Below the pieces are notes generated by a model, which did no database searches, had not been told where the DNA came from, and saw only the letters and a program-made list of their open reading frames with translations. DNA of 61,814 nt, filler included, from Sphingomonadaceae bacterium (GTDB taxonomy: Bacteria; Chloroflexota; UBA6077), in the NCBI GenBank assembly GCA_050261575.1. It is 4 parts of 4 records of this genome, joined end to end, with 100 filler letters (N's around TTAATTAATTAA, not from the genome) between each part and the next. Parts side by side here need not be neighbours in the genome. Positions count along the whole stretch, not along the records: positions 35,620 to 56,188 come from JBLNDL010000088.1; 3 more parts are not named here. The stretch is one strand, 5' to 3'. Positions 1 to 61,814 of this stretch are shown here, piece after piece (the first letter of the stretch is position 1; the number at the start of each line of letters is the position of its first letter). The position numbers and the translations under genes are program-made.

Positions 1-120
1 ATCGACACCATACCCTTCACGCCGACGGTAGCCCGCTGGGTGAGGATGGAATCCACCGCGTGGAGCGATAGCAGCCTCCGCAACTGGCTGCGCGAGTTCC
101 GTGTCATGTCCGGTGGCTGA
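1..120 (+). CDS. 3' end of a protein truncated by the window edge; probable discoidin/F5-8 type C domain
   Basis: Frame 1 reads IDTIPFTPTVARWVRMESTAWSDSSLRNWLREFRVMSGG*; the F-x-P-x-x-AR-x-VR...W-x-x-E-x-x-V pattern is typical of discoidin C-termini. Confidence 0.55.
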   Translation: MDTIPFTPTVARWVRMESTAWSDSSLRNWLREFRVMSGG

Positions 121-251
121 GAGGGCGTGATGTCCATCGGGAACGCCCTCCTCCCGGTCGGAGCCGTGGGCGCTGCGCACGCTCGCGCCACGTGCCCTGC
201 GCCATCCAACGCGCGGAACCACCCACCCAAGGCAGCCGCGCCTCCCGAAAC

Positions 252-283
252 GGCGCCCCGATTCCCATGGGAATCGGGGCGCC
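252..283. terminator. GC-rich hairpin between convergent genes, likely rpoD terminator
   Basis: GGCGCCCCGATTCCC-AT-GGGAATCGGGGCGCC is a perfect 15-bp inverted repeat, with only a short T run on the minus strand. Confidence 0.6.
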
Positions 284-310
284 CTGTCACGTCTGGACCA
301 TCACCAACTA

Positions 311-378
311 AGCAGGGTCTCTAGATAGAGCACTCGTTTCCTGCCAGAGAAGTTGACATGAACTTGAGATACCTGGCT
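311..378 (-). repeat. 68-bp hairpin element, copy A
   Basis: Minus strand reads AGCCAGGTATCTCAAGTTCATGTCAACTTCTCTGGCAGGAAACGAGTGCTCTATCTAGAGACCCTGCT; abuts the rpoD stop codon. Confidence 0.85.
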
Positions 379-1979
379 CAGTCCAGGTAGTCCTTGAGCT
401 TCTTGCTGCGGCTCGGGTGGCGCAGCTTGCGCAACGCTTTCGCCTCGATCTGTCGAATCCGCTCGCGGGTGACCCCGAACTCCCGGCCCACTTCCTCCAG
501 GGTGCGCTGCCGCCCGTCGTCCAGCCCGAAGCGTAGCTGGAGCACCCGGCGCTCGCGGTGGGTCAGCGACCGCAGCACGTCGTCGACCTGCTCCTTGAGC
601 AACTGGTGGGATGCTGCCTCGGCGGGGGCCAGCGCCGAATGGTCCTCGATGAAGTCGCCCAGGTGGCTGTCCTCCTCCTCGCCGATCGGGGTTTCCAGCG
701 AGACCGGCTCCTGCGAAACCTTCATGATCTCACGAACCTTCTCGGCCGGAATCTCCATCTTGAGCCCGATCTCCTCCGAGGTGGGCTCCCGACCCAGGTC
801 CTGCAGCAGCCGGCGTGAGAGCCTGCTCAGCTTGTTGATGGTCTCCACCATGTGGACCGGTATCCGGATCGTGCGCGCTTGGTCCGCGATGGCTCGGGTG
901 ATCGCCTGCCGGATCCACCAAGTGGCGTAGGTGGAGAACTTGAAGCCCTTGCGAAACTCGAACTTCTCCACCGCGCGGATCAGACCGATGTTTCCCTCCT
1001 GGATCAGGTCCAGCAGCGACATCCCCCGGCCGATGTACTTCTTGGCAACACTCACGACCAACCGAAGGTTCGCCTCGGTGAGGCTGGCACGCGCCCTCTG
1101 GGCCTCGATCAGGATGTCGTTCAGCCTTTCGCTGCTGCTCTCGGGTCTGGAGGCGAAGTAGTCGGCACCGAAGGCCGGCGGGAAGGGAGAACCGCTGCGC
1201 ACCACCTGTTCTGCCACCTTCCCGAGCAGGTCACTGGGCATGATTCGGCAGAGGATCGATAGCTCCGTGATGGCTGCATCGGCGACGGCGGGCTCCACCT
1301 CCATCTTCTCGGCCACCTCCTGCAGCCTACTGGGGTCGAGGTCGGCCAGATTGCCCAGTCGCTGCAGGCTGTCCAGCAAGCCCGTCTCCGTTTGATCGGA
1401 TGGAAACACCATCTCCAGATAGGGGAAGTGCTGGACGAACCTGGCGTACATCCTCTCGAGGAGCACGACGGCCTCCGCTTCGGTGATCCCCCGGTCCACC
1501 TCCGGCGACTCCTCGGGTCGCGAGTCCTCCTGCGACTCCTCCTGTCGCAGCATCTCGCGACGCATCCGCTCCAGATAGGAGCCTTCTTCCATCTTGCGGG
1601 CCAGCCGCTTCTCGCCCTCCCAGCTCAGCAGGGGCACCGTGCCGATCTCTCGAAGGTACATGCGGACGTGGTCCTCGAGGCCCTCGTGCTCGTCGACCCG
1701 CACTGCGACCTCGACCTCCGACTCCGCCTCCATCTCGGTAAGCCAGGAGGGAGGGGGGCCCTCGACGTCGGCGATGGAGGAAGCGGTGGCCACCTTGATC
1801 CCGGCGTCGTCCAGCGCGGCTACCAGATCGTCTGCCATGCCCACGTCGTTCTCCGGGTTGGGCACCTTCTGAAGAATATCGTCGGGTGTGACGTAGCCCC
1901 GAGCTTGCCCCTTCGCCACCAGTTCAGAGTAGACGAGGGAGGATGACATTTCAGTATCCACCCTGGCGTCATCCGCCAT
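378..1979 (-). CDS. rpoD: Primary RNA polymerase sigma factor RpoD/SigA
   Basis: Region 1.1, region 1.2 (VRMYLREIG), region 2 ([39 protein letters not shown]) and region 4 (TLEEVG...[10 protein letters not shown]). Confidence 0.98.
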
Positions 1980-3864
1980 GCCGAACCTCCTTGTGGATCG
2001 CCCGCAACGGTTTGAAGTCCCCCAGCAGCTTTAGTCTGTGGGATTCCGCGATGATCTCGTACTGCGCTTTCTCCAAGGCCGCAAACTCCGAGGGATCAGT
2101 GTCGGCCTCCTGCGAAGCCGAGACGGACTCTATCTGCTTTCTCCGTAGCTCCAGACTGGTCAACATCAGCGTTATCGCCGCAGCCTTGTAGTCCTCCCTT
2201 CGACGATCCTCCTCCTCAGTCGGCAGCCGCGAACCCATCTCCAGGAGCTGCTCCAGACTCTCCCGTAGCGGCCCCTCCAATTCACCCCGAAGCCGCCTGA
2301 TGAGACCGTCGGCGTCAAGGTCGCCCCTCTCTGCTCGCCACCACTCCCGGATCCTTCGGAAGATCTCTCGGTACCCGGGGTCGGCAAAGTGCCGCTCCCC
2401 AAGCTCGGGCTGGAGTTCTATCGACGATGGATCGCTCAGGATGAGTGCGAGGCAGTAGCCCTCGACGTCGGCCTCGGATCCAGTGCCTTCGCACTGCACC
2501 GGCGCTACCCTCTCCGTGGGTCGTCGCCGCGGCCGAGGTCTCACCTGCTGCAGCAGAATACCCTCATCGATCCCCACCATCGCAGCCAGCTTTTGCACGT
2601 AGTGCGCTTGCTGAACCGGCTCGGGGATCCGGCCGATCACTGACATCGCCTCCTCCACCGCCGCGGCCTTGCCCGGCGCCGAGGATAGGTCGTGCCTATG
2701 TCGGACCCTCTCCAGGAAGAAGTCCTCCACCGGAACCGCTTCCTGCACCAGCCGCCTCCACCTGGCGGGATCCTCCCGGATCACCTCGTCGGGATCGCGC
2801 CCATGGGGCAACGTGATGATCTTGATGGCGGTCTTCAGCTTGTAGACGTAGTCCACGAGGCCTTTCCACCCCGGAACCGGGGTGGCGCTGCGCTCGAGCG
2901 ACTCCATCGCCACCGTCAACCCACGCACCGTCGCTTCCTGCCCCGCCTCGTCCGGATCCAGGGCGAAGCACAACTCCGACGACCACGGCTTGAGCAGCGC
3001 GAGCTGCCGGTCGGTGATCGAGGTCCCTAGCGCCGCGACGACGTTCCGAAAGCCGTACTGGTGCGCAATGACCGCGTCGGCGTAGCCTTCCACGATGACC
3101 GCCTGGCCGGTCTGCCGGATCTCCCTTCTAGCCAGGTCGATCGCATACAGGCAGCTACCCTTGTCGAAGAGAGGAGTCTGCGGTGTGTTCAGATACTTCG
3201 GGTGACCTTCCGGCGAGAGTGCCCGCCCGCCGAACCCCACCAGCTTCCCGCTCGCATCCGCAATGGGGAACATCAGCCGGTTCCTGAAGCGGTCGTATAG
3301 CCCCCCAGACTCGTTCTCGCCAACTACCCCTGCCAGAAGCAGGTCCGATCTTCCAAAGCCTTGTTGCAGCAAGTGGTGGGCCAGCCCTGCTCCAGCATCT
3401 GGGGCAAACCCGATGCGAAAGAGCCGCACACCCTCTGGGGAGAAGCCGCGCCCCTGCAGGTAGTCCCTCACCCGCGATCCCGCCGGACTCTCGAGCATCG
3501 AAGCGAAGTAGGCTGCCGCGGCCCCGTTTATTGCGTACAGCTTCTCCAAGCCCTCGTCGGCTCGACTCTCCCGACGACCTGGCTGCAACTCCACCCCGGC
3601 CCGCGCTGCAAGGAGGGCGAGAGCCTCTCCGAACTGCACGTTCTCGCTGCGCATGACGAAGGTGAAGAGGTCTCCTCCGGCGCCGCACCCGAAGCAGTGC
3701 CAGGTACCGGTCTCGGGGAAGACTATGAAGGAGGGAGTCTTCTCGACGTGAAAGGGGCATAGCCCCTTGAGGCTCTTGCCGGCCTTCTTGAGCGTGACCT
3801 TCTCGGAGATGACGTCGACGACGTCCACACGCGCTCTTATCTGGTCGACAACCCCGCCCGCCAT
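1969..3864 (-). CDS. dnaG: DNA primase
   Basis: CHC2 zinc finger (CPFH..EKTPSF..CFGCG), KYLNTP, Toprim VEGY.D and DPD motifs; lies upstream of rpoD. Confidence 0.97.
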
Positions 3865-4037
3865 AACACTTACCGCCGTCCACGTGGGAGATGATCATGC
3901 CCCCGACGGGTCACCATCGAGGAAAGAAACGTTCGATCCGCAATCTAGTAACGTGGAACGCTGTTTCCGGGACTGCCAGGCGCCGCAGCTTCTCACCAGC
4001 CGCGACTTGCGCAACGTTCCGATTGGATCGGCCTCGG

Positions 4038-5093
4038 CTAGCCCTCGGGCACGAACAGCTCTCTGAAGGTGTGTAGCGCGTACCGATCCGTCATGCTGGC
4101 GATGTGGTCGCATATCAGCCGCTCCACCGACTCGTTCGCTCCACCGCCGAGGTCGGCGGGCAGTTCGGAGGGGTGAGCCAGGTAGTACTTGAACAGCTCC
4201 TGCACCAGATAGGTAGCCTTGGCTCCCTGCTCCTTGGCGAACCCGGAAAGGTACACGCGCTGGAAAAGGAACTCACGAAGAGAGTCAATACAGTTTAACA
4301 TAGCTAAGCTGGGCCGAATAACTGGCCCACCGTCGTCGGGCTGTTCCGGCAGCCGGCCCTCCGCGACCGACCAGCAGTTGGTGATGATGTCCACCACCAT
4401 CGCATTGATTCTCGCCCTGCCGGTGGATCCGAGTTCCTTCAGCAGCGACGAAGGCATATCCGCTTCTCGGATCACACCTGCCCGAACCGCGTCCTCCAGG
4501 TCGTGATTGACGTAGGCGATGCTGTCGGCCACCCGCACGATCTGCCCTTCCAGGGTACTCGCCACCCCACCCGCGTTGGCCGCGATGCTCTGCCTCACCT
4601 TGCTGTGCAACAAGATGCCCTCGCGGACCTCCCTCGTGAGGTTCAGCCCGCGACCCGATTTCTCGAGGGCGTCCACCACCCTCAGGCTCTGCTCGTTGTG
4701 CCGAAAGCCGCCAGGCATCAGCCCGTTCAGAGCCTCCTCCCCGGCGTGGCCGAAGGGCGTGTGCCCCAGGTCGTGCCCGAGGGCGATGGCCTCGGTCAGA
4801 TCCTCGTTCAGCCTCAGAGCCCGGGCGATCGTCCGGGCGATCTGCGACACCTCGAGGGTGTGGGTGAGCCTCGTGCGGTAATGGTCACCGGCCGGGGCGA
4901 CGAACACCTGAGTCTTGTGTTTCAGTCGCCTGAAAGCCTTGGAGTGGAGTATGCGATCCCTATCCCGCTGGAAGGAGAGGCGCCACGGGCACTCCTCCTC
5001 GGGCGTCTCCCTCCCCAAGCTGAGTCGGGATCGGGCCGCCAGAGGCGATAGTCTCTCCTCGTCCCTCTCCAGCCGCTCTCGTACTGTATCCAT
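4038..5093 (-). CDS. dgt: dGTP triphosphohydrolase-like HD protein
   Basis: FQRDRDRILHS, RTRLTHTLEV, GHDLGHTPFGHAGE. Confidence 0.95.
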   Translation of the reverse strand: MDTVRERLERDEERLSPLAARSRLSLGRETPEEECPWRLSFQRDRDRILHSKAFRRLKHKTQVFVAPAGDHYRTRLTHTLEVSQIARTIARALRLNEDLTEAIALGHDLGHTPFGHAGEEALNGLMPGGFRHNEQSLRVVDALEKSGRGLNLTREVREGILLHSKVRQSIAANAGGVASTLEGQIVRVADSIAYVNHDLEDAVRAGVIREADMPSSLLKELGSTGRARINAMVVDIITNCWSVAEGRLPEQPDDGGPVIRPSLAMLNCIDSLREFLFQRVYLSGFAKEQGAKATYLVQELFKYYLAHPSELPADLGGGANESVERLICDHIASMTDRYALHTFRELFVPEG

Positions 5094-5161
5094 GGGGCAA
5101 CAGGTGTGATGTGGTGGGGTGCGTGGGCGGGACGTGTCCCGCCCGCGCGCACTGCAAAACG

Positions 5162-7999
5162 CTACTTGTCCCTCTCGGCTTGGCCAATGGCCGCTTGGGC
5201 GGCGGCCAATCGGGCCACGGGCACGCGGAAGGGGGAGCAGCTCACGTAGTTCAGCCCTACCTGGTGGCAGAACTCGATCGAGCTGGGATCCCCGCCATGC
5301 TCGCCGCAGATACCCACTTCCAGGTCCGGCCTGGTGCCGCGGCCCAACTCGACGGCCATCTTGATCAGCTTGCCCACCCCATTCCGATCCAGGGTCTGGA
5401 ACGGGTTGACAGGCAGGATCTTCCGGTCCACGTACTGCAGAAGGAACTTGCCCTCGGCGTCGTCGCGGGAGAAGCCGAAGGTCGTCTGCGTCAGATCGTT
5501 CGTGCCGAAGCTGAAGAACTGCGCGTCCTTAGCGATCTCGTCCGCTGTCAGAGCCGCCCTCGGGATCTCGATCATGGTGCCGAACTTGTATTGGACCTCT
5601 ACCCCGGCATCCTTCATGACCTGCCGAGCCACCGGCTCCAGCATCTCCTTGGTCACGTGGAGTTCGTTGATGTGGCCGACCAGCGGGATCATGATCTCGG
5701 GCTTGACCTCGATACCCTCCTTCACCAGGTCGCAGGCGGCACCGATGATCGCCTTCACCTGCATCTCTACGATCTCGGGGTAGAGGATGCCGAGCCGGCA
5801 ACCGCGCAGGCCGAGCATCGGGTTTGCCTCTCGCATGGACTCCACGGCCTGCAGCAGCCGCTCCTTCTGGGCCAGCTCCTGGGGTCGGTCGCCCTTCAGA
5901 CGCAGTTCCGTAGTCTCGACCAGCAGAGTCTCGTGATCGGGGAGGAACTCGTGCAGGGGCGGGTCGATCAGCCGAATGATCACCGGCAGGCCGGCCATCG
6001 CTCGGAAGATGCCCACGAAGTCACCCTTCTGGATGGGCAGCAGCTCATCCAGGGCCGACTGGTAGGCCGAAATGGGGCCCGACGCCTCCTGCTCCAGTTG
6101 AGCGAGGCGAGCCTGCGCCGCTTCCTTCCGCTCGTTGGAGGCGGCGGCGACCTCCGCCCTCGCCTTCTCCAACTCGGCTTTGAAGCGGGCCGCGTCCGGC
6201 GCAGCCAGGATCATCCGCTGCACGATGGGCAGCCTATCGGTCTCCATGAACATGTGCTCTGTGCGGCACAGACCGATACCCTCGGCGCCGTACTCCCTGG
6301 CCTTGGTGGCATCGCGCGGGTAGTCGGCGTTGGCCCACACGCCCAAGCGGCGCCTCTCATCGGCCCAGTGGAGGATCTGATCGAGGTCCTTCAACTCTGA
6401 GAAGCTGGGCGCCCGAACCGGGATCTCGCCCACGAAAACCTCACCGGTGGCCCCGTCGATGGAGATGACGTCGCCCTCCTTGACCACCTTGCCGCCCGCG
6501 ACGAACTGGCGTCGCTCCTCGTCCACCACCACGCCCTCGGCACCTGAGACGCAGGGCTTGCCCATGCCTCGGGCAACCACCGCCGCGTGACTCGTGGCTC
6601 CACCCCGCGAGGTGAGAACCCCTTGTGCCGCGATCATGCCGTGGACGTCGTCCGGGGAGGTCTCGGTGCGAACCAGCACCACCTTCTGCCCCTCGTTTCC
6701 CCACTCCTCGGCCTTGTCCGGGTCGAACACGGCCCTCCCCACTGCAGCGCCGGGGGACGCGTTGAGGCCCTTTGTCAGCAACCGGCCCTCGCGCTCGGCG
6801 GCAGCCTTCGCCTCGGGATCGAAGTTGGGCAGGAGCAGTTGCACCACGTGGCCGGGCTCCACCCGCATGATCGCCTCTTCGGGGGTGATGATTCCCTCCT
6901 TGACCATGTCGACGGCGATCTTCACGGCCGCCTGCGCGGTCCTCTTGCCGGCACGTGTCTGCAGCATGTACAGCTTGCCGCGCTCGACGGTGAACTCCAT
7001 GTCCTGGACATCGCGGTAGTAGCGCTCGAGCCGCTCGGCAATGTCTCGGAATTGCTCCGCCACCTGCGGCAGCTCGTCGTGCAGCCGGCCGATCGGCTCG
7101 GGGGTTCGGATGCCGGCCACCACGTCCTCGCCCTGCGCGTTGATCAGGAACTCACCGTACAGCGTCTTCTCACCCGTCGACGGGTTCCGAGTGAAGGCCA
7201 CGCCGGTGCCTGAGTCATTGCCCATGTTCCCGAACACCATCGTCTGGACGTTGACGGCGGTGCCCAGGTCGTGTGGGATCTTGTTGTAGTTGCGGTAGTC
7301 GATTGCCCGCTTGCCCATCCATGAGGAGAAGACGGCCTCGATGGCCAAGCGCAACTGCTCGTACGGGTCGCTGGGGAAATCCCTGCCGGTGTTGGCCTTG
7401 AAGATCTCCTTGTACTCGGCCTCCAGTTGCTTGAGGGCGTCGGCGTTCAGGTCCGCGTCGGTCTTCGCTCCGTACCTCTTCTTGTACTCGTCGAGGACGT
7501 GCTCGAACTTGCTTCCCTCGATCCCCATGACGATCCGGCCGAACATGGAGATGAAGCGCCGATAGGCATCGTAGGCGAATCGCTCGTCGTTGGTGAGGGC
7601 AGCTAGCCCCCTGACGGTCTCGTCGTTCAGGCCGAGGTTGAGCACCGTGTCCATCATGCCGGGCATCGAGAACTTGGCTCCGGACCGAACGGACACCAGG
7701 AGGGGATTGGAGGCGTCGCCCAGCCGCTTCCCGGTCTTGCTCTCCACCACTCGGAGAGCCTGCAGGACCTGCTCCCACATACCCTCCGGGAAGCGCTTGT
7801 TTAGCCGATAGTACTCGTTGCAGGCCTCGGTAGTGATGGTGAAGCCCGGGGGCACCGGAAGCCCTGCCTTCGTCATGGAAGCCAGGCCAGCGCCTTTACC
7901 CCCGAGGAGGTCTCGCCAAGTGCCCTCGCCCTCCTCAAAGAGATACACCCACTTCTTTTCCGTGGATGCGCGCTTGCCAGCCGTCTGGGTCTGCGCCAT
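5162..7999 (-). CDS. ppdK: Pyruvate, phosphate dikinase
   Basis: LLGGKGA, LLVSVRSGA, TSHAAVVARG phospho-His motif, GIGLCRTEHMF, FSFGTNDLTQ, GICGEHGG; start placed at ATG 7999 behind a GGAGGAG SD. Confidence 0.97.
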   Translation of the reverse strand: MAQTQTAGKRASTEKKWVYLFEEGEGTWRDLLGGKGAGLASMTKAGLPVPPGFTITTEACNEYYRLNKRFPEGMWEQVLQALRVVESKTGKRLGDASNPLLVSVRSGAKFSMPGMMDTVLNLGLNDETVRGLAALTNDERFAYDAYRRFISMFGRIVMGIEGSKFEHVLDEYKKRYGAKTDADLNADALKQLEAEYKEIFKANTGRDFPSDPYEQLRLAIEAVFSSWMGKRAIDYRNYNKIPHDLGTAVNVQTMVFGNMGNDSGTGVAFTRNPSTGEKTLYGEFLINAQGEDVVAGIRTPEPIGRLHDELPQVAEQFRDIAERLERYYRDVQDMEFTVERGKLYMLQTRAGKRTAQAAVKIAVDMVKEGIITPEEAIMRVEPGHVVQLLLPNFDPEAKAAAEREGRLLTKGLNASPGAAVGRAVFDPDKAEEWGNEGQKVVLVRTETSPDDVHGMIAAQGVLTSRGGATSHAAVVARGMGKPCVSGAEGVVVDEERRQFVAGGKVVKEGDVISIDGATGEVFVGEIPVRAPSFSELKDLDQILHWADERRRLGVWANADYPRDATKAREYGAEGIGLCRTEHMFMETDRLPIVQRMILAAPDAARFKAELEKARAEVAAASNERKEAAQARLAQLEQEASGPISAYQSALDELLPIQKGDFVGIFRAMAGLPVIIRLIDPPLHEFLPDHETLLVETTELRLKGDRPQELAQKERLLQAVESMREANPMLGLRGCRLGILYPEIVEMQVKAIIGAACDLVKEGIEVKPEIMIPLVGHINELHVTKEMLEPVARQVMKDAGVEVQYKFGTMIEIPRAALTADEIAKDAQFFSFGTNDLTQTTFGFSRDDAEGKFLLQYVDRKILPVNPFQTLDRNGVGKLIKMAVELGRGTRPDLEVGICGEHGGDPSSIEFCHQVGLNYVSCSPFRVPVARLAAAQAAIGQAERDK

Positions 8000-8096
8000 A
8001 GAGTCTTCTCCTCCTTCCAGAGCTGCTACTGCGTGCGTCCATACCCGGATTCCAGTCTGCGCTGGGTGTCCCCTCCCAGCTCGGCCCACCCTGATC

Positions 8097-9407
8097 CTAT
8101 CGCGGCTCGAAAGCGTCGCGGAACCAACCGGGTAGTTCCTCTATCGGGACCCGCACCTGGGACATGGTGTCTCTGTCTCTGATCGTGACCGCCTGGTCCT
8201 CCAGGCTCTGGAAGTCCACGGTCACGCAGTAGGGGGTGCCGATCTCGTCCTGGCGACGGTAGCGCCGCCCTATGCTCTGAGTATCGTCGTAGGTCGTCAT
8301 CACGATCGGGCGAACCAGGCTTTGCGCCTTCTTCGCCAGCTCGACGAGATCCGGCTTCTTCGACAGCGGCAGGAAGGCTACCTTGAAAGGAGCAAGATCC
8401 TTGTGCAGTCGCAGGACAACACGCGTCCCCTCCTTGTCGGGCTCCTCGTCATAGGCGTCGATGAGGAAGGCCAGTGTTGCCCTATCTGCACCCGCGGACG
8501 GCTCGATAACGTACGGGAGGAACCGCTCGTGGGTCTGCTCGTCGAAGTAGGTGAGATCCTCTCCGCTGGCCTGCTGGTGCTGCCTGAGATCGAAGTCGGT
8601 GCGGTTCGCTATGCCCTCCAACTCGGCCCAGCCGAAGGGGAAGCGGTACTCGATGTCAACCGTCGCCTTTGCGTAGTGAGCCAGCTCCTCCCGGGCGTGC
8701 TCCCGAAGCTGGAGGTTCTCAGCCCGCATGCCGTATCGCTCGTACCACGCAAGCCGGTCCTTCACCCACTGCTGGTGCACCTCTTCATCTGTGCCGGGCC
8801 GAACGAAGTACTCGATTTCCATCTGCTCGAACTCGCGAGTCCGAAAGGTGAAGTTCCCCGGCGTGATCTCGTTGCGGAACGCCTTTCCCACCTGGGCGAT
8901 CCCAAATGGAAGTTTCCTGCGAGTGGTGGTCATGACGTTCTTGAAGTTTACGAAGATGCCCTGTGCGGTTTCCGGTCGAAGGTAGGCTATCGCGGCCTCC
9001 TCCTCGACGGGACCCACGAAGGTCTTGAACATCATGTTGAACTGTCGCGCCTCGGTGAGCTGGCCGCCGCAAGCGGGGCAGCGCTCCCCCCCGACGTGGT
9101 CGGCGCGGAAGCGAAGCTTGCACACGAGGCAGTCCACCAGCGGGTCGGTGAAGCTCTCCAGGTGGCCAGATGCCCTCCACACCTGCGGGGCCATGAGGAT
9201 GGCGGCATCGATCAGGGACATATCGTCCCTCTCCTGGACCACGCTCTTGATCCAGGCCGCCTTCACGTTGTTCTTCAGCAGGCTCCCAACGGGGCCGTAG
9301 TCCCAGGTGCTGCCGAAACCGCCATAGATCTCGCTGCTGGGGAAAATGAAGCCTCGTCTCTTGCAGAGAGAGACGATCGTATCCATATCTGGTGTGGGAC
9401 GACCCAA
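8097..9407 (-). CDS. glyQS: Glycyl-tRNA synthetase, alpha2 type
   Basis: [36 protein letters not shown] and [14 protein letters not shown] motifs; TTG start behind GAGGAGG. Confidence 0.96.
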
Positions 9408-9420
9408 GACACCCTCCTCA

Positions 9421-9457
9421 GAAAAAAGACCTTCTCGCCCAACAGTGGGCGAGAGGC
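9421..9457 (-). terminator. Terminator-like hairpin in the glyQS leader
   Basis: Minus strand CCTCTCGCCCA-CTGT-TGGGCGAGAAGG followed by TCTTTTTT, just before the SD. Confidence 0.5.
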
Positions 9458-9473
9458 CCCCATCCTGTGAGAA

Positions 9474-9502
9474 ATGATATCCGACGGCCCCCCCAAAGTC
9501 AA
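9474..9502 (-). promoter_or_regulatory. Sigma70-type promoter for glyQS
   Basis: TTGACT-N17-TATCAT on the minus strand. Confidence 0.6.
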
Positions 9503-9558
9503 CGAAAGCCCGACCCGGCCGGAGTCTATGGGTGGTCATCCGGCAGGTTCAGCGCGAC

Positions 9559-9708
9559 TGTCGTCCTGAGCATTTCGTGGCCCTTGGGGGCCACCCGAAG
9601 CAACGAAAGGCGCCGCTGCCTGGCTGTCAGCCTGAGCCGCAGGCGAAGGATCTCCTCCTCGTCGGGCTGGCGGGGTCCGCCTTCGTAGGAGCGAAGCGAA
9701 GCGTCTCC
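9559..9708. repeat. Cluster of degenerate TGTCRKCCTGAGC...CGAAGGATCTC-type intergenic repeats
   Basis: TGTCGTCCTGAGC (9559), TGTCAGCCTGAGCCGCAGGCGAAGGATCTCC (9625), GAGCGAAGCGAAGCGTCTCC (9689). Confidence 0.45.
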
Positions 9709-9749
9709 GCGACTACCGTCCGCTCGGCTATCCGCCGCCTCGAGACCCT

Positions 9750-10466
9750 CTACCTGTCCCCGATCAAACCGAGTCTGCGCATTTCCTCCCATTCGTCGGG
9801 CCCCAGCAACTCAGGCCGGCGTCGCAGCGTTCGCAGCAGACTCTGCTCCCGCCGCCACCGCTCGACCCTCGCGTGGTCCCCCGACAGCAGGACCTCGGGC
9901 ACCGCCCACTCACGGAACTGGGCGGGTCTGGTGTAGTGCGGATACTCCAGAAGCCTACCAGAGAACGACTCCTCCAGCGTCGACTCACCCGCCCCCAGCA
10001 CGCCCGGGAGCAGCCTCACGATGGCGTCGCACACCACCATTGCGGCCAGCTCCCCGCCCGTCAGCACGTAGTCCCCGATGGACAGCTCGTCGTCGACTAG
10101 GTGCTCCCGCACCCGCTCATCCACTCCCTCGTAGTGGCCGCACAGCAGCACCAGGTGGGGCAGCTTGGCAAGCTCTTGGGCGATAGCCTGCCGAAACGGC
10201 CTTCCCTGAGGGCTCATGAGGATCACTCGTGCCTCCTCGCGCCGGAGCGACTCGACAGCCGCGAAGATGGGCTCGGGCTTCATCACCATGCCGGGTCCGC
10301 CGCCAAATGGGTAGTCGTCCACAACCTTGTGCCTCCCGGTGGCGAAGTCCCGAAGGTTGTGAACCCGGATTTGCAGCAATCCACGCTCCGCCGCCCGCGC
10401 GACGATGCTTTCGTCGAACGGACCACGGAACATTCCGGGGAAGAGGGTGATTATGTCGATCTCCAA
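9750..10466 (-). CDS. trmD: tRNA (guanine37-N1)-methyltransferase
   Basis: [46 protein letters not shown]. Confidence 0.97.
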
Positions 10467-10475
10467 GCTGCCCCC

Positions 10476-11345
10476 CTACCCCCTTTCTCCTTCAACCGCT
10501 CTTCCAAAGAACCACTTTCTTTCCATCGCGTCCAGCCATCCACTCGCCCGCATCGACTCCAACTCTCGATCGATGGCGACGAATAGGCCCAAGTCCAATC
10601 TGCGAACGGCGATAAGGTACGGCTCCGATCGGAGAGGACCTCCCACCTGTCGCAGACCGGCCATCGCCGACGATCCGGGAGGCAGGTACGCCTTGTCGAC
10701 CACGACCGCATCGACGCTGTCCTCGGCCAGGGCGGCCAGCACCCGATCAAGGTCGCCCAGATGCACCAGCCCCATACCTGGTAGCCGTCTCCGCAACTCC
10801 TGCGCCGCCTCGTCAGCCAGGCTCCCCACCTCGACAGCCACACGCTTGCCGGACAGGTCCTCGTGCCGCCGAATGTCCATCCGGTGGCCTCGAGTCAGTA
10901 CGACCGAGCCTGACTCGAAGTAGCTGGCCGCGTACTGCACCTGGCGGGCAACGTCGGGCGTGTAGGTCAACCCAGCAATGATAGCATCAATCCTCCGCGA
11001 CGACAGGGCATCCAGGAGGATGTCGCCGCCGTCCATGTTGACCACCTTCGTCTCGGTGGCAACTCGCCGCCCCAACTCCTCCGCCACATCCACCTCGAAG
11101 CCCACCAACCGCCCGGATGGATCCACCGAGGCAAATGGAGGGTAGCTCGCGTCGACCGCGACGGTCAGCCTTGGGACTGGGATGTCAGCCCCGGTCGCGC
11201 GGCTCACCTGTCCGCCGAGCCCCGGCACCCTCTGCAGAAGGGACAGTGTCTCTGCATCGTTGTACCCCCACCAGTTGCCTAGGGTGATGATAGCGGCCGA
11301 CAGGAGAAGCAACAGGGCCACGGGGATGGGCCAGGACTCTCTCAC
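10476..11345 (-). CDS. ABC transporter substrate-binding protein, family 3 (amino-acid type)
   Basis: N-terminal hydrophobic segment; DASYPPF, GFEVDVA and DLSGKRVAV motifs. Confidence 0.85.
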   Translation of the reverse strand: MRESWPIPVALLLLLSAAIITLGNWWGYNDAETLSLLQRVPGLGGQVSRATGADIPVPRLTVAVDASYPPFASVDPSGRLVGFEVDVAEELGRRVATETKVVNMDGGDILLDALSSRRIDAIIAGLTYTPDVARQVQYAASYFESGSVVLTRGHRMDIRRHEDLSGKRVAVEVGSLADEAAQELRRRLPGMGLVHLGDLDRVLAALAEDSVDAVVVDKAYLPPGSSAMAGLRQVGGPLRSEPYLIAVRRLDLGLFVAIDRELESMRASGWLDAMERKWFFGRAVEGERG

Positions 11346-11348
11346 AGG

Positions 11349-12464
11349 CTATCCCCTCCCCTCGGCCGGCTGGGGGCTAGTCGGGGCCCTGCCCGCCGCC
11401 CTCTGCCTGAAGGCATCGTAGATCGGCTTCGGCGTGAACCCGACGGTCACGAAGGTGTAGTAATCGTTGTAGTTGCGGGCAGGCTTCGGCAGCCTGAAGC
11501 TCCAGAAGGAAATGGACTCCGCCCACGGCCACTCGGACTCGACCTTCTCCAGCGCCCTCAAGGAGTACTGGATGCGTTGGGCGGGTTGCACGGCCTTGGT
11601 CCATCGAGGATGGTCGTTCCACCCGCTCTCCGTCACGACGATAGTCTTGCCCTCGTCCCCGTTGGACACCATTATCTGCCGTAGAAGCTCGGTTCGGGCG
11701 AAGTTGACCACATCTGGGGAAGGCGGGTCGTCGGGCGGGCTGCGCCATCCGTAAGCGTGAACGGCGAGCTTGTCGAAGTAGGGCTTCGCGCCCGCATCGT
11801 ACATGCCCTGGAGGTACGACAGGTCGGTCATCCCCCACTCGCCGGTCTCCAGCGTGGTCGCCAGCCCCGCGGCGATGACCGCCATCTTCTTGTCCGCCGC
11901 CTTGATGGGCCGGTATACAGCCTTCAGCATACGGGTGTAGGAAGCGGGATCTACCGGGCGATAGCCCCACTCGAAGCTGAGGTTGGGCTCGTTCCAGACC
12001 ACGATCCCTTTGACGGCCCCGCGGTACCGGAGGGCGAAGGCGCCGACGAACCTGGCGTAGTCCCCGTATCTCTCCTCGTCCAGGTAGCGGGATGGGGTTC
12101 CAGGGGGCCGCGCCCAGTCTGGCACCATGTCGAGGCGGGCGATCACCTTCAACCCGCGAGAGGCCGCGGAGTGCACCACCAAGTCTGCGTGGGTCCAGTC
12201 GTACTTCCCCTTCTCGGGCTCGATGTAGGCCCACGGGAAGTACTCCACGATCCAGGCGGCCCCCATATCGCCGACCATGTCGATGGTGTGGTCGATGTTT
12301 CCCTTCTCCACTTCGTCGGTCAAACGAGTGTGCATACCCAGAACTGGGTTCAGAGCGACGGCGGGCTTCTTCTCCATCTTGAGTGGTGGCGCCGGTAGCA
12401 GCGGCCCTGCGACGAGAGTCAGCAGCAGCAAGGAGGCGAGGATGTGCTGGAGGTAGGTGGCCAT
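11349..12464 (-). CDS. Secreted glycoside hydrolase (GH5/GH39-like TIM barrel)
   Basis: Signal peptide; FPWAYIEP, VWNEPN (acid/base), AVHAY and VTESGW (nucleophile) motifs. Confidence 0.8.
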   Translation of the reverse strand: MATYLQHILASLLLLTLVAGPLLPAPPLKMEKKPAVALNPVLGMHTRLTDEVEKGNIDHTIDMVGDMGAAWIVEYFPWAYIEPEKGKYDWTHADLVVHSAASRGLKVIARLDMVPDWARPPGTPSRYLDEERYGDYARFVGAFALRYRGAVKGIVVWNEPNLSFEWGYRPVDPASYTRMLKAVYRPIKAADKKMAVIAAGLATTLETGEWGMTDLSYLQGMYDAGAKPYFDKLAVHAYGWRSPPDDPPSPDVVNFARTELLRQIMVSNGDEGKTIVVTESGWNDHPRWTKAVQPAQRIQYSLRALEKVESEWPWAESISFWSFRLPKPARNYNDYYTFVTVGFTPKPIYDAFRQRAAGRAPTSPQPAEGRG

Positions 12465-12679
12465 GGGGCACCGGGATCAATGGTGATGGATCGCTCCTGA
12501 GGGCCGATGGGGTATGAGGCTACGACAGAGCGACCCTTCTGTCAAGCGCACAGGTGAACACCCCAATCCGTGGATTGACGCTCGGGGCATCACCTGATGG
12601 GTGAATGGGAAGGGATGGGCCTGGGTGGCGGGAGAGGACAAGTGGCCATCTTCCGGGTAGACTGTGGGCCTCGGGAGGT

Positions 12680-12779
12680 NNNNNNNNNNNNNNNNNNNNN
12701 NNNNNNNNNNNNNNNNNNNNNNNTTAATTAATTAANNNNNNNNNNNNNNNNNNNNNNNNNNNNNNNNNNNNNNNNNNNN
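12680..12779. other. Assembly gap with artificial TTAATTAATTAA linker
   Basis: 44 N + TTAATTAATTAA + 44 N, identical at three places in the window. Confidence 0.95.
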
Positions 12780-12781
12780 CG

Positions 12782-13447
12782 ATGGACGCAAGACCGACAG
12801 GCGCGATCGTCCAAAGGGATGACAAGACCTACGCCATAGTCCCCAGGACCCCGTTGGGGATCGTGACACCGGGCATCCTGCTGAGCATCGCCCGGGTGGC
12901 GGAGAAGTACGAGATCCCCATCATCAAGATCACCTCGGGCCAGCGTATGGCTCTGGTGGGGATCAAGCCCGAGATCGTGGACGAGATCTGGAAGGACCTC
13001 GGCATGGGGGTTGGTCCTGCGGTTGAGGTCTGCGTCCACTACGTACAGGCTTGCCCCGGCAACACCCTGTGCAAGTTCGGGCTACAGGACTCCCTTGGCC
13101 TTGGGGCGGAACTGGAGAAGTTGTTCGTTGGCATGGAGTTGCCGGCCAAGGCCAAGATCGGCGTGTCCGGCTGCGCCATGAACTGCGGCGAAAGCTACCT
13201 TAGGGACTTCGGAGCCTTCGGAAAGAAGACGGGGTGGACCGTGGTGTTCGGCGGCAACTCCGGCGCGAAGCCTCGGATCGGCGACGTCATCGCCGAGGGG
13301 CTGACCAAGGAAGAGGTGATCGACTTGGCCAGGAAGTGCTTCGAGTACTACGCGGCGAGGGCGAAAAACAAGGAGAGAACCGCGCGCTTCATCGAGCGGA
13401 CCGGCATCGAGGAGTTCAAGAAGGCTGTCCTAGGCAGCTATCTCTAG
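12782..13447 (+). CDS. Nitrite/sulfite reductase ferredoxin-like and 4Fe-4S domain protein
   Basis: IKITSGQRM, ACPGNTLCKFG and GVSGCAMNC motifs; the last codons come from repeat copy B. Confidence 0.85.
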   Translation: MDARPTGAIVQRDDKTYAIVPRTPLGIVTPGILLSIARVAEKYEIPIIKITSGQRMALVGIKPEIVDEIWKDLGMGVGPAVEVCVHYVQACPGNTLCKFGLQDSLGLGAELEKLFVGMELPAKAKIGVSGCAMNCGESYLRDFGAFGKKTGWTVVFGGNSGAKPRIGDVIAEGLTKEEVIDLARKCFEYYAARAKNKERTARFIERTGIEEFKKAVLGSYL

Positions 13448-13500
13448 TCCATGTCGACTCTTCTGGCGGGAAACGTGTACTCCGTCTGGAAATATCTGCT
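13433..13500 (+). repeat. 68-bp hairpin element, copy B (TA-flanked)
   Basis: TA|GGCAGCTATCTCTAGTCCATGTCGACTCTTCTGGCGGGAAACGTGTACTCCGTCTGGAAATATCTGCT|TA. Confidence 0.85.
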
Positions 13501-13585
13501 TAGGTTAGAGGCCGCGCGGGTTATCGGCATGGTGCGCTGAACCCCAGCGGGCGGAGGTGGATCGCAACCTCCGCCCGCTTCCCTT

Positions 13586-13686
13586 GTCCGAGATATGTCC
13601 GGATTCCGTCCGGATTCCGTCCGGATCCCGTCCCCGTTCGATCCGTCCATCCCTGTCCGAATCCCGTCCGAATCGTGTCCGGATCG
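13586..13686. repeat. Degenerate ~11-bp tandem repeat (GTCCGGATYCC)
   Basis: GTCCGGATTCC GTCCGGATTCC GTCCGGATCCC ... GTCCGAATCCC GTCCGAATCGT GTCCGGATCG. Confidence 0.7.
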
Positions 13687-13891
13687 GGCCGCGCACCCTC
13701 ACCGCGGACGGCCCCCCCATCGGCGCCAGCCTGGCTGGAGCGTCCCCCGGGCTCCGGGCCTCCACTCCTCGCGCCCGATACGGCCACTCATTTGCCCGCG
13801 CAGTCCCGCAAGACCGGCGAGTATTGCCTTCACAGGGGAACCCCAACTGGGTACAATGGCGTCCCTGGGAATGCTTCCAGTTGAGGACCTA

Positions 13892-13961
13892 AGGGGGTGT
13901 CTCTTCGGTTCATGTCGACTTCACTGGCAGGAGGCTTGTGCTCTATCTAGAGATTCCTGCT
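13892..13961 (+). repeat. Hairpin element, copy C (70 bp, degenerate)
   Basis: TA|AGGGGGTGTCTCTTCGGTTCATGTCGACTTCACTGGCAGGAGGCTTGTGCTCTATCTAGAGATTCCTGCT|CG. Confidence 0.8.
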
Positions 13962-13995
13962 CGGTGAGGGCAGCCTGGGAACGGAGGTCACGGCT

Positions 13996-14958
13996 GTGAG
14001 AATCGATCGCGTCAACGCTGCGATCTACCGGATCACGACACCCTACGACAAGTCGGGGACGGTCTTCCTCTACCTGGTCAAAGGCGATCGGATCGCGCTG
14101 GTGGACACCGGAGCCTCGGACTCGCCCCAGGAGGTGCTGGAGCCGGCCCTCGCCGAGATCGGTCTGCACCTCTCCGACGTGGACGTGATACTCAACACCC
14201 ACGCCCACCTGGACCACTCGGGCGGCAACCTCGCCACCAAGCGCGCCTCGGGCGCAACCATCCACGTCCACGCCGCGGATCTGCCCATGGCCCAGTCCAC
14301 GGAGACCCAGGTGGAGTTCCACACCTCACCCCTGAAAGCCCTGGAGTTCCCCCCCGAGGCAATCCAGGAGCGAGCCGAGTTCGTGGTCCGGAACGCGGGC
14401 CCCGCCGCCGGCGCCGACGTGCTGCTCACCGATGGCGAGGTGGTGGACCTGGGGGCCGGGGTCCAACTGCGGGTCGTCCACTCTCCCGGCCACACGCCGG
14501 GGCACGTCTGCTACCTCTGGGAATCGGAGGGAGTGCTGATCTCGGGCGACGCCATCCAGGGCCATGGCTCGCGCCCGGGCAACTATCCCTACTACTTCAA
14601 CGCCCGGGACTACCGCCGTTCGCTGGTGGCGCTGACGAAGCTGGACATACGCACCCTCTGTGCCGGCCACGCCTTCGTGGGAGGAACGCTCGTCAACTCC
14701 CCGGTGCGCACCGGCGCCGGGGTCGGCATGTTCCTCCAGGAGTCGATCCGGGTGGCGGACACCATCCATCGCGCCATCTCGGAAGCGATCAGGCAGAAGC
14801 CCGGGGCCAGCAAGAGGGATCTGGCCTTCACCGCGCTCGCCGAACTGATCTACCACATCCCCCAACTGTTGGTGCGCCAGACGGGCATGCCGATCATGGC
14901 CGGTCCCACCCTGCTGGCCCACGTCAACGCGGCCCTGGACGGCAGCTACCCCATTTAG
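13996..14958 (+). CDS. MBL-fold metallo-hydrolase
   Basis: VDTG, THAHLDHSGG, PGHTPGH, SGD and AGH motifs. Confidence 0.9.
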   Translation: MRIDRVNAAIYRITTPYDKSGTVFLYLVKGDRIALVDTGASDSPQEVLEPALAEIGLHLSDVDVILNTHAHLDHSGGNLATKRASGATIHVHAADLPMAQSTETQVEFHTSPLKALEFPPEAIQERAEFVVRNAGPAAGADVLLTDGEVVDLGAGVQLRVVHSPGHTPGHVCYLWESEGVLISGDAIQGHGSRPGNYPYYFNARDYRRSLVALTKLDIRTLCAGHAFVGGTLVNSPVRTGAGVGMFLQESIRVADTIHRAISEAIRQKPGASKRDLAFTALAELIYHIPQLLVRQTGMPIMAGPTLLAHVNAALDGSYPI

Positions 14959-14965
14959 GAGACAT

Positions 14966-14990
14966 GTGGGGCGGGTCGCGGACCCGCCAC
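14966..14990. repeat. REP-like hairpin (GGCGGGTC...GACCCGCC family)
   Basis: Same core recurs at 17631-17655 and 51306-51328, each just after a stop codon. Confidence 0.55.
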
Positions 14991-15101
14991 GCGCAGCCAC
15001 GGTGCGAGGCAGACTCCTGCGCCCCACTGCCGGGCCGCCGCTCAGAACGCCCTGAAGTACAGATCAGGGTAAACCGCTGCTAAGCAGATTCCTTCCCACT
15101 A

Positions 15102-15169
15102 AGCAGGCATCTCTGGTTCATGTCAACTTCCCCGGCGGGAAACGTGCACTCTATCCAGAGATACCTGCT
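15102..15169 (+). repeat. 68-bp hairpin element, copy D (TA-flanked, best preserved)
   Basis: TA|AGCAGGCATCTCTGGTTCATGTCAACTTCCCCGGCGGGAAACGTGCACTCTATCCAGAGATACCTGCT|TA; 15-bp terminal inverted repeat with one mismatch. Confidence 0.9.
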
Positions 15170-15355
15170 TAGCCGAACTCGCTCTCCTTTTTTATAGCAT
15201 GTCCTTTTCAAAAGGGTTTCGACTGGGTACAATGACTCTGCCGGCGGCGTCCCAGGCATTCGCCGGGGCAGCCCCCCCAAAGGCGCCTGCCGCCGGTATC
15301 CATGGCGAATGGCGGCTCGAGCACGAGCCATCACTCATGGAAGGCTGATCGCGAA

Positions 15356-16036
15356 TTGGACGACTCCCCATTGAAAGTCACGGTTAGATTCTTCGCCCTC
15401 TATCGAGAGTTGGTCGGCCTGCGGGAAGCCCAGGCAGACCTACCCGCCGGGGCCACGGCGCTGGACGCCTGGCGGCACTTCGCCGAGCGCTGCCCGCAGC
15501 TCGCGCCCAACCTGCCGCACACCCGCTTCGCGGTCAACGGCCAGTACGTGAACCCCGGCACCACCCTGAAGGAAGGGGACGAGGTGGTGTTCATACCTCC
15601 CGTCAGCGGCGGGGCGGAGGGATCCTCCTTCGAGATCACAGACGAGCCCATCGACGTGAACAAGGTGGTGGAGGCGGTCCGGAGCGACGAGGATGGGGCC
15701 GTGGTGACCTTCGTGGGAACGGTCCGCAACGAAAACCGGGGCAAGAAGGTCCTCTACCTGGAGTACGAGGCGTACCCGGAGATGGCCGCCGGCAAGATGC
15801 GGGAGATAGGCGAGGAGATCGCCAGCCGCTGGGGGCTGCACCACGTCGCCATCGTCCACCGGGTGGGAAGGATGGAGGTTGGCGAGGCCAGCGTGGTGAT
15901 TGCGGTGGCCGCTCCCCATCGGGATGTGGCCTTCGAGGCGTGCCGCTACGCCATCGACAGGCTGAAAGAGACCGTGCCCATTTGGAAGAAGGAAGCCTAC
16001 GCCGACGGCGAGGTGTGGCTGGGCATCGGGAACTGA
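15356..16036 (+). CDS. moaE: Molybdopterin synthase MoaD-MoaE fusion
   Basis: MoaD part KVTVRFFA...FIPPVSGG followed by MoaE part GAVVTFVGTVR, LEYEAY, HRVG and KETVPIWKKE; start is TTG 15356 or 15371. Confidence 0.92.
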   Translation: MDDSPLKVTVRFFALYRELVGLREAQADLPAGATALDAWRHFAERCPQLAPNLPHTRFAVNGQYVNPGTTLKEGDEVVFIPPVSGGAEGSSFEITDEPIDVNKVVEAVRSDEDGAVVTFVGTVRNENRGKKVLYLEYEAYPEMAAGKMREIGEEIASRWGLHHVAIVHRVGRMEVGEASVVIAVAAPHRDVAFEACRYAIDRLKETVPIWKKEAYADGEVWLGIGN

Positions 16037-16119
16037 TACGAGCCACCAGCCGTCGGCGATCAGCGGACCCGGACCGAACAGTCGACGGCTGATAGTTGAC
16101 TGCTGACTCGAGGTTTATC

Positions 16120-16611
16120 TTGTCTTACTGCGCTGAGTGTGGCGGCATTCTGGTCGAGCAGGTGCCGCCCGGCGACGACCGCAACCGCCTCGTCTGCCCC
16201 TCCTGCGGACAGATCAGCTACACCAACCCCAAAGTGGTGGTCGGCACGCTGCCGATAGTGGATTCCAAGGTGCTGCTGCTGCGACGAGGCATCGAGCCGC
16301 GATACGGGTTCTGGACCTACCCCGGCGGCTTCCTGGAGATGGGCGAGACCGCCGAGGAGGGGGCATGCCGAGAGGCCCGGGAGGAGTTGGGCGTCGAGGT
16401 CGGAAGGCTCCGGCTGCACGGCGTCTACAGCCATCCCGAGGCCGGCATCGTGACCGTGGTCTACCTGGCCGATCTGACTGAGGGAGAGCCAAAGCCCACC
16501 TCAGAGGCGATCGAGGTGGCCTTCTTCGGCCGAGAAGAGATCCCCTGGGATGAGCTGGCCTTCCCCACCACCCTTAGCGCCCTGCGGGACTGGGCTGCGC
16601 TGGCCCGCTAG
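16120..16611 (+). CDS. NUDIX hydrolase with N-terminal zinc ribbon
   Basis: CAECG...CPSCG and Nudix box GGFLEMGETAEEGACREAREELG. Confidence 0.9.
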   Translation: MSYCAECGGILVEQVPPGDDRNRLVCPSCGQISYTNPKVVVGTLPIVDSKVLLLRRGIEPRYGFWTYPGGFLEMGETAEEGACREAREELGVEVGRLRLHGVYSHPEAGIVTVVYLADLTEGEPKPTSEAIEVAFFGREEIPWDELAFPTTLSALRDWAALAR

Positions 16612-16623
16612 AAAGTAGGGTTC

Positions 16624-17622
16624 ATGGGCCCCGAACCTAACCTCCGAGACGGTTTCCGAAGAGCCATCAACTACATGCGCATCTCTGTGACCGATCGCTG
16701 CAACCTGCGCTGCGTCTACTGCATGCCTCCGGAGGGGGTGCCCTGGATCCCCCACTCGGATATCCTCACCTTCGAGGAGATCGAGAGGATCGTCCGAGCC
16801 ACAGCGACGGCCGGCATGCGCAAGATCCGGATCACGGGTGGGGAACCGCTGGTCCGGCGGGATCTGGTGGACCTGATCGCCCGATTGGCTGCGATCCCCG
16901 GCATCGAGGACATCTCCATGACCACCAACGCCATGCTGGTGTCGCAGTTCGCCGAGGCGCTGGCCGCCGCTGGCCTGCGGCGGATCAACGTGAGCCTGGA
17001 TACCCTCCGCCGGGAGCGGTTCGCCGCCATCACCCGCTTCGACGGACTGCAGCAGGTGATGGCGGGGATCGAGGCCGCCGAGCGAGCGGGACTGGCACCC
17101 ATAAAGATCAACGCCGTGATCCTCCGAGGGGTGAACGACGACGAGGTGGTGGACCTTGCCCGCCTGACCGTGGAGCATCCCTGGCACGTGCGCTTCATCG
17201 AGGCGATGCCGCTGGGCGGCAACCTGCCGGTGGAGGAGGCGGGGTTCATCTCCGTCGACGAGATCATGGAGAAGCTGGGCGAGCTAGGGAGGTTGGAGGC
17301 TGTCCCTGGGCCCAACGGCAACGGGCCGGCCAGGTACTTCCGAATCCCAGGAGGACGAGGGACGGTGGGGGTCATCAGCCCCATGAGCCACTTCTTCTGC
17401 GAGAGCTGCAACCGGGTCCGCCTCTCGGCCGACGGCCGGCTACGGCTCTGCCTCTTCGACGACCACGAGATCGACCTGCGTACCCCGCTGCGGGAGGGTG
17501 CCTCCGCAGAGGAGATCGTGGCCATCTTCAGGCAGGCAATCCTCACCAAGCCCGAGCGGCACCACCTAGAGGTGGGCCGATCCAACTGCAACCTCAGGGC
17601 GCTGTCTCAGATAGGGGGCTGA
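16624..17622 (+). CDS. moaA: GTP 3',8-cyclase
   Basis: RISVTDRCNLRCVYCMP radical SAM motif, FCESCNRVR..LCL, C-terminal IGG. Confidence 0.97.
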   Translation: MGPEPNLRDGFRRAINYMRISVTDRCNLRCVYCMPPEGVPWIPHSDILTFEEIERIVRATATAGMRKIRITGGEPLVRRDLVDLIARLAAIPGIEDISMTTNAMLVSQFAEALAAAGLRRINVSLDTLRRERFAAITRFDGLQQVMAGIEAAERAGLAPIKINAVILRGVNDDEVVDLARLTVEHPWHVRFIEAMPLGGNLPVEEAGFISVDEIMEKLGELGRLEAVPGPNGNGPARYFRIPGGRGTVGVISPMSHFFCESCNRVRLSADGRLRLCLFDDHEIDLRTPLREGASAEEIVAIFRQAILTKPERHHLEVGRSNCNLRALSQIGG

Positions 17623-17630
17623 CAAAGTTG

Positions 17631-17655
17631 GGGGGCGGGTCTTGGACCCGCCCCC
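17631..17655. terminator. REP-like hairpin between convergent genes
   Basis: GGGGGCGGGTC-TTG-GACCCGCCCCC. Confidence 0.55.
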
Positions 17656-17672
17656 CAACTCCATCAGCCACT

Positions 17673-18011
17673 TCACGCCGCGTGCACCGAGGACTCTACC
17701 TCGGGCACCGTTTCCGGTTCCGCCTCCGAACTGCTGTCCCCTTCCCTCTTGCGGTAGATGACGTACGCCCCAATCAGGACGCGGGCGTGGAAATCGACCG
17801 ACACCTCGTAGCCGATCTTCCCTGCCCGACGCAGCTCCTCCAACGCCTGGGCGGCGTGTTGGGGCAAGCCCACGTACAGCTTCCCCTGCTCGTCCTCGAG
17901 AACAGTGACGTCGTCACCCTCTATGCCGAAACGACGCCGGATCTCCACGATGGGCATCAAGCTCTTGGTCCCTATGTACCATCGAAGAGTGCTCTTGCTA
18001 AGCTTCTTCAT
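17673..18011 (-). CDS. Hypothetical protein (possible winged-helix)
   Basis: 112-aa ORF with normal composition and purine-rich upstream region; no family recognised. Confidence 0.65.
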   Translation of the reverse strand: MKKLSKSTLRWYIGTKSLMPIVEIRRRFGIEGDDVTVLEDEQGKLYVGLPQHAAQALEELRRAGKIGYEVSVDFHARVLIGAYVIYRKREGDSSSEAEPETVPEVESSVHAA

Positions 18012-18147
18012 ACAGTGCCACCAACCTCGTCCTCACCCCTCCTTCCATCAGCCGTCGGCAAGCCCGCAACGAGGCGGTGCCTGGGGCCAGCGCCAATGGC
18101 CGACGGAGAGGCTCAAGTGGGGATGCAAACGTAACACCCCCATCCAG

Positions 18148-18216
18148 GGCAGCCGTCTCCAGGTGGGGCGAGCATTCCCCAGCGCAGGAGAGCCACACCA
18201 ACTAGAGATTGCTGCT
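18148..18216 (-). repeat. Hairpin element, copy G (highly diverged)
   Basis: Plus strand GGCAGCCGTCTCCAG...AACTAGAGATTGCTGCT aligns end to end with copy E; the arms still pair. Confidence 0.55.
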
Positions 18217-18302
18217 CAGATGATAACAGAAGCAGGGAGGCCACGCAAAGTTTTGCTAGCCGGGAGTTGCAGAATCGTTCGAGGTGATGCCCCTCGGGCT
18301 TC

Positions 18303-18929
18303 TCACTCCTTGGGGATGAGGAAGGCGCAAACTCGGTCGCCCTGGCCGATGCAGCCCTGCCGGATCAGGGAGACGCCGAGCAATCGAGAGATGTACTGCT
18401 CCTCCAGCCGGCACACCTGGGCATGGACCCGACATACCGCCAGGTTCGGGCAGTTGTGCTGCCGGAGCAGGTAGCCCTGCTCGACCTTCTCCCAATCGGC
18501 GATGGCACCCTCCTCGCAGCGGATTCGGGCCACCTCGGCCACCTTCTCGGCCAGCCCCCTGCCGGTCAGCCTGGGGGCGCGCTCGGCCGCCCAGCGCTCG
18601 GCCACGTGGTCGAACAGGGCCTGCTTCGTCTCCTGGGACAGCACCCCGTCCAGCCCTGAGAGCAGACGGTTTGCCAGAACGTGATACCGCTTGGGAAACA
18701 GATCCTCGGCTTCCTCGGTAAGGGAGTAGACGAAGTAGGGCCGGCCCACCCTTCCTCTCACCTCCTCGACGCCAACCAGGTCGTCTCGCTGGAGTACGGA
18801 CAGGTGGACCCTAACGGTGACCGGGGAGAGCGCGACCTCGCGGGCAAGCTCCTCCAGTGTGGCGCGCCCGCGCTTCTTCAGGATATCCAGGATCTGCCTT
18901 CGAGTCCTCTGCATCGTCGGTCGTCTCAC
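18303..18929 (-). CDS. HTH transcriptional regulator, SufR-like with C-terminal cysteines
   Basis: N-terminal HTH (TLEELAREVALSPVTVRVHL), GRP..Y.LT, HNCP, VC, C..G..VC; alternative ATG at 18914. Confidence 0.85.
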   Translation of the reverse strand: MRRPTMQRTRRQILDILKKRGRATLEELAREVALSPVTVRVHLSVLQRDDLVGVEEVRGRVGRPYFVYSLTEEAEDLFPKRYHVLANRLLSGLDGVLSQETKQALFDHVAERWAAERAPRLTGRGLAEKVAEVARIRCEEGAIADWEKVEQGYLLRQHNCPNLAVCRVHAQVCRLEEQYISRLLGVSLIRQGCIGQGDRVCAFLIPKE

Positions 18930-19137
18930 TCCCCGCGATTCGTGGTGTCGCCATCGACAAGCGAGCGGCGAGGCGGTCGCGGCACCGGTGCCGCGCTCTC
19001 CGGCATGGTACAGGGACGACGGCTTTTCGTCAACTTGGCAAGCCTATTAATGAAAAAAGCTTCTCCACCCTTGTGTGCGAAAGCGACGCTGGCGCCGGAA
19101 GGGCCGCCCCCGGCAGATAGCTCGCCCCGACGGCCGG

Positions 19138-20253
19138 CTACGGCAGGAGCTTCAGCGGATTGACCCTCACCCCGTTCTGGAACACCTCGAAGTGGAGGTG
19201 CGGGCCGGTACTCAGCCCGGTGCTTCCCACCGCGCCGATCCGATCGCCCTTGCCGACACGCTCCCCATAATCCACAAAGAACGCGCTCAGGTGCGAGTAG
19301 AGCGTCTTGTAGCCGTTCCCATGGTTGATCACCAGGTACCAGCCGTAGCCGTAGCCGAGCTTGAGGGCGGTCTCCACCACGCCGGCATCCGCCGCGTAGA
19401 CGGGGCTACCGGCCCCTGTCGCCAGGTCGATGCCGCTGTGGCCGGCCTCTCCGAAGTACTGGGTGATGCTGCCCCCCGTGGGCCACCTGAAGGAGCCGGT
19501 GGCCGCCATGGGAGCGGGGCGCCCCCCGCGGCTGCTGCCACTCACCCGGCCCGCCTCGACCTTGCCCCCCGGCACCACCAGTTGATCCCCCACCTGCAGG
19601 GCGTTCGGGTCGGCCACCTGGTTGTACTCCGCAATGCTCTCCGGCGTGACTCCGTAGGCCAGCGCCAGGTCGTGCAGGTTGTCGCCGCTGCTCACCACGT
19701 GGATCAACCCGGGCACGGGCGGAATCAGCAGTTCGTCCCCAATCTGCAACCCCTCGGGGTTGGAGAGGGCATTGGACCACAGCACGGCCTCGGTGCTGAC
19801 ACCGAATCGCTCCGCAATCTCGCTGATAGTGTCTCCCGATTCCACCTTGTACTTGATGGGGGCCTTGGGCTTGGCGGCCTCCGCGACCGGCTGGGCCCTA
19901 TCGGGCATAGGGGCGTTGGGCGCCGCGGGAAGAACCCCGGGGGACACGGAGGTCTCGGGAACCCTGGGAAGGGTCTGGCTAACCAGCATTTCGGGCTGGA
20001 CCTCTCTAGATGGCGGGAACACGGGCAGGGAGCGCTGGCCGCCGAATGGCTGGTCGGTGAGCACCGCCATCGCCACAGCCAGCAGCACGACGAGGTGGCT
20101 TAGATAGGATGGCCGAAGACGAGGCTCCACCGTAGCCGCGATCACGGCAACCCGCGCGAGCACCGCCGCGAGCCGCGGACGGAGCAGCGCAACGGCGGAG
20201 CCCACCTGCCCCTCTATCCGATGAAGGGCAGAGGATTCCATCTGCAACTGCAT
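19138..20253 (-). CDS. LysM x2 plus M23 peptidase
   Basis: Two LysM repeats (YKVESGDT, HVVSSGDN), HSGIDLA and STGPHLHFEV motifs. Confidence 0.92.
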   Translation of the reverse strand: MQLQMESSALHRIEGQVGSAVALLRPRLAAVLARVAVIAATVEPRLRPSYLSHLVVLLAVAMAVLTDQPFGGQRSLPVFPPSREVQPEMLVSQTLPRVPETSVSPGVLPAAPNAPMPDRAQPVAEAAKPKAPIKYKVESGDTISEIAERFGVSTEAVLWSNALSNPEGLQIGDELLIPPVPGLIHVVSSGDNLHDLALAYGVTPESIAEYNQVADPNALQVGDQLVVPGGKVEAGRVSGSSRGGRPAPMAATGSFRWPTGGSITQYFGEAGHSGIDLATGAGSPVYAADAGVVETALKLGYGYGWYLVINHGNGYKTLYSHLSAFFVDYGERVGKGDRIGAVGSTGLSTGPHLHFEVFQNGVRVNPLKLLP

Positions 20254-20497
20254 GAGCTAGGGTTGGGCGACCGGTCGACTACAACCACATCGTAGCCGAG
20301 GCGAAAGCTCGACAGGGGCTGCCGTCGAGCCGGCCCTTCTCCTCTCAGTTATGCGATTCTCACCAGACGATGGAGATCAAGTAGGCTGAGTTGAAGGGCG
20401 CCGCGGGGCGCCCCACACCTGGATGCGCCTGGAGCCCATCCGGAGACTCATCGCCGAGAGCGGCCGATGAAGCAATTCAGCGGATGACGGACGGGCT

Positions 20498-21745
20498 CTA
20501 TAGATCCTTGGTGAGAGTGCTCAGGAACTCCCTGTTGTTGGGCGTCTTGGCCATTCGGGAGAGCACCAACTCTATCCCCTCGGTGGACCCGATGGCAGTC
20601 AGCATCCTGCGCATCGTCCACACCTGCTTCAGGGTCCACTCGTCCAGCAGCAACTCCTCCCGGCGGGTGCCGGACCGGGCGACGTCGATGGCCGGGAAGG
20701 TACGGCGCTCGGCGATCTTGCGATCCAGATGGAGTTCCATGTTGCCGGTGCCCTTGAACTCCTCGTAGATCACGTCGTCCATCCGGCTGCCGGTGTCCAC
20801 CAGGCAGGTCGCGATGACGGTGAGGCTCCCACCCTCCTCGATATTCCTGGCGGCGCCGAAGAAGCGCTTGGGCGGATAGAGGGCGATGGGATCGATGCCG
20901 CCGGAGAGGGTTCGCCCACTGGGCGGCATGGCCAGGTTGTAGGCCCTGGCGAGCCTCGTGATGCTATCCAGCAGGATCACCACATCCCGGCCGCACTCCA
21001 CGAGCCGCTTGGCCCGGTTGAGCGCCATCTCCGCCACGGTGGTGTGATCCTCCACCGGTTCGTCGAAGGTGGAACTGATCACCTCCGCCTTGACCGACCG
21101 CTTCATGTCGGTGACTTCCTCGGGGCGCTCGCCGATCAGGAGGACGATGAGGTGGATATCGGCGGAGTTGGCGGTAATGCCGTTGGCAATATGCTTCAGA
21201 ATGGTGGTCTTCCCCGCCTTGGGGGGCGACACGATGAGGCCGCGCTGCCCCCGCCCGATGGGCGCCACCAGGTTGATCAGCCGCTGGGTCAGGTTGTTGG
21301 AGACGGTCTCGAGGTTGATCAGCTCCCGGGGGAAGATGGCCGTCAGGGTATCGAAGTGGGGCCTCTTCTTGGCCACCTCGGGGTCCAACCCGTTCACAGC
21401 CTCCACCCGCAGCAGGCCGTAGTACTTCTCGCTGTCCTTGGGCGGCCGCACCTGCCCGGTGACCATGTCGCCCGTGCGCAGGCCGAAGCGCCGGATCTGG
21501 GACTGGGAGACGTACACATCGTTGCTGCCGGGCAGGTACCTCTCCTGTCGCAGGAAACCGAAGCCATCCTCGACGATCTCCAGGACACCACCGCGGAATA
21601 TGTTGCCCTGCTGTTCGGTCTGCGCTTGCAGCAACCGGAAGATCAAGTCCTGCTTGCGCAGCGTGCTGACACCGGCGATGCCCAACTCCTTCGCCATTTC
21701 TTGAAGTTCGTCTCTGGTCTTCGTCTCAAGTTCAGCTATATTCAC
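20498..21745 (-). CDS. rho: Transcription termination factor Rho
   Basis: [50 protein letters not shown]. Confidence 0.98.
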
Positions 21746-21984
21746 GAGTCACTCCGATTTGGACACGCCCAACCATCGATGGTGTGGGGCAGATCGTGAT
21801 GCCCGTCCAGCGTGGCCGGTGTCAGTTCGCCAAGGCTCAAGGGAGGTTTCTGCGCTGTGGGGTAAGACGCGGTCCCAAGCGGCATCTGCGCTATCGGTTG
21901 CCCGCCGGGATCGATAGCCGAGGGAAACCTAACAGTACCTACCGTCGAGGCATGTGTAACGGGTTCGGCACGTATCCAGTTTGG

Positions 21985-22014
21985 AGCATAGCAGCCCGTC
22001 GAGACCATTGTCAA
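21985..22014 (-). promoter_or_regulatory. Putative rho promoter
   Basis: TTGACA-N18-TATGCT with TG extension, followed by a ~230-nt leader. Confidence 0.45.
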
Positions 22015-23003
22015 GGTTTCTGGTAGGGAACGCTGGTGATCTTCATCAATTTGTCGAAGTTGTGGCTCGACTCGATCCTGCGGATCGTCCCGGAGCGGGA
22101 GCGCATCATGATCGACTCGGTCTCGGCTCCTCGCGACGTATACCGCACCCCGCGTACCAACTCGCCGCCCGTGACACCCGTCAGGGCGAGGAAAACGTCG
22201 TCGCAGTTGACGAGATCGTCGGTGGTCAGGATCTTGTCGGGTTCGAAACCCGCAGCCAGCGCCTTCCGCCGCTCCTCCTCGTTCCTGGGGACCATGCGGC
22301 ACTGGATCTCCCCACCCAGACACTTGAAAGCGCACGCTGCGATCACCGCCTCCGGCGCGCCTCCGATCCCCATCAGGAGGTCGACACCCGTGCCCTCCAT
22401 CGCCGTCATCATCGCGCCCGCCACGTCGCCGTCGCCGATCAGCTTGATCCTCGCTCCGGCATCCCGCACCTCCCGGATCAGCCCCTCGTGTCTGGGTCGA
22501 TCCAGGATCACCACCGTCACCTCCTCCGGTTCGAGTCCCTTGGCCTTGGCCACTCGGCGGATGTTCTCCGCGACAGGCGCGTCCAGGTGAATGCACCCCT
22601 TGCCCTGCGGACCGACGGCGATCTTCTGCATGTATACGATGCCCGGGGCGTAGAAGAGGCTACCGCGAGATGCGAGGGCGACCACCGAGATGGCATTGGG
22701 AAGCCCCTTGGAGGTGAGGGTCGTTCCGTCGACGGGATCCACCGCCACGTCGACCCTCGGGGGTTCGCCGGTGCCGACGTGCTCGCCGATGTACAGCATC
22801 GGGGCCTCGTCTTTCTCCCCCTCCCCGATCACCACGACGCCATCCATGGGAACCCAGTTCAGCACGTAGCGCATCGCCTCCACGGCGGCCGCATCGACAG
22901 CGTTCTTGTCTCCGCGACCCTGCCATCGAGCGCACGCCAGGGCCGCAGATTCGGTGACTCTCACCAGATCGAATCCAAGGTTGCGACCTATGGGCTCACC
23001 CAT
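22011..23003 (-). CDS. glpX: Fructose-1,6-bisphosphatase class II
   Basis: VVIGEGEKDEAPML, DVAVDPVDGT, LDRPRH, DGDVAG, GIGGAPE. Confidence 0.96.
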   Translation of the reverse strand: MGEPIGRNLGFDLVRVTESAALACARWQGRGDKNAVDAAAVEAMRYVLNWVPMDGVVVIGEGEKDEAPMLYIGEHVGTGEPPRVDVAVDPVDGTTLTSKGLPNAISVVALASRGSLFYAPGIVYMQKIAVGPQGKGCIHLDAPVAENIRRVAKAKGLEPEEVTVVILDRPRHEGLIREVRDAGARIKLIGDGDVAGAMMTAMEGTGVDLLMGIGGAPEAVIAACAFKCLGGEIQCRMVPRNEEERRKALAAGFEPDKILTTDDLVNCDDVFLALTGVTGGELVRGVRYTSRGAETESIMMRSRSGTIRRIESSHNFDKLMKITSVPYQKP

Positions 23004-23097
23004 GAACAACGACCTCCATCACCCACCAATCAACCATCCAGCTACCCGCTATCAACCATCAGCCCTCAGCTTGGAGCTGAGGGCTGACGACTGGGAA

Positions 23098-23745
23098 CTA
23101 TCCAGTCACCTTCTTCCAATCGGCGAGGAATCGCTCGATGCCGACGTCGGTGAGCGGATGCTTCACCATCTGCTTGAGGACCTTGAAGGGCACCGTGGCC
23201 ACGTCGGCCCCGATCTTGGCAGCCTGGACCACGTGGAGGGGATGCCGGATGCTGGCGGCCAGCACCTTGGTGGCCATGTTGCTCTTGCGGTAGATCTCCA
23301 CGATCTCCCCGACCACCGCCATCCCGTCGTGGCCCGCATCGTCCAGCCGCCCCAGGAACGGGCTGACGTAGGTGGCACCCGCGAGTCCCGCCAGCAGCGC
23401 CTGATTGGGCGAGAAGACCAGAGTGACGTTGGTCTTGATGCCATCCCTGGCGAGGGCCTTGGCTGCCTTGATCCCCTCCCAGGTCATGGGGATCTTGATA
23501 ACCACGTGAGGGGACCAGGTGGAGATCTCCCGAGCCTCCTTGATCATCCCCTCGGCGTCCAGGCTCACCACCTCGGCGCTGACGGGGCCCTGCACCAGTT
23601 CGCAGATCCGTTGAATGTGGCTCTTGAAATCCACCTTGCCGTGAGCAGCAACCAGTGTGGGATTGGTTGTGCAACCGCTAACTATCCCCCAGCTTACGGC
23701 CTCTTCTATCTCCTTGATGTCGGCCGTGTCGACGAACAGCTCCAT
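23098..23745 (-). CDS. tal: Transaldolase / fructose-6-phosphate aldolase family
   Basis: [35 protein letters not shown]. Confidence 0.9.
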
Positions 23746-23757
23746 CGCACTAACTCC

Positions 23758-25401
23758 TCAGTTGATCAACTTTTCCAGCGGCAGCGGCCTCTGATCGCCC
23801 TCTCGCAGGCTGACCTTGCAGGCACGAATGAAGGCAGAGAACAGGGGATGGGGCCGGTTCGGCCTGGACTTGAACTCGGGGTGGAACTGAGTGCCCAGCA
23901 TCCACGGATGCCCGGCCAGCTCCGAGATCTCCACGAGCCGGCCATCGGGGGAGAGGCCGCTGTAGACGAGCCCCGCCACCCCCAACAGCTCCCTGTAGTC
24001 GTTGTTGAACTCGTAGCGATGCCGGTGTCGCTCGAAGATGATGTTCGTGGTGGCGTAGGCCTCAGCGGCCCGTGTTCCGGGGATCAACTGGCAGGGGTAC
24101 TGCCCGAGCCTCATCGTGCCGCCCTTCTCTCCCACGTCCCTCTGCTCGGGCAACAGGTCGATCACCGGCTGGGCGCTGAACATGTTGAACTCGGTGCTGT
24201 TCGGCTCGTTGGTGCCCAGGATGTGGCGCGCCAGTTCGATGACCATGATCTGCATCCCCAGGCAGAGGCCAAAGTAGGGGATGTCGTGCTCTCGGGCGTA
24301 GCGGGCCGCCAGGATCATCCCCTCCACGCCCCGATAGCCGAACCCACCGGGCACCACGATGCCGTTCAGCTCCTTCAGCCGATCGACACCCTCCCGCTCC
24401 AGATCCTCCGAGTCGATCCACACCAGCCGCACTCGACGGTCCTCGTGGAGCCCGGCGTGGAAGAGGGCCTCCTTGACACTCAGGTAGGAGTCATGCAGCC
24501 CCACGTACTTGCCGACGACCCCAACCACTACCTCATCCTTGGCCTGGTGGCTCCGATCGACCATCCTTCGCCACTCGCGCAGATCGGCCGGATGCTCGGG
24601 GAGCCCAAGCCGCTCCGCGACGAAGTCGCCGAGTCCGGACTCCTCCAGGATCAGCGGGACCTGGTAGATGCTGGGAACGGTCTCCAGGGGGATCACGGCG
24701 CGCTTCTCGACGTTGCAGAAGAGGGCGATCTTCTCCTTGAGCTCGTCGCTCACGGGGTAATCGGACCGGCAGACGATCACGTCGGGCTGGATGCCGATGC
24801 CGCGCAACTCCTTGACCGAGTGCTGGGTGGGCTTGGTCTTCAACTCGTGGGTGGAGCCGATGTAGGGGAGCAGGGTCAGATGGATGTAGAGGGTGTTCGC
24901 CTCGCCCACATCCCGCCGCATCTGGCGGATCGCCTCCAGGAACGGCAGGCTTTCGATGTCGCCCACCGTGCCACCAACCTCCACGATCACCACCTGGGCG
25001 CCCGTCTGCTTCGCCACCCGGGTGATCCGCTCCTTGATCTCGTTAGTGATGTGGGGGATAACCTGAATCGTGCCGCCGAGGAAGTCGCCCCGGCGCTCCC
25101 GCCCGATGACACTCTTGTAGATCTGGCCCGAGGTTACGTTGCTCGCTCGAGTGAGGCTCACGTCGATGAAGCGCTCGTAGTGCCCCAGATCGAGATCGGT
25201 CTCGGCCCCGTCGTCCGTGACAAACACCTCGCCGTGCTGAAAGGGGCTCATGGTCCCCGGATCGACGTTGATGTAGGGATCCAGCTTCTGCACCGAGACT
25301 GTAAAGCCGCGGCTCTTGAGGATCCGCCCCAACGAAGCCACGGTGATCCCCTTGCCCACCGAGGACACCACTCCACCCGTGACGAAAACGTATTTGGTCA
25401 T
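23758..25401 (-). CDS. pyrG: CTP synthase
   Basis: [54 protein letters not shown]. Confidence 0.98.
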
Positions 25402-25429
25402 CGGCTTCCCCCACATTCCTGCGTAGAGA

Positions 25430-26179
25430 TTACTTGCCCGCCAGCGCCACAAGCAACGGGGCGATCAGCAGTGCGGGCAGCATATTGGCCACTCGAATCC
25501 TGGTGATCCCCAAGATATTCATCCCGATGCCCACGATGAGGAGCCCACCGGCGGCCGTCATTTCCGTCACAACGGCCTCGGTAAGGAGGGGTTTCGCCCA
25601 GACCGCGCCCATGGTCAGCGCCCCCTGATACACCAGCACCACGAGGGATGACAGGGTCACACCCCAACCCAGGGAGGATGCCAGCGCCACTGCCGTGAAG
25701 CCATCCAGCACGGACTTCACCGCGAGCGTATCGTATACACCGGTGAGCCCATCCTGGAAAGAGCCGAGGATGGTCATGGGGCCCACGCAGAACACGAGGC
25801 TGGCGGTGACAAAACCCTTGCTGAAGAGGGACTCGCCACTGGTCGATCTTTCTACAACTTCTGCACGATTCGAGCCAGCCCTTCCACGCAGCCCCATCAC
25901 CCGAGCCTCAACCCAGTCCCCGAACGCCTCGAGGCCATCGTCGATCCTGGCCGCCTCTCCGAGCATGGCTCCCACCACAACCGCCCCAAGCACGATGATG
26001 GCGCTCCGTGTGGAGAGCGCCATTTGGAAGCCTATCAGGAGAGTCATCAGCCCGATGGCGTGCATCGCCGATTCTCTGAACCTCTCCGGCAGCCGCTCGC
26101 CTACCAGCGCCCCGACCGCGCCACCAACCAGCACCGTTGATACGTTGAGAAACGTCCCGGTCAAGACGATCCTTTCCAT
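25430..26179 (-). CDS. DUF554 family membrane protein
   Basis: [23 protein letters not shown] and IRVANMLP motifs. Confidence 0.85.
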
Positions 26180-26282
26180 CGCGTGGCCACGGACTCGGGG
26201 CATGCCTAACCGGTCCCGCGGTCGTGAGCCCAGAATGGGGGATGAATGCAGTCCGTGATCAGGTGCGCCCGGCGGTTGGACG

Positions 26283-26612
26283 CTACAGCCTCTCGTAGCG
26301 CTCCACGTTCAGAACGAACACCGTTGCGCCGCCAACCTGGACCTCAACAGGATACGGCATGTAGAACTCGCCCGGCTCCATCACCGGTGGAAGGGGATTG
26401 ATATACTGAGTCCGAGTGTTGCAGCTAGCCTCGACCAGGGAGAGAACCTCATCCACCGCCTGGTCCTCCACGCCCACCAATACCGTGGAGTTGCCTTCCT
26501 TCAAGAAGCCGCCGGCGGTGTTTATGCGGGTGGCTCGGTATCCCTTTTCCGTGAGCGCATCGATCAGGGTGCCGGCATCCTCCCTCTGCACGATGGCCAC
26601 GACCAGCTTCAT
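26283..26612 (-). CDS. darA: Cyclic-di-AMP receptor, PII-like DarA/PstA
   Basis: MKLVVAIVQ.ED, TAGGFLKEGN.T and VQVGGATVFV; downstream of tmk as in Firmicutes. Confidence 0.9.
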   Translation of the reverse strand: MKLVVAIVQREDAGTLIDALTEKGYRATRINTAGGFLKEGNSTVLVGVEDQAVDEVLSLVEASCNTRTQYINPLPPVMEPGEFYMPYPVEVQVGGATVFVLNVERYERL

Positions 26613-27289
26613 CCTCTCCTCCCATCGCAACACCGGCTGCCGTATGCCCCCCTACGGTCCAGTAGGATGGACACTGCATCCATAATTCTAGCTTGAAGCG
26701 TCTCAAAGGGCAATGAAGCATCCAGCACCAGCCACCGCCCGGGATCGGCCTTCGCCATCTGGAGATAGCCCTCCCGCACCCGCTGGTGGAAGGCCAGCTC
26801 CTCCTCCTCGAAGCGATTCCACTCCTCGATCCCACCGGCCAGATAGGCGCCGCGCTTCCGCTCCAGGCCGACTCGGGGATCCAGATCCAGCAGAATGCAG
26901 AGATCGGGCTGCAGGCCGCCGGTGGCGAAGTCGACCACGGCCGCGAGCGCCTCCACATCCAGGCCTCGGGCGTAGCCCTGGTAGGCGATGGTGGAGTAGC
27001 TGAAGCGATCCGAGATCACCACCTGCCCCCGAGCCAGAGCCGGGCAGATCACATCCTCCACCAGTTGCGCTCGGGAGGCGCAGTAGAGCAGGGCCTCGCC
27101 ACGGGGAGAGATCTGCACCCCCGTGGCGGGGAGCAGAATCTGGCGGATTGCATCCCCCAGCGGGGTCCCACCCGGCTCCCGTGTGAGCACGACGGAATAG
27201 CCAGCCTCGGTCAGCTTCGCAGCCAGACCCCTCGCCTGGCTGCTCTTTCCGCCCCCCTCTGGGCCCTCGAAGACCAGAAACGCCCCCAC
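26609..27289 (-). CDS. tmk: Thymidylate kinase
   Basis: FEGPEGGGKS, TREPGGT, DRF..S..AYQG. Confidence 0.96.
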   Translation of the reverse strand: MGAFLVFEGPEGGGKSSQARGLAAKLTEAGYSVVLTREPGGTPLGDAIRQILLPATGVQISPRGEALLYCASRAQLVEDVICPALARGQVVISDRFSYSTIAYQGYARGLDVEALAAVVDFATGGLQPDLCILLDLDPRVGLERKRGAYLAGGIEEWNRFEEEELAFHQRVREGYLQMAKADPGRWLVLDASLPFETLQARIMDAVSILLDRRGAYGSRCCDGRRG

Positions 27290-28891
27290 CTACTCCTGCT
27301 CTGCCTTGAAGATTCTCACCCGCCGGTAAGGCTCCCGGCCCTTGCTGCGGCTGGCCAGATTGTACCGCTCGGCGAGTTGGTGCTGAAGTCGCCGGATGTA
27401 GGAACTCTGCGGTGAGAGTTCCACCGCCTTGTTGTTGGCCAGCACCTGGGACACCGCATCCTCGGCCTCCTGGAGGGCGTAGGCGGCGGGATCCGCCGTC
27501 TCCAGTTCGAAGATGTTGATTAGAGCCCCCTCGATCTGAGCATCGGTATTGCTCTTGATCACGTAGACGGGCACTCCCACCGCCTCAGCCTCTCGCAGGG
27601 CCTGAGGCTTCTTCCGATAGTAGTTCTTGGAGGTGAGCACGACATCGGCGGAGCCCGGATCCTTGACGATGGTCACGGGTAGCCTGAGCGACCTCACCAT
27701 GTTCTCCAGGCGGTCCCGGCTGATCCCAAAGGGGTAGATGCGGGTTGGCTTCCCCTCGGCCTTCCGCGCTGCGAAGGGGGCAGGGGGTGGAGCGGCTTGC
27801 TCGGCCGCGGGGGCCGGGCGTCTTGGGGCGCCTCTCTCCGGGATGGGCACCGCGTGCAGGGCCCGACCCCGCTCGATGTGGACCTGGCCGTCCGGCGTTC
27901 GATACCGAACCTCGGGCGGGATGGGCGCTCCCCTCAGGATAGAGTCCACCACATCGGCCACGTTTGCGTGTACTGCCACCCTGTCTCTGTCGAGGATCTC
28001 CACCACCACGTCGAAGGTGGGCGGAGCCTTCCTCTCCAGGATCGACTTCTGCGTGCCCCTCCGTCGGGCCTCCTCGTCACCGAGGGTGACGCTCTGGATC
28101 CCGCCGATCAGGTCGGAGAGGGTGGGGTTCATCATCAGGTTGTCCAGGGTGATGCCGTGGGCGGTCCCAACCAGTTGAACGCCTCGCTCGGCGATCGTGC
28201 GCGCCGCGGCGGCCTCGAGCTCAGTGCCGATCTCGTCGATGACGATCACCTCCGGCATGTGGTTCTCCACCGCCTCGATCATCACGGCGTGCTGCATGCT
28301 GGGGGTGACCACCTGCATGCGGCGGGCACGCCCGATGGCCGGATGGGGGATGTCGCCGTCGCCTGCGATCTCGTTGGAAGTGTCCACGATGATGACTCGC
28401 TTGCGGAACTCGTCGGCCAGGACTCTAGCCACCTCCCGCAGCATGGTGGTCTTGCCCACACCTGGACGGCCCAGCAGCAGGATGCTCTTTCCCGACTCCA
28501 CGATGTCGCGGATGACGGCGATGGTCCCGAAGACGGCTCGGCCAACCCGACAGGTAAGCCCGATGATCTTCCCCGAGCGGTTGCGGATGGCCGAGATCCG
28601 GTGGAGGGTACGCTCTATACCGGCCCGGTTGTCGTCGCCGAAGACGCCGATGCGCTCGATGGTGTAATCCAAGTCCTCTTCGGTGATCTCGTGAGGGCTT
28701 AACAGCTTCTCCGAAGCCGGGAACCTGGCCTCCGGCGGGCGCCCCAGATCCATCACCACCTCGAGGAGATCGTTGCGGTTCTCCGAGGACTTCAGCGGAT
28801 CGCCGATGTGAGGGGGGAGAGCGTCGAGGAGGGCATCGATGTCGTCCGTGACAACTTGCTCAGCCGTCTGATGCACCTTTTCCATTTGCAT
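27290..28891 (-). CDS. Ycf45/SpoIIIAA-like AAA ATPase with C-terminal R3H domain
   Basis: [47 protein letters not shown]. Confidence 0.9.
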
Positions 28892-29054
28892 CCTGCTTCA
28901 CCTCAAAGGGCAGACGTTGCCCTCCGCCCCTCGCCGCGAGCGAGCGGCGGGGAGTCGGGAGATCGACATATTCGCCCGCGAGGCGCATAAAGCTTGCCAG
29001 CGCCCCAGAAGGGGTCCTGGGTGGAGATGACTCAGCACTCGGTCCTCAGCCTCC

Positions 29055-30005
29055 CTAGGCTCGTACTGGCACCAGGGCGCGGCCGGGAACGCGTACCGCC
29101 AACTGCCGCGCGAAGACCAGGTAGTCGGCCGTTCGGGTGAAGCCTCGGCTCTCCAGCGCCGCGCCGAGGCCGGCCTGATAGTCGCGGACGGTGAAGTAGA
29201 CCGGCACCTTGGAGCTCACCTGGCTCAGGGAATAGGTCAGCATCTCCTCCACTGCCGACTGCTCGGACGGGTGCACCAACAGCTCCATCAGTTGGCTCTT
29301 GCCGCCGAAGGTAACCTGGAGCCACCCCACCACGGTGTTCCCGTTCTCCCACACGAAGTGCTGGCGGCGGCCGCCGAGACTGGGCGTCCAGAGGCGGCTC
29401 CCGCGCTCCAGGGATAGCCATTCGTCGACCGTCATGGCCTCGGCGCTGCGCACACGGCAGGGAACGGCGGCGTTGTAGAGTTGGAAGAGAGCGGGAGTGT
29501 CTTGCCGGAGCCGTGGCCTGGCCCGACGGATGTCGGGCTCGCCGGTTGCCCCAGGGAGTCGAGCCGAGTAGAGGGTCTCAGTGGCGTAGTTGACGAAGCC
29601 TGCCTGGTGGGCGATCCTGGCGGTCTCTCCGTCCACCGGGGTGACCAGGAACAGTCTTCTCGCCCCCCTTCGCGCCGATTCCGAGGCCAGATGCTCCAGC
29701 AGTTCCACTCCCGCGGCGCGGTCGTCCCTGGCGACCAGCAGAGACTCCACGTCCCAGGCGAGCTTCCCCGCCCTCGGATTGGCGATGGCCAAGCCGAGCA
29801 CGATGCCCTCGCCGAGGGACAGCCAGGCTTGGCCCCCACCGGTGCGGGTAGCCACACGAGACAGGCGTGTCCACCGGCCCCGCCCCTTCGAGCCCTCACA
29901 CAACTCCGGCCAAACCTGCGCCGTCACTTCGCGGTGGGCGTCGCGGCGGAAGAAGGATATCAGCGAAACGAGGTCCGTGGGACGGATAGCACGTATCGTC
30001 GGCAT
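29055..30005 (-). CDS. Tandem GNAT-fold protein
   Basis: Two repeats with IR-P-x-D starts and x-GF endings typical of GNAT folds. Confidence 0.6.
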   Translation of the reverse strand: MPTIRAIRPTDLVSLISFFRRDAHREVTAQVWPELCEGSKGRGRWTRLSRVATRTGGGQAWLSLGEGIVLGLAIANPRAGKLAWDVESLLVARDDRAAGVELLEHLASESARRGARRLFLVTPVDGETARIAHQAGFVNYATETLYSARLPGATGEPDIRRARPRLRQDTPALFQLYNAAVPCRVRSAEAMTVDEWLSLERGSRLWTPSLGGRRQHFVWENGNTVVGWLQVTFGGKSQLMELLVHPSEQSAVEEMLTYSLSQVSSKVPVYFTVRDYQAGLGAALESRGFTRTADYLVFARQLAVRVPGRALVPVRA

Positions 30006-30227
30006 TTCTCCGGAGCCGCTGTCCTGCAGTTGATCGGCCCGAATCGATTCTACACCAAAAGCCGCTATTCAGCTATCAGCCGTCGGAGGCAGGGGATGGA
30101 CTGCCGTGGGGTCACCGGTGGGGTGGGGTTTCCACCCCGCCGTCCATCGTAGTGCAGGGGCAGCAACCCTGCCGGTCCGGCCTGCGCCCTCGAACCGCCT
30201 GCCAGCAGCCGGCACCCGGGGCCGCGG

Positions 30228-33200
30228 TCAATCGCCGGCGGCCTGTAACGCCACGTGGAACCGGCTTCCGACTCCAACCTCGCTCTCCACCCACACCCTT
30301 CCGCCGTGCAGCTCTACCAGGCTCTTCACGATCGATAGTCCCAATCCCGTCCCGCGGATCCGCCTCGTCAACGCCCCCTCCACTCGATGGAACGGGGTGA
30401 AGATGTCGGTGAGCTGGTCGGACGGGATCCCATAACCCTGATCCTCCACGGTGAACAGGACCCATGGCCGAGCATTTCCCTCTCCGATGTGGAAGTGGTC
30501 CAGGCCGTCCTCCCAGCCTCGCCTCGCCCGCAACACGATGTTGGAGCCGTCGGGGGAGTACTTGATGGCATTGGAGAGGAGGTTCTCCATCACCTGCCCC
30601 AGCCGCTCCGGATCCGCCTGCACCCGGGGAAGCCCTTCCTCGACCTCCACCATCAGTCGCCTCTCCCCGGCCCTCGCTCGAACACAGTCCACGCTCTTCT
30701 CCAGCACCAGTGCCGGCTCCAGAGGCTCGGGGCTCAACGCGACCCGACCCGCATCCAGCCTAGAGACATCCAGGAAGTCGTTGACGAGGGTCTCCAGCTT
30801 GAGCCCTTCGTTGTAGATGTGCTCGGCGCAACTGCGGCGCTCCTCTGCCGACTGATCCCTGGTCAGCAGCAGCTCCGAGAAACCGATGATGCTGGTGAGA
30901 GGAGTTCGGAACTCGTGGGAGACCACGGAGATGATGTTGGACTTCAGCTTGTCCATCTGCCAGTCACGGCCTACGTCACGCAAGACCGCGACGCCGCCGA
31001 TGATCGCCCTGAGGTCATCCCGAATCGGGGCTACACTCAAGATCGTCGGCAGGCGATCCCCCCAGGCTGTGGGGGTGAACACGAGGGTGGGCTCGGGCAC
31101 CTTCCCCTCTCGCAGGGCCACCGAAAGGGGACAGCCGGCATCGCAGCAAGGATTGCCCTCCTCGTCTGTGTGCAACAGCACCTTCCGGCAAAGCCTGCCC
31201 ACCATCTCCTCGGCGCGCCGGCCTACCATCGCTTCCAGCCAGGGATTCACGGAGGTAATCCGGCCGTCCCTGTCCGTGGCATAAACCCCCTCACTCATGG
31301 AGCCCACGATCGCCTCTGTCCGGGCCTTCTGGGACTGCACTTCCTGAAACAGACGGGCGTTCTCCATAGCCACCGCCACCTGCCCCGCCATCGCCCTTGC
31401 CAGAGCTATCTCCTCCTCCGAGAACCCCGGTCTGTCCCCCTTCCTCCCCAAGCAGGCCGTACCGATCGCCCGGTCCCCAACCGCCAGGGGAACGATGACA
31501 GCCACCGCCAGCCCCAGCTTCTCGAGAAACGACAGTTCGGCCGGGGAGGTAGATGGATGGTCCGGCCCCACGACCACGGGTTCCCGCTCGGCCATCGCCC
31601 TGACCGAGTGGGGGAGACTGTCCAGAGGGACCTCCATCCCAACCCATTCCGGAATCGAACCCACGAGTTGCTGAATCGCCCGCACCGTGAGCGTCCGGCG
31701 ATGCCAATCGACCGTGGTGATGGAGTAGCAGTCGGCGTTCAGGGCCCGCAGCCCCTCCTCCACGGCCCGCTCTATCACGACGTCCAGGCTGAGCTGCTCG
31801 CTCACCGCTCGGCTCAGGCGGAGGAGGCTCCCCAGCTCTCGCACCCTGGCCCTCAGGCGCTCGTCGGTCTCACCGTAGAGGCGGGCGTTCTCAACGGCCA
31901 GCGACAGTTGGGTCGCCATGGCTCGTACCAGATCCACCTCCCTTTTCGTCCATCGACGAGGCTGGTGAAGCTGGTACAGCTCCAGCGCCCCGATGGGCTC
32001 GTCGTCCCGGAACAGCGAAGCCCCCAAAACGGACCGCACACCGGCATTTCGGGCCAGCAGCCGCAACGTCTTCGGCAGCGGCTCCTTCTCCAGGTCCTCC
32101 AAGACGGTGGGCTCGCGGCTCATCATCTTCGTCCGAACGAGGGGGTCGTCCCGCCAAGGGAGGGAAAGATCCCCCACAGGGGGTATCCCCTCAGCTCGAG
32201 CCTCCCACAGTGACCAGAAGCCCCCGGCTCTCTGAGGCGCCAGGGCGACCGCGCAACGAGAGCAGCCCGTGGCGGCCTGCAACTCCCTGACGGCGGTGTT
32301 CATCACCTGGTCGAGATTGAGGGAAGAGCCGATGGCGGAGGCGATTCGGTGGATCAGCGCCTCATTAGCCGCCCGCTCCCGGGCCTCCTGGAGCAGCCGC
32401 GCGTTGTCGATGGCCAGCGCCATCCTCTCCGCCACCACCTCCATCAGTTGGAGGTGGTGGCGATCGAAGTGGTTGGGACGGCGGCTCTCCAGACGGAACA
32501 CCCCGATCGTCCTCCCCCGAGCCTTCAGAGGCACGGCGAGGAGAGAGTGCACGCCACGTTGCCGCGTGGCGACCGTGTCGTCCAGATCCTCGTCGTCCAC
32601 CTCTGCGACGAGCCGCGGGCGCCCGTCCTGGGCCACCTTGCCAGAGATCTCTACTCCCAACCTCCGGGTGAACTCCCACGGCTTCTCTTCGGCCATCCAT
32701 CTGGCGCCCCGAATGCTGAGCTCCTCGCCGGCCTCGTCCAGCAGCAGGACCATCCCGCTGTCGGCCCCCACGATCTCGATGCACCGCTCCAGCAGGGCGT
32801 CCAGCAGACTGTCCAGATCGAGGGTGGAGAGGGCCGCGTCGGTCACCCGGTGCAGGGCCGAGAGGCGAGCAAGGAGTCCCCGCTCGATCTCCACCATCTG
32901 GGCGTTGGCAAACACCCCAGCGATCTGGCCCGCCACCTGCTCCAGCAGTTCGACGTCTCGCGAGCCGTAGGCCCCAGGGGTGGCCGAGACGAGGGTCATG
33001 GCCCCCAGCGGCTCCCCCCTCTCGATCAGCGGCACCCGGACGACTGAGCGCATGCGGGATTTCGCGTACATCTCGTCGGAGGGAAACGTTTGCTCCAACT
33101 CCAGGTCGTAGATCACGTGGGGACGCCTATGCCTCACCACCCACTCGACTCCGGAGCCGGCCAATGGCCTGATGTCGCCCGGATTGAGTCCCTCCGCGTC

Positions 33201-33956
33201 CAGCCCCGCAGCCAGGACGATCCGAAAGTGCTCAGCCCCCTCGAGCAAGGTAATGGCGACGCGATGGAAGAAGATCAGGTTCCGCAACTCTCGCGCGAAG
33301 GACTCCGAGGTCTCCCGCACGTCCCGGCCAGAGGTGACGATCCGGCTGATGCGGCTGAGCACCGCCGCCTCTTGTGCCCGCCTCTCCGCCTCCTCTTGGA
33401 GCCGCGCATTGGCTATGGCCACCGCCGCCAGGTCGGCAAAGACAGAAGCGGCATCGATATCGGCCCGCGTGTAGCGTCGGGGGTTTTCGCAGTCTCGCAG
33501 CGAGATCGCCCCGAGCACCTGCTCCCGGTGGATCAACGGCACACACAGAATCGCCACGGCAGGGCCGAACTCGACCATGAGGGGATTGCCCCCACGTCTC
33601 AACAGATCGTTCTGCAGGATGGGCCTTCGCTCCCTGAAGCAGCGACAGGCGAGGACGTGGGGGTCGTCGATGGGAACACGGTAGCCTCGAATCAACGGGT
33701 CGAGGCCCCCGAGGGCGCTGGTCACCACCAGGTGATCGCCGCGCGGCTCCCAGAGTACCACGGTGTGGGCCGCGAAGAGGGCCCGCGCCTCGCGGCAGAT
33801 CAGCTCCAGCGCCTTGTCTGGATTGTGTTCCGCGTTGAGAGTGGCTGCGACCCGAGCGATGGCGGTCATCAGCTTCTCCCTCGCGCGGCTCGCCGCCGGC
33901 CCTCTCGTGCCCGCCTCGCGGGGAACCTCGCCCCCAATATGCCGCACCGATCCCAA
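30228..33956 (-). CDS. Multi-GAF plus PAS sensor histidine kinase
   Basis: About five GAF repeats each ending A-x-A-x-x-NA, a PAS domain, H-box SHEFRTPL, NLLSNAIKYS, DQGYGI and GTGLGL; AGGAGG SD before TTG. Confidence 0.92.
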   Translation of the reverse strand: MGSVRHIGGEVPREAGTRGPAASRAREKLMTAIARVAATLNAEHNPDKALELICREARALFAAHTVVLWEPRGDHLVVTSALGGLDPLIRGYRVPIDDPHVLACRCFRERRPILQNDLLRRGGNPLMVEFGPAVAILCVPLIHREQVLGAISLRDCENPRRYTRADIDAASVFADLAAVAIANARLQEEAERRAQEAAVLSRISRIVTSGRDVRETSESFARELRNLIFFHRVAITLLEGAEHFRIVLAAGLDAEGLNPGDIRPLAGSGVEWVVRHRRPHVIYDLELEQTFPSDEMYAKSRMRSVVRVPLIERGEPLGAMTLVSATPGAYGSRDVELLEQVAGQIAGVFANAQMVEIERGLLARLSALHRVTDAALSTLDLDSLLDALLERCIEIVGADSGMVLLLDEAGEELSIRGARWMAEEKPWEFTRRLGVEISGKVAQDGRPRLVAEVDDEDLDDTVATRQRGVHSLLAVPLKARGRTIGVFRLESRRPNHFDRHHLQLMEVVAERMALAIDNARLLQEARERAANEALIHRIASAIGSSLNLDQVMNTAVRELQAATGCSRCAVALAPQRAGGFWSLWEARAEGIPPVGDLSLPWRDDPLVRTKMMSREPTVLEDLEKEPLPKTLRLLARNAGVRSVLGASLFRDDEPIGALELYQLHQPRRWTKREVDLVRAMATQLSLAVENARLYGETDERLRARVRELGSLLRLSRAVSEQLSLDVVIERAVEEGLRALNADCYSITTVDWHRRTLTVRAIQQLVGSIPEWVGMEVPLDSLPHSVRAMAEREPVVVGPDHPSTSPAELSFLEKLGLAVAVIVPLAVGDRAIGTACLGRKGDRPGFSEEEIALARAMAGQVAVAMENARLFQEVQSQKARTEAIVGSMSEGVYATDRDGRITSVNPWLEAMVGRRAEEMVGRLCRKVLLHTDEEGNPCCDAGCPLSVALREGKVPEPTLVFTPTAWGDRLPTILSVAPIRDDLRAIIGGVAVLRDVGRDWQMDKLKSNIISVVSHEFRTPLTSIIGFSELLLTRDQSAEERRSCAEHIYNEGLKLETLVNDFLDVSRLDAGRVALSPEPLEPALVLEKSVDCVRARAGERRLMVEVEEGLPRVQADPERLGQVMENLLSNAIKYSPDGSNIVLRARRGWEDGLDHFHIGEGNARPWVLFTVEDQGYGIPSDQLTDIFTPFHRVEGALTRRIRGTGLGLSIVKSLVELHGGRVWVESEVGVGSRFHVALQAAGD

Positions 33957-34146
33957 CAGAAGCCTCCTGAGAAGCGCGCTGCATCAGAATAGTACGGCAG
34001 GGTGGCGATCTTGAATAGCCCTGTTTACTTAGAGACCTTAAGAATACTGGCGGGGGCGGTCCTGCGTGTCCGCCCGCGTGGCCTTTTCCGCACGCAGGGC
34101 AGACCTACGTGTCTGCCCTGCACAGGTTGCGTCAGGCGCTCTCACC

Positions 34147-34174
34147 TTGACCGAGTAGGCTTCCATAGTATAAT
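34147..34174 (+). promoter_or_regulatory. Sigma70-type promoter
   Basis: TTGACC-N16-TATAAT. Confidence 0.6.
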
Positions 34175-34195
34175 GCCCTCACCCCGGCGCACCTT

Positions 34196-35026
34196 ATGAG
34201 CTCGGAGGTATCAGCGAGCGTGGCACTGAGCGGAGATCTCAAAGACTTCGGCCTTCTCCAACTCCTCACTCTGGTTCAGGTTACCAACAAGACCGGCGCC
34301 CTGGCGCTGCAACGCCCCGGCGAGGCAGCCACCCTGTACTTCGAATCCGGCCGCTTGACCAAAGTCAGGCCGCCCATGGCTCAACCCGAGGGGTTGGCGA
34401 CCCTCCTTCATAAGGCAGGGCTGATCGACCGCGAGACATACGAGGAGATCGAGGCCCAGGCGCCGCCGTCCGAGCAGGCGCTGGGACTCCTCCTGGCGGA
34501 TCAAGGAAAGCTCTCTCAGGAGCAGTTAGTCGAGTTCATCCGCGAGAGATCGCTGGCGGATCTCTATTCCCTGCTCACCTGGCCAGAGGGATCCTTCCGC
34601 TTCGACGTGGGCGTCGCGCCGCCCGAGGAAGAAATCCTCGCCCCCACCGACCTCGGCCCCGTCCTGGAGAAGGGGCGCAGCTATCTGGACGAGTGGCAAA
34701 TGCTGGTGTCCAGCATACCCAGCCTGGATCGGCCCCTCCGGTTGCTGCCGGAGCCCCGCCAGGCTACGGAGGAGATTCGGCTCTCGCTCTCCGAGTGGCG
34801 AATGGTGTCCACCCTGTGTGGCGACACCCCCCTCAAGGAGGTGGCAAGCCGGCTCGGGTTGGACGAGTTCGAGGTGCGCAAGCTGGCATACAGGCTGATC
34901 AGCGCGGGACTCGCCGACGTGCCAGAGCTGGAGTTCATCCCCCCTCCAGCCAAGGAATTCCGGGAGCTGAGAGAGGAGGACGAGTCCAAGCCCGGCCCCC
35001 TCGCCAGACTGTTCGGACGGAAGTAG
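34196..35026 (+). CDS. DUF4388 domain protein
   Basis: LSGDLKDF.L.QLL...KTG.L and LLTWPEGSFRF motifs. Confidence 0.85.
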   Translation: MSSEVSASVALSGDLKDFGLLQLLTLVQVTNKTGALALQRPGEAATLYFESGRLTKVRPPMAQPEGLATLLHKAGLIDRETYEEIEAQAPPSEQALGLLLADQGKLSQEQLVEFIRERSLADLYSLLTWPEGSFRFDVGVAPPEEEILAPTDLGPVLEKGRSYLDEWQMLVSSIPSLDRPLRLLPEPRQATEEIRLSLSEWRMVSTLCGDTPLKEVASRLGLDEFEVRKLAYRLISAGLADVPELEFIPPPAKEFRELREEDESKPGPLARLFGRK

Positions 35027-35047
35027 TCGATAATCCCTGGCCCGTAC

Positions 35048-35076
35048 CCCCTCCCCCGCGCGGGGGAGGGGTTTTC
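35048..35076 (+). terminator. Intrinsic terminator
   Basis: CCCCTCCCCCG-CG-CGGGGGAGGGG followed by TTTTC. Confidence 0.7.
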
Positions 35077-35093
35077 TCTGTCTTCCTCTGACC

Positions 35094-35122
35094 TTGACCC
35101 GGATTCACCCGTCTGATATGCT
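35094..35122 (+). promoter_or_regulatory. Sigma70-type promoter
   Basis: TTGACC-N17-TATGCT. Confidence 0.5.
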
Positions 35123-35254
35123 TGCGTTAGCATCTGTTGACTGTAGATGCTTATCTTCTCCTATCGCCCTTGAAGCTGCCACCCCATCGTCTCCGACCTG
35201 CGTGACGATGCCGCGGCAGCGCGATCAGGGCTTCTCTTATTACGGGGGGACGAA

Positions 35255-35519
35255 ATGGACAGGCCGACGACTGCCGTCCGCGGCGAGGAGGCAGCGGCCG
35301 AAGCGACGCCGCCGGCACCCGAGATTCGGTTCTGGATAGTCCCGCACACCCACTGGGACAGGGAGTGGTTCATCCCCTTCCAGGTGATTCGGCTGAAGCT
35401 GGTCCGCATGGTGGACGAGCTGATGGACACCCTGGAGGGCGATGCCTCCTTCACCTCCTTCACGCTGGACGGCCAGGCCGTGCTGCTGGAGGACTACCTC
35501 GCCGCCAGGCCCGAATCCA
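35255..35519 (+). CDS. GH38 alpha-mannosidase, N-terminus truncated by gap
   Basis: VPHTHWDREW and F.LDGQ..LEDYL motifs. Confidence 0.9.
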
Positions 35520-35619
35520 NNNNNNNNNNNNNNNNNNNNNNNNNNNNNNNNNNNNNNNNNNNNTTAATTAATTAANNNNNNNNNNNNNNNNNNNNNNNNN
35601 NNNNNNNNNNNNNNNNNNN
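35520..35619. other. Assembly gap with artificial linker
   Basis: N44-TTAATTAATTAA-N44. Confidence 0.95.
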
Positions 35620-36237
35620 ACCCCCACGGCGTCGCCGACCAGCACGCCCACCCCCACGGCGTCGCCGACCAGCACGCCCACCTCGACGGAGACGGCGACC
35701 CCCAGCCCCACTCCCACCGAGACCGCCACACCTGCATCCGCGCCGGTGCCCACGGACACCCCCACTGCGACGGCGGAGCCCACCAACGTGGCGGTCGGCT
35801 ACATCGAGGGGATAGTGGATCTCCAGGCCCGCCGAGACGAGTCGGGGGCCATCGTTTCGGCCGGGGCGTACTGGACTGTCACCTCCAGCCACGGCACCTA
35901 CGCCCTGGTGGTGCCGCCCGGTCTCCACACGGTGACGGTATCCCGCCCGGGCTACCTCACTGCTACGAGGCAAGCCGAGGTGGGAGAGGGCAGGGGCATC
36001 CTGTTGCCGAGGCTGAAGCTGCGCTCGGGGGATCTAGTGGATGGGGGCGGTCCGGACGCCCTGGTGGACCAGGCGGACCTGGACTACCTCACGGGCTGCT
36101 TCGGGCGATGCCGCTCGCAAGGCTCCGATCCCGGCCTCGACCTGGCCGACCTGACTGATGACGGCTGTGTCGATCTCTTCGACCTGGTGGCCGTGGCCTC
36201 GAACTGGCACAGGGGGCCAGGCCTCCAGGAGTGGTGA
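35620..36237 (+). CDS. C-terminal part of a secreted protein: Pro/Thr linker, carboxypeptidase-regulatory-like and dockerin-like domains
   Basis: (TPTASPTSTP)x2 30-bp repeat; GTY.L...G..TVTVS.PGYL; GDL...VD..DL and ADL..DG.VD..DL loops. Confidence 0.7.
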   Translation, partial: TPTASPTSTPTPTASPTSTPTSTETATPSPTPTETATPASAPVPTDTPTATAEPTNVAVGYIEGIVDLQARRDESGAIVSAGAYWTVTSSHGTYALVVPPGLHTVTVSRPGYLTATRQAEVGEGRGILLPRLKLRSGDLVDGGGPDALVDQADLDYLTGCFGRCRSQGSDPGLDLADLTDDGCVDLFDLVAVASNWHRGPGLQEW

Positions 36238-36396
36238 TCACTCCTCTTCCTCTAGCCACTTCTTGATCACGTTGGCCAGCGCCTCGGCCAGCTCGCGATT
36301 CCGGTCCGCCTCTTCGGCCTCCAGACCCCTCTGAATCTCCAGCACGTGGTCGCGAACCCGCCTGCGGGTCGCCAGATCGATCGGGTCTGCGTTCAT
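36238..36396 (-). CDS. Small acidic helical hypothetical protein (52 aa)
   Basis: MNADPIDLATRRRVRDHVLEIQRGLEAEEADRNRELAEALANVIKKWLEEEE*; GC-rich third positions; below the ORF-track cutoff. Confidence 0.55.
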   Translation of the reverse strand: MNADPIDLATRRRVRDHVLEIQRGLEAEEADRNRELAEALANVIKKWLEEEE

Positions 36397-36599
36397 CTCC
36401 TTGTTTACCCTCTCACGTCTCGATGGCCAGTGGCCTGGCTACTATAGATATCGGCAGTTCGGGCGGAATCTTTCGTCCTCGCTGGAGGCGAGACGCACGA
36501 CGCGGGAGCACAGCTCCAAGCCGTGCTCCCGCGCCCAAACACCTCGAATGTCGGGTCGGGACCGTCCGATCGCCTCCGCACCGCGGAGGTCTATATCCC

Positions 36600-36683
36600 T
36601 CAACCCTTGCCGCTACCCGATCTACCCGTCGCCAGTACCAGGACCAGAAAGATGAACAGGACGGCCACAATCGCCGTGTCCAC
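36600..36683 (-). CDS. Putative 27-aa single-pass membrane peptide
   Basis: GGGGAGG SD followed by GTG: MDTAIVAVLFIFLVLVLATGRSGSGKG*. Confidence 0.5.
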   Translation of the reverse strand: MDTAIVAVLFIFLVLVLATGRSGSGKG

Positions 36684-36703
36684 AGGCCACCCTCCCCGTG
36701 CTG

Positions 36704-37057
36704 TCAGGATGCGGGCTGCTTGCCGGCTCGGGACCGCTCGATCGCCCTGGCCACGCTGAAGTAGTCCACGTAGCCCAGGCTCACTATCTCGTCGTCGACG
36801 AAGACGGCGGGAAGGACCACGTCGCCGTTCCGCAGCTTTTCGACCAAGTGCGGGAACTGCTGCCGCACCGGTGCCTTCGACAGGTCGTGGTAGTTCACCT
36901 GGACGCTGTCACCATACTCCCTGGACAGATACCAGGCGACGATTTGCGTAATCTCTTCCTGAGATTGTGGGGGGCCTCAACCGCTGCTGCAGAAGCGGGT
37001 GGAGGCGGCGTCGTCGAAGACGTTGACGACGTTCAGCGCTTTGCCGTTCGACTCCAT
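36704..37057 (-). CDS. Putative selenoprotein, thioredoxin-like YuzD/DUF1462-like fold, C-S-S-G-U motif
   Basis: ATG behind GAGGTAGG; in-frame TGA at 36977-36979 four codons after Cys; frame continues 90 codons; hairpin AATCTC-AGGAA-GAGATT 10 nt downstream. Confidence 0.75.
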
Positions 37058-37069
37058 CAACCTACCTCA

Positions 37070-37477
37070 TCATGTTTGCTCGCCGGACAGCCGACGGTGC
37101 TCTTTCAGCAGGCACCTGTCCTGGACCACTTCCAGGCCTGCCTGCCGGGCTCTGGCAGCGGCGACCTCGTTGATCACGCCCTCCTGCATCCAGACTGCCC
37201 AAGCCCCTGCCTGGATGGCTTCGTCGACTATGGGCGGGACGTCCTCGGACCGGCGGAAGACATCCACGACGTCGATCTTCTCCGGCACCGACTTCAGATC
37301 GGGGTAGGATCGCTCGCCCAGCACCCGGTCCACCGTGGGGTTCACCGGGATGATCCTGTAGCCCTGCCGCTGCATGTAGCTGGCCACCCTGTAGCTTGGG
37401 CGCTCCGGCTTGGGGGAAAGCCCCACCACCGCGATGGTCCGGCCCTTCTCCAGGATCCTCTTGATGCTCTCTTCCAC
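37070..37477 (-). CDS. CoA-binding protein (YccU-like)
   Basis: TIAVVGLS.KPERPSY, IIPVNP, VDVFRR and WMQEGV motifs; GTG behind GGAGG. Confidence 0.92.
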   Translation of the reverse strand: MEESIKRILEKGRTIAVVGLSPKPERPSYRVASYMQRQGYRIIPVNPTVDRVLGERSYPDLKSVPEKIDVVDVFRRSEDVPPIVDEAIQAGAWAVWMQEGVINEVAAARARQAGLEVVQDRCLLKEHRRLSGEQT

Positions 37478-37493
37478 ATCTGCCTCCAAGGAG

Positions 37494-37552
37494 TTGACAG
37501 GAGCACCCGCCAACAGTATCGTAATATACGGTAGGGGGGTATATGGTGTCAA
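37494..37552. promoter_or_regulatory. Overlapping divergent promoters with CsoR/RcnR-family-like operator
   Basis: Plus TTGACA-N17-TATCGT (37494-37522); minus TTGACA-N18-TATATT (37552-37523); ATATAC-GGTAGGGGG-GTATAT at 37524-37544. Confidence 0.7.
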
Positions 37553-37608
37553 TAGGTGCGAAGGCCGATGGCGATAGCCGAAGGCCGATAAACGAGGAGT
37601 ACGATACC

Positions 37609-37791
37609 ATGGACAGGGCCGCAGAGCTAAGGCAGTTGGAGGCGCGGTTGGCCGACCTGAAGGGCCGGATGCCGGCCCACACGGTGCGCCCTGCCACGCT
37701 GCTGGAGATGGAGGATCTGGAGGAGGCGATCGACCGGCTGCGGGCTGAGCTTGAGGCAGGGAGAAAGGGCGATGCCCAAGGCTCTGCTTGA
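37609..37791 (+). CDS. Small helical hairpin protein with R-M-P-A-H motif
   Basis: GAGGAG SD; MDRAAELRQLEARLADLKGRMPAHTVRPATLLEMEDLEEAIDRLRAE. Confidence 0.7.
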   Translation: MDRAAELRQLEARLADLKGRMPAHTVRPATLLEMEDLEEAIDRLRAELEAGRKGDAQGSA

Positions 37792-37975
37792 CCCGAGCCG
37801 CTGCGATCCCCGACAGTGCCCGGAGGGGGTCTGCGCCGTGCGCCGACTCTGCGCTGTGCGCGCCATCTATCAGGAGGGGCCCTTCGAGATGCCGCTCCTC
37901 GACTGGGGGCGCTGTCGGGCCTGCTCCAAGTGCGTGGAAGCCTGTCCTGCCAGGGCGATATCTCTGGTAAACTAG
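37772..37975 (+). CDS. 4Fe-4S ferredoxin-like protein
   Basis: C-x4-C-x4-C-x5-C and CRACSKCVEACP motifs. Confidence 0.85.
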   Translation: MPKALLDPSRCDPRQCPEGVCAVRRLCAVRAIYQEGPFEMPLLDWGRCRACSKCVEACPARAISLVN

Positions 37976-38046
37976 CTGCGCCTCGAACCCCTACCGGACT
38001 ACAGTGCGTCCACTCCTTCGGGAGTGGGCAGGAGGAACGGACTGCG

Positions 38047-38991
38047 ATGGAAGAGTACGACGTGGTGATAATCGGGGGCGGCCCCGCAGGTCTCACCGCC
38101 GGGCTGTACGCTGCCAGGGCCAAGATGAAAGCGGTATTGCTGGAGCGAAAGTGGCCCGGAGGGCAGTTGCTGAATACCGAGAAGATCGAGGACTATCCGG
38201 GCTTCGAGAGCGTATCGGGGCCGGAGCTGGCCGAGCGGATGGAGAAGCAGGCCCGGAAGCTGGGGTTGCGGATCGACATGGAGGAGGCCACCGCCATCAA
38301 GCCTCGGGGGAGCCGGAAGCTGGTCCAGACAGCAAGTGGGGAGGAGTACCTGGCCAAGGCGGTCATCGTCACCGCTGGAGGCGAGCCCCGCAAGCTGGGG
38401 GTCCCTGGCGAGGCGGAACTCGCAGGACGCGGTGTCTCCTACTGCGCCATCTGCGATGGGGCCTTCTTCCAGGACCAGGTGGTGGCCGTGGTCGGGGGTG
38501 GCGACGCGGCGGTGGAGGAGGGGATGTTCCTCACCCGCTTCGCCAGCAAGGTGTACATCGTCCACCGCCGATCGGAGCTTCGGGCATCTCGGGATCTTCA
38601 GGAGAAGGCGAGGAGCAACCCGAAGATCGAGTTCGTACTGAACGCGGTGGTGGAGCAGATCCACGGCACCGACCAGGTGGAGTACCTGACGATCCTCCGC
38701 GACGGCCAGCGGGAGCGGCTGGACGTCTCGGGCGTCTTCATCTTCGTGGGCTTCGTGCCCAACACCGAGCTGTTCCACGAGCCGGTGAAGCGCGATAGCC
38801 AGGGCCATCTGGTCACCGACGCCCACATGAAGACATCCATCGAGGGGATCTTCGCGGCGGGGGACGTGAGGTCGCAGCTCACCCGGCAGATCACCACGGC
38901 CGTGGGCGACGGGACGACGGCCGCCATCGCGGCCCAGCACTACATAGAGTCGTTGACCGAGGAGCAGGAGGCAGCCCAGCCGGTGGCGTAG
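38047..38991 (+). CDS. trxB: Thioredoxin-disulfide reductase
   Basis: IIGGGPAGLTA, GVSYCAICDG, GGGDAA.EE and FAAGDV motifs. Confidence 0.95.
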   Translation: MEEYDVVIIGGGPAGLTAGLYAARAKMKAVLLERKWPGGQLLNTEKIEDYPGFESVSGPELAERMEKQARKLGLRIDMEEATAIKPRGSRKLVQTASGEEYLAKAVIVTAGGEPRKLGVPGEAELAGRGVSYCAICDGAFFQDQVVAVVGGGDAAVEEGMFLTRFASKVYIVHRRSELRASRDLQEKARSNPKIEFVLNAVVEQIHGTDQVEYLTILRDGQRERLDVSGVFIFVGFVPNTELFHEPVKRDSQGHLVTDAHMKTSIEGIFAAGDVRSQLTRQITTAVGDGTTAAIAAQHYIESLTEEQEAAQPVA

Positions 38992-39162
38992 CCGCCGGGG
39001 TGAATCGACGGATGAGCGATTGGATCGACCGCGGAGCCGGCCATGTGCGGCTTCGTGCCTCGGTGGCAAGTGGGGCGGGGCCCTCTGCCACGCCCCACTC
39101 CGGGAACGATGTGCTTCGTGATTCGCTGCGGCGGCTCGCGGAGGTGATATGGAGGATAGACG

Positions 39163-39582
39163 ATGGAGGCGAGAGTCACATTAGCCCGGGGCCTGCACTT
39201 CGACGTCGTGCTGAAGGACTCGGGCTACCGGCTCGAGATCGATACCGCACCGGAGCACGGTGGCACGGCGCCGGGGGCCAGGCCGATGGAGCTGGTGCTG
39301 GGCGGGCTGGCCGGCTGCACGGCCTTCGACGTGGTTTCCATACTGAGGAAGGCGCGGCAGGAGGTCACCGGCTTCGACGTGATAGCCAACGGCGAGCGGG
39401 CGACCGAGGATCCCAAGGTGTACACACACATCACCGTGGAGTACGTGGTGCGCGGGCACAACATCTCCGAGGAGGTGCTGCGCCGAGCCATTCTGCTTTC
39501 CGAGGAGAAGTACTGCTCGGTGGCGGCCATGCTGTCGAAGACGGCCCGCATCGAGACCCGCTACCGCATCATCGAGGAGTAG
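39163..39582 (+). CDS. OsmC/YhfA family protein
   Basis: RPMEL...LAGCT..DV and S.EKYCSV motifs. Confidence 0.92.
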   Translation: MEARVTLARGLHFDVVLKDSGYRLEIDTAPEHGGTAPGARPMELVLGGLAGCTAFDVVSILRKARQEVTGFDVIANGERATEDPKVYTHITVEYVVRGHNISEEVLRRAILLSEEKYCSVAAMLSKTARIETRYRIIEE

Positions 39583-41224
39583 CGGCGGAAACCGTCACTC
39601 TCTGGGCCCGTTGGTAGAGCGCTCCCTGGGAGTCCAGCAGGTCGAGCCTGAGGACGTACTCCCCCTCCTCCACTTCGGCAAGGTCGATCTCGATGGAGTC
39701 CTCGCCCGATCCCCGGTAGAGCAGGCGGTTATCCAGCCACAGCTTCGCCTCTGCTACGGGGAAGCCGAACCGGTAGGAGAGCTTCGCCGAGCCGCCCGTG
39801 GAGAGACCTTCCGGCCAGGTCACATCCAGTTGGTAGCCGGTGCCGTCGACGAAGGCCCCGTAGCTGAAGTAGCGGGCCACCAGGGGCGGAAGCTCTGGGC
39901 CGACCCTCGTGTAGACCATGTCCAGGAAGGCCCTGGGGCTGGCGGTCTTCCCGGAGTAGGTCTGGACGTAGTCCCGCAGCAGGGCGAGGAACTCGTCGTC
40001 CCCCATCAGCTCCCGCAGCTCGTCCAGGAAGACCGCTCCCTTGCGATAGACGATGTCGAAGTAGGGAAGGTCGTTGGGGTAGTCGTAGATGGTGGTGTTG
40101 ACTGGGCGGTCGGCGCCCGCGGCCACCCTGGAGCGGTACCCCGCGAGGGTGCGGCCCATGTAGTGGTCGAAGGATCGGGGCGACTGGTCCCGGTAGAAGA
40201 GCAGATCGGCGTAGGTGGCCAGCGCCTCGTCCAGCCAGGGGTCGTGAACCTGGTCGTTCCCCACCAGGGAGTAGAACCACTGGTGGGCCACCTCGTGACC
40301 CACTGTGTACTCGGAGTAGCTGCCAGTGCCCCCGCCGTCGGCCCCGAGCGCCGGATAGACGAAGATCAGTGCCGGGTACTCCTGGGCGGTGGGCATGCTC
40401 GGATCGGCGTGGATCTCGGCGATGGTGAAGGTGGGGTAGGGATAGGGCGCCAGGTGGGTTGAGAACCAGCCCAGGGTCTTTGCGGCCTCCTCCAGGTAGA
40501 CCTCCAGGCGGGCGGGGTCGGGGCCGTAGGCCAGAAGCTGTACCCCCTCCATCTGCCGGGTCCGAAGCTGGTATCTGTCCGAGATCGCCATCGCGAAGTC
40601 CCGCATCCCCTCGGCCCGGAAGCTCTGGCGGTTACCGTCCTGCGCGACCAGAGACCCGGAGGCGGCGATCTTCACGGGTACATCGCTCGAGACCGTCACG
40701 TCGAAGTCGGCGATTTCGGTGAAGAAGGCGTCTCCCACGTCCTTGTACTGGTGCCGATCCCACTCCTCCTGGTGGACGGCCAGCACCGGGAACCAGTTTC
40801 CCAGGGCGAGGATGCCGGCTCCCCGGCCGAAGCGGCCCCCGCCGGCCGGAACGCTCACCCGGTATACGAGCTCCACCACGCTCACCGACCCGGCGGGCAT
40901 CGGGGATTCGAGGGCGAGGGCCAGCACAGTCCCCTCTTGCGAGGTGGCAACTTCCTGCCCGTCTACCCTAGCCGATTGGAGGGAGAAGGCATCGAAGTAG
41001 GCGGGGGTCACCTGGAACACCAGGCTGGATAGCTCCGCCCCCGTATCGTTGCGCAGCCTGGTCTCTTGGACCACGTTCAGACTCGCGGCGTCGAAGTCCA
41101 GGGACACCTGGAGATCGTAGTGCGGGCGGGTGGTGGTCTGATCGCCGACTGGGAGGCTCGCCGCCAGGGTAGCGGCCAGGATCAATCCCAGGATGGGGCG
41201 AGCCAGGAGCGCGAGAAAGGACAT
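39569..41224 (-). CDS. Secreted M1-family metallopeptidase
   Basis: Signal peptide; AQEYP, HEVAHQWF..WLDEALA and VYRKGA motifs. Confidence 0.9.
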   Translation of the reverse strand: MSFLALLARPILGLILAATLAASLPVGDQTTTRPHYDLQVSLDFDAASLNVVQETRLRNDTGAELSSLVFQVTPAYFDAFSLQSARVDGQEVATSQEGTVLALALESPMPAGSVSVVELVYRVSVPAGGGRFGRGAGILALGNWFPVLAVHQEEWDRHQYKDVGDAFFTEIADFDVTVSSDVPVKIAASGSLVAQDGNRQSFRAEGMRDFAMAISDRYQLRTRQMEGVQLLAYGPDPARLEVYLEEAAKTLGWFSTHLAPYPYPTFTIAEIHADPSMPTAQEYPALIFVYPALGADGGGTGSYSEYTVGHEVAHQWFYSLVGNDQVHDPWLDEALATYADLLFYRDQSPRSFDHYMGRTLAGYRSRVAAGADRPVNTTIYDYPNDLPYFDIVYRKGAVFLDELRELMGDDEFLALLRDYVQTYSGKTASPRAFLDMVYTRVGPELPPLVARYFSYGAFVDGTGYQLDVTWPEGLSTGGSAKLSYRFGFPVAEAKLWLDNRLLYRGSGEDSIEIDLAEVEEGEYVLRLDLLDSQGALYQRAQRVTVSAATPR

Positions 41225-41264
41225 GGGGAACTCCTCCGCGGTGGGAATCGGCTGGGACCGGACC

Positions 41265-41966
41265 CTACAGGCCCAACCTCAACCGAGGAACCATCAATAT
41301 CGCCTCCAGCACCACCTGCCGGGAGAGCTTGGACTTGCCCACCCGCCGATCCTCGAAGATGATGGGCACCTCCACCACCCGGTAGCCTCGCCGGAGCGCA
41401 CGATAGGTCATCTCTATCTGGAAAGAGTAGCCGTTGGAGCGAACCGTGTCCAGATCCAGATTCTGCAGCAGTTGTCGGCGGAACAGCTTGAACCCTCCGG
41501 TGAGATCGCGCACCGGCACCCCCAGGATGATCTGGGAGTAGAGGCTGCCGCCCCGGCTGATCAGCTTGCGCGACCAGCCCCAGTTGCGCACACCCCCTCC
41601 CCGGACGTAGCGCGAGCCCAGCACCAGGTCGGCCCCCTCGTCCATGGCGCGCAGCATGGCAGGAAGGTGGGCGGGGTTGTGGGAGAGATCGGCGTCCATC
41701 TCGCCTATCGCCTCGTAGCCCAAACGCAAGGCGAGGCGGAAACCCTCCAGGTAGGCGGTGCCCAGGCCAGCCTTGCCGGGGCGATGGAGTACCCTCAGCC
41801 AGGGGCGGCGAGCCGCCATCTCCTCGGCCAGATCGCCGGTCCCATCGGGGGAGTTGTCGTCCACGATCAGGGCGTGGAGCCCCAGATCGAGGGCCTCGAG
41901 CCGCTCGATCAGATCCGGAAGGTTCTCCCTCTCGTTATAGGTAGGGATCACGAGCACCGTCTTCAC
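41265..41966 (-). CDS. Polyprenol monophosphomannose synthase (GT2)
   Basis: VIPTYNE.ENL, VDDNSPDGTG, MDADLSH, GSRY and DLTGGF motifs; possibly leaderless (TACAAT 9 nt before GTG). Confidence 0.92.
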   Translation of the reverse strand: MKTVLVIPTYNERENLPDLIERLEALDLGLHALIVDDNSPDGTGDLAEEMAARRPWLRVLHRPGKAGLGTAYLEGFRLALRLGYEAIGEMDADLSHNPAHLPAMLRAMDEGADLVLGSRYVRGGGVRNWGWSRKLISRGGSLYSQIILGVPVRDLTGGFKLFRRQLLQNLDLDTVRSNGYSFQIEMTYRALRRGYRVVEVPIIFEDRRVGKSKLSRQVVLEAILMVPRLRLGL

Positions 41967-42203
41967 TGTGGGAGCATTGTAGCAGAAAAGGCCGGATGCC
42001 GGCCGAGGCGGGTCCATGGCCGGCATCTGCGCAGCATACCGGATTGCCCGTCGCGGCGCTCGGTGCTACGATGTGTATGCTCCAGGAACACAGTCCACCG
42101 ATTCCGGATTAGCGCCCAGTAGCCCACCTTGGTGCATTCCACGAGGTCGCGCTTGACCAGGGTTGAGGAGGAGAGGCTTCGGGCTGTTCAGGAGGGTAGT
42201 CCG

Positions 42204-43058
42204 ATGACGGACCCTGCAGGCCAGAGCCGGAAACGGCGAGCCGATCAATGGCTTAACACGGTAAACAACTTGCCGCCCTTTCCCAGTGTCGTCCAAGAGG
42301 TGATGGCGCTGCTGGACAGCAACCGCTCCAGTGCCAAGGACGTGGCCAGGGTGATCAGCCGAGACGAGGCGATCACAGCCAAGATACTGCGGGTGGTGAA
42401 CTCGGCCTTCTATGGCACTCACAGCGAGGTGACCACCGTCTCCCACGCCGTCACGCTGTTGGGCTTCGAGCAGCTCCGCTTGTTGATCGTCGGGGTGGCG
42501 CTGCTCGAACAGGGCCGGGTGCGGAACCCGCTGGCGGATCAGGCCCGGAAGCGCATATGGGAGCACTCCACCGCCTGCGCGCGGTGGTCGCAGGAGCTGG
42601 CCAGGGCTACCCGCTACCAGCCGGTGGAGGAGGCGGCCGTGGCGGGGTTGCTGCACGATGTGGGCAAAGTGGTGCTGGCAGTGTCGAGCCCCAAGGAGTT
42701 CACCAACTCTGTTGTGATGAGCCAGGCGGAGGGGATCTCATCGTGGGAGGCGGAGGAGAAGTCCATGGGGTTCAACCACGTGGAAACCGGTAGGATGGTT
42801 GCCGAGCGGTGGAGGCTTCCCTCGGTGGTCCGCTACTCGATCGGGCTACACCACAGCCCGTGGCCTCTGGGCCTGGAGGACGACAAGGACGCCAAGAAGC
42901 TGCAGCACCTGTTGGCCATCGTGCGGGTGGCGAATCACGCCGCCAAGCAATCGCTGGCCCAAAACCCTGCCGACGATGCGTCGGAGCCCCGGATCGTCGT
43001 CAGCCCCGAGGTGCTGCTGGAGAGGGTGTACGAGGTCAACGGCCTCCTCATGGACTGA
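42204..43058 (+). CDS. HDOD domain protein
   Basis: LPPFP, ILRVVNSAFYG, AVTLLG, WEHS, GLLHDVGK and W.LP..HH motifs. Confidence 0.9.
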   Translation: MTDPAGQSRKRRADQWLNTVNNLPPFPSVVQEVMALLDSNRSSAKDVARVISRDEAITAKILRVVNSAFYGTHSEVTTVSHAVTLLGFEQLRLLIVGVALLEQGRVRNPLADQARKRIWEHSTACARWSQELARATRYQPVEEAAVAGLLHDVGKVVLAVSSPKEFTNSVVMSQAEGISSWEAEEKSMGFNHVETGRMVAERWRLPSVVRYSIGLHHSPWPLGLEDDKDAKKLQHLLAIVRVANHAAKQSLAQNPADDASEPRIVVSPEVLLERVYEVNGLLMD

Positions 43059-43065
43059 GACGACA

Positions 43066-43094
43066 CAGGGGGCGACCGAAGGGCCGCCCCCTGT
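43066..43094. terminator. Hairpin between convergent genes
   Basis: CAGGGGGCGACC-GAAG-GGCCGCCCCCTG. Confidence 0.5.
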
Positions 43095-43156
43095 GGGCCA
43101 ACAGCCGGGACCTATAGCCGGACGGTAGGGGACCCCCCCACCGCGCGATCGCTCGA

Positions 43157-43834
43157 TTACGCCCCGCCCTCCTCGGGCTTCTTCAGCTTGGCCTTCAGTT
43201 CGGCCAACTGGGAGTCGAGATCGGCCTCCTTCTCCAGCGCGGCGAACTTCTCTTCCAGGCTGTCGGTGCCCAGCTCGACGGCAGCCTTGGCCCGAGCCTC
43301 CTTCTCGAGGACTTTCTCCTCCATCCGCTCGAAGCCCTCCATGGCCCCGGCCTCGCCGATCCCGGCTATGGTCTCGTGGATCTTGCGCTCCGCCTCCGCC
43401 CGACGGCTGCGGGCGATCAGGAGATCCTTCTTCCGCTCGGCCTCGTCGAGCTTCGCCTCCAGCTTCTGCAGGGCGTTCTTCAGCACCTCCACCTGTTGCT
43501 TCTGGTCCTCGTACTGGACCTTGAAGCCGTCGGCGGTGCTCTGGTAGCTGTTTCGCCGCTGCAGTGCCTGCTTGGCCAGTTCGTCCTCCCCCTTGCTCAC
43601 CGCTAGCTCGGCCTTCTTCTGCCACTCCTCAGCCTGCTCCTGGTTCTGGAGGTAGCGCTGATACAGCTTCTGCTCGTCGGCGATGGCGGCGGCCACCTGG
43701 GTCTTCACCTGGATCAACTGGTTCTGCATGTCTAGGATGTACTGCTTGATCATCTTCTCGGGGTCTTCCGCCCGATCCAGCAGTTCGTTGAGGTTCGCCC
43801 TGACCAGGGTGGTGACTCTCTCCAGTAGGCTCAC
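43157..43834 (-). CDS. pspA: PspA/IM30 family protein
   Basis: SLLERV..LVRANLN.LLD.AEDPEKM, W..KAELA...G.DELA..AL; GTG start behind AAGGAGG. Confidence 0.93.
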   Translation of the reverse strand: MSLLERVTTLVRANLNELLDRAEDPEKMIKQYILDMQNQLIQVKTQVAAAIADEQKLYQRYLQNQEQAEEWQKKAELAVSKGEDELAKQALQRRNSYQSTADGFKVQYEDQKQQVEVLKNALQKLEAKLDEAERKKDLLIARSRRAEAERKIHETIAGIGEAGAMEGFERMEEKVLEKEARAKAAVELGTDSLEEKFAALEKEADLDSQLAELKAKLKKPEEGGA

Positions 43835-43896
43835 GTTCGCCTCCTTCTCTCGTTCAACTACTAAGTCATATCGAGAATTGGACCGATTGGCCGCCC

Positions 43897-44406
43897 CTAT
43901 GGTTTCAGTTCCATCCTCCGTTTCAACTCCGCCAACTGGCGCTCCAACAGATCCTCGCGCTCCAGCGCCTCCAGCTTCTCCGCCAGCTCGTCCCTCTCCA
44001 GTTCGGCCCGGGCGGCGAGCCGCGCCCGCGTCTCGGTGGCATCGGTTTCCCAGAGTCCCTCCGCGGCGGGCACTCGCCCCAGGTCGGGGAGGTGTGGGGC
44101 GATCCCCGACTCCAGCGCCCGCAGCCTCCCCTTCATCGTCTCGACGTAGCCCTTCTGCTCCAGGAACTGCTGCTGAAACTGGGAAGCCCGAGCGCAGTGC
44201 TCCCTGGCGCGAGCCAGGGCGGCGCGGGCGAGCTCCTCGTCCCCCTTGCTCAGGGCGAGTTCGGCCCTGCGCCTCCACTTGTCGGCTTCCCGGTCCGACT
44301 CGACGTAGCGCTGATACATCATCTGCTCGTCGGCGATGGCGGCCATCAGGGAGCGCTTCGCCTCCGGTAGTCGGGAGCGTACTTCGAGGGATCGGTGACT
44401 ACTCAT
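43897..44406 (-). CDS. Shortened PspA-like paralog
   Basis: AAIADEQ and W.RRAELAL.KGDEELAR.AL are shared with the adjacent PspA; helix 0/1 region and part of the centre are missing. Confidence 0.75.
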   Translation of the reverse strand: MSSHRSLEVRSRLPEAKRSLMAAIADEQMMYQRYVESDREADKWRRRAELALSKGDEELARAALARAREHCARASQFQQQFLEQKGYVETMKGRLRALESGIAPHLPDLGRVPAAEGLWETDATETRARLAARAELERDELAEKLEALEREDLLERQLAELKRRMELKP

Positions 44407-44894
44407 CCATCACGCTCCTCTCCAACCTCTTCATCGATCGCCTGGGCGATGCGATCGAGGGCCGCTGGCGGGACCTCCAGCAGTTGATCCAGCAGGGCCA
44501 CGTACCGCATGGGGTCCTGGACGCGAGAGAGCTTGAACAACACGTGCGCGAGGTAGGGCTCGTCGCGCAGCGTCTCGGCCTGATGGAGGAGCCAGCCCCT
44601 GAGATCGCCGGGATCGGCGAGGGCCTCTGTGCGCAGGGAGGTCTCGAACCCCTCCGGATCGTCCACCAGGTAGCCTGGCAGCACCTGGAAGAAGCGTGCG
44701 AGGAGGTCCCTCGTCTTGGCGGTCATGTGGACCCTGGAGCCTCCTTCCAGTTGGCAGAGGTAGGGGTGGCTGATGGTATCGCCCAGTTCCCGTTCCATGG
44801 CGCGCACCACCTCTGCCTTGGTCATCGCCCTGCCCAGTCCCCTGTGGACACCCTCCACGAAGCGGAGGTGCCGGAGCTTCTCGCCGAGCCGCAT
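44403..44894 (-). CDS. XRE-like HTH transcriptional regulator
   Basis: MRLGEKLRHLR, MTKAEV, ISHPYLCQLEGG and LARFF.V.PGYLV motifs. Confidence 0.8.
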   Translation of the reverse strand: MRLGEKLRHLRFVEGVHRGLGRAMTKAEVVRAMERELGDTISHPYLCQLEGGSRVHMTAKTRDLLARFFQVLPGYLVDDPEGFETSLRTEALADPGDLRGWLLHQAETLRDEPYLAHVLFKLSRVQDPMRYVALLDQLLEVPPAALDRIAQAIDEEVGEERDG

Positions 44895-44907
44895 CGCCAC
44901 CCCTGTG

Positions 44908-44954
44908 TTGCAATTTGCAAGCCACTGTATAGCAAATTGCAAGGACGATGTCAA
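44908..44954 (-). promoter_or_regulatory. Promoter of the HTH-psp operon with overlapping inverted-repeat operator
   Basis: Minus TTGACA-N17-TATACA with TG extension; TTGCAATTTGC-N13-GCAAATTGCAA at 44908-44942. Confidence 0.75.
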
Positions 44955-45040
44955 GGGGGCGTCGGGCGCGGCGCCCCAGGCCGGCGAGCCCTCTCCGGTC
45001 TGCAGCCTCCCTGTCTGTGGCTAAGGACCACGATAGCCAG

Positions 45041-45069
45041 TTGACAAGGGTATACGAGCGCTGTAAATT
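45041..45069 (+). promoter_or_regulatory. Divergent sigma70-type promoter
   Basis: TTGACA-N17-TAAATT. Confidence 0.55.
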
Positions 45070-45274
45070 TGCAGGCACGTTGTGGTAGGTTCATTGCCCT
45101 TCGCCCTCTCGATCCCCAGCGCGGCTGCCCGGCCCAGCCCCCCGAGTCGCCGCTCTCGCCTGATTGGTCGCGCGGCTCACCGGACGGACAAGGGAGGTGA
45201 GGAACGAGGTCACTCAGGATGCTCCTGCGCCGATGGTGGTTCGTCTCCCATGATGAGGCAGAGGGGGTACAGAG

Positions 45275-45463
45275 ATGTCGATATCCATCTCGAGACACGG
45301 ACTGATCTGGCTGGCGGTGGTCTTGTTCCTGGTCGGCCTGCTGCTGTTGGCACTGCCCCCCACCGGCCAGGCGCAGCCGGCGGCGGTCGACGCCGAGCCC
45401 CCAGCGATCCTGGCCGCGGGCCTTTGGATCGCCTGGGGTCACAGGGCCGTCCGCGGAGGGTAG
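45275..45463 (+). CDS. Small hypothetical membrane or secreted protein
   Basis: GAGGGGG SD; 62 aa with a strong signal or transmembrane segment. Confidence 0.5.
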   Translation: MSISISRHGLIWLAVVLFLVGLLLLALPPTGQAQPAAVDAEPPAILAAGLWIAWGHRAVRGG

Positions 45464-45723
45464 GCCGACGTCCACGCCCGCCACTTCGCCCCGACTGCCG
45501 GCGTGGCCGAGGACCCGTGACCGGGCTGGCCAGCGGCGGCATGGGTGCCTACCTGGTGAGGTACGGTCTGGTGGACAGGGACCGGCTGCTGGCCGAGCAG
45601 GGCCACATCGTAGGCCGACCGGGCACCGTCCACATCGAGGTCGTGAGGGAGGGACGGGAGATCACATCGGTGAAGGTGGGTGGCCAGGCTGTCACCGTCC
45701 TCACCGGGGAGCTGTTCTTCTAG
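45464..45723 (+). pseudogene. PhzF-family isomerase C-terminal remnant with frameshift
   Basis: ADVHARHFAPTAGVAEDP then a 1-nt frameshift at ~45514-45517 into VTGLASG...EQG...GRPG...VGGQAV; no N-terminal half. Confidence 0.75.
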
Positions 45724-45836
45724 CCCTATCCCACCTTGGGGTGGCAGGGCGGATGCGAACTCGCGTGCTCGCTCGCGTTACGCGCCCCCGCCACGTGGCG
45801 CTAAGAGGCGCTGTTGCTCGTCAGGGTGGTGAGTCG

Positions 45837-46031
45837 ATGAAAGCGATCCTACGGAACCCGACGCGCGAGGTGGAGTTCTCCGGCAAGCGTCGGGTGAGAG
45901 ACCTGCTGAAGGAGTTGGGAGTCAATCCCGAGACGGTGCTGGTGATACGGGGCGGGACCCTGCTGACCGGCGATGCGTTGCTGCGGGAGTCGGACGTGGT
46001 GGAGATCCGGCCGGTCGTGTCTGGAGGTTAG
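45837..46031 (+). CDS. ttuB: ThiS/MoaD-family sulfur carrier (TtuB-like)
   Basis: 64 aa ending VVSGG; directly upstream of a TtuA-like gene. Confidence 0.85.
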   Translation: MKAILRNPTREVEFSGKRRVRDLLKELGVNPETVLVIRGGTLLTGDALLRESDVVEIRPVVSGG

Positions 46032-46034
46032 CCC

Positions 46035-46934
46035 TTGCGCTGCACCCGATGCGGAGGCGAGGCGTGGATAGAGCTTCGCCGCCACAACGCCGCCTACTGC
46101 GACCGGTGCTTCCTCCACGCTTTCGAGGAGCAGGTCGGCCGGGCCATCCACCGGGAGAGGATGTTCGCGCCGGAGGATCGGGTGTTGGTGGCTGTGTCCG
46201 GCGGGAAGGACAGCCTGGCGCTGTGGGACGTCCTGCAGCGACTGGGCTACCGCGCCAGCGGACTCCACCTGGACCTGGGGATCGAGGGCTACTCCGCCGT
46301 CTCCCGCCGGAAGGTCGAGGCGTTCGCCTCCGAGCGGGGCCTGGAGCTGATCGTCGTCGACTACCGGGAGGAGTTGGGTGGGGGGGTGGACTCCCTGTAC
46401 AGGAAAGTGCGCCGGAACCCCTGCTCGGCATGCGGCCTCAGCAAGCGCCACTTCTTCAACCGGGTGGCCCTGGAGCGGGGCTTCGACGTGGTGGCCACCG
46501 GCCACAACCTGGACGACGAGGCGGCTTCCCTGTTGGGCAACCTCCTCCACTGGAGGGTGGGCTACCTGTCCCGCCAGTCCCCCGTCATGGAGAGCACCCA
46601 TCCGCACATGGTCAGGAAGGTGAAGCCCCTCTTTCGGCTGACGGAAAGGGAGACGGCGGCCTACGCCATCCTGAGGGGGATCGACTACGTGGTGGACGAG
46701 TGCCCCCTGTCCGAGGGGGCTCGCTCCCTGCTGTACAAGGAGATCCTGAACCGGCTGGAGGCCGAGTCTCCCGGTGCCAAGCACAGCTTTCTCTTCGGCT
46801 ACCTGGAGAGGGGCCGGTCAGCTTTCCGCGAGGCCGGGGAGACCGTTCACCTGCGAGAGTGCGAGCTGTGCGGCCAGCCCACCACGGAGCCGCTCTGCGC
46901 CTTCTGCCGGATGAAGCAACTGCTTCATCCGTAG
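46035..46934 (+). CDS. ttuA: tRNA 2-thiolation enzyme, TtuA/Ncs6 family
   Basis: Terminal zinc fingers, SGGKDS PP-loop, CSAC, TGHNLDD and ECP motifs. Confidence 0.88.
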   Translation: MRCTRCGGEAWIELRRHNAAYCDRCFLHAFEEQVGRAIHRERMFAPEDRVLVAVSGGKDSLALWDVLQRLGYRASGLHLDLGIEGYSAVSRRKVEAFASERGLELIVVDYREELGGGVDSLYRKVRRNPCSACGLSKRHFFNRVALERGFDVVATGHNLDDEAASLLGNLLHWRVGYLSRQSPVMESTHPHMVRKVKPLFRLTERETAAYAILRGIDYVVDECPLSEGARSLLYKEILNRLEAESPGAKHSFLFGYLERGRSAFREAGETVHLRECELCGQPTTEPLCAFCRMKQLLHP

Positions 46935-46971
46935 CCGCAGGCTTCTGGGCACGCGCGCCCATAGGGTGCGA

Positions 46972-48828
46972 CTACAGCTTCAGATCCCGGCAGATGTCCC
47001 CCAGGCCCAGCTCCTCCAGCCTCTGCGCGTTGGGCCTGGCCGTCCTGGTATCCCAGCCCATCGCCTCGCAGAACTCTCTCACCTGAGTGGCCAGGCCCAC
47101 CGAAACCCCACGCACGTTGCCGGCCTCCAGTGGGGGGTCGCCGATCATCCTGCCGGGCACCTGGTACTCGAGGGGATTCAGCCCCTCCCGGAGGTTGAAG
47201 GCGTGACGGACGTTGGCGATCCGCTCTCCGACGGTGAGGCATTCCTCCACGGGGTAGGGCCAGCCGGTGACTGCCTCCAGGAAGTCCGGAATGAACTGCC
47301 AGGGGTAGGAGAAGGCGGCGAACTGGCATACCCCGGCGGCGTTGACCACGTGCATCAGGTTGGCTGCCTTGGCGTGGATCTCGCCCTTGCCGCCGTACTG
47401 GTACTTATCCACCCGCGGGCCCAGGTTCGACCTGTAGGGACGGCTCTGCTCGCCCCCCTGCGTGTGGCGCCCGGGAGTGGCGTCCATCAGGTATGTGGTG
47501 GCGAAGCCGGGCTGGAAGCGAGGATCGTGGGCCGGAAGCTCCTGCCCGTGGATGTGGATGGCGAACTGCTCGGATCCGTTGCCCACCTGCTGTGATGCCC
47601 GCCAGACCCCCTGCGCAAGCAGGTCGCCGAACCCCTCCCGGCGAGCCAGCTTCTCGAGTGTCGCCAGTATCGCCGCGTCGTTGCCCCAGGTCAGCTCGAT
47701 CCCGTCGGTGTCCGCCGTGGTGAGGATCCCCTTCTCGAACGCCTCCATGGCCCAGGCGATGACGGCCCCGGCCGAGATGGTGTCCAGCCCGTAGCGGTTA
47801 CAGATGTCGTTGGCCTTGATGGTGGAGGCGTAGCTGTCGTTCAGCAGGTTGATGCCGAACATGGCCCCCGTCTCGTACTCGCTCTGGTGCCCACTCACAC
47901 CCTGGTAGGGTCCCGAGTGGCGGACCTCCTGGTAGCCGCCGCAAGCCATGGTGCAGCGCCAGCAGCCGTACTTGCGCACCTGGTAGGTGGCGATCAACCT
48001 ATCGCCATCGAGCTTTGTGGCGGCGCTGGGGAGGTCCACCGGCCCGGCGCCGGCCCAGTTCCTCACGGGGGAGTCGCCGCTCATGGCCGACTCCCCCAGC
48101 GCGCCCGGGGTGCCGGTCTTGCTGAAGAAGTCGTAGGCCCCGCCGTGCTGCTTCATGTAGAATGCGCGTAGCGCCCTCGCCTTGTCCGGATTCGCCAGCG
48201 GGATCGGTCTCTTTCCCTTTGCCACCACGGCCTTCAGCCGCTTGGAACCCATCACCGCCCCCACGCCCGAACGGCCGGCTGCGCGGCCGTAGTCGTTGAT
48301 GATGGCGGCGATGAGAGCCAACTTCTCCCCCGAGGGGCCGATGCTTGCCACGTGGGCCTCTCGACCGTGGCGGGCCTTCAGCAGGTCCTCAGTCTCGTTG
48401 GTGTCGTGGCCCCACAGGTCCGAGGCGTCCCGCAACTCTGCCCTTCCATCCTCGAGCAGGAGGTAGACGGGCCGATCGGAGATGCCCGAGAAGAGGATGG
48501 CGTCGAAGCCGGCGAGCTTGAGGTGTGGCCCGAAGGTGCCGCCGCAGTTGGCATCGCCCCAGGTGAGAGTCAGGGGGGACTTGCATACCACGGTGAAGCG
48601 GTTGCCCTCGATGGCCGGAGTGCCGGTGAGGGGGCCGGTGAAGAAGCCCAGCAGGTTCTCGGGGCCGAGGGGATCCACGCCGGCGGGCATCCGGTCGTAC
48701 AGCAGCCGGGCCCCCACGCCGTACCCTCCCAGGAAGCCCCTCAGCAGCCCCTCGTCGAGGGCTTCCTCCCGCACGCTTCCCGAGGCGAGGTCCACGTCCA
48801 GAATCTTGCCAGCGTATCCTCCGGCCAT
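46972..48828 (-). CDS. aor: Aldehyde:ferredoxin oxidoreductase (tungstopterin)
   Basis: GYAGKIL.VDL, KSPLT, AAGRSGVGAVMGSK.LKA, CWRC...C, EYET, GLDTIS and HDPR motifs. Confidence 0.93.
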   Translation of the reverse strand: MAGGYAGKILDVDLASGSVREEALDEGLLRGFLGGYGVGARLLYDRMPAGVDPLGPENLLGFFTGPLTGTPAIEGNRFTVVCKSPLTLTWGDANCGGTFGPHLKLAGFDAILFSGISDRPVYLLLEDGRAELRDASDLWGHDTNETEDLLKARHGREAHVASIGPSGEKLALIAAIINDYGRAAGRSGVGAVMGSKRLKAVVAKGKRPIPLANPDKARALRAFYMKQHGGAYDFFSKTGTPGALGESAMSGDSPVRNWAGAGPVDLPSAATKLDGDRLIATYQVRKYGCWRCTMACGGYQEVRHSGPYQGVSGHQSEYETGAMFGINLLNDSYASTIKANDICNRYGLDTISAGAVIAWAMEAFEKGILTTADTDGIELTWGNDAAILATLEKLARREGFGDLLAQGVWRASQQVGNGSEQFAIHIHGQELPAHDPRFQPGFATTYLMDATPGRHTQGGEQSRPYRSNLGPRVDKYQYGGKGEIHAKAANLMHVVNAAGVCQFAAFSYPWQFIPDFLEAVTGWPYPVEECLTVGERIANVRHAFNLREGLNPLEYQVPGRMIGDPPLEAGNVRGVSVGLATQVREFCEAMGWDTRTARPNAQRLEELGLGDICRDLKL

Positions 48829-48874
48829 ACGTCCTCCAAGGGCGAGTGACAAGTGATGAGTGTGGATCTCTCTA

Positions 48875-48942
48875 AGCAAGCATCTCCAGATAGAGTCCAC
48901 GTTTCCCGCCGGAGCAGTCGACATGAACTGGAGATAGCTGCT
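48875..48942 (-). repeat. 68-bp hairpin element, copy E (TA-flanked)
   Basis: Plus strand TA|AGCAAGCATCTCCAGATAGAGTCCACGTTTCCCGCCGGAGCAGTCGACATGAACTGGAGATAGCTGCT|TA. Confidence 0.88.
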
Positions 48943-48952
48943 TACTCATCAC

Positions 48953-49210
48953 TCATGACTGCGTTCTCTGTCGTAGGATCGTGGTTATCTCGTCGACGGT
49001 GGGATGCCGGCCCAGCTTCTTCTTGGAGAAGACCAGCTCGCCGTCCACCTTCACCTCGAAGACCCCTCCGCCGGAGGGGATGAGGGTGAGCTCCCCGATG
49101 TCCGTTCCCAACTGATCGAGCAGCGATTCCGCCAGGCCGACGGCCTGGGGCAGATAGTTTCACAAGTTGCAGTACTCGATCGAGATGGAGAGCCGTCTAT
49201 TCTGTGCCAC
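48953..49210 (-). CDS. SelT/SelW/SelH (Rdx) family selenoprotein with CxxU motif
   Basis: GAGGAGGTG SD; MAQNRRLSISIEYCNLUNYLPQA...LIPSGGGVFEVKVDGELVFSKK; TGA at 49160-49162; hairpin CCAGGCC-GTC-GGCCTGG 11 nt downstream. Confidence 0.88.
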
Positions 49211-49441
49211 CGCGTCACCTCCTCATAGATGTTGGTTTCGCAACCTTCATACCAGGAAAGGGGCCTACCCGCAAGGGTTGCGGGCCGTGCCAGCGAGCCG
49301 CTCCGGCATCGAGGGCGGACTCCAGTTGGGAGCAGCCAGAGCAGGCGCGGCAGACCCCCGCGGGATGGGTCCCCGGCGCACGGCATGTGGATCGAGAGCT
49401 TCGTCTCCGGCGCCGCGGCTTGGGCTATCGGCTCGATGTAG

Positions 49442-49510
49442 TTGACAGCGGGGCATCGTTCGGTATAATCGAAAGCCGGGACGCCGTCCCGCATCCACGG
49501 AATGCGGGAC
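49442..49510 (+). promoter_or_regulatory. Consensus promoter of the iclR-family gene with downstream inverted repeat
   Basis: TTGACA-N16-TATAAT (49442-49469); GTCCCGCAT-N7-ATGCGGGAC (49486-49510). Confidence 0.7.
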
Positions 49511-49550
49511 GAATGCCGGCTTCCCAATCCCTCTTGGTGGTGTTCCGCGG

Positions 49551-50378
49551 GTGAGCGAGCAGTTGCGTTCGGTGGAACGTGCCGCCGATCTCCTGAGCGC
49601 CCTGGCGCAGGCCGGGTTGCCGCTGGGCGTCAGGGAGTTGGCCGCTAGGTTGGACGTCAGCAAGAGCTCCGTCCACCGGATCCTGGTCAGCCTGCGCAGC
49701 CGGGGTTTCGTCGAGGAGGACCCGGTCACGGGCCGCTATCGGTTGGGGCTACGGGCCATGGAGGTGGGCGTCGCGGTGCTGGATCAGCTCGAGCCCTACG
49801 GGGCATGCAAGCGCTATCTGGAGGAGCTGCTGCGGCAGACCAACGAGACGGTGAACCTGGCGCTGCTGGACGAGGAGGACGGCCAGGTCGTCTACCTGGC
49901 CAAGCTCGAGCCTCCCCAGTCGATCCGCATCAATACCCGACTGGGGGCGCGCCGCCCGGCCCACTGCACGGCGTTGGGCAAGGCGATCCTGTCCGAAATG
50001 CCGCCCGCCAAGGCGGAGTCCTTGCTCCGGCTCAGGCCGCTTCAGCGGTTGACCGAGCGGAGCGTGGTGGAAGTGGACTGGCTGTTGCGTCACCTGGCCG
50101 AGTGCAGAGAGCGGGGCTACGCGGTGGACGACGAGGAGTTCGAAGAAGGCATCATCTGCGTTGGGGCGCCCGTCAGGGGCCGAGACGGGCAGGCCACGAT
50201 GGCGATGAGCGTGTCTGCACCCCGCTTTCGCACCCCACCGGAGCGGGTGGCCCAGTTGGGCGCCATGGTGCGCGCCACGGCGCTGGCGGCATCCCGACGA
50301 TTCGGCTTTCTCATCTCGACTCCCCAGGCGGGCATCTCTGAACGGGGTACGCCTTTCCCGCCAGGGAAGCCGACGTGA
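49551..50378 (+). CDS. IclR-family transcriptional regulator
   Basis: SVERA..LL, KSSVHRIL, TNETVNLA, HCTALGKA and GYAVDDEE motifs; C-terminal tail comes from repeat copy F. Confidence 0.95.
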   Translation: MSEQLRSVERAADLLSALAQAGLPLGVRELAARLDVSKSSVHRILVSLRSRGFVEEDPVTGRYRLGLRAMEVGVAVLDQLEPYGACKRYLEELLRQTNETVNLALLDEEDGQVVYLAKLEPPQSIRINTRLGARRPAHCTALGKAILSEMPPAKAESLLRLRPLQRLTERSVVEVDWLLRHLAECRERGYAVDDEEFEEGIICVGAPVRGRDGQATMAMSVSAPRFRTPPERVAQLGAMVRATALAASRRFGFLISTPQAGISERGTPFPPGKPT

Positions 50379-50394
50379 AGCAGAGATGCCTGCT
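50327..50394 (-). repeat. 68-bp hairpin element, copy F
   Basis: Plus strand GGCGGGCATCTCTGAACGGGGTACGCCTTTCCCGCCAGGGAAGCCGACGTGAAGCAGAGATGCCTGCT is collinear with copy E. Confidence 0.78.
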
Positions 50395-50427
50395 CGAGCA
50401 GGCGTCCACGGTGAAAGGAGCTGTTCG

Positions 50428-51282
50428 ATGGCTGAGCAATCCAAGGTGACGGTATCCCAACTGGTGGAGATGAAGCGCAAGGGCGAGAAGATCGCCATGA
50501 TCACCTGCTACGACTACCCCAACGCCCTGCTGGTGGACAGGGCTGGCATGGACATCGTGCTGGTGGGTGACTCCCTCGGCATGACGGTGCTGGGCTATCC
50601 CAACACGCTGCCCGTCACCATGGACGAGATGATCGTCTTCGCCAAGGCCGTGACCCGGGCCTGCAAGCGGGCCTTCGTCATCGGGGACATGCCGTACATG
50701 AGCTACCAGCCGAGCGTGGAGCTGGCGGTCAAGAACGCTGGGCGCTTCATGAGCGAGGCCGGCTGCGACGGGATCAAGCTGGAGGGTGGTCGGGCCATGG
50801 CCGACCGGGTGAAGGCAATCGTGGACTCCGGCATCCCTGTGATGGGCCACCTCGGGCTCACCCCGCAGAGCGCCTCCATGCAGGGGGGCTTCAAGGTGCA
50901 GGCGAGGACGGGGGACGCGGCCAAGCGGCTGCTCGACGACGCGCTGGCGCTGGAGGACGCGGGGGTCTACTCCATCCTGCTGGAGTTGGTGCCAGCCAGG
51001 GTTGCCGAGTACATCACCCAGCGGCTCTCGGTGCCCACGATCAGCATCGGCAGCGGGGTGGGCTGCGACGGCCACTGCATGATCTACCACGACGTAATCG
51101 GCATGTTCGAGGCCTTCCTGCCGAAGCACGTGAAGCAGTACTGCAACGTCAGCCCGACGCTGCAGGCGGCGCTGACGCAGTTCGTGACTGAGGTGCGAGA
51201 GAAGGTCTACCCCGAGCCGGGGAAGCACGACTTCAAGATCAGCGAGGAGGCCTTCCAGGACTTCCTGAAGCAGGTGGGGTAG
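50428..51282 (+). CDS. panB: 3-methyl-2-oxobutanoate hydroxymethyltransferase
   Basis: MITCYD, LVGDSLGM, DMPYMSY, KLEGG and GHLGLTPQ motifs. Confidence 0.96.
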   Translation: MAEQSKVTVSQLVEMKRKGEKIAMITCYDYPNALLVDRAGMDIVLVGDSLGMTVLGYPNTLPVTMDEMIVFAKAVTRACKRAFVIGDMPYMSYQPSVELAVKNAGRFMSEAGCDGIKLEGGRAMADRVKAIVDSGIPVMGHLGLTPQSASMQGGFKVQARTGDAAKRLLDDALALEDAGVYSILLELVPARVAEYITQRLSVPTISIGSGVGCDGHCMIYHDVIGMFEAFLPKHVKQYCNVSPTLQAALTQFVTEVREKVYPEPGKHDFKISEEAFQDFLKQVG

Positions 51283-51305
51283 GTCCACCTCGCGGCAGAA
51301 CTGAA

Positions 51306-51328
51306 GGGGCGGGTCCGAGACCCGCCCC
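51306..51328. terminator. REP-like hairpin between convergent genes
   Basis: GGGGCGGGTC-CGA-GACCCGCCCC. Confidence 0.55.
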
Positions 51329-51342
51329 ACACCGTTTATCGG

Positions 51343-51783
51343 CTACCGAAAGCCGAAGATGCTCTTGATCCGCCACCACATGTAGCGCCAGGAGAAGGGC
51401 TGCCGTAGCCTGATCGGTTCGTAGTCCACGACCCTCCCTCTCCACCGTCGCTCCGACCGGCCGTACTGCCTGGAGAGCATCGGGAGCAGTATGGCGGCGA
51501 GGAGGCAGGCGACGCTACCGATGGCTGCCATCATCCCGAAGGGTGGGTAGACCTTGTGCAGCAACCCCGCCAGCAGCGCCAGCAACACCCATCCCACCAG
51601 GAACTGGGTGGAGCTGTAGCTGTACAACTGTCGCCTGAAGCTCGCCATCCAGCCACTCCACGGGGCAGGCCTCGGTTGCCGGGGCGGGACCCTGCGTTGA
51701 CCCCCCTCTGGGATGAAGTTGTCAATCCGGTTCAGGATCTCTCGGATTTCGTCTTCGTACTTGTCGTGCTTGTCGTTGGGCAT
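51343..51783 (-). CDS. Hypothetical membrane protein with two TM segments
   Basis: KYEDEIREIL N-terminus, two hydrophobic segments, basic tail (RRWRGR). Confidence 0.75.
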   Translation of the reverse strand: MPNDKHDKYEDEIREILNRIDNFIPEGGQRRVPPRQPRPAPWSGWMASFRRQLYSYSSTQFLVGWVLLALLAGLLHKVYPPFGMMAAIGSVACLLAAILLPMLSRQYGRSERRWRGRVVDYEPIRLRQPFSWRYMWWRIKSIFGFR

Positions 51784-51896
51784 CGGTGGTTCCCAGAAAG
51801 CGATCGGCCTTCAGCCGCAGGACTCTCCCCGCTGGCTTCGCTATAAGTATAGCACTCGAGGATCAAGGGGATTACTCTGATTTGCGATTCCTTGCT

Positions 51897-52784
51897 CTAG
51901 CTGCCTGCTGACTCCTGGCGGCTGATCGCCTCAGCCAGGGCTAACAGGCTCCGGGCCCTCTCGGCGATGGGGATGTCTATCATCTTGCCGTTCACCGCGA
52001 CCGATGCCTCGCCCCGGGCCTCGGCCGCGTCGTAGGCGGCCACCACCTGCCGCGCGTACTCGATCTCCTGCTCCGAGGGGGTGAAGACGCGATTGACCAG
52101 GCCGATCTGCTTGGGATGTATCACGAACTTGCCCCTGAAGCCCAACTGCTTGGCCAGCCGGCAGTTCTCCTCCAGTCCCTCGTCGTCGTTGACGTCGGAG
52201 AAGACGCTATCCACGGCGGCGACGTCGGTGAGCCGGGCGTAGAGGGAGATCATGGTCATGGGGTAGCGCCCCTCGGTCCCCTCCCTGGAGCGCTCGACCC
52301 CGAGGTCCGTGGCGAAGTCCTCGGCCCCGTAGGAGAGGCCCACTAGCCTGTCGTTGGAGCCGGCGATCTGGGAGACGTTCAGCACTCCACGCACCGTTTC
52401 GATGATGGGCAGGATCTTGACGTGCCCGGCGGAGAGTCCCAACCGACTCTCTAGCTCCAATAGCATTTGGTGTACCTTCTGCACCCCCTCTCCGTACTCC
52501 ACCTTCGGGAGGACGATGCCGTACAGGTTGGGGGATACCACCGCCTCCAGGTCGTCGGGGAGGAGGTTGGTGGTGAGGGCGTTCACACGGACGAAGATCT
52601 TGAAACGGCGGTAGTCGCCGCTGTCGATGGCATCTCGGACCATCCGGCGCGCGGTGGGCTTCTCTGCCGGAGGGACGGCGTCTTCCAGATCGAAGATGAG
52701 GGCGTCGGAGTTCACCCCCTTTGCCTTCTCCATCATCCTTTCGCGGTTGCCTGGCACGAACAGCAGCGTTCGCAGTAGCTCCAT
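51897..52784 (-). CDS. CitE/HpcH-family CoA ester lyase
   Basis: RTLLFVPG, DLEDAV, IIET..G, GAEDF, GK..IHP.Q and GKMID.P motifs. Confidence 0.92.
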   Translation of the reverse strand: MELLRTLLFVPGNRERMMEKAKGVNSDALIFDLEDAVPPAEKPTARRMVRDAIDSGDYRRFKIFVRVNALTTNLLPDDLEAVVSPNLYGIVLPKVEYGEGVQKVHQMLLELESRLGLSAGHVKILPIIETVRGVLNVSQIAGSNDRLVGLSYGAEDFATDLGVERSREGTEGRYPMTMISLYARLTDVAAVDSVFSDVNDDEGLEENCRLAKQLGFRGKFVIHPKQIGLVNRVFTPSEQEIEYARQVVAAYDAAEARGEASVAVNGKMIDIPIAERARSLLALAEAISRQESAGS

Positions 52785-52852
52785 TGGACACTCCCCTCAA
52801 TCGTGATTGCGAACTGGTATTCGGGGTCGGGGTTGGGACAACCCCGACGGAC

Positions 52853-54223
52853 CTACACCTCTATGGTCGAGTAGGGTTTTCGCTCCAGGAACACCCCGTG
52901 AGGGGGAAGCTCCGCCAGCCGCCCCTCCAGCACCACCGGTTGTCCCCGCACCAGGGTGGACGTTACCCAGCCCCTCACCTTCCGCCCTTCGAAGGGGGTG
53001 AAATCGGCTTTGGTGTGCAGAATGCTGCCGGTGATGGTGACCTCCCTGTCGGGGTCGAAGATTGCCAGGTCGGCGTCGGACCCCACCTCCAGGACCCCCT
53101 TGCGAGGGTAGAGGCCGAACAGCTTGGCCGGGTTCTCGCTCAGCAGGCGGGGCAGGATGGTGATGGGCAGGCCGCGCTTAACCACAGCCTCGGTGTGCAT
53201 CAGGGAGAGCATGGTCTCCGTGCCGGGCACTCCGAAGGGGGCCTGGAAGATGTTGGTCCAGCCTGCCTCTTTCATCTCCCGGGTGTAGGCTGTGTGGTCG
53301 CTGGCCACGGTGGCGATCACGTTTCGATCAAGGCCGGTCCAGAGGGCCTGGCAGTCCTCCGCGGCACGCAAGGGCGGAGCCACCTTGATGATGGGTCCCT
53401 GCCGCTCGAACTCCTCCTCGGTGAGGAAGAAGTAGTGGGGGCAGGCCTCGGCCCACACCGGCTGGCCGGAAAGGTGGGCGCCGGCCACCGCGTCCACGGA
53501 GCCGGACGTGGTGATGTGGACCAGGTAGAGGGGGCAGCCAGCCAGGCCGGCGATGGAGATGGCCCGGTTCACGGCCTCCACCTCTGCCTCTCGCGGGCGG
53601 GAGCGCGGGTAGTCCGCAGGGGAGGTGAAACCCTCGGCCGCCATCTTCTCTTCAAGGTGGTGGATCACCCCGCCGTTCTCGGCGTGGACCGTTGCCAGCC
53701 CTCCGGCCTCGGCTATCCGCTCCATGGCGGCCATCATGAACTCGTCGCTCACCATCAGGCCGCGCCGCTTGTAGTCCATCATCAGCTTGAAGCTGGTGAC
53801 TCCCATCTCGACCGATGCGGGGATCTGCTCGAGCGCGGAAGGGGAGTCCATCAGCCCCATGTGGAGGCCGAAGTCCACCACGCTCGCCGCCTCGCCGAAG
53901 CGCCGCCAGTGGTCGATCGAGGCTGGGATGTCCTGGTCCTGGTCGGGCCAGATGTAGCTGAGGAGGGTGGTGACTCCACCGAAGGCGGCGGACTCGCTGA
54001 TGGTGCGGTAGCTGTCCAGGTAGACGTGGGTGTGAACGTCTACCAGCCCAGGGAGGACGTACTTGCCGGAGGCGTCCAGGTGGGTGGTGGCGGGGGGCAG
54101 CAGCTCCTCGGAGGCTATGGCGACGATCTTCCCATCGGCGATGGCGACGGCCGCCTCGGTCACGCCCGAGGAGTGAACTACCTTGCCACCGCGGACGATC
54201 GTGTCGACGTGATCAACGCTCAT
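52853..54223 (-). CDS. Cyclic amidohydrolase (dihydropyrimidinase/allantoinase-like)
   Basis: PGLVDVHTH, GVTSFK, VHAEN, LVH, EACPHY, PPLR, SDH and GSDAD motifs. Confidence 0.9.
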   Translation of the reverse strand: MSVDHVDTIVRGGKVVHSSGVTEAAVAIADGKIVAIASEELLPPATTHLDASGKYVLPGLVDVHTHVYLDSYRTISESAAFGGVTTLLSYIWPDQDQDIPASIDHWRRFGEAASVVDFGLHMGLMDSPSALEQIPASVEMGVTSFKLMMDYKRRGLMVSDEFMMAAMERIAEAGGLATVHAENGGVIHHLEEKMAAEGFTSPADYPRSRPREAEVEAVNRAISIAGLAGCPLYLVHITTSGSVDAVAGAHLSGQPVWAEACPHYFFLTEEEFERQGPIIKVAPPLRAAEDCQALWTGLDRNVIATVASDHTAYTREMKEAGWTNIFQAPFGVPGTETMLSLMHTEAVVKRGLPITILPRLLSENPAKLFGLYPRKGVLEVGSDADLAIFDPDREVTITGSILHTKADFTPFEGRKVRGWVTSTLVRGQPVVLEGRLAELPPHGVFLERKPYSTIEV

Positions 54224-54426
54224 CGGTGCAGCCTCTCTCTCTTCGAGCACACGACTGGTGGCAGTACTAGTCTGGGACGGCGGCAGAGAAGGCCAGGGCA
54301 TCGGGGCGATTCGGTGCTCATCCCCTCGCATCTTGCTGCCGCCCGAGGATACGTGGAAGGGAACCGACTGCGTGCCACGAATGTAGCACAAAGGGCAGGC
54401 GCGGGCAAACGGATCGGGCTCGGCCC

Positions 54427-55764
54427 TTACGGGCGCAGCTTGTCCCAGGCCAGCCGCGCCATCCAGGGCAGCCCTCGAAGAGCGTCGAGCCGGTGCTCGG
54501 CCTGGTACCGCCTAAGCCGGGCATCCAGCGTGGCCGGCGGAGTATCCGGCGAGTGGTAGAATGTGGCCCTGAAGCAGTCGTCGTCTGGGGAGATGGCCCC
54601 CTCGGCCACGGCGATCTCCCGCAGCGCGGTGTAGGGCTGGATCCTGTATCCGTGGTCGAAGAGGGTGTAGATGGGGCGGACTTGCCGGATGTGGCCCAGC
54701 GTCTCCTCCACCGTGTCCGGGGTCTCGCCCGGTCCGCCGAAGGTCAGGTAGAGGAAGCAGTCTACCCCGGCGGCGCTCAGCAGCGCGGAGCCCTTCAGTA
54801 CGTCGTCCAGCAGGAAGGGCTTCCGGCAGGCCGCCAGCACCCGATCGGATAGGCTGCCGGCGAACAGCATCAGCGCTCGCCCGCCGGCCCGGCGGAAGAG
54901 TCGGGCGAACTCCGCGTCCACTTCGCCGGGTTCGAAGACGGCGGTCAGCCCCACCCCGGGTTTCGCCTGGATGATCGCCTCCAGCACCGCCTTGGCGTGA
55001 TCCAGGGGGCGGTTGAATCCGGCATCGGCAAGGAACACCGAGCGTACCCCGTGGAGACACCGCAGGGCGACCAGCTCGTCGGCGATCTGCCGGGGGTCTC
55101 GCAGCACCCACTGGCGGCCGTAGGAGCGGAAGGTATCGCAGTAGACGCACTGGAAGGGGCAGCCGGTCCTCACGACCACCGCGGCCTCCCAGTAGGACTC
55201 GAAGGAGCGCCGGTATGGGCGGAGGTTCAGCAGGTCCCAGCAGTCGAAGCTGGTGTCGGCGTAGCCACGGATCTCGTAGGGGTTGCAGTGGATGCCATCC
55301 TGGTCTCGGTACACCAGCCCCGGCGTGGAGAGGTCCGCGTGACCCTTCGACAGGGAGGAGACGAAGCCGGAGATCGGTTCCAGGTCGTCGCCGGCGATGC
55401 CGTAGTTGGCCTGGAACGCTTCCATAAACTGCACCGGAAAGGTGGTGAAGGCGGTGCCACCCAGCAGCGTGGGAGCCGACCACGCTTCGCGCACCGCCAG
55501 GGCGATGGTCCGCAGCACCGGCATGGGATCGTAGAAGTAGCTGTACGATTGGGAATCGACGTTGCGGATGGAGTAGCCGATCAGATCGGGCCGGAACTCC
55601 CGTGCAACTCTTGCCGCCTCCTGGGCCGGGGCTTTGGAGAACATCAGATCCAGCAGTTGTACCTCGTGTCCATCCCGACGAAGCCGGGATGCGACCAGGG
55701 ATGCGCCCAGTGGCGCGGGCGCGGCGGTGCGGTAGCTATTGGTGTAGACGATCAGGATCCTCAT
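54427..55764 (-). CDS. B12-binding radical SAM protein
   Basis: N-terminal B12-binding domain (PLG...LLDL..S.RNVD) and RTGCPFQCVYC. Confidence 0.9.
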   Translation of the reverse strand: MRILIVYTNSYRTAAPAPLGASLVASRLRRDGHEVQLLDLMFSKAPAQEAARVAREFRPDLIGYSIRNVDSQSYSYFYDPMPVLRTIALAVREAWSAPTLLGGTAFTTFPVQFMEAFQANYGIAGDDLEPISGFVSSLSKGHADLSTPGLVYRDQDGIHCNPYEIRGYADTSFDCWDLLNLRPYRRSFESYWEAAVVVRTGCPFQCVYCDTFRSYGRQWVLRDPRQIADELVALRCLHGVRSVFLADAGFNRPLDHAKAVLEAIIQAKPGVGLTAVFEPGEVDAEFARLFRRAGGRALMLFAGSLSDRVLAACRKPFLLDDVLKGSALLSAAGVDCFLYLTFGGPGETPDTVEETLGHIRQVRPIYTLFDHGYRIQPYTALREIAVAEGAISPDDDCFRATFYHSPDTPPATLDARLRRYQAEHRLDALRGLPWMARLAWDKLRP

Positions 55765-56134
55765 ATCGGTGGTCAGCTCTCGCGTTCTGCGCTCGGGGGC
55801 TGGGATTGATACCGGTCAGCCCGGCGAAGGCGTAGTGTAGCAGCCCGCCTGGACTCCAGGACCGGGGCATGCCGAGAGGAAGGCTCAGTTCCATCCCTAT
55901 GCGGCGGGCGTCGGCGGCCACCCGGTCGACGTATGCCTTGGGGGGGTGAGGCATTTCCCCGTAGAGCCGCTGCCAGGGCTCCAGCAGATGGGGCCATCGC
56001 TCGGCCAGCAGATCCCTGATTCTGAGGCTTTCCTGCCCTGGATGGACGGCCGCATGCTCCAGCAGGAAGAACTGTGCCCTTGCGTGGCGGGCGGCGGGGT
56101 GCCCCGCGCCCCACAGGGGGGGGCCCACCCGCAC
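55736..56134 (-). CDS. C-terminal fragment of a gene truncated by the gap (possibly SPL-like radical SAM)
   Basis: Coding-like stretch (WPHLLEPWQRLYG..P..AY); its 5' part is low-quality contig end. Confidence 0.35.
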   Translation of the reverse strand: MRVGPPLWGAGHPAARHARAQFFLLEHAAVHPGQESLRIRDLLAERWPHLLEPWQRLYGEMPHPPKAYVDRVAADARRIGMELSLPLGMPRSWSPGGLLHYAFAGLTGINPSPRAQNARADHRYEDPDRLHQ

Positions 56135-56188
56135 GGCGGGGACCAGGGGGGAAGCCCACCTGCCCGGGGGGGTCCCCCCCGCCCCCCC

Positions 56189-56288
56189 NNNNNNNNNNNN
56201 NNNNNNNNNNNNNNNNNNNNNNNNNNNNNNNNTTAATTAATTAANNNNNNNNNNNNNNNNNNNNNNNNNNNNNNNNNNNNNNNNNNNN
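56189..56288. other. Assembly gap with artificial linker
   Basis: N44-TTAATTAATTAA-N44. Confidence 0.95.
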
Positions 56289-56305
56289 GGGCCGGCGCGG
56301 GGGGG

Positions 56306-57031
56306 GTGGTCTACCAACCCACCGCCTTGGCCCCCGGCGCGCCGGCCCTCGTCGACCCCTGCGCCGCGGGCGGCCGGGGCGACGCAGTTGCCTGGGCATG
56401 TGCTTCGCCCCTAGCCGCGGGGATCGGGAAGGGTCCGGTAGTGCTAGCCTATACCCGCTTCGTGGAGTTCCGCCCCGCTCGCCTCGTGGACACCTACGAG
56501 GGGATCCTTCGGCTAGTGCCCGACACCTATCTATTGGTGGTCGGCAGGGGGCTGGAGGGCGAGGAGAAGGAGTTTCAAAGGCTCGTGGAGGAGCGGGGGA
56601 TCGGTGAGCAGGTGGTGTTCGCCGGGTGGGTGCCTCCAGATCGGTTGCCCGCCTACTTTCGCGCGGCGGATCTCGCCCTCTACCTGTTGGATGACACTCT
56701 GCTCAATCGAACCAAATGCCCGATGAAGCTGGTGGAACTGCTCGCCGCTGGGGTGCCTGTGGTGGCCGATCGGGTTGGCCAGGCCGAGGAGTACGTGGCG
56801 GACGGGCGCACCGGGATCCTGGTGCCGCCGGGAGACAGCCGCGCGATGGCCAAGGCCGCCGTGGAACTGCTGAGGGACCCTGCCAGGCGGGCTGCCCTCG
56901 CCGAGGTGGCTCGCGCGGAGACCCGAGCCAGGTGGAACTGGGGGGTGTGGGCGGCGGAGGTGGAGCGGATCCTCGGCCAGCGGAACCACGAAGACACCAA
57001 GACAGAAAGAGATCGAGCGGTCTCTCGCTGA
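56306..57031 (+). CDS. Glycosyltransferase family 4, C-terminal part
   Basis: VVG.G, F.GWV, AD, PMKLVE.LAAG.PVV and G.TG.LV motifs; 5' end lost in the gap. Confidence 0.85.
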   Translation: MVYQPTALAPGAPALVDPCAAGGRGDAVAWACASPLAAGIGKGPVVLAYTRFVEFRPARLVDTYEGILRLVPDTYLLVVGRGLEGEEKEFQRLVEERGIGEQVVFAGWVPPDRLPAYFRAADLALYLLDDTLLNRTKCPMKLVELLAAGVPVVADRVGQAEEYVADGRTGILVPPGDSRAMAKAAVELLRDPARRAALAEVARAETRARWNWGVWAAEVERILGQRNHEDTKTERDRAVSR

Positions 57032-57291
57032 TTCGTCGTGCCTTCGCCGCTCCGCCCGTGGTGCCGACTCGTCGTAACGACCTCAGCGCGCCGTTCCGCG
57101 AACTCGACGGCGTACGGCGATGGCTCGTAACGCGAGCGAGCACAGCGGTCAGCCCCCACAAGGGCGCCAGTGGAAGGGGGCAGGTCCCTGCCCTCATGTC
57201 TGTGGGAACGTAGTAGCAGGGCGGGGGCTTGTCCCCCTGCCATCGCAGTCGAAGGGGGCGTGCGCTGGCGCGCGCACGGCCTGGGCGCTTC

Positions 57292-58059
57292 CTAGGTGGC
57301 CTCACTCGCTGCCAGCGACAACCGAATCTCCCCGAACGCCGTCTCCTGCACGGCCTCGATGATGTGCTGGCGGAGCAACTCCAACAGCGCGAGGAAGGTT
57401 GCCACTATCTCCTCTACGGTCGTCCCCCCTACCTCGGAGAAGACGGCGGAGCCACTGGATGTGAGACAGGCGATCAGGTGTGCCATCCTCTCCTGGACGG
57501 AGACCCTGGGAGCGAGCTCCAGGCGTCGGCTCTCTGGCTGGAGGGCCTTGGCCATCCTCACCATCGCATCCCTCAGCGCCTCGGGCTCGATCGGTGCCAG
57601 CGGCGGCTCGGGCCGGGGCCCAGCGGATCCTGAAGGCTGCCGCTGGTAACTGCGCCGGCCGGTCTCCTCCAGCTGCTTCAACTGCTCGGCCGCGTCGCGG
57701 AAGATGCGGTACTCCAGCAGCCGCTGACGCAACTGCTCCGCGACGTCCTCCTCGTCGTTGGCCACAGGGGGCGGGGAAGGCAGCAGCTCCCTCGACTTGA
57801 TCACCAGTAGCCTCGCAGCGATCACCAGGAAGTCCGAGAGCAGATCGGGGTCCAGGCCGACCATGGTGCGCATCCGCTCCAGGTACTGATCGGCCACCTC
57901 GGCGAGGCTGATCTCCGTGATCGGGAGGCGTCGCTTCTCGATCAGTTCGAGCAACAGGGCGAGGGGGCCCGAGAAGGCAGGCGTTGCCAGCTCCAGCTCG
58001 ATGGAGGGTCTCGAGGACGTCTCCGACGGCTGCTGCGCGACGGCGACCGGTACAAGCAT
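57292..58059 (-). CDS. scpA: Segregation and condensation protein A
   Basis: F.GPL.LLL.LI, I.L..V.DQY, FLV.AA.LL.IKS..LLP and TFLALLEL motifs. Confidence 0.92.
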   Translation of the reverse strand: MLVPVAVAQQPSETSSRPSIELELATPAFSGPLALLLELIEKRRLPITEISLAEVADQYLERMRTMVGLDPDLLSDFLVIAARLLVIKSRELLPSPPPVANDEEDVAEQLRQRLLEYRIFRDAAEQLKQLEETGRRSYQRQPSGSAGPRPEPPLAPIEPEALRDAMVRMAKALQPESRRLELAPRVSVQERMAHLIACLTSSGSAVFSEVGGTTVEEIVATFLALLELLRQHIIEAVQETAFGEIRLSLAASEAT

Positions 58060-58395
58060 GCTTCGTCCTTCCGAAATCACCCCGAGCCGACCGCACAGAA
58101 GCGCCGAGCGAGATTCGTCTTCCGGAGGATGGTGGCCTCGGGGAGGGGATCCGATGAAGAGGACTTCCGGTTCGGATGGGTCCACACCGGCGGACACTAT
58201 ACCACACGGCAGCAACCTTGTGGCAGGGTTGGGTACTCGTCTGGCAGGGCTTCCCCAAAGCTGCCCAGACCGTGGTGGCAAGCGTGGCGTGATCCTCGCG
58301 GCGGCACCGCTACACCTGTCATGCCGGGCGTTGGCGCAGCCTCTCCTCGTGGGGGAAGCTCTCGCTCTGCTACGTGGAGACTCTTCGCCTGCGGT

Positions 58396-59019
58396 TCACG
58401 GTGACAGTGAGAAAGCACTCTCTCGCCGCCCGGTGAGGGGGAATCGCCCGACCACCTGGTACTGCGGGCCTGAACGGCTGAGTATGCTCTCCATCAGGAC
58501 GAACTCCGTGACCTCGGTCGAGGCTCCGGTGGGCACCGACAGCCTCTGCATGGTCGCGTACACCTGTCGTGAGGTGTTCCGGTCGGAGGCGCGCCTCATC
58601 CGCGCCAGGGTGATGTGGGGCACGAGGGGCTTGCGGTCGAAAGGGATGGCCATGATCTCCAACTGGAGGGCGATAGCCTGATGGAGTTGCTGGAGTTCGG
58701 GTGGTTCGGTCATCAGTCCGACCCATACGACCTGCAGTCGATGGGGCTGGCCGAAGCAGCCGACGCGTCCCAGGGTGAGGTGGAAGGGCGGCACCTGGGA
58801 TGCGGCGGAGTAGAGCGCCGCCTCGATGCGGGAGAGGGAGCCTGCATCCTGGTAGCCCAGGAAGACGAGGGTGAGGTGCATCAGATCGGGCGGGACGGGC
58901 TTCACGTCACCGGCGCCGACCCTTCCGAGCTCGGCGCTGACGCGGCCCAGATCCTCTCGCCAGGGCTGTGGCAACTCCAGGGCGGTGAAGAGCCGGAGTT
59001 TGGTCGTGTCTTGGCTCAC
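58396..59019 (-). CDS. thpR: RNA 2',3'-cyclic phosphodiesterase (2H family)
   Basis: RLF.AL, HLTL.FLG, PHITLAR and S.L...GP.Y motifs. Confidence 0.92.
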   Translation of the reverse strand: MSQDTTKLRLFTALELPQPWREDLGRVSAELGRVGAGDVKPVPPDLMHLTLVFLGYQDAGSLSRIEAALYSAASQVPPFHLTLGRVGCFGQPHRLQVVWVGLMTEPPELQQLHQAIALQLEIMAIPFDRKPLVPHITLARMRRASDRNTSRQVYATMQRLSVPTGASTEVTEFVLMESILSRSGPQYQVVGRFPLTGRRESAFSLSP

Positions 59020-59028
59020 CCATGCCTC

Positions 59029-59871
59029 CTAGATCCCCAACAGACGAGCCGCGTTACCGCCGAGCACCGCCAGCAGATCGGGCTCCTCAATGGGCAAGTC
59101 TCGCACCTTTCCAAGAAAGCGGGCCTGGCGCAGGACGGGGTAGTCGCTGCCCCAGAGCAGTTTGTCGAAGCCGGCGATCCTCCCCACGTGGAGGAAGACC
59201 TGTGGATCGTAGAGGTAGGTAGAGGCCGCCGAGTCGTAGTACACGTTGGTGGAGGCGCGGCGGACCTCCGGCATCAACTCGTAGAAGGGGTAACCACCGC
59301 CCCAGTGTGCCAGGATCAACCTGGCCTCCGGGAACGCCTGCACGAGGGGCCAGATGGTCTCCGGCGTCACCGTCTGCTTGCCAGGGTAGTGGTGGCCCAT
59401 CGGCTCGCTCGCGTGGGTCATGACGGGGAAGCCCCGGCGAGCGGCGTACTCGAAGAAGGGCGAGAGGCGATGAAGCTCGTTCAGCCGGAAGCCCTGCCCT
59501 TCCGGCATCAACTCGCCGACACCTTTCATGCCTGCCGCCAAGCATCTCTCCGCCTCCGCGAGAGCGCGCTCGGACTGGAGGGGCTGCACGGACGCCAGGC
59601 CTGCCAGGCGCGTGGGGTGGCGGTGGATGCAGTCGATGAGGTAGTCGTTGTGCATGGAGCAAAGCGCCGGATCGCTCCAGCCGAAGCCACACACCACCGA
59701 GACGTCGACCCCCGCGGTGTCCATCTCGGCGAGGAGGTCCTCCGCGGTGGCGATTCTGACGCAGGGATCGCCGTACAGCTCGGCGAAGTAATCGTCAAGC
59801 GCCGCGAAGGTCTCCCGCCGCCTTGCGACCTCGGGTGGAAAGATGTGGGTGTGGCAGTCGACTACTCGCAT
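59029..59871 (-). CDS. Amidohydrolase family 2 protein
   Basis: VVDCHTH, G..GVGEL, LAHWGG and WGSDYP motifs; ATG overlaps the oppC stop. Confidence 0.9.
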   Translation of the reverse strand: MRVVDCHTHIFPPEVARRRETFAALDDYFAELYGDPCVRIATAEDLLAEMDTAGVDVSVVCGFGWSDPALCSMHNDYLIDCIHRHPTRLAGLASVQPLQSERALAEAERCLAAGMKGVGELMPEGQGFRLNELHRLSPFFEYAARRGFPVMTHASEPMGHHYPGKQTVTPETIWPLVQAFPEARLILAHWGGGYPFYELMPEVRRASTNVYYDSAASTYLYDPQVFLHVGRIAGFDKLLWGSDYPVLRQARFLGKVRDLPIEEPDLLAVLGGNAARLLGI

Positions 59872-60785
59872 CACTTCATCCGAGGGTCTAGCGCGTCCCT
59901 CAACCCGTCGCCCAGGAAGGTGAACGCTAGAAGGGTGACCGCGATGGCAACGGCAGGGAACAGCACCAGGTGCGGGTAGGCGAAGATGGCCTGGTAGCCG
60001 TCCTGGATCATCGAGCCCCAGCTTGGGTTGGGGGGAGTGATTCCCAGGCCCAGGAAGCTGAGAGTGGCCTCGGTGAAGATGGCGTGCGGGATGCCGAAGG
60101 TCACGGAAACGATGATGGGGCCGAGGGCGTTGGGGATCAAGTGATTCCAGATGATGTCGTGGTTGCGCGCCCCCAAGGCACGTGCGGCCTCGACGAAGTC
60201 TCTCTCCTTGAGGGAGAGGATCTGGCCACGGGTGAGGCGTGCCAGGTTGACCCAGTTCACGACCCCGATGGCGAAGAAGATGATCAGCAGCCCGCCACCG
60301 ATGCTTCGGAGTGGGTGCTCGCGCAGGGCCGTGGACAGGAGGATGATCAGCAGAAGATCCGGGAAGGCGTAAACGATGTCGGTGAAGCGCATCAGGAGAT
60401 TGTCGATCTTGCCCCCAGCGAGCGCGGCGATGGCGCCGATAGGGACGCCGATGGCGACGATGACCAGTTGGGAGAAGATGCCAGCGGCTACGGCCACCCT
60501 CGCGCCGTGAATGAGTCGGGAGAGCTGGTCGCGGCCGAGGTTGTCGGTGCCCAGGATGTACTTCCCACCGGGAGGCTGGAAGATCGCGGCGTAGTCCTGC
60601 TTCGTGGGACTGTACGGGGCGATGAGGTCGGCGAATAGGGCTATCAGCAGGAGGGCGATGACGACGATACCTCCCAGCACGGCCATCCGGTTGCTGATCA
60701 AGCGCTGCCAGGCATCTCCCCACAGGCTCGCCTGTCTTCGCGGTAGCGCGGGGGTCTCCAACGATCGAGCGGCTGCGATCGACAC
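59871..60785 (-). CDS. oppC: Oligopeptide ABC permease OppC
   Basis: LGTD.LGRD, FVEAARALGA, EA.LSFLGLG and GDGLRDALDP motifs. Confidence 0.92.
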   Translation of the reverse strand: MSIAAARSLETPALPRRQASLWGDAWQRLISNRMAVLGGIVVIALLLIALFADLIAPYSPTKQDYAAIFQPPGGKYILGTDNLGRDQLSRLIHGARVAVAAGIFSQLVIVAIGVPIGAIAALAGGKIDNLLMRFTDIVYAFPDLLLIILLSTALREHPLRSIGGGLLIIFFAIGVVNWVNLARLTRGQILSLKERDFVEAARALGARNHDIIWNHLIPNALGPIIVSVTFGIPHAIFTEATLSFLGLGITPPNPSWGSMIQDGYQAIFAYPHLVLFPAVAIAVTLLAFTFLGDGLRDALDPRMK

Positions 60786-60796
60786 GATAGGCTCCT

Positions 60797-61714
60797 CTAT
60801 TGGTACCGAATGCGCGGGTCGACGAAAGCGTACAGAATGTCCACCGCCAGGTTGGCCAGGGCGATCACTACCGCGTAGAAGAGAGTGGTCCCCATCAGGA
60901 GACCGTAGTCCCGCGCGAAGATTCCCTGTATGTAGAACTTGCCGATGCCGGGCACGGCGAAGATGCTCTCGATGATGAAGGATCCAGTAACCAGGACAGC
61001 CGCAGCGGGGCCGAGGACGGTGATCACCGGAATCAGGGCATTCTTGAAGATGTGACGCCACAGGATGACGTTCTCCACGAGCCCCTTTGCTCGTGCGGTG
61101 CGGACGAAATCCTGCCTGATCGCCTCGATCATGCTGGCACGGGTCATTCGGGCTAAGAGCGCCGCGGGATAGAGGCCGAGGGCGAGTGCGGGCATGATCA
61201 CCTTCTGCCAGGTCCCCCAGCCGCCGGTGGGCAGCAGGTGCAGGGTGACGGATAAGAGGATAATCAGCACGATGCCCGTGACGAAGTTGGGGACGCTGGC
61301 TCCTACGGTAGCGAAGAAGAGGCAGACGTAGTCCACCCAGGAGTTCTGCCGTATGGCCGCCAGCACTCCCAGGGGGATGCCGATGGCCATCGCTACGAAC
61401 AGTGCCGAGGCAGCCAGGGCCGCCGTGACGGGCAGGCCTTCCCTAATCACGTCGGTCACTTTGCGGTCCTGGTAGATGAACGAGACCCCGAGGTCGCCTT
61501 GCACGGCGTTAGCCAGGAAGGTGACGTACTGCTCGTGCAGCGGCTTGTCCAATCCGTACCTGCGATTGAGGTTCTCCACCACCTGGGGAGCCAGCTTCTT
61601 GTCCCGGTCCCATGGTCCGCCGGGCACGGAGTGCATCAGGACGAAGGTAATGAGGGAAATGAAGAAAAGCACAGGGATTATCCAGAGAACCCGCCGCAGG
61701 AGATAACGTTGCAT
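60797..61714 (-). CDS. oppB: Oligopeptide ABC permease OppB
   Basis: YGLDKPL, GDLG.S, RTARAKGL, IE.IF..PGIG and DPRIR motifs. Confidence 0.93.
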   Translation of the reverse strand: MQRYLLRRVLWIIPVLFFISLITFVLMHSVPGGPWDRDKKLAPQVVENLNRRYGLDKPLHEQYVTFLANAVQGDLGVSFIYQDRKVTDVIREGLPVTAALAASALFVAMAIGIPLGVLAAIRQNSWVDYVCLFFATVGASVPNFVTGIVLIILLSVTLHLLPTGGWGTWQKVIMPALALGLYPAALLARMTRASMIEAIRQDFVRTARAKGLVENVILWRHIFKNALIPVITVLGPAAAVLVTGSFIIESIFAVPGIGKFYIQGIFARDYGLLMGTTLFYAVVIALANLAVDILYAFVDPRIRYQ

Positions 61715-61814
61715 AGCGACCCACCGGGTGAACGTAGTGCGGGGCGCCCCGCCCCGGCGCGGGCCCCCCCACAATAAACACAAAAAACAAAAAAAATTAT
61801 ACACCACAACAAGG

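Follow-up and report, generated by a model that had tools for sequence, protein, structure and literature searches.

Proteins of the DUF1462/YuzD type, YuzD having first been named in Firmicutes, share with the product described here a length of about 110 residues, a thioredoxin fold and, in the loop that leads into helix 1, a pair of the redox type. ArsD, which has a three-cysteine As(III) site, is similar in its V-F-D strand, in a Cys-bearing, G-rich loop ending in C/U-G and in the L-P ahead of strand 3, and has the same fold. Selenoproteins with a thioredoxin fold are also described in bacteria (Trx, Grx, Prx-like, SelW-like and Thioredoxin_3 'Sec.1/Sec.2'; PMC9312934 and PMC13188914); like the present product, they pair Sec with a Cys close by at the N-terminal start of helix 1, have Cys homologues, and carry a SECIS inside the coding region. 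Their motifs as listed in these two papers are UxxC, CxxU, CxU and UxC, in other Pfam families, whereas C-x3-U was found here and sister groups show C-U and C-x4-U.

The window, that is, the whole stretch of 61,814 nucleotides that was analysed, strings together several contigs from a single assembly, with N spacers in between, and the gene under study is located on contig C88. The source genome comprised 103 contigs and 3.72 Mb, with a G+C content of 65%. A frame of 117 codons plus stop was read directly on the minus strand at positions 36704–37057, with the ATG at 37055–37057, the terminal stop TGA at 36704–36706 and only one in-frame TGA, at codon 27 (36977–36979, minus strand). Read through, this frame carries Cys23 and Sec27 in the motif C-S-S-G-U-G-P. 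A Shine-Dalgarno-like GAGGTAGG (37061–37068, minus strand) stands ahead of the ATG, with GAGG at 37065–37068, 8 nt before it. The initial annotation had described a good Shine-Dalgarno and ATG opening a frame of 117 aa on UGA read-through, of which the ORF track reported the last 64 aa, and all of this was found: the ORF list holds just 36704–36898 (minus strand, 64 aa, GTG start), and public records carry 64–82 residue fragments of genes of this type. As judged from sequence comparison, the region 36704–37057 probably encodes a genuine selenoprotein with Sec at codon 27, a reading to which a probability of about 0.85 is given.

The read-through product matched PF07315 (DUF1462) with 36.1 bits against a Pfam cut-off of 25, over residues 20–107 of 117, a match that spans the TGA. 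ArsD was the second Pfam match (PF06953, 21.7 bits, below the cut-off of 27) and the only NCBIfam match (NF033727, 19.6 bits, below the cut-off of 90). Among 20 relatives, DUF1462 was the best match at E ≤ 0.01 in 17, seven of these being above the cut-off. The AlphaFold2 model, obtained from a 13-row alignment (pLDDT 82.6, pTM 0.75), predicted the order strand 9–15, loop 16–32, helix 33–51, strand 52–58, helices 62–76, strands 84–87 and 90–94, and helix 99–112; residues 21–30 of the Cys/Sec loop were the least confident part (mean pLDDT 57). The best Foldseek match in the PDB was 1xg8 (S. aureus SA0789; E 1.4e-5, TM 0.64/0.69), which we take to be a member of PF07315, followed by many thioredoxins and by ArsD 3kgk (TM 0.56/0.65). 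P83 and G95 were invariant and L82 nearly invariant in 24 aligned relatives and, judged by topology, L82-P83 would stand at the position of the cis-proline loop of the thioredoxin fold. The YuzD/DUF1462-like fold assigned at the outset is thus upheld by the PF07315 score and by the best solved match, 1xg8, and on these profiles and the model the product is a thioredoxin-fold member of DUF1462 (YuzD/SA0789) in which the loop that joins strand 1 to helix 1 is ArsD-like.

The product is distinguished from DUF1462/YuzD proteins by Sec in place of the second Cys, by three residues, not two, inside the pair, by its linkage to a Sec micro-gene and to a thioredoxin reductase (TrxR), and by its host, which belongs to the Chloroflexota and not to the Firmicutes. 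The N-terminal C-x-x-C by which the initial annotation had recognized DUF1462 proteins (a criterion not taken from the Pfam seed) was absent, the sequence being C-S-S-G-U, with three residues between and Sec second. The non-canonical C-x-x-x-U spacing is real, as had been claimed, and corresponds to C-x-x-x-C in Cys relatives. From ArsD it differs in having two ligand positions rather than three, scores below both cut-offs and a locus without ars genes; the three-Cys ArsD site was not matched, as C23 and U27 are its sole counterparts and the residue ahead of C23 is F22. A true ArsD-like gene recovered in the genome scan (L064) has the loop C-C-S-T-G-V-C-G-P. In its loop, the selenoprotein family appears, by sequence, as close to ArsD as to YuzD.

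A CoA_binding_2 gene (PF13380, 153.6 bits) is located at 37070–37552 on the minus strand and probably opens the operon, since 12 nt separate its stop from the selenoprotein ATG. Of 14 distinct orthologous loci, 11 have it immediately upstream; it was not found in L041 and L042, and L039 has only 75 nt of upstream sequence. A divergent thioredoxin-disulfide reductase gene occupies 37816–38991 on the plus strand (TIGR01292, 373.5 bits, cut-off 343.45), its true start probably being later because the family match begins at ORF residue 81, and it is followed downstream by an OsmC-family gene at 39163–39582, plus strand (PF02566, 64.9 bits; NF008009, 105.8 bits, below the cut-off of 138). TrxR above the equivalog cut-off was present beside the gene in three arrangements, those of the window, L033 and L048; in L033 (358.5 bits) and in L048 (356.2 bits) the reductase gene comes downstream. 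In L032 and L035 the small Sec gene is followed by TrxR-like genes of lower score, and a TrxR-family gene was detected in the available flanks of 10 of 14 orthologous loci, and also in L048 and L049. OsmC gave tblastn matches in 10 locus rows, 8 of them distinct, and OsmC, thioredoxin and DUF302 genes recur near the selenoprotein gene.

Given this gene neighbourhood, the balance tips slightly towards the window subfamily being a Cys23/Sec27 redoxin that is recharged by TrxR and works with a Sec arm. Cys23 and Sec27 would alternate between the selenol/thiol and the selenenylsulfide state, and the redoxin would be recharged by the linked thioredoxin reductase; we infer this chemistry, a redox relay, from the linked thioredoxin reductase, OsmC and CoA-binding genes.

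A different function, considered rather unlikely, would be that of an ArsD-like metal or metalloid (or selenium) chaperone, in which a soft ion such as As(III) or Hg(II) would be bound by Cys23 and Sec27, perhaps together with the Sec of the linked peptide, and then passed on, with no redoxin cycling. In its favour, PMC13188914 names metal binding as a possible role of several Sec sites in small selenoproteins of bacteria. The ArsD-like loop and the carrier genes beside two relatives also point to metalloid binding: the gene of L063 has an SBF/ACR3-type carrier gene on one side and an ArsP_1 permease gene on the other, and that of L067 adjoins an SBF (ACR3-type) gene (the loci scanned in that group were L063 and L067). 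Cys-rich relatives, e.g., P0020 and P0043, have ArsD-like clusters, and ArsD ranks second in Pfam, alone in NCBIfam and among the matches to the fold, as given above. However, those ArsD scores are under both cut-offs, two of the three presumed ArsD ligand positions are present, no ars, mer or transporter genes were found in the five annotated orthologous loci, and the recurrent neighbour is thioredoxin reductase, so the TrxR-recharged redoxin is preferred. Counting against the redoxin, the f41 group showed no conserved neighbours, redox ones included.

The assignment of Sec to codon 27 was examined in orthologous loci drawn from related genomes, species-representative genomes and metagenome contigs, L029–L032 having been dropped before the counts as duplicates of L025–L028. 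Codon 27 was TGA in 16/16 loci (15 distinct DNAs), within the motif C-x-x-G-U-G-P-x-Q-S-Q-E-E-I-T and at a protein identity of 57–79%. The initial annotation had proposed conservation on both sides of the UGA as a check, and this was observed: nine of the N-terminal 26 residues were invariant (N9, V10, V11, V13, F14, D15, D16, C23 and G26), and the C-terminal side was conserved too. Among 41 related genomes, five had a match (the source genome itself and 4/4 of its own family), each with exactly one TGA within the match; by single-protein search the gene was found in 0/36 genomes outside that family, and the profile search later reached further. L034 (Saprospiraceae) was rejected as a spurious orthologue (37% identity over 61 residues, stops present, motif absent), and in L052 the motif region was out of frame or truncated.

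Contigs from the runs of other studies bridge codon 27 with the TGA unchanged (X3 record 1, X5 record 9 and X7 record 15), the sole variant near this codon being a synonymous third base of codon 28. The TGC or TGT that raw reads might have revealed was thus absent from independent sequence, and because the contigs of other studies' runs carry TGA too, the in-frame TGA is not an assembly error.

Wider relatives were retrieved by a profile search of 1.84 billion representatives, with 93 matches at E ≤ 0.001. Fifty-three of them were shorter than 100 aa, and five of those, which were inspected, start just after the Sec site, as expected of truncated gene calls. The survey of Cys forms covered 20 of the 40 full-length matches: in 16, the Sec column held Cys and the next residue was Gly, the pairs including C-x2-C, C-x3-C and C-x4-C, and four were written with W in this column. 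The genomic counterparts of the latter read TGA, and the W forms are explained by TGA of the L048–L050 type at the same site. As anticipated for a Sec position, homologues carry either Cys (16/16 aligned Cys-form relatives) or TGA (16/16 orthologues) at codon 27, with the exception of P0002, a database protein of 122 aa, 65% identical and known from the protein record alone, which has Arg-Arg in place of Gly26-Sec27.

A profile scan of 401 Chloroflexota genomes gave 24 places in 23 genomes, 16 of these places with one TGA. TGA at the same site was present in 13 further places belonging to three other Chloroflexota groups, with C-U, C-x3-U or C-x4-U spacing: L048–L050, with C-x3-G-U-G-P; L053–L059, from seven genomes of about 6 Mb, with C-x-Y-G-U-G-P; and L063, L065 and L067, from three single-contig genomes of 1.7–1.8 Mb, with C-U-G-P or C-T-S-G-U-S-P. 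The Cys/Sec pair of the thioredoxin fold would, on this evidence, tolerate a spacing of 0 to 4 residues in an ArsD-like loop.

SECIS hairpin 1, AAUCUC-AGGAA-GAGAUU, is located at 36950–36966 on the minus strand (stem arms 36961–36966 and 36950–36955, loop 36956–36960), where a 6-bp hairpin with a G-containing loop, 10 nt past the UGA, had first been noted. The bSECIS model of PMC13188914 has a loop of 3–9 nt, a stem of 4–16 bp and G in the first two loop positions (Fig. 2), a UGA-to-loop distance of 16–37 nt and a minimum free energy of −7.5 kcal/mol or lower. Hairpin 1 fits it with a loop of 5 nt, a stem of 6 bp and G at loop position 2, and its UGA-to-loop spacing of 16 nt is the lower limit of the model as given there. 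Against the −7.5 kcal/mol or lower of the model, the hairpin alone reached −4.2 to −5.0 kcal/mol, and a 50-nt fold reached −8.5 kcal/mol via a poorly conserved lower stem; an 86-nt fold of the region was not better than shuffles (z = 0.85). The support for hairpin 1 comes from comparison, not from thermodynamics.

The stem codons CAA, TCT, CAG, GAG and ATT, which include the loop G's, were invariant in 13/13 orthologue sequences, a count that leaves out L036 and L037, near-identical to L035, and L044, in which the contig end cuts the gene. Three of them are rare in the source genome (CAA 15%, TCT 6.6% and ATT 7.1% of their amino acids). Invariant codons accounted for 5/5 stem columns versus 4/30 other degenerate columns with an invariant amino acid (Fisher p = 3.9e-4, overstated since the sequences are related). 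The last loop base was A or G among orthologues (loop AGGAR). Because the stem is invariant within the orthologue group, covariation comes only from the comparison between subfamilies, which have different stems at the same place (GGUCUC/GAGAUC, GCCUUC/GAAGGU, GCCCUC/GAGGGC and AAUCGUC/GACGAUU). In an ungapped alignment of 27 sequences, 81.3% of cells pair versus 32–46% with slid partners, three L063-type rows being 3 nt out of register and counted as unpaired. Across subfamilies, 6 of the 7 pairs had changed on both sides in this alignment, and the covariation score was reached by 0/500 shuffles, for a structure derived from the same 27 sequences.

The Sec machinery, proposed as a check in the initial annotation, is complete in the source genome, with tRNA-Sec (73.5 bits), selA (595 bits), selB (331 bits) and selD (353.7 bits), each above its cut-off. 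The selD gene has one in-frame TGA itself (Sec-containing selD), with a small hairpin of like size 11–12 nt after the UGA and GGU before the hairpin, as at the DUF1462-type gene. Moreover, selA was detected in 5/5 genomes standing for the five families with TGA forms. Rfam at gathering thresholds gave 0 matches over the whole window. At UGA-27, SelB with Sec-tRNA(Sec), recruited by the hairpin 10 nt downstream, would meet the ribosome, Sec would be inserted at codon 27, and translation would go on to codon 117. The TGA and Cys homologues, the two-sided conservation, the independent contigs, the machinery, and the family and fold match all support the Sec-containing thioredoxin-fold protein that had been put forward.

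Were translation instead to terminate at the TGA, this would be either a decayed gene or a locus that yields a 26-residue peptide and/or a C-terminal product of 64–90 residues. Gene callers do give the C-terminal part only, and hairpin 1 is weak, but this is a very improbable reading, as the codon is fixed in all 16 orthologues and again in three other groups, the sequence before and after it shows purifying conservation, the family and fold matches span it, a product begun after it would be without strand 1 and the Cys loop, and Cys takes its place in relatives. That the UGA is decoded by a near-cognate tRNA for Trp, Cys or Arg, or in a reassigned code, selenium not being involved, is hardly credible despite the four database relatives with W and the one with R at the site, because the W forms are genomic TGA in selA-holding genomes, leaky read-through needs neither a covarying hairpin at SECIS distance nor a complete Sec pathway, and TGA terminates both this gene and the neighbouring gene upstream, which also led to the rejection of a code with TGA as Trp or Gly.

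A second selenoprotein gene, of 30 codons plus TAG, lies 20 nt downstream of the first, at 36591–36683 on the minus strand, with its Sec codon at 36600–36602. The initial annotation had mentioned neither this gene, nor the linkage to TrxR, nor the closeness of the loop to ArsD. The 30-residue peptide starts with a short acidic stretch, continues with about 17 hydrophobic residues and R/K, and closes with a Gly-rich tail ending in G-U-G-I-stop, a tail that resembles the C-terminus G-C-U-G of animal thioredoxin reductase. The small gene was present in 13/13 orthologous loci examined and ends there in G/S-U-x-x(-x)-stop. SECIS hairpin 2, CCUCCGC-GGU-GCGGAGG, at 36573–36589 on the minus strand, begins 10 nt past the second UGA and closely follows the true stop on its 3′ side; across loci it is G+C-rich, with a G-first loop, and starts 10–13 nt after the TGA, past the true stop. 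RNAalifold with 13 sequences gave 7 pairs, 4 of them with compensatory changes. The peptide had no match in NCBIfam release 20.0 at E up to 10, a search with a short query in which HMMER filters drop most matches above 0.1.

The peptide is similar to the UXX-star selenoproteins (NF041114, NF041211 and NF041212; PMC13188914), in which Sec is three residues from the C-terminus and the SECIS is past the stop, but differs from them in having no match to NCBIfam models. No 30-residue Sec peptide was found in L048–L050; the gene directly upstream of the DUF1462-type selenoprotein in these loci encodes an FmdB-family zinc-ribbon protein (TIGR02605, 62.2 bits), which ends in C-x-P-x(2-3)-G-G-G-U-G-F/I-stop and has its own hairpin. 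The same tail is thus carried by an FmdB zinc-ribbon protein, unlike the FmdB selenoproteins tabled with a UxxU motif in PMC13188914. Taken together, the small-peptide loci and the FmdB loci show two architectures in which the C-x(n)-U protein is accompanied by the G-U-G-x-COOH arm.

The client or partner of the redoxin would be this co-transcribed 30-residue peptide, its Gly-rich tail presenting Sec as G-U-G-I-COOH. We infer a tail-anchored topology with the tail in the cytoplasm because the hydrophobic helix is followed by R/K. With both products, two selenols would then act as a relay on the surface of the membrane, where peroxides or disulfides/diselenides are its plausible substrates. Of the two genes, that of the linked selenopeptide was less to be expected. 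It is proposed only tentatively, and as less likely than not, that the adjacent genes constitute a previously undescribed two-selenol module, in which the flexible Gly-rich arm of a tail-anchored selenopeptide undergoes Se-Se/Se-S exchange with a dedicated DUF1462/ArsD-like C-x3-U redoxin and the redoxin is recharged by TrxR. Such a module, if true, would correspond in bacteria to the mobile Sec arm of animal thioredoxin reductase, but in split form and at the membrane surface, and the same arm would have been grafted onto the FmdB zinc-ribbon protein in sister lineages.

The initial annotation had also suggested an uncatalogued family, and this agrees with the published family lists examined, PMC9312934, PMC13188914 and others, to the extent of their available parts. 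Table 1 of PMC9312934 (87 families) holds no DUF1462, YuzD or ArsD entry and no C-x3-U motif, and the available part of PMC13188914 (2026) has no PF07315, PF06953, NF033727, ArsD or YuzD. Nine new selenoprotein families were reported with deep-Sep (PMC12013277, available part); the DUF1462/ArsD-like family is absent from the passages of Table 3 covered in that paper and from the available text of the Haft preprint (10.1101/2022.07.06.499078). The main text and supplement text of BSepDB (PMC13326102) contain no such family term, a scope outside which its Table S2 list (111 families) lies and may bear on novelty. Neither Sec protein is represented by a specific model in NCBIfam release 20.0. In the literature searched, 'DUF1462' led to PMC3091736, which is unrelated to selenium, and 'YuzD' to unrelated papers only. 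Within the portions of the published lists checked, the DUF1462/ArsD-like Sec family is absent, and it belongs among the thioredoxin-fold bacterial selenoproteins.

Bacterial selenoproteins are systematically mis-annotated, and the gene at 36704–37057 is an example. A DUF1462/ArsD-like entry would extend the family tables, which range from 87 to more than 100 prokaryotic families, and would give this DUF a function handle. The second Sec gene, of 30 codons, is below the size of any gene caller, which suggests that tail-anchored selenopeptides are an overlooked class. The Sec form of the DUF1462/ArsD-like protein was present in at least five Chloroflexota families, among them complete genomes of very low contamination that consist of one to three contigs, and with such complete carrier genomes experiments may be possible if there are cultured strains.

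A conserved 30-codon Sec gene was identified on the minus strand at 36591-36683, 20 nt downstream of the DUF1462-type selenoprotein gene, and constitutes an addition to the finding of the initial annotation. Its product ends in G-U-G-I-stop, and the gene has its own covarying SECIS hairpin (36573-36589, minus strand). The selenopeptide had no match among the family models and, from its sequence, is predicted to be tail-anchor-like. A G+C-rich inverted repeat located 3' of the small Sec gene (36500-36535, minus strand) resembles a terminator-type stem-loop that would mark the end of the operon.

In some orthologous loci the small Sec gene is followed by a second, divergent TrxR-like flavoprotein gene (L032:4601-5548 and L035:3478-4386). 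These flavoproteins scored 229-235 bits against TIGR01292, under the cut-off of 343.45 bits, and shared 31-33% identity with the thioredoxin-disulfide reductase (TrxR) of the window (37816-38991, plus strand). Of the database proteins related to the orthologue group, only P0002 (122 aa) is full-length, and it carries Arg-Arg at the place where all genomic copies have Gly-TGA.

In the sister families, represented by loci L048, L049 and L050, the DUF1462-type selenoprotein gene lies directly downstream of a gene for an FmdB-family zinc-ribbon protein (L048:1030-1350 in the first locus), whose C-terminus reads C-x-P-x(2-3)-G-G-G-U-G-F/I-stop. For FmdB selenoproteins PMC13188914 gives a different Sec motif, UxxU.

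The selD gene of the window's own genome (G000:C65:2949-3887) is also Sec-containing, with the motif S-C-A-G-U-A-G-K; its UGA is preceded by GGU and followed, after 11-12 nt, by a small hairpin.

The distant relatives L063, L065 and L067, from single-contig genomes of 1.7-1.8 Mb, showed a C-U dipeptide (or C-T-S-G-U) and may be Sec-containing ArsD-like proteins. Neighbours were scanned for L063, which is flanked by SBF/ACR3-type carrier and ArsP_1 permease genes, and for L067, which adjoins an SBF gene. Locus L068 (G228:C145) is a paralogue, the second copy within its genome; a TGA just 5' of the matched part, inside the Cys-rich stretch S-C-G-TGA-G-S-S-C-G-P-S-C-G-S-D-C, was observed, and it may represent another Sec form.

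An N spacer with the ttaattaattaa linker occupies 35520-35619; the window thus consists of concatenated contigs and genes across the spacer are not linked. The contig after the spacer opens, at 35620-35690, with a 30-nt unit in two exact head-to-tail copies and then a diverged third, near an ORF with a CarboxypepD_reg domain (35746-36237, plus strand).
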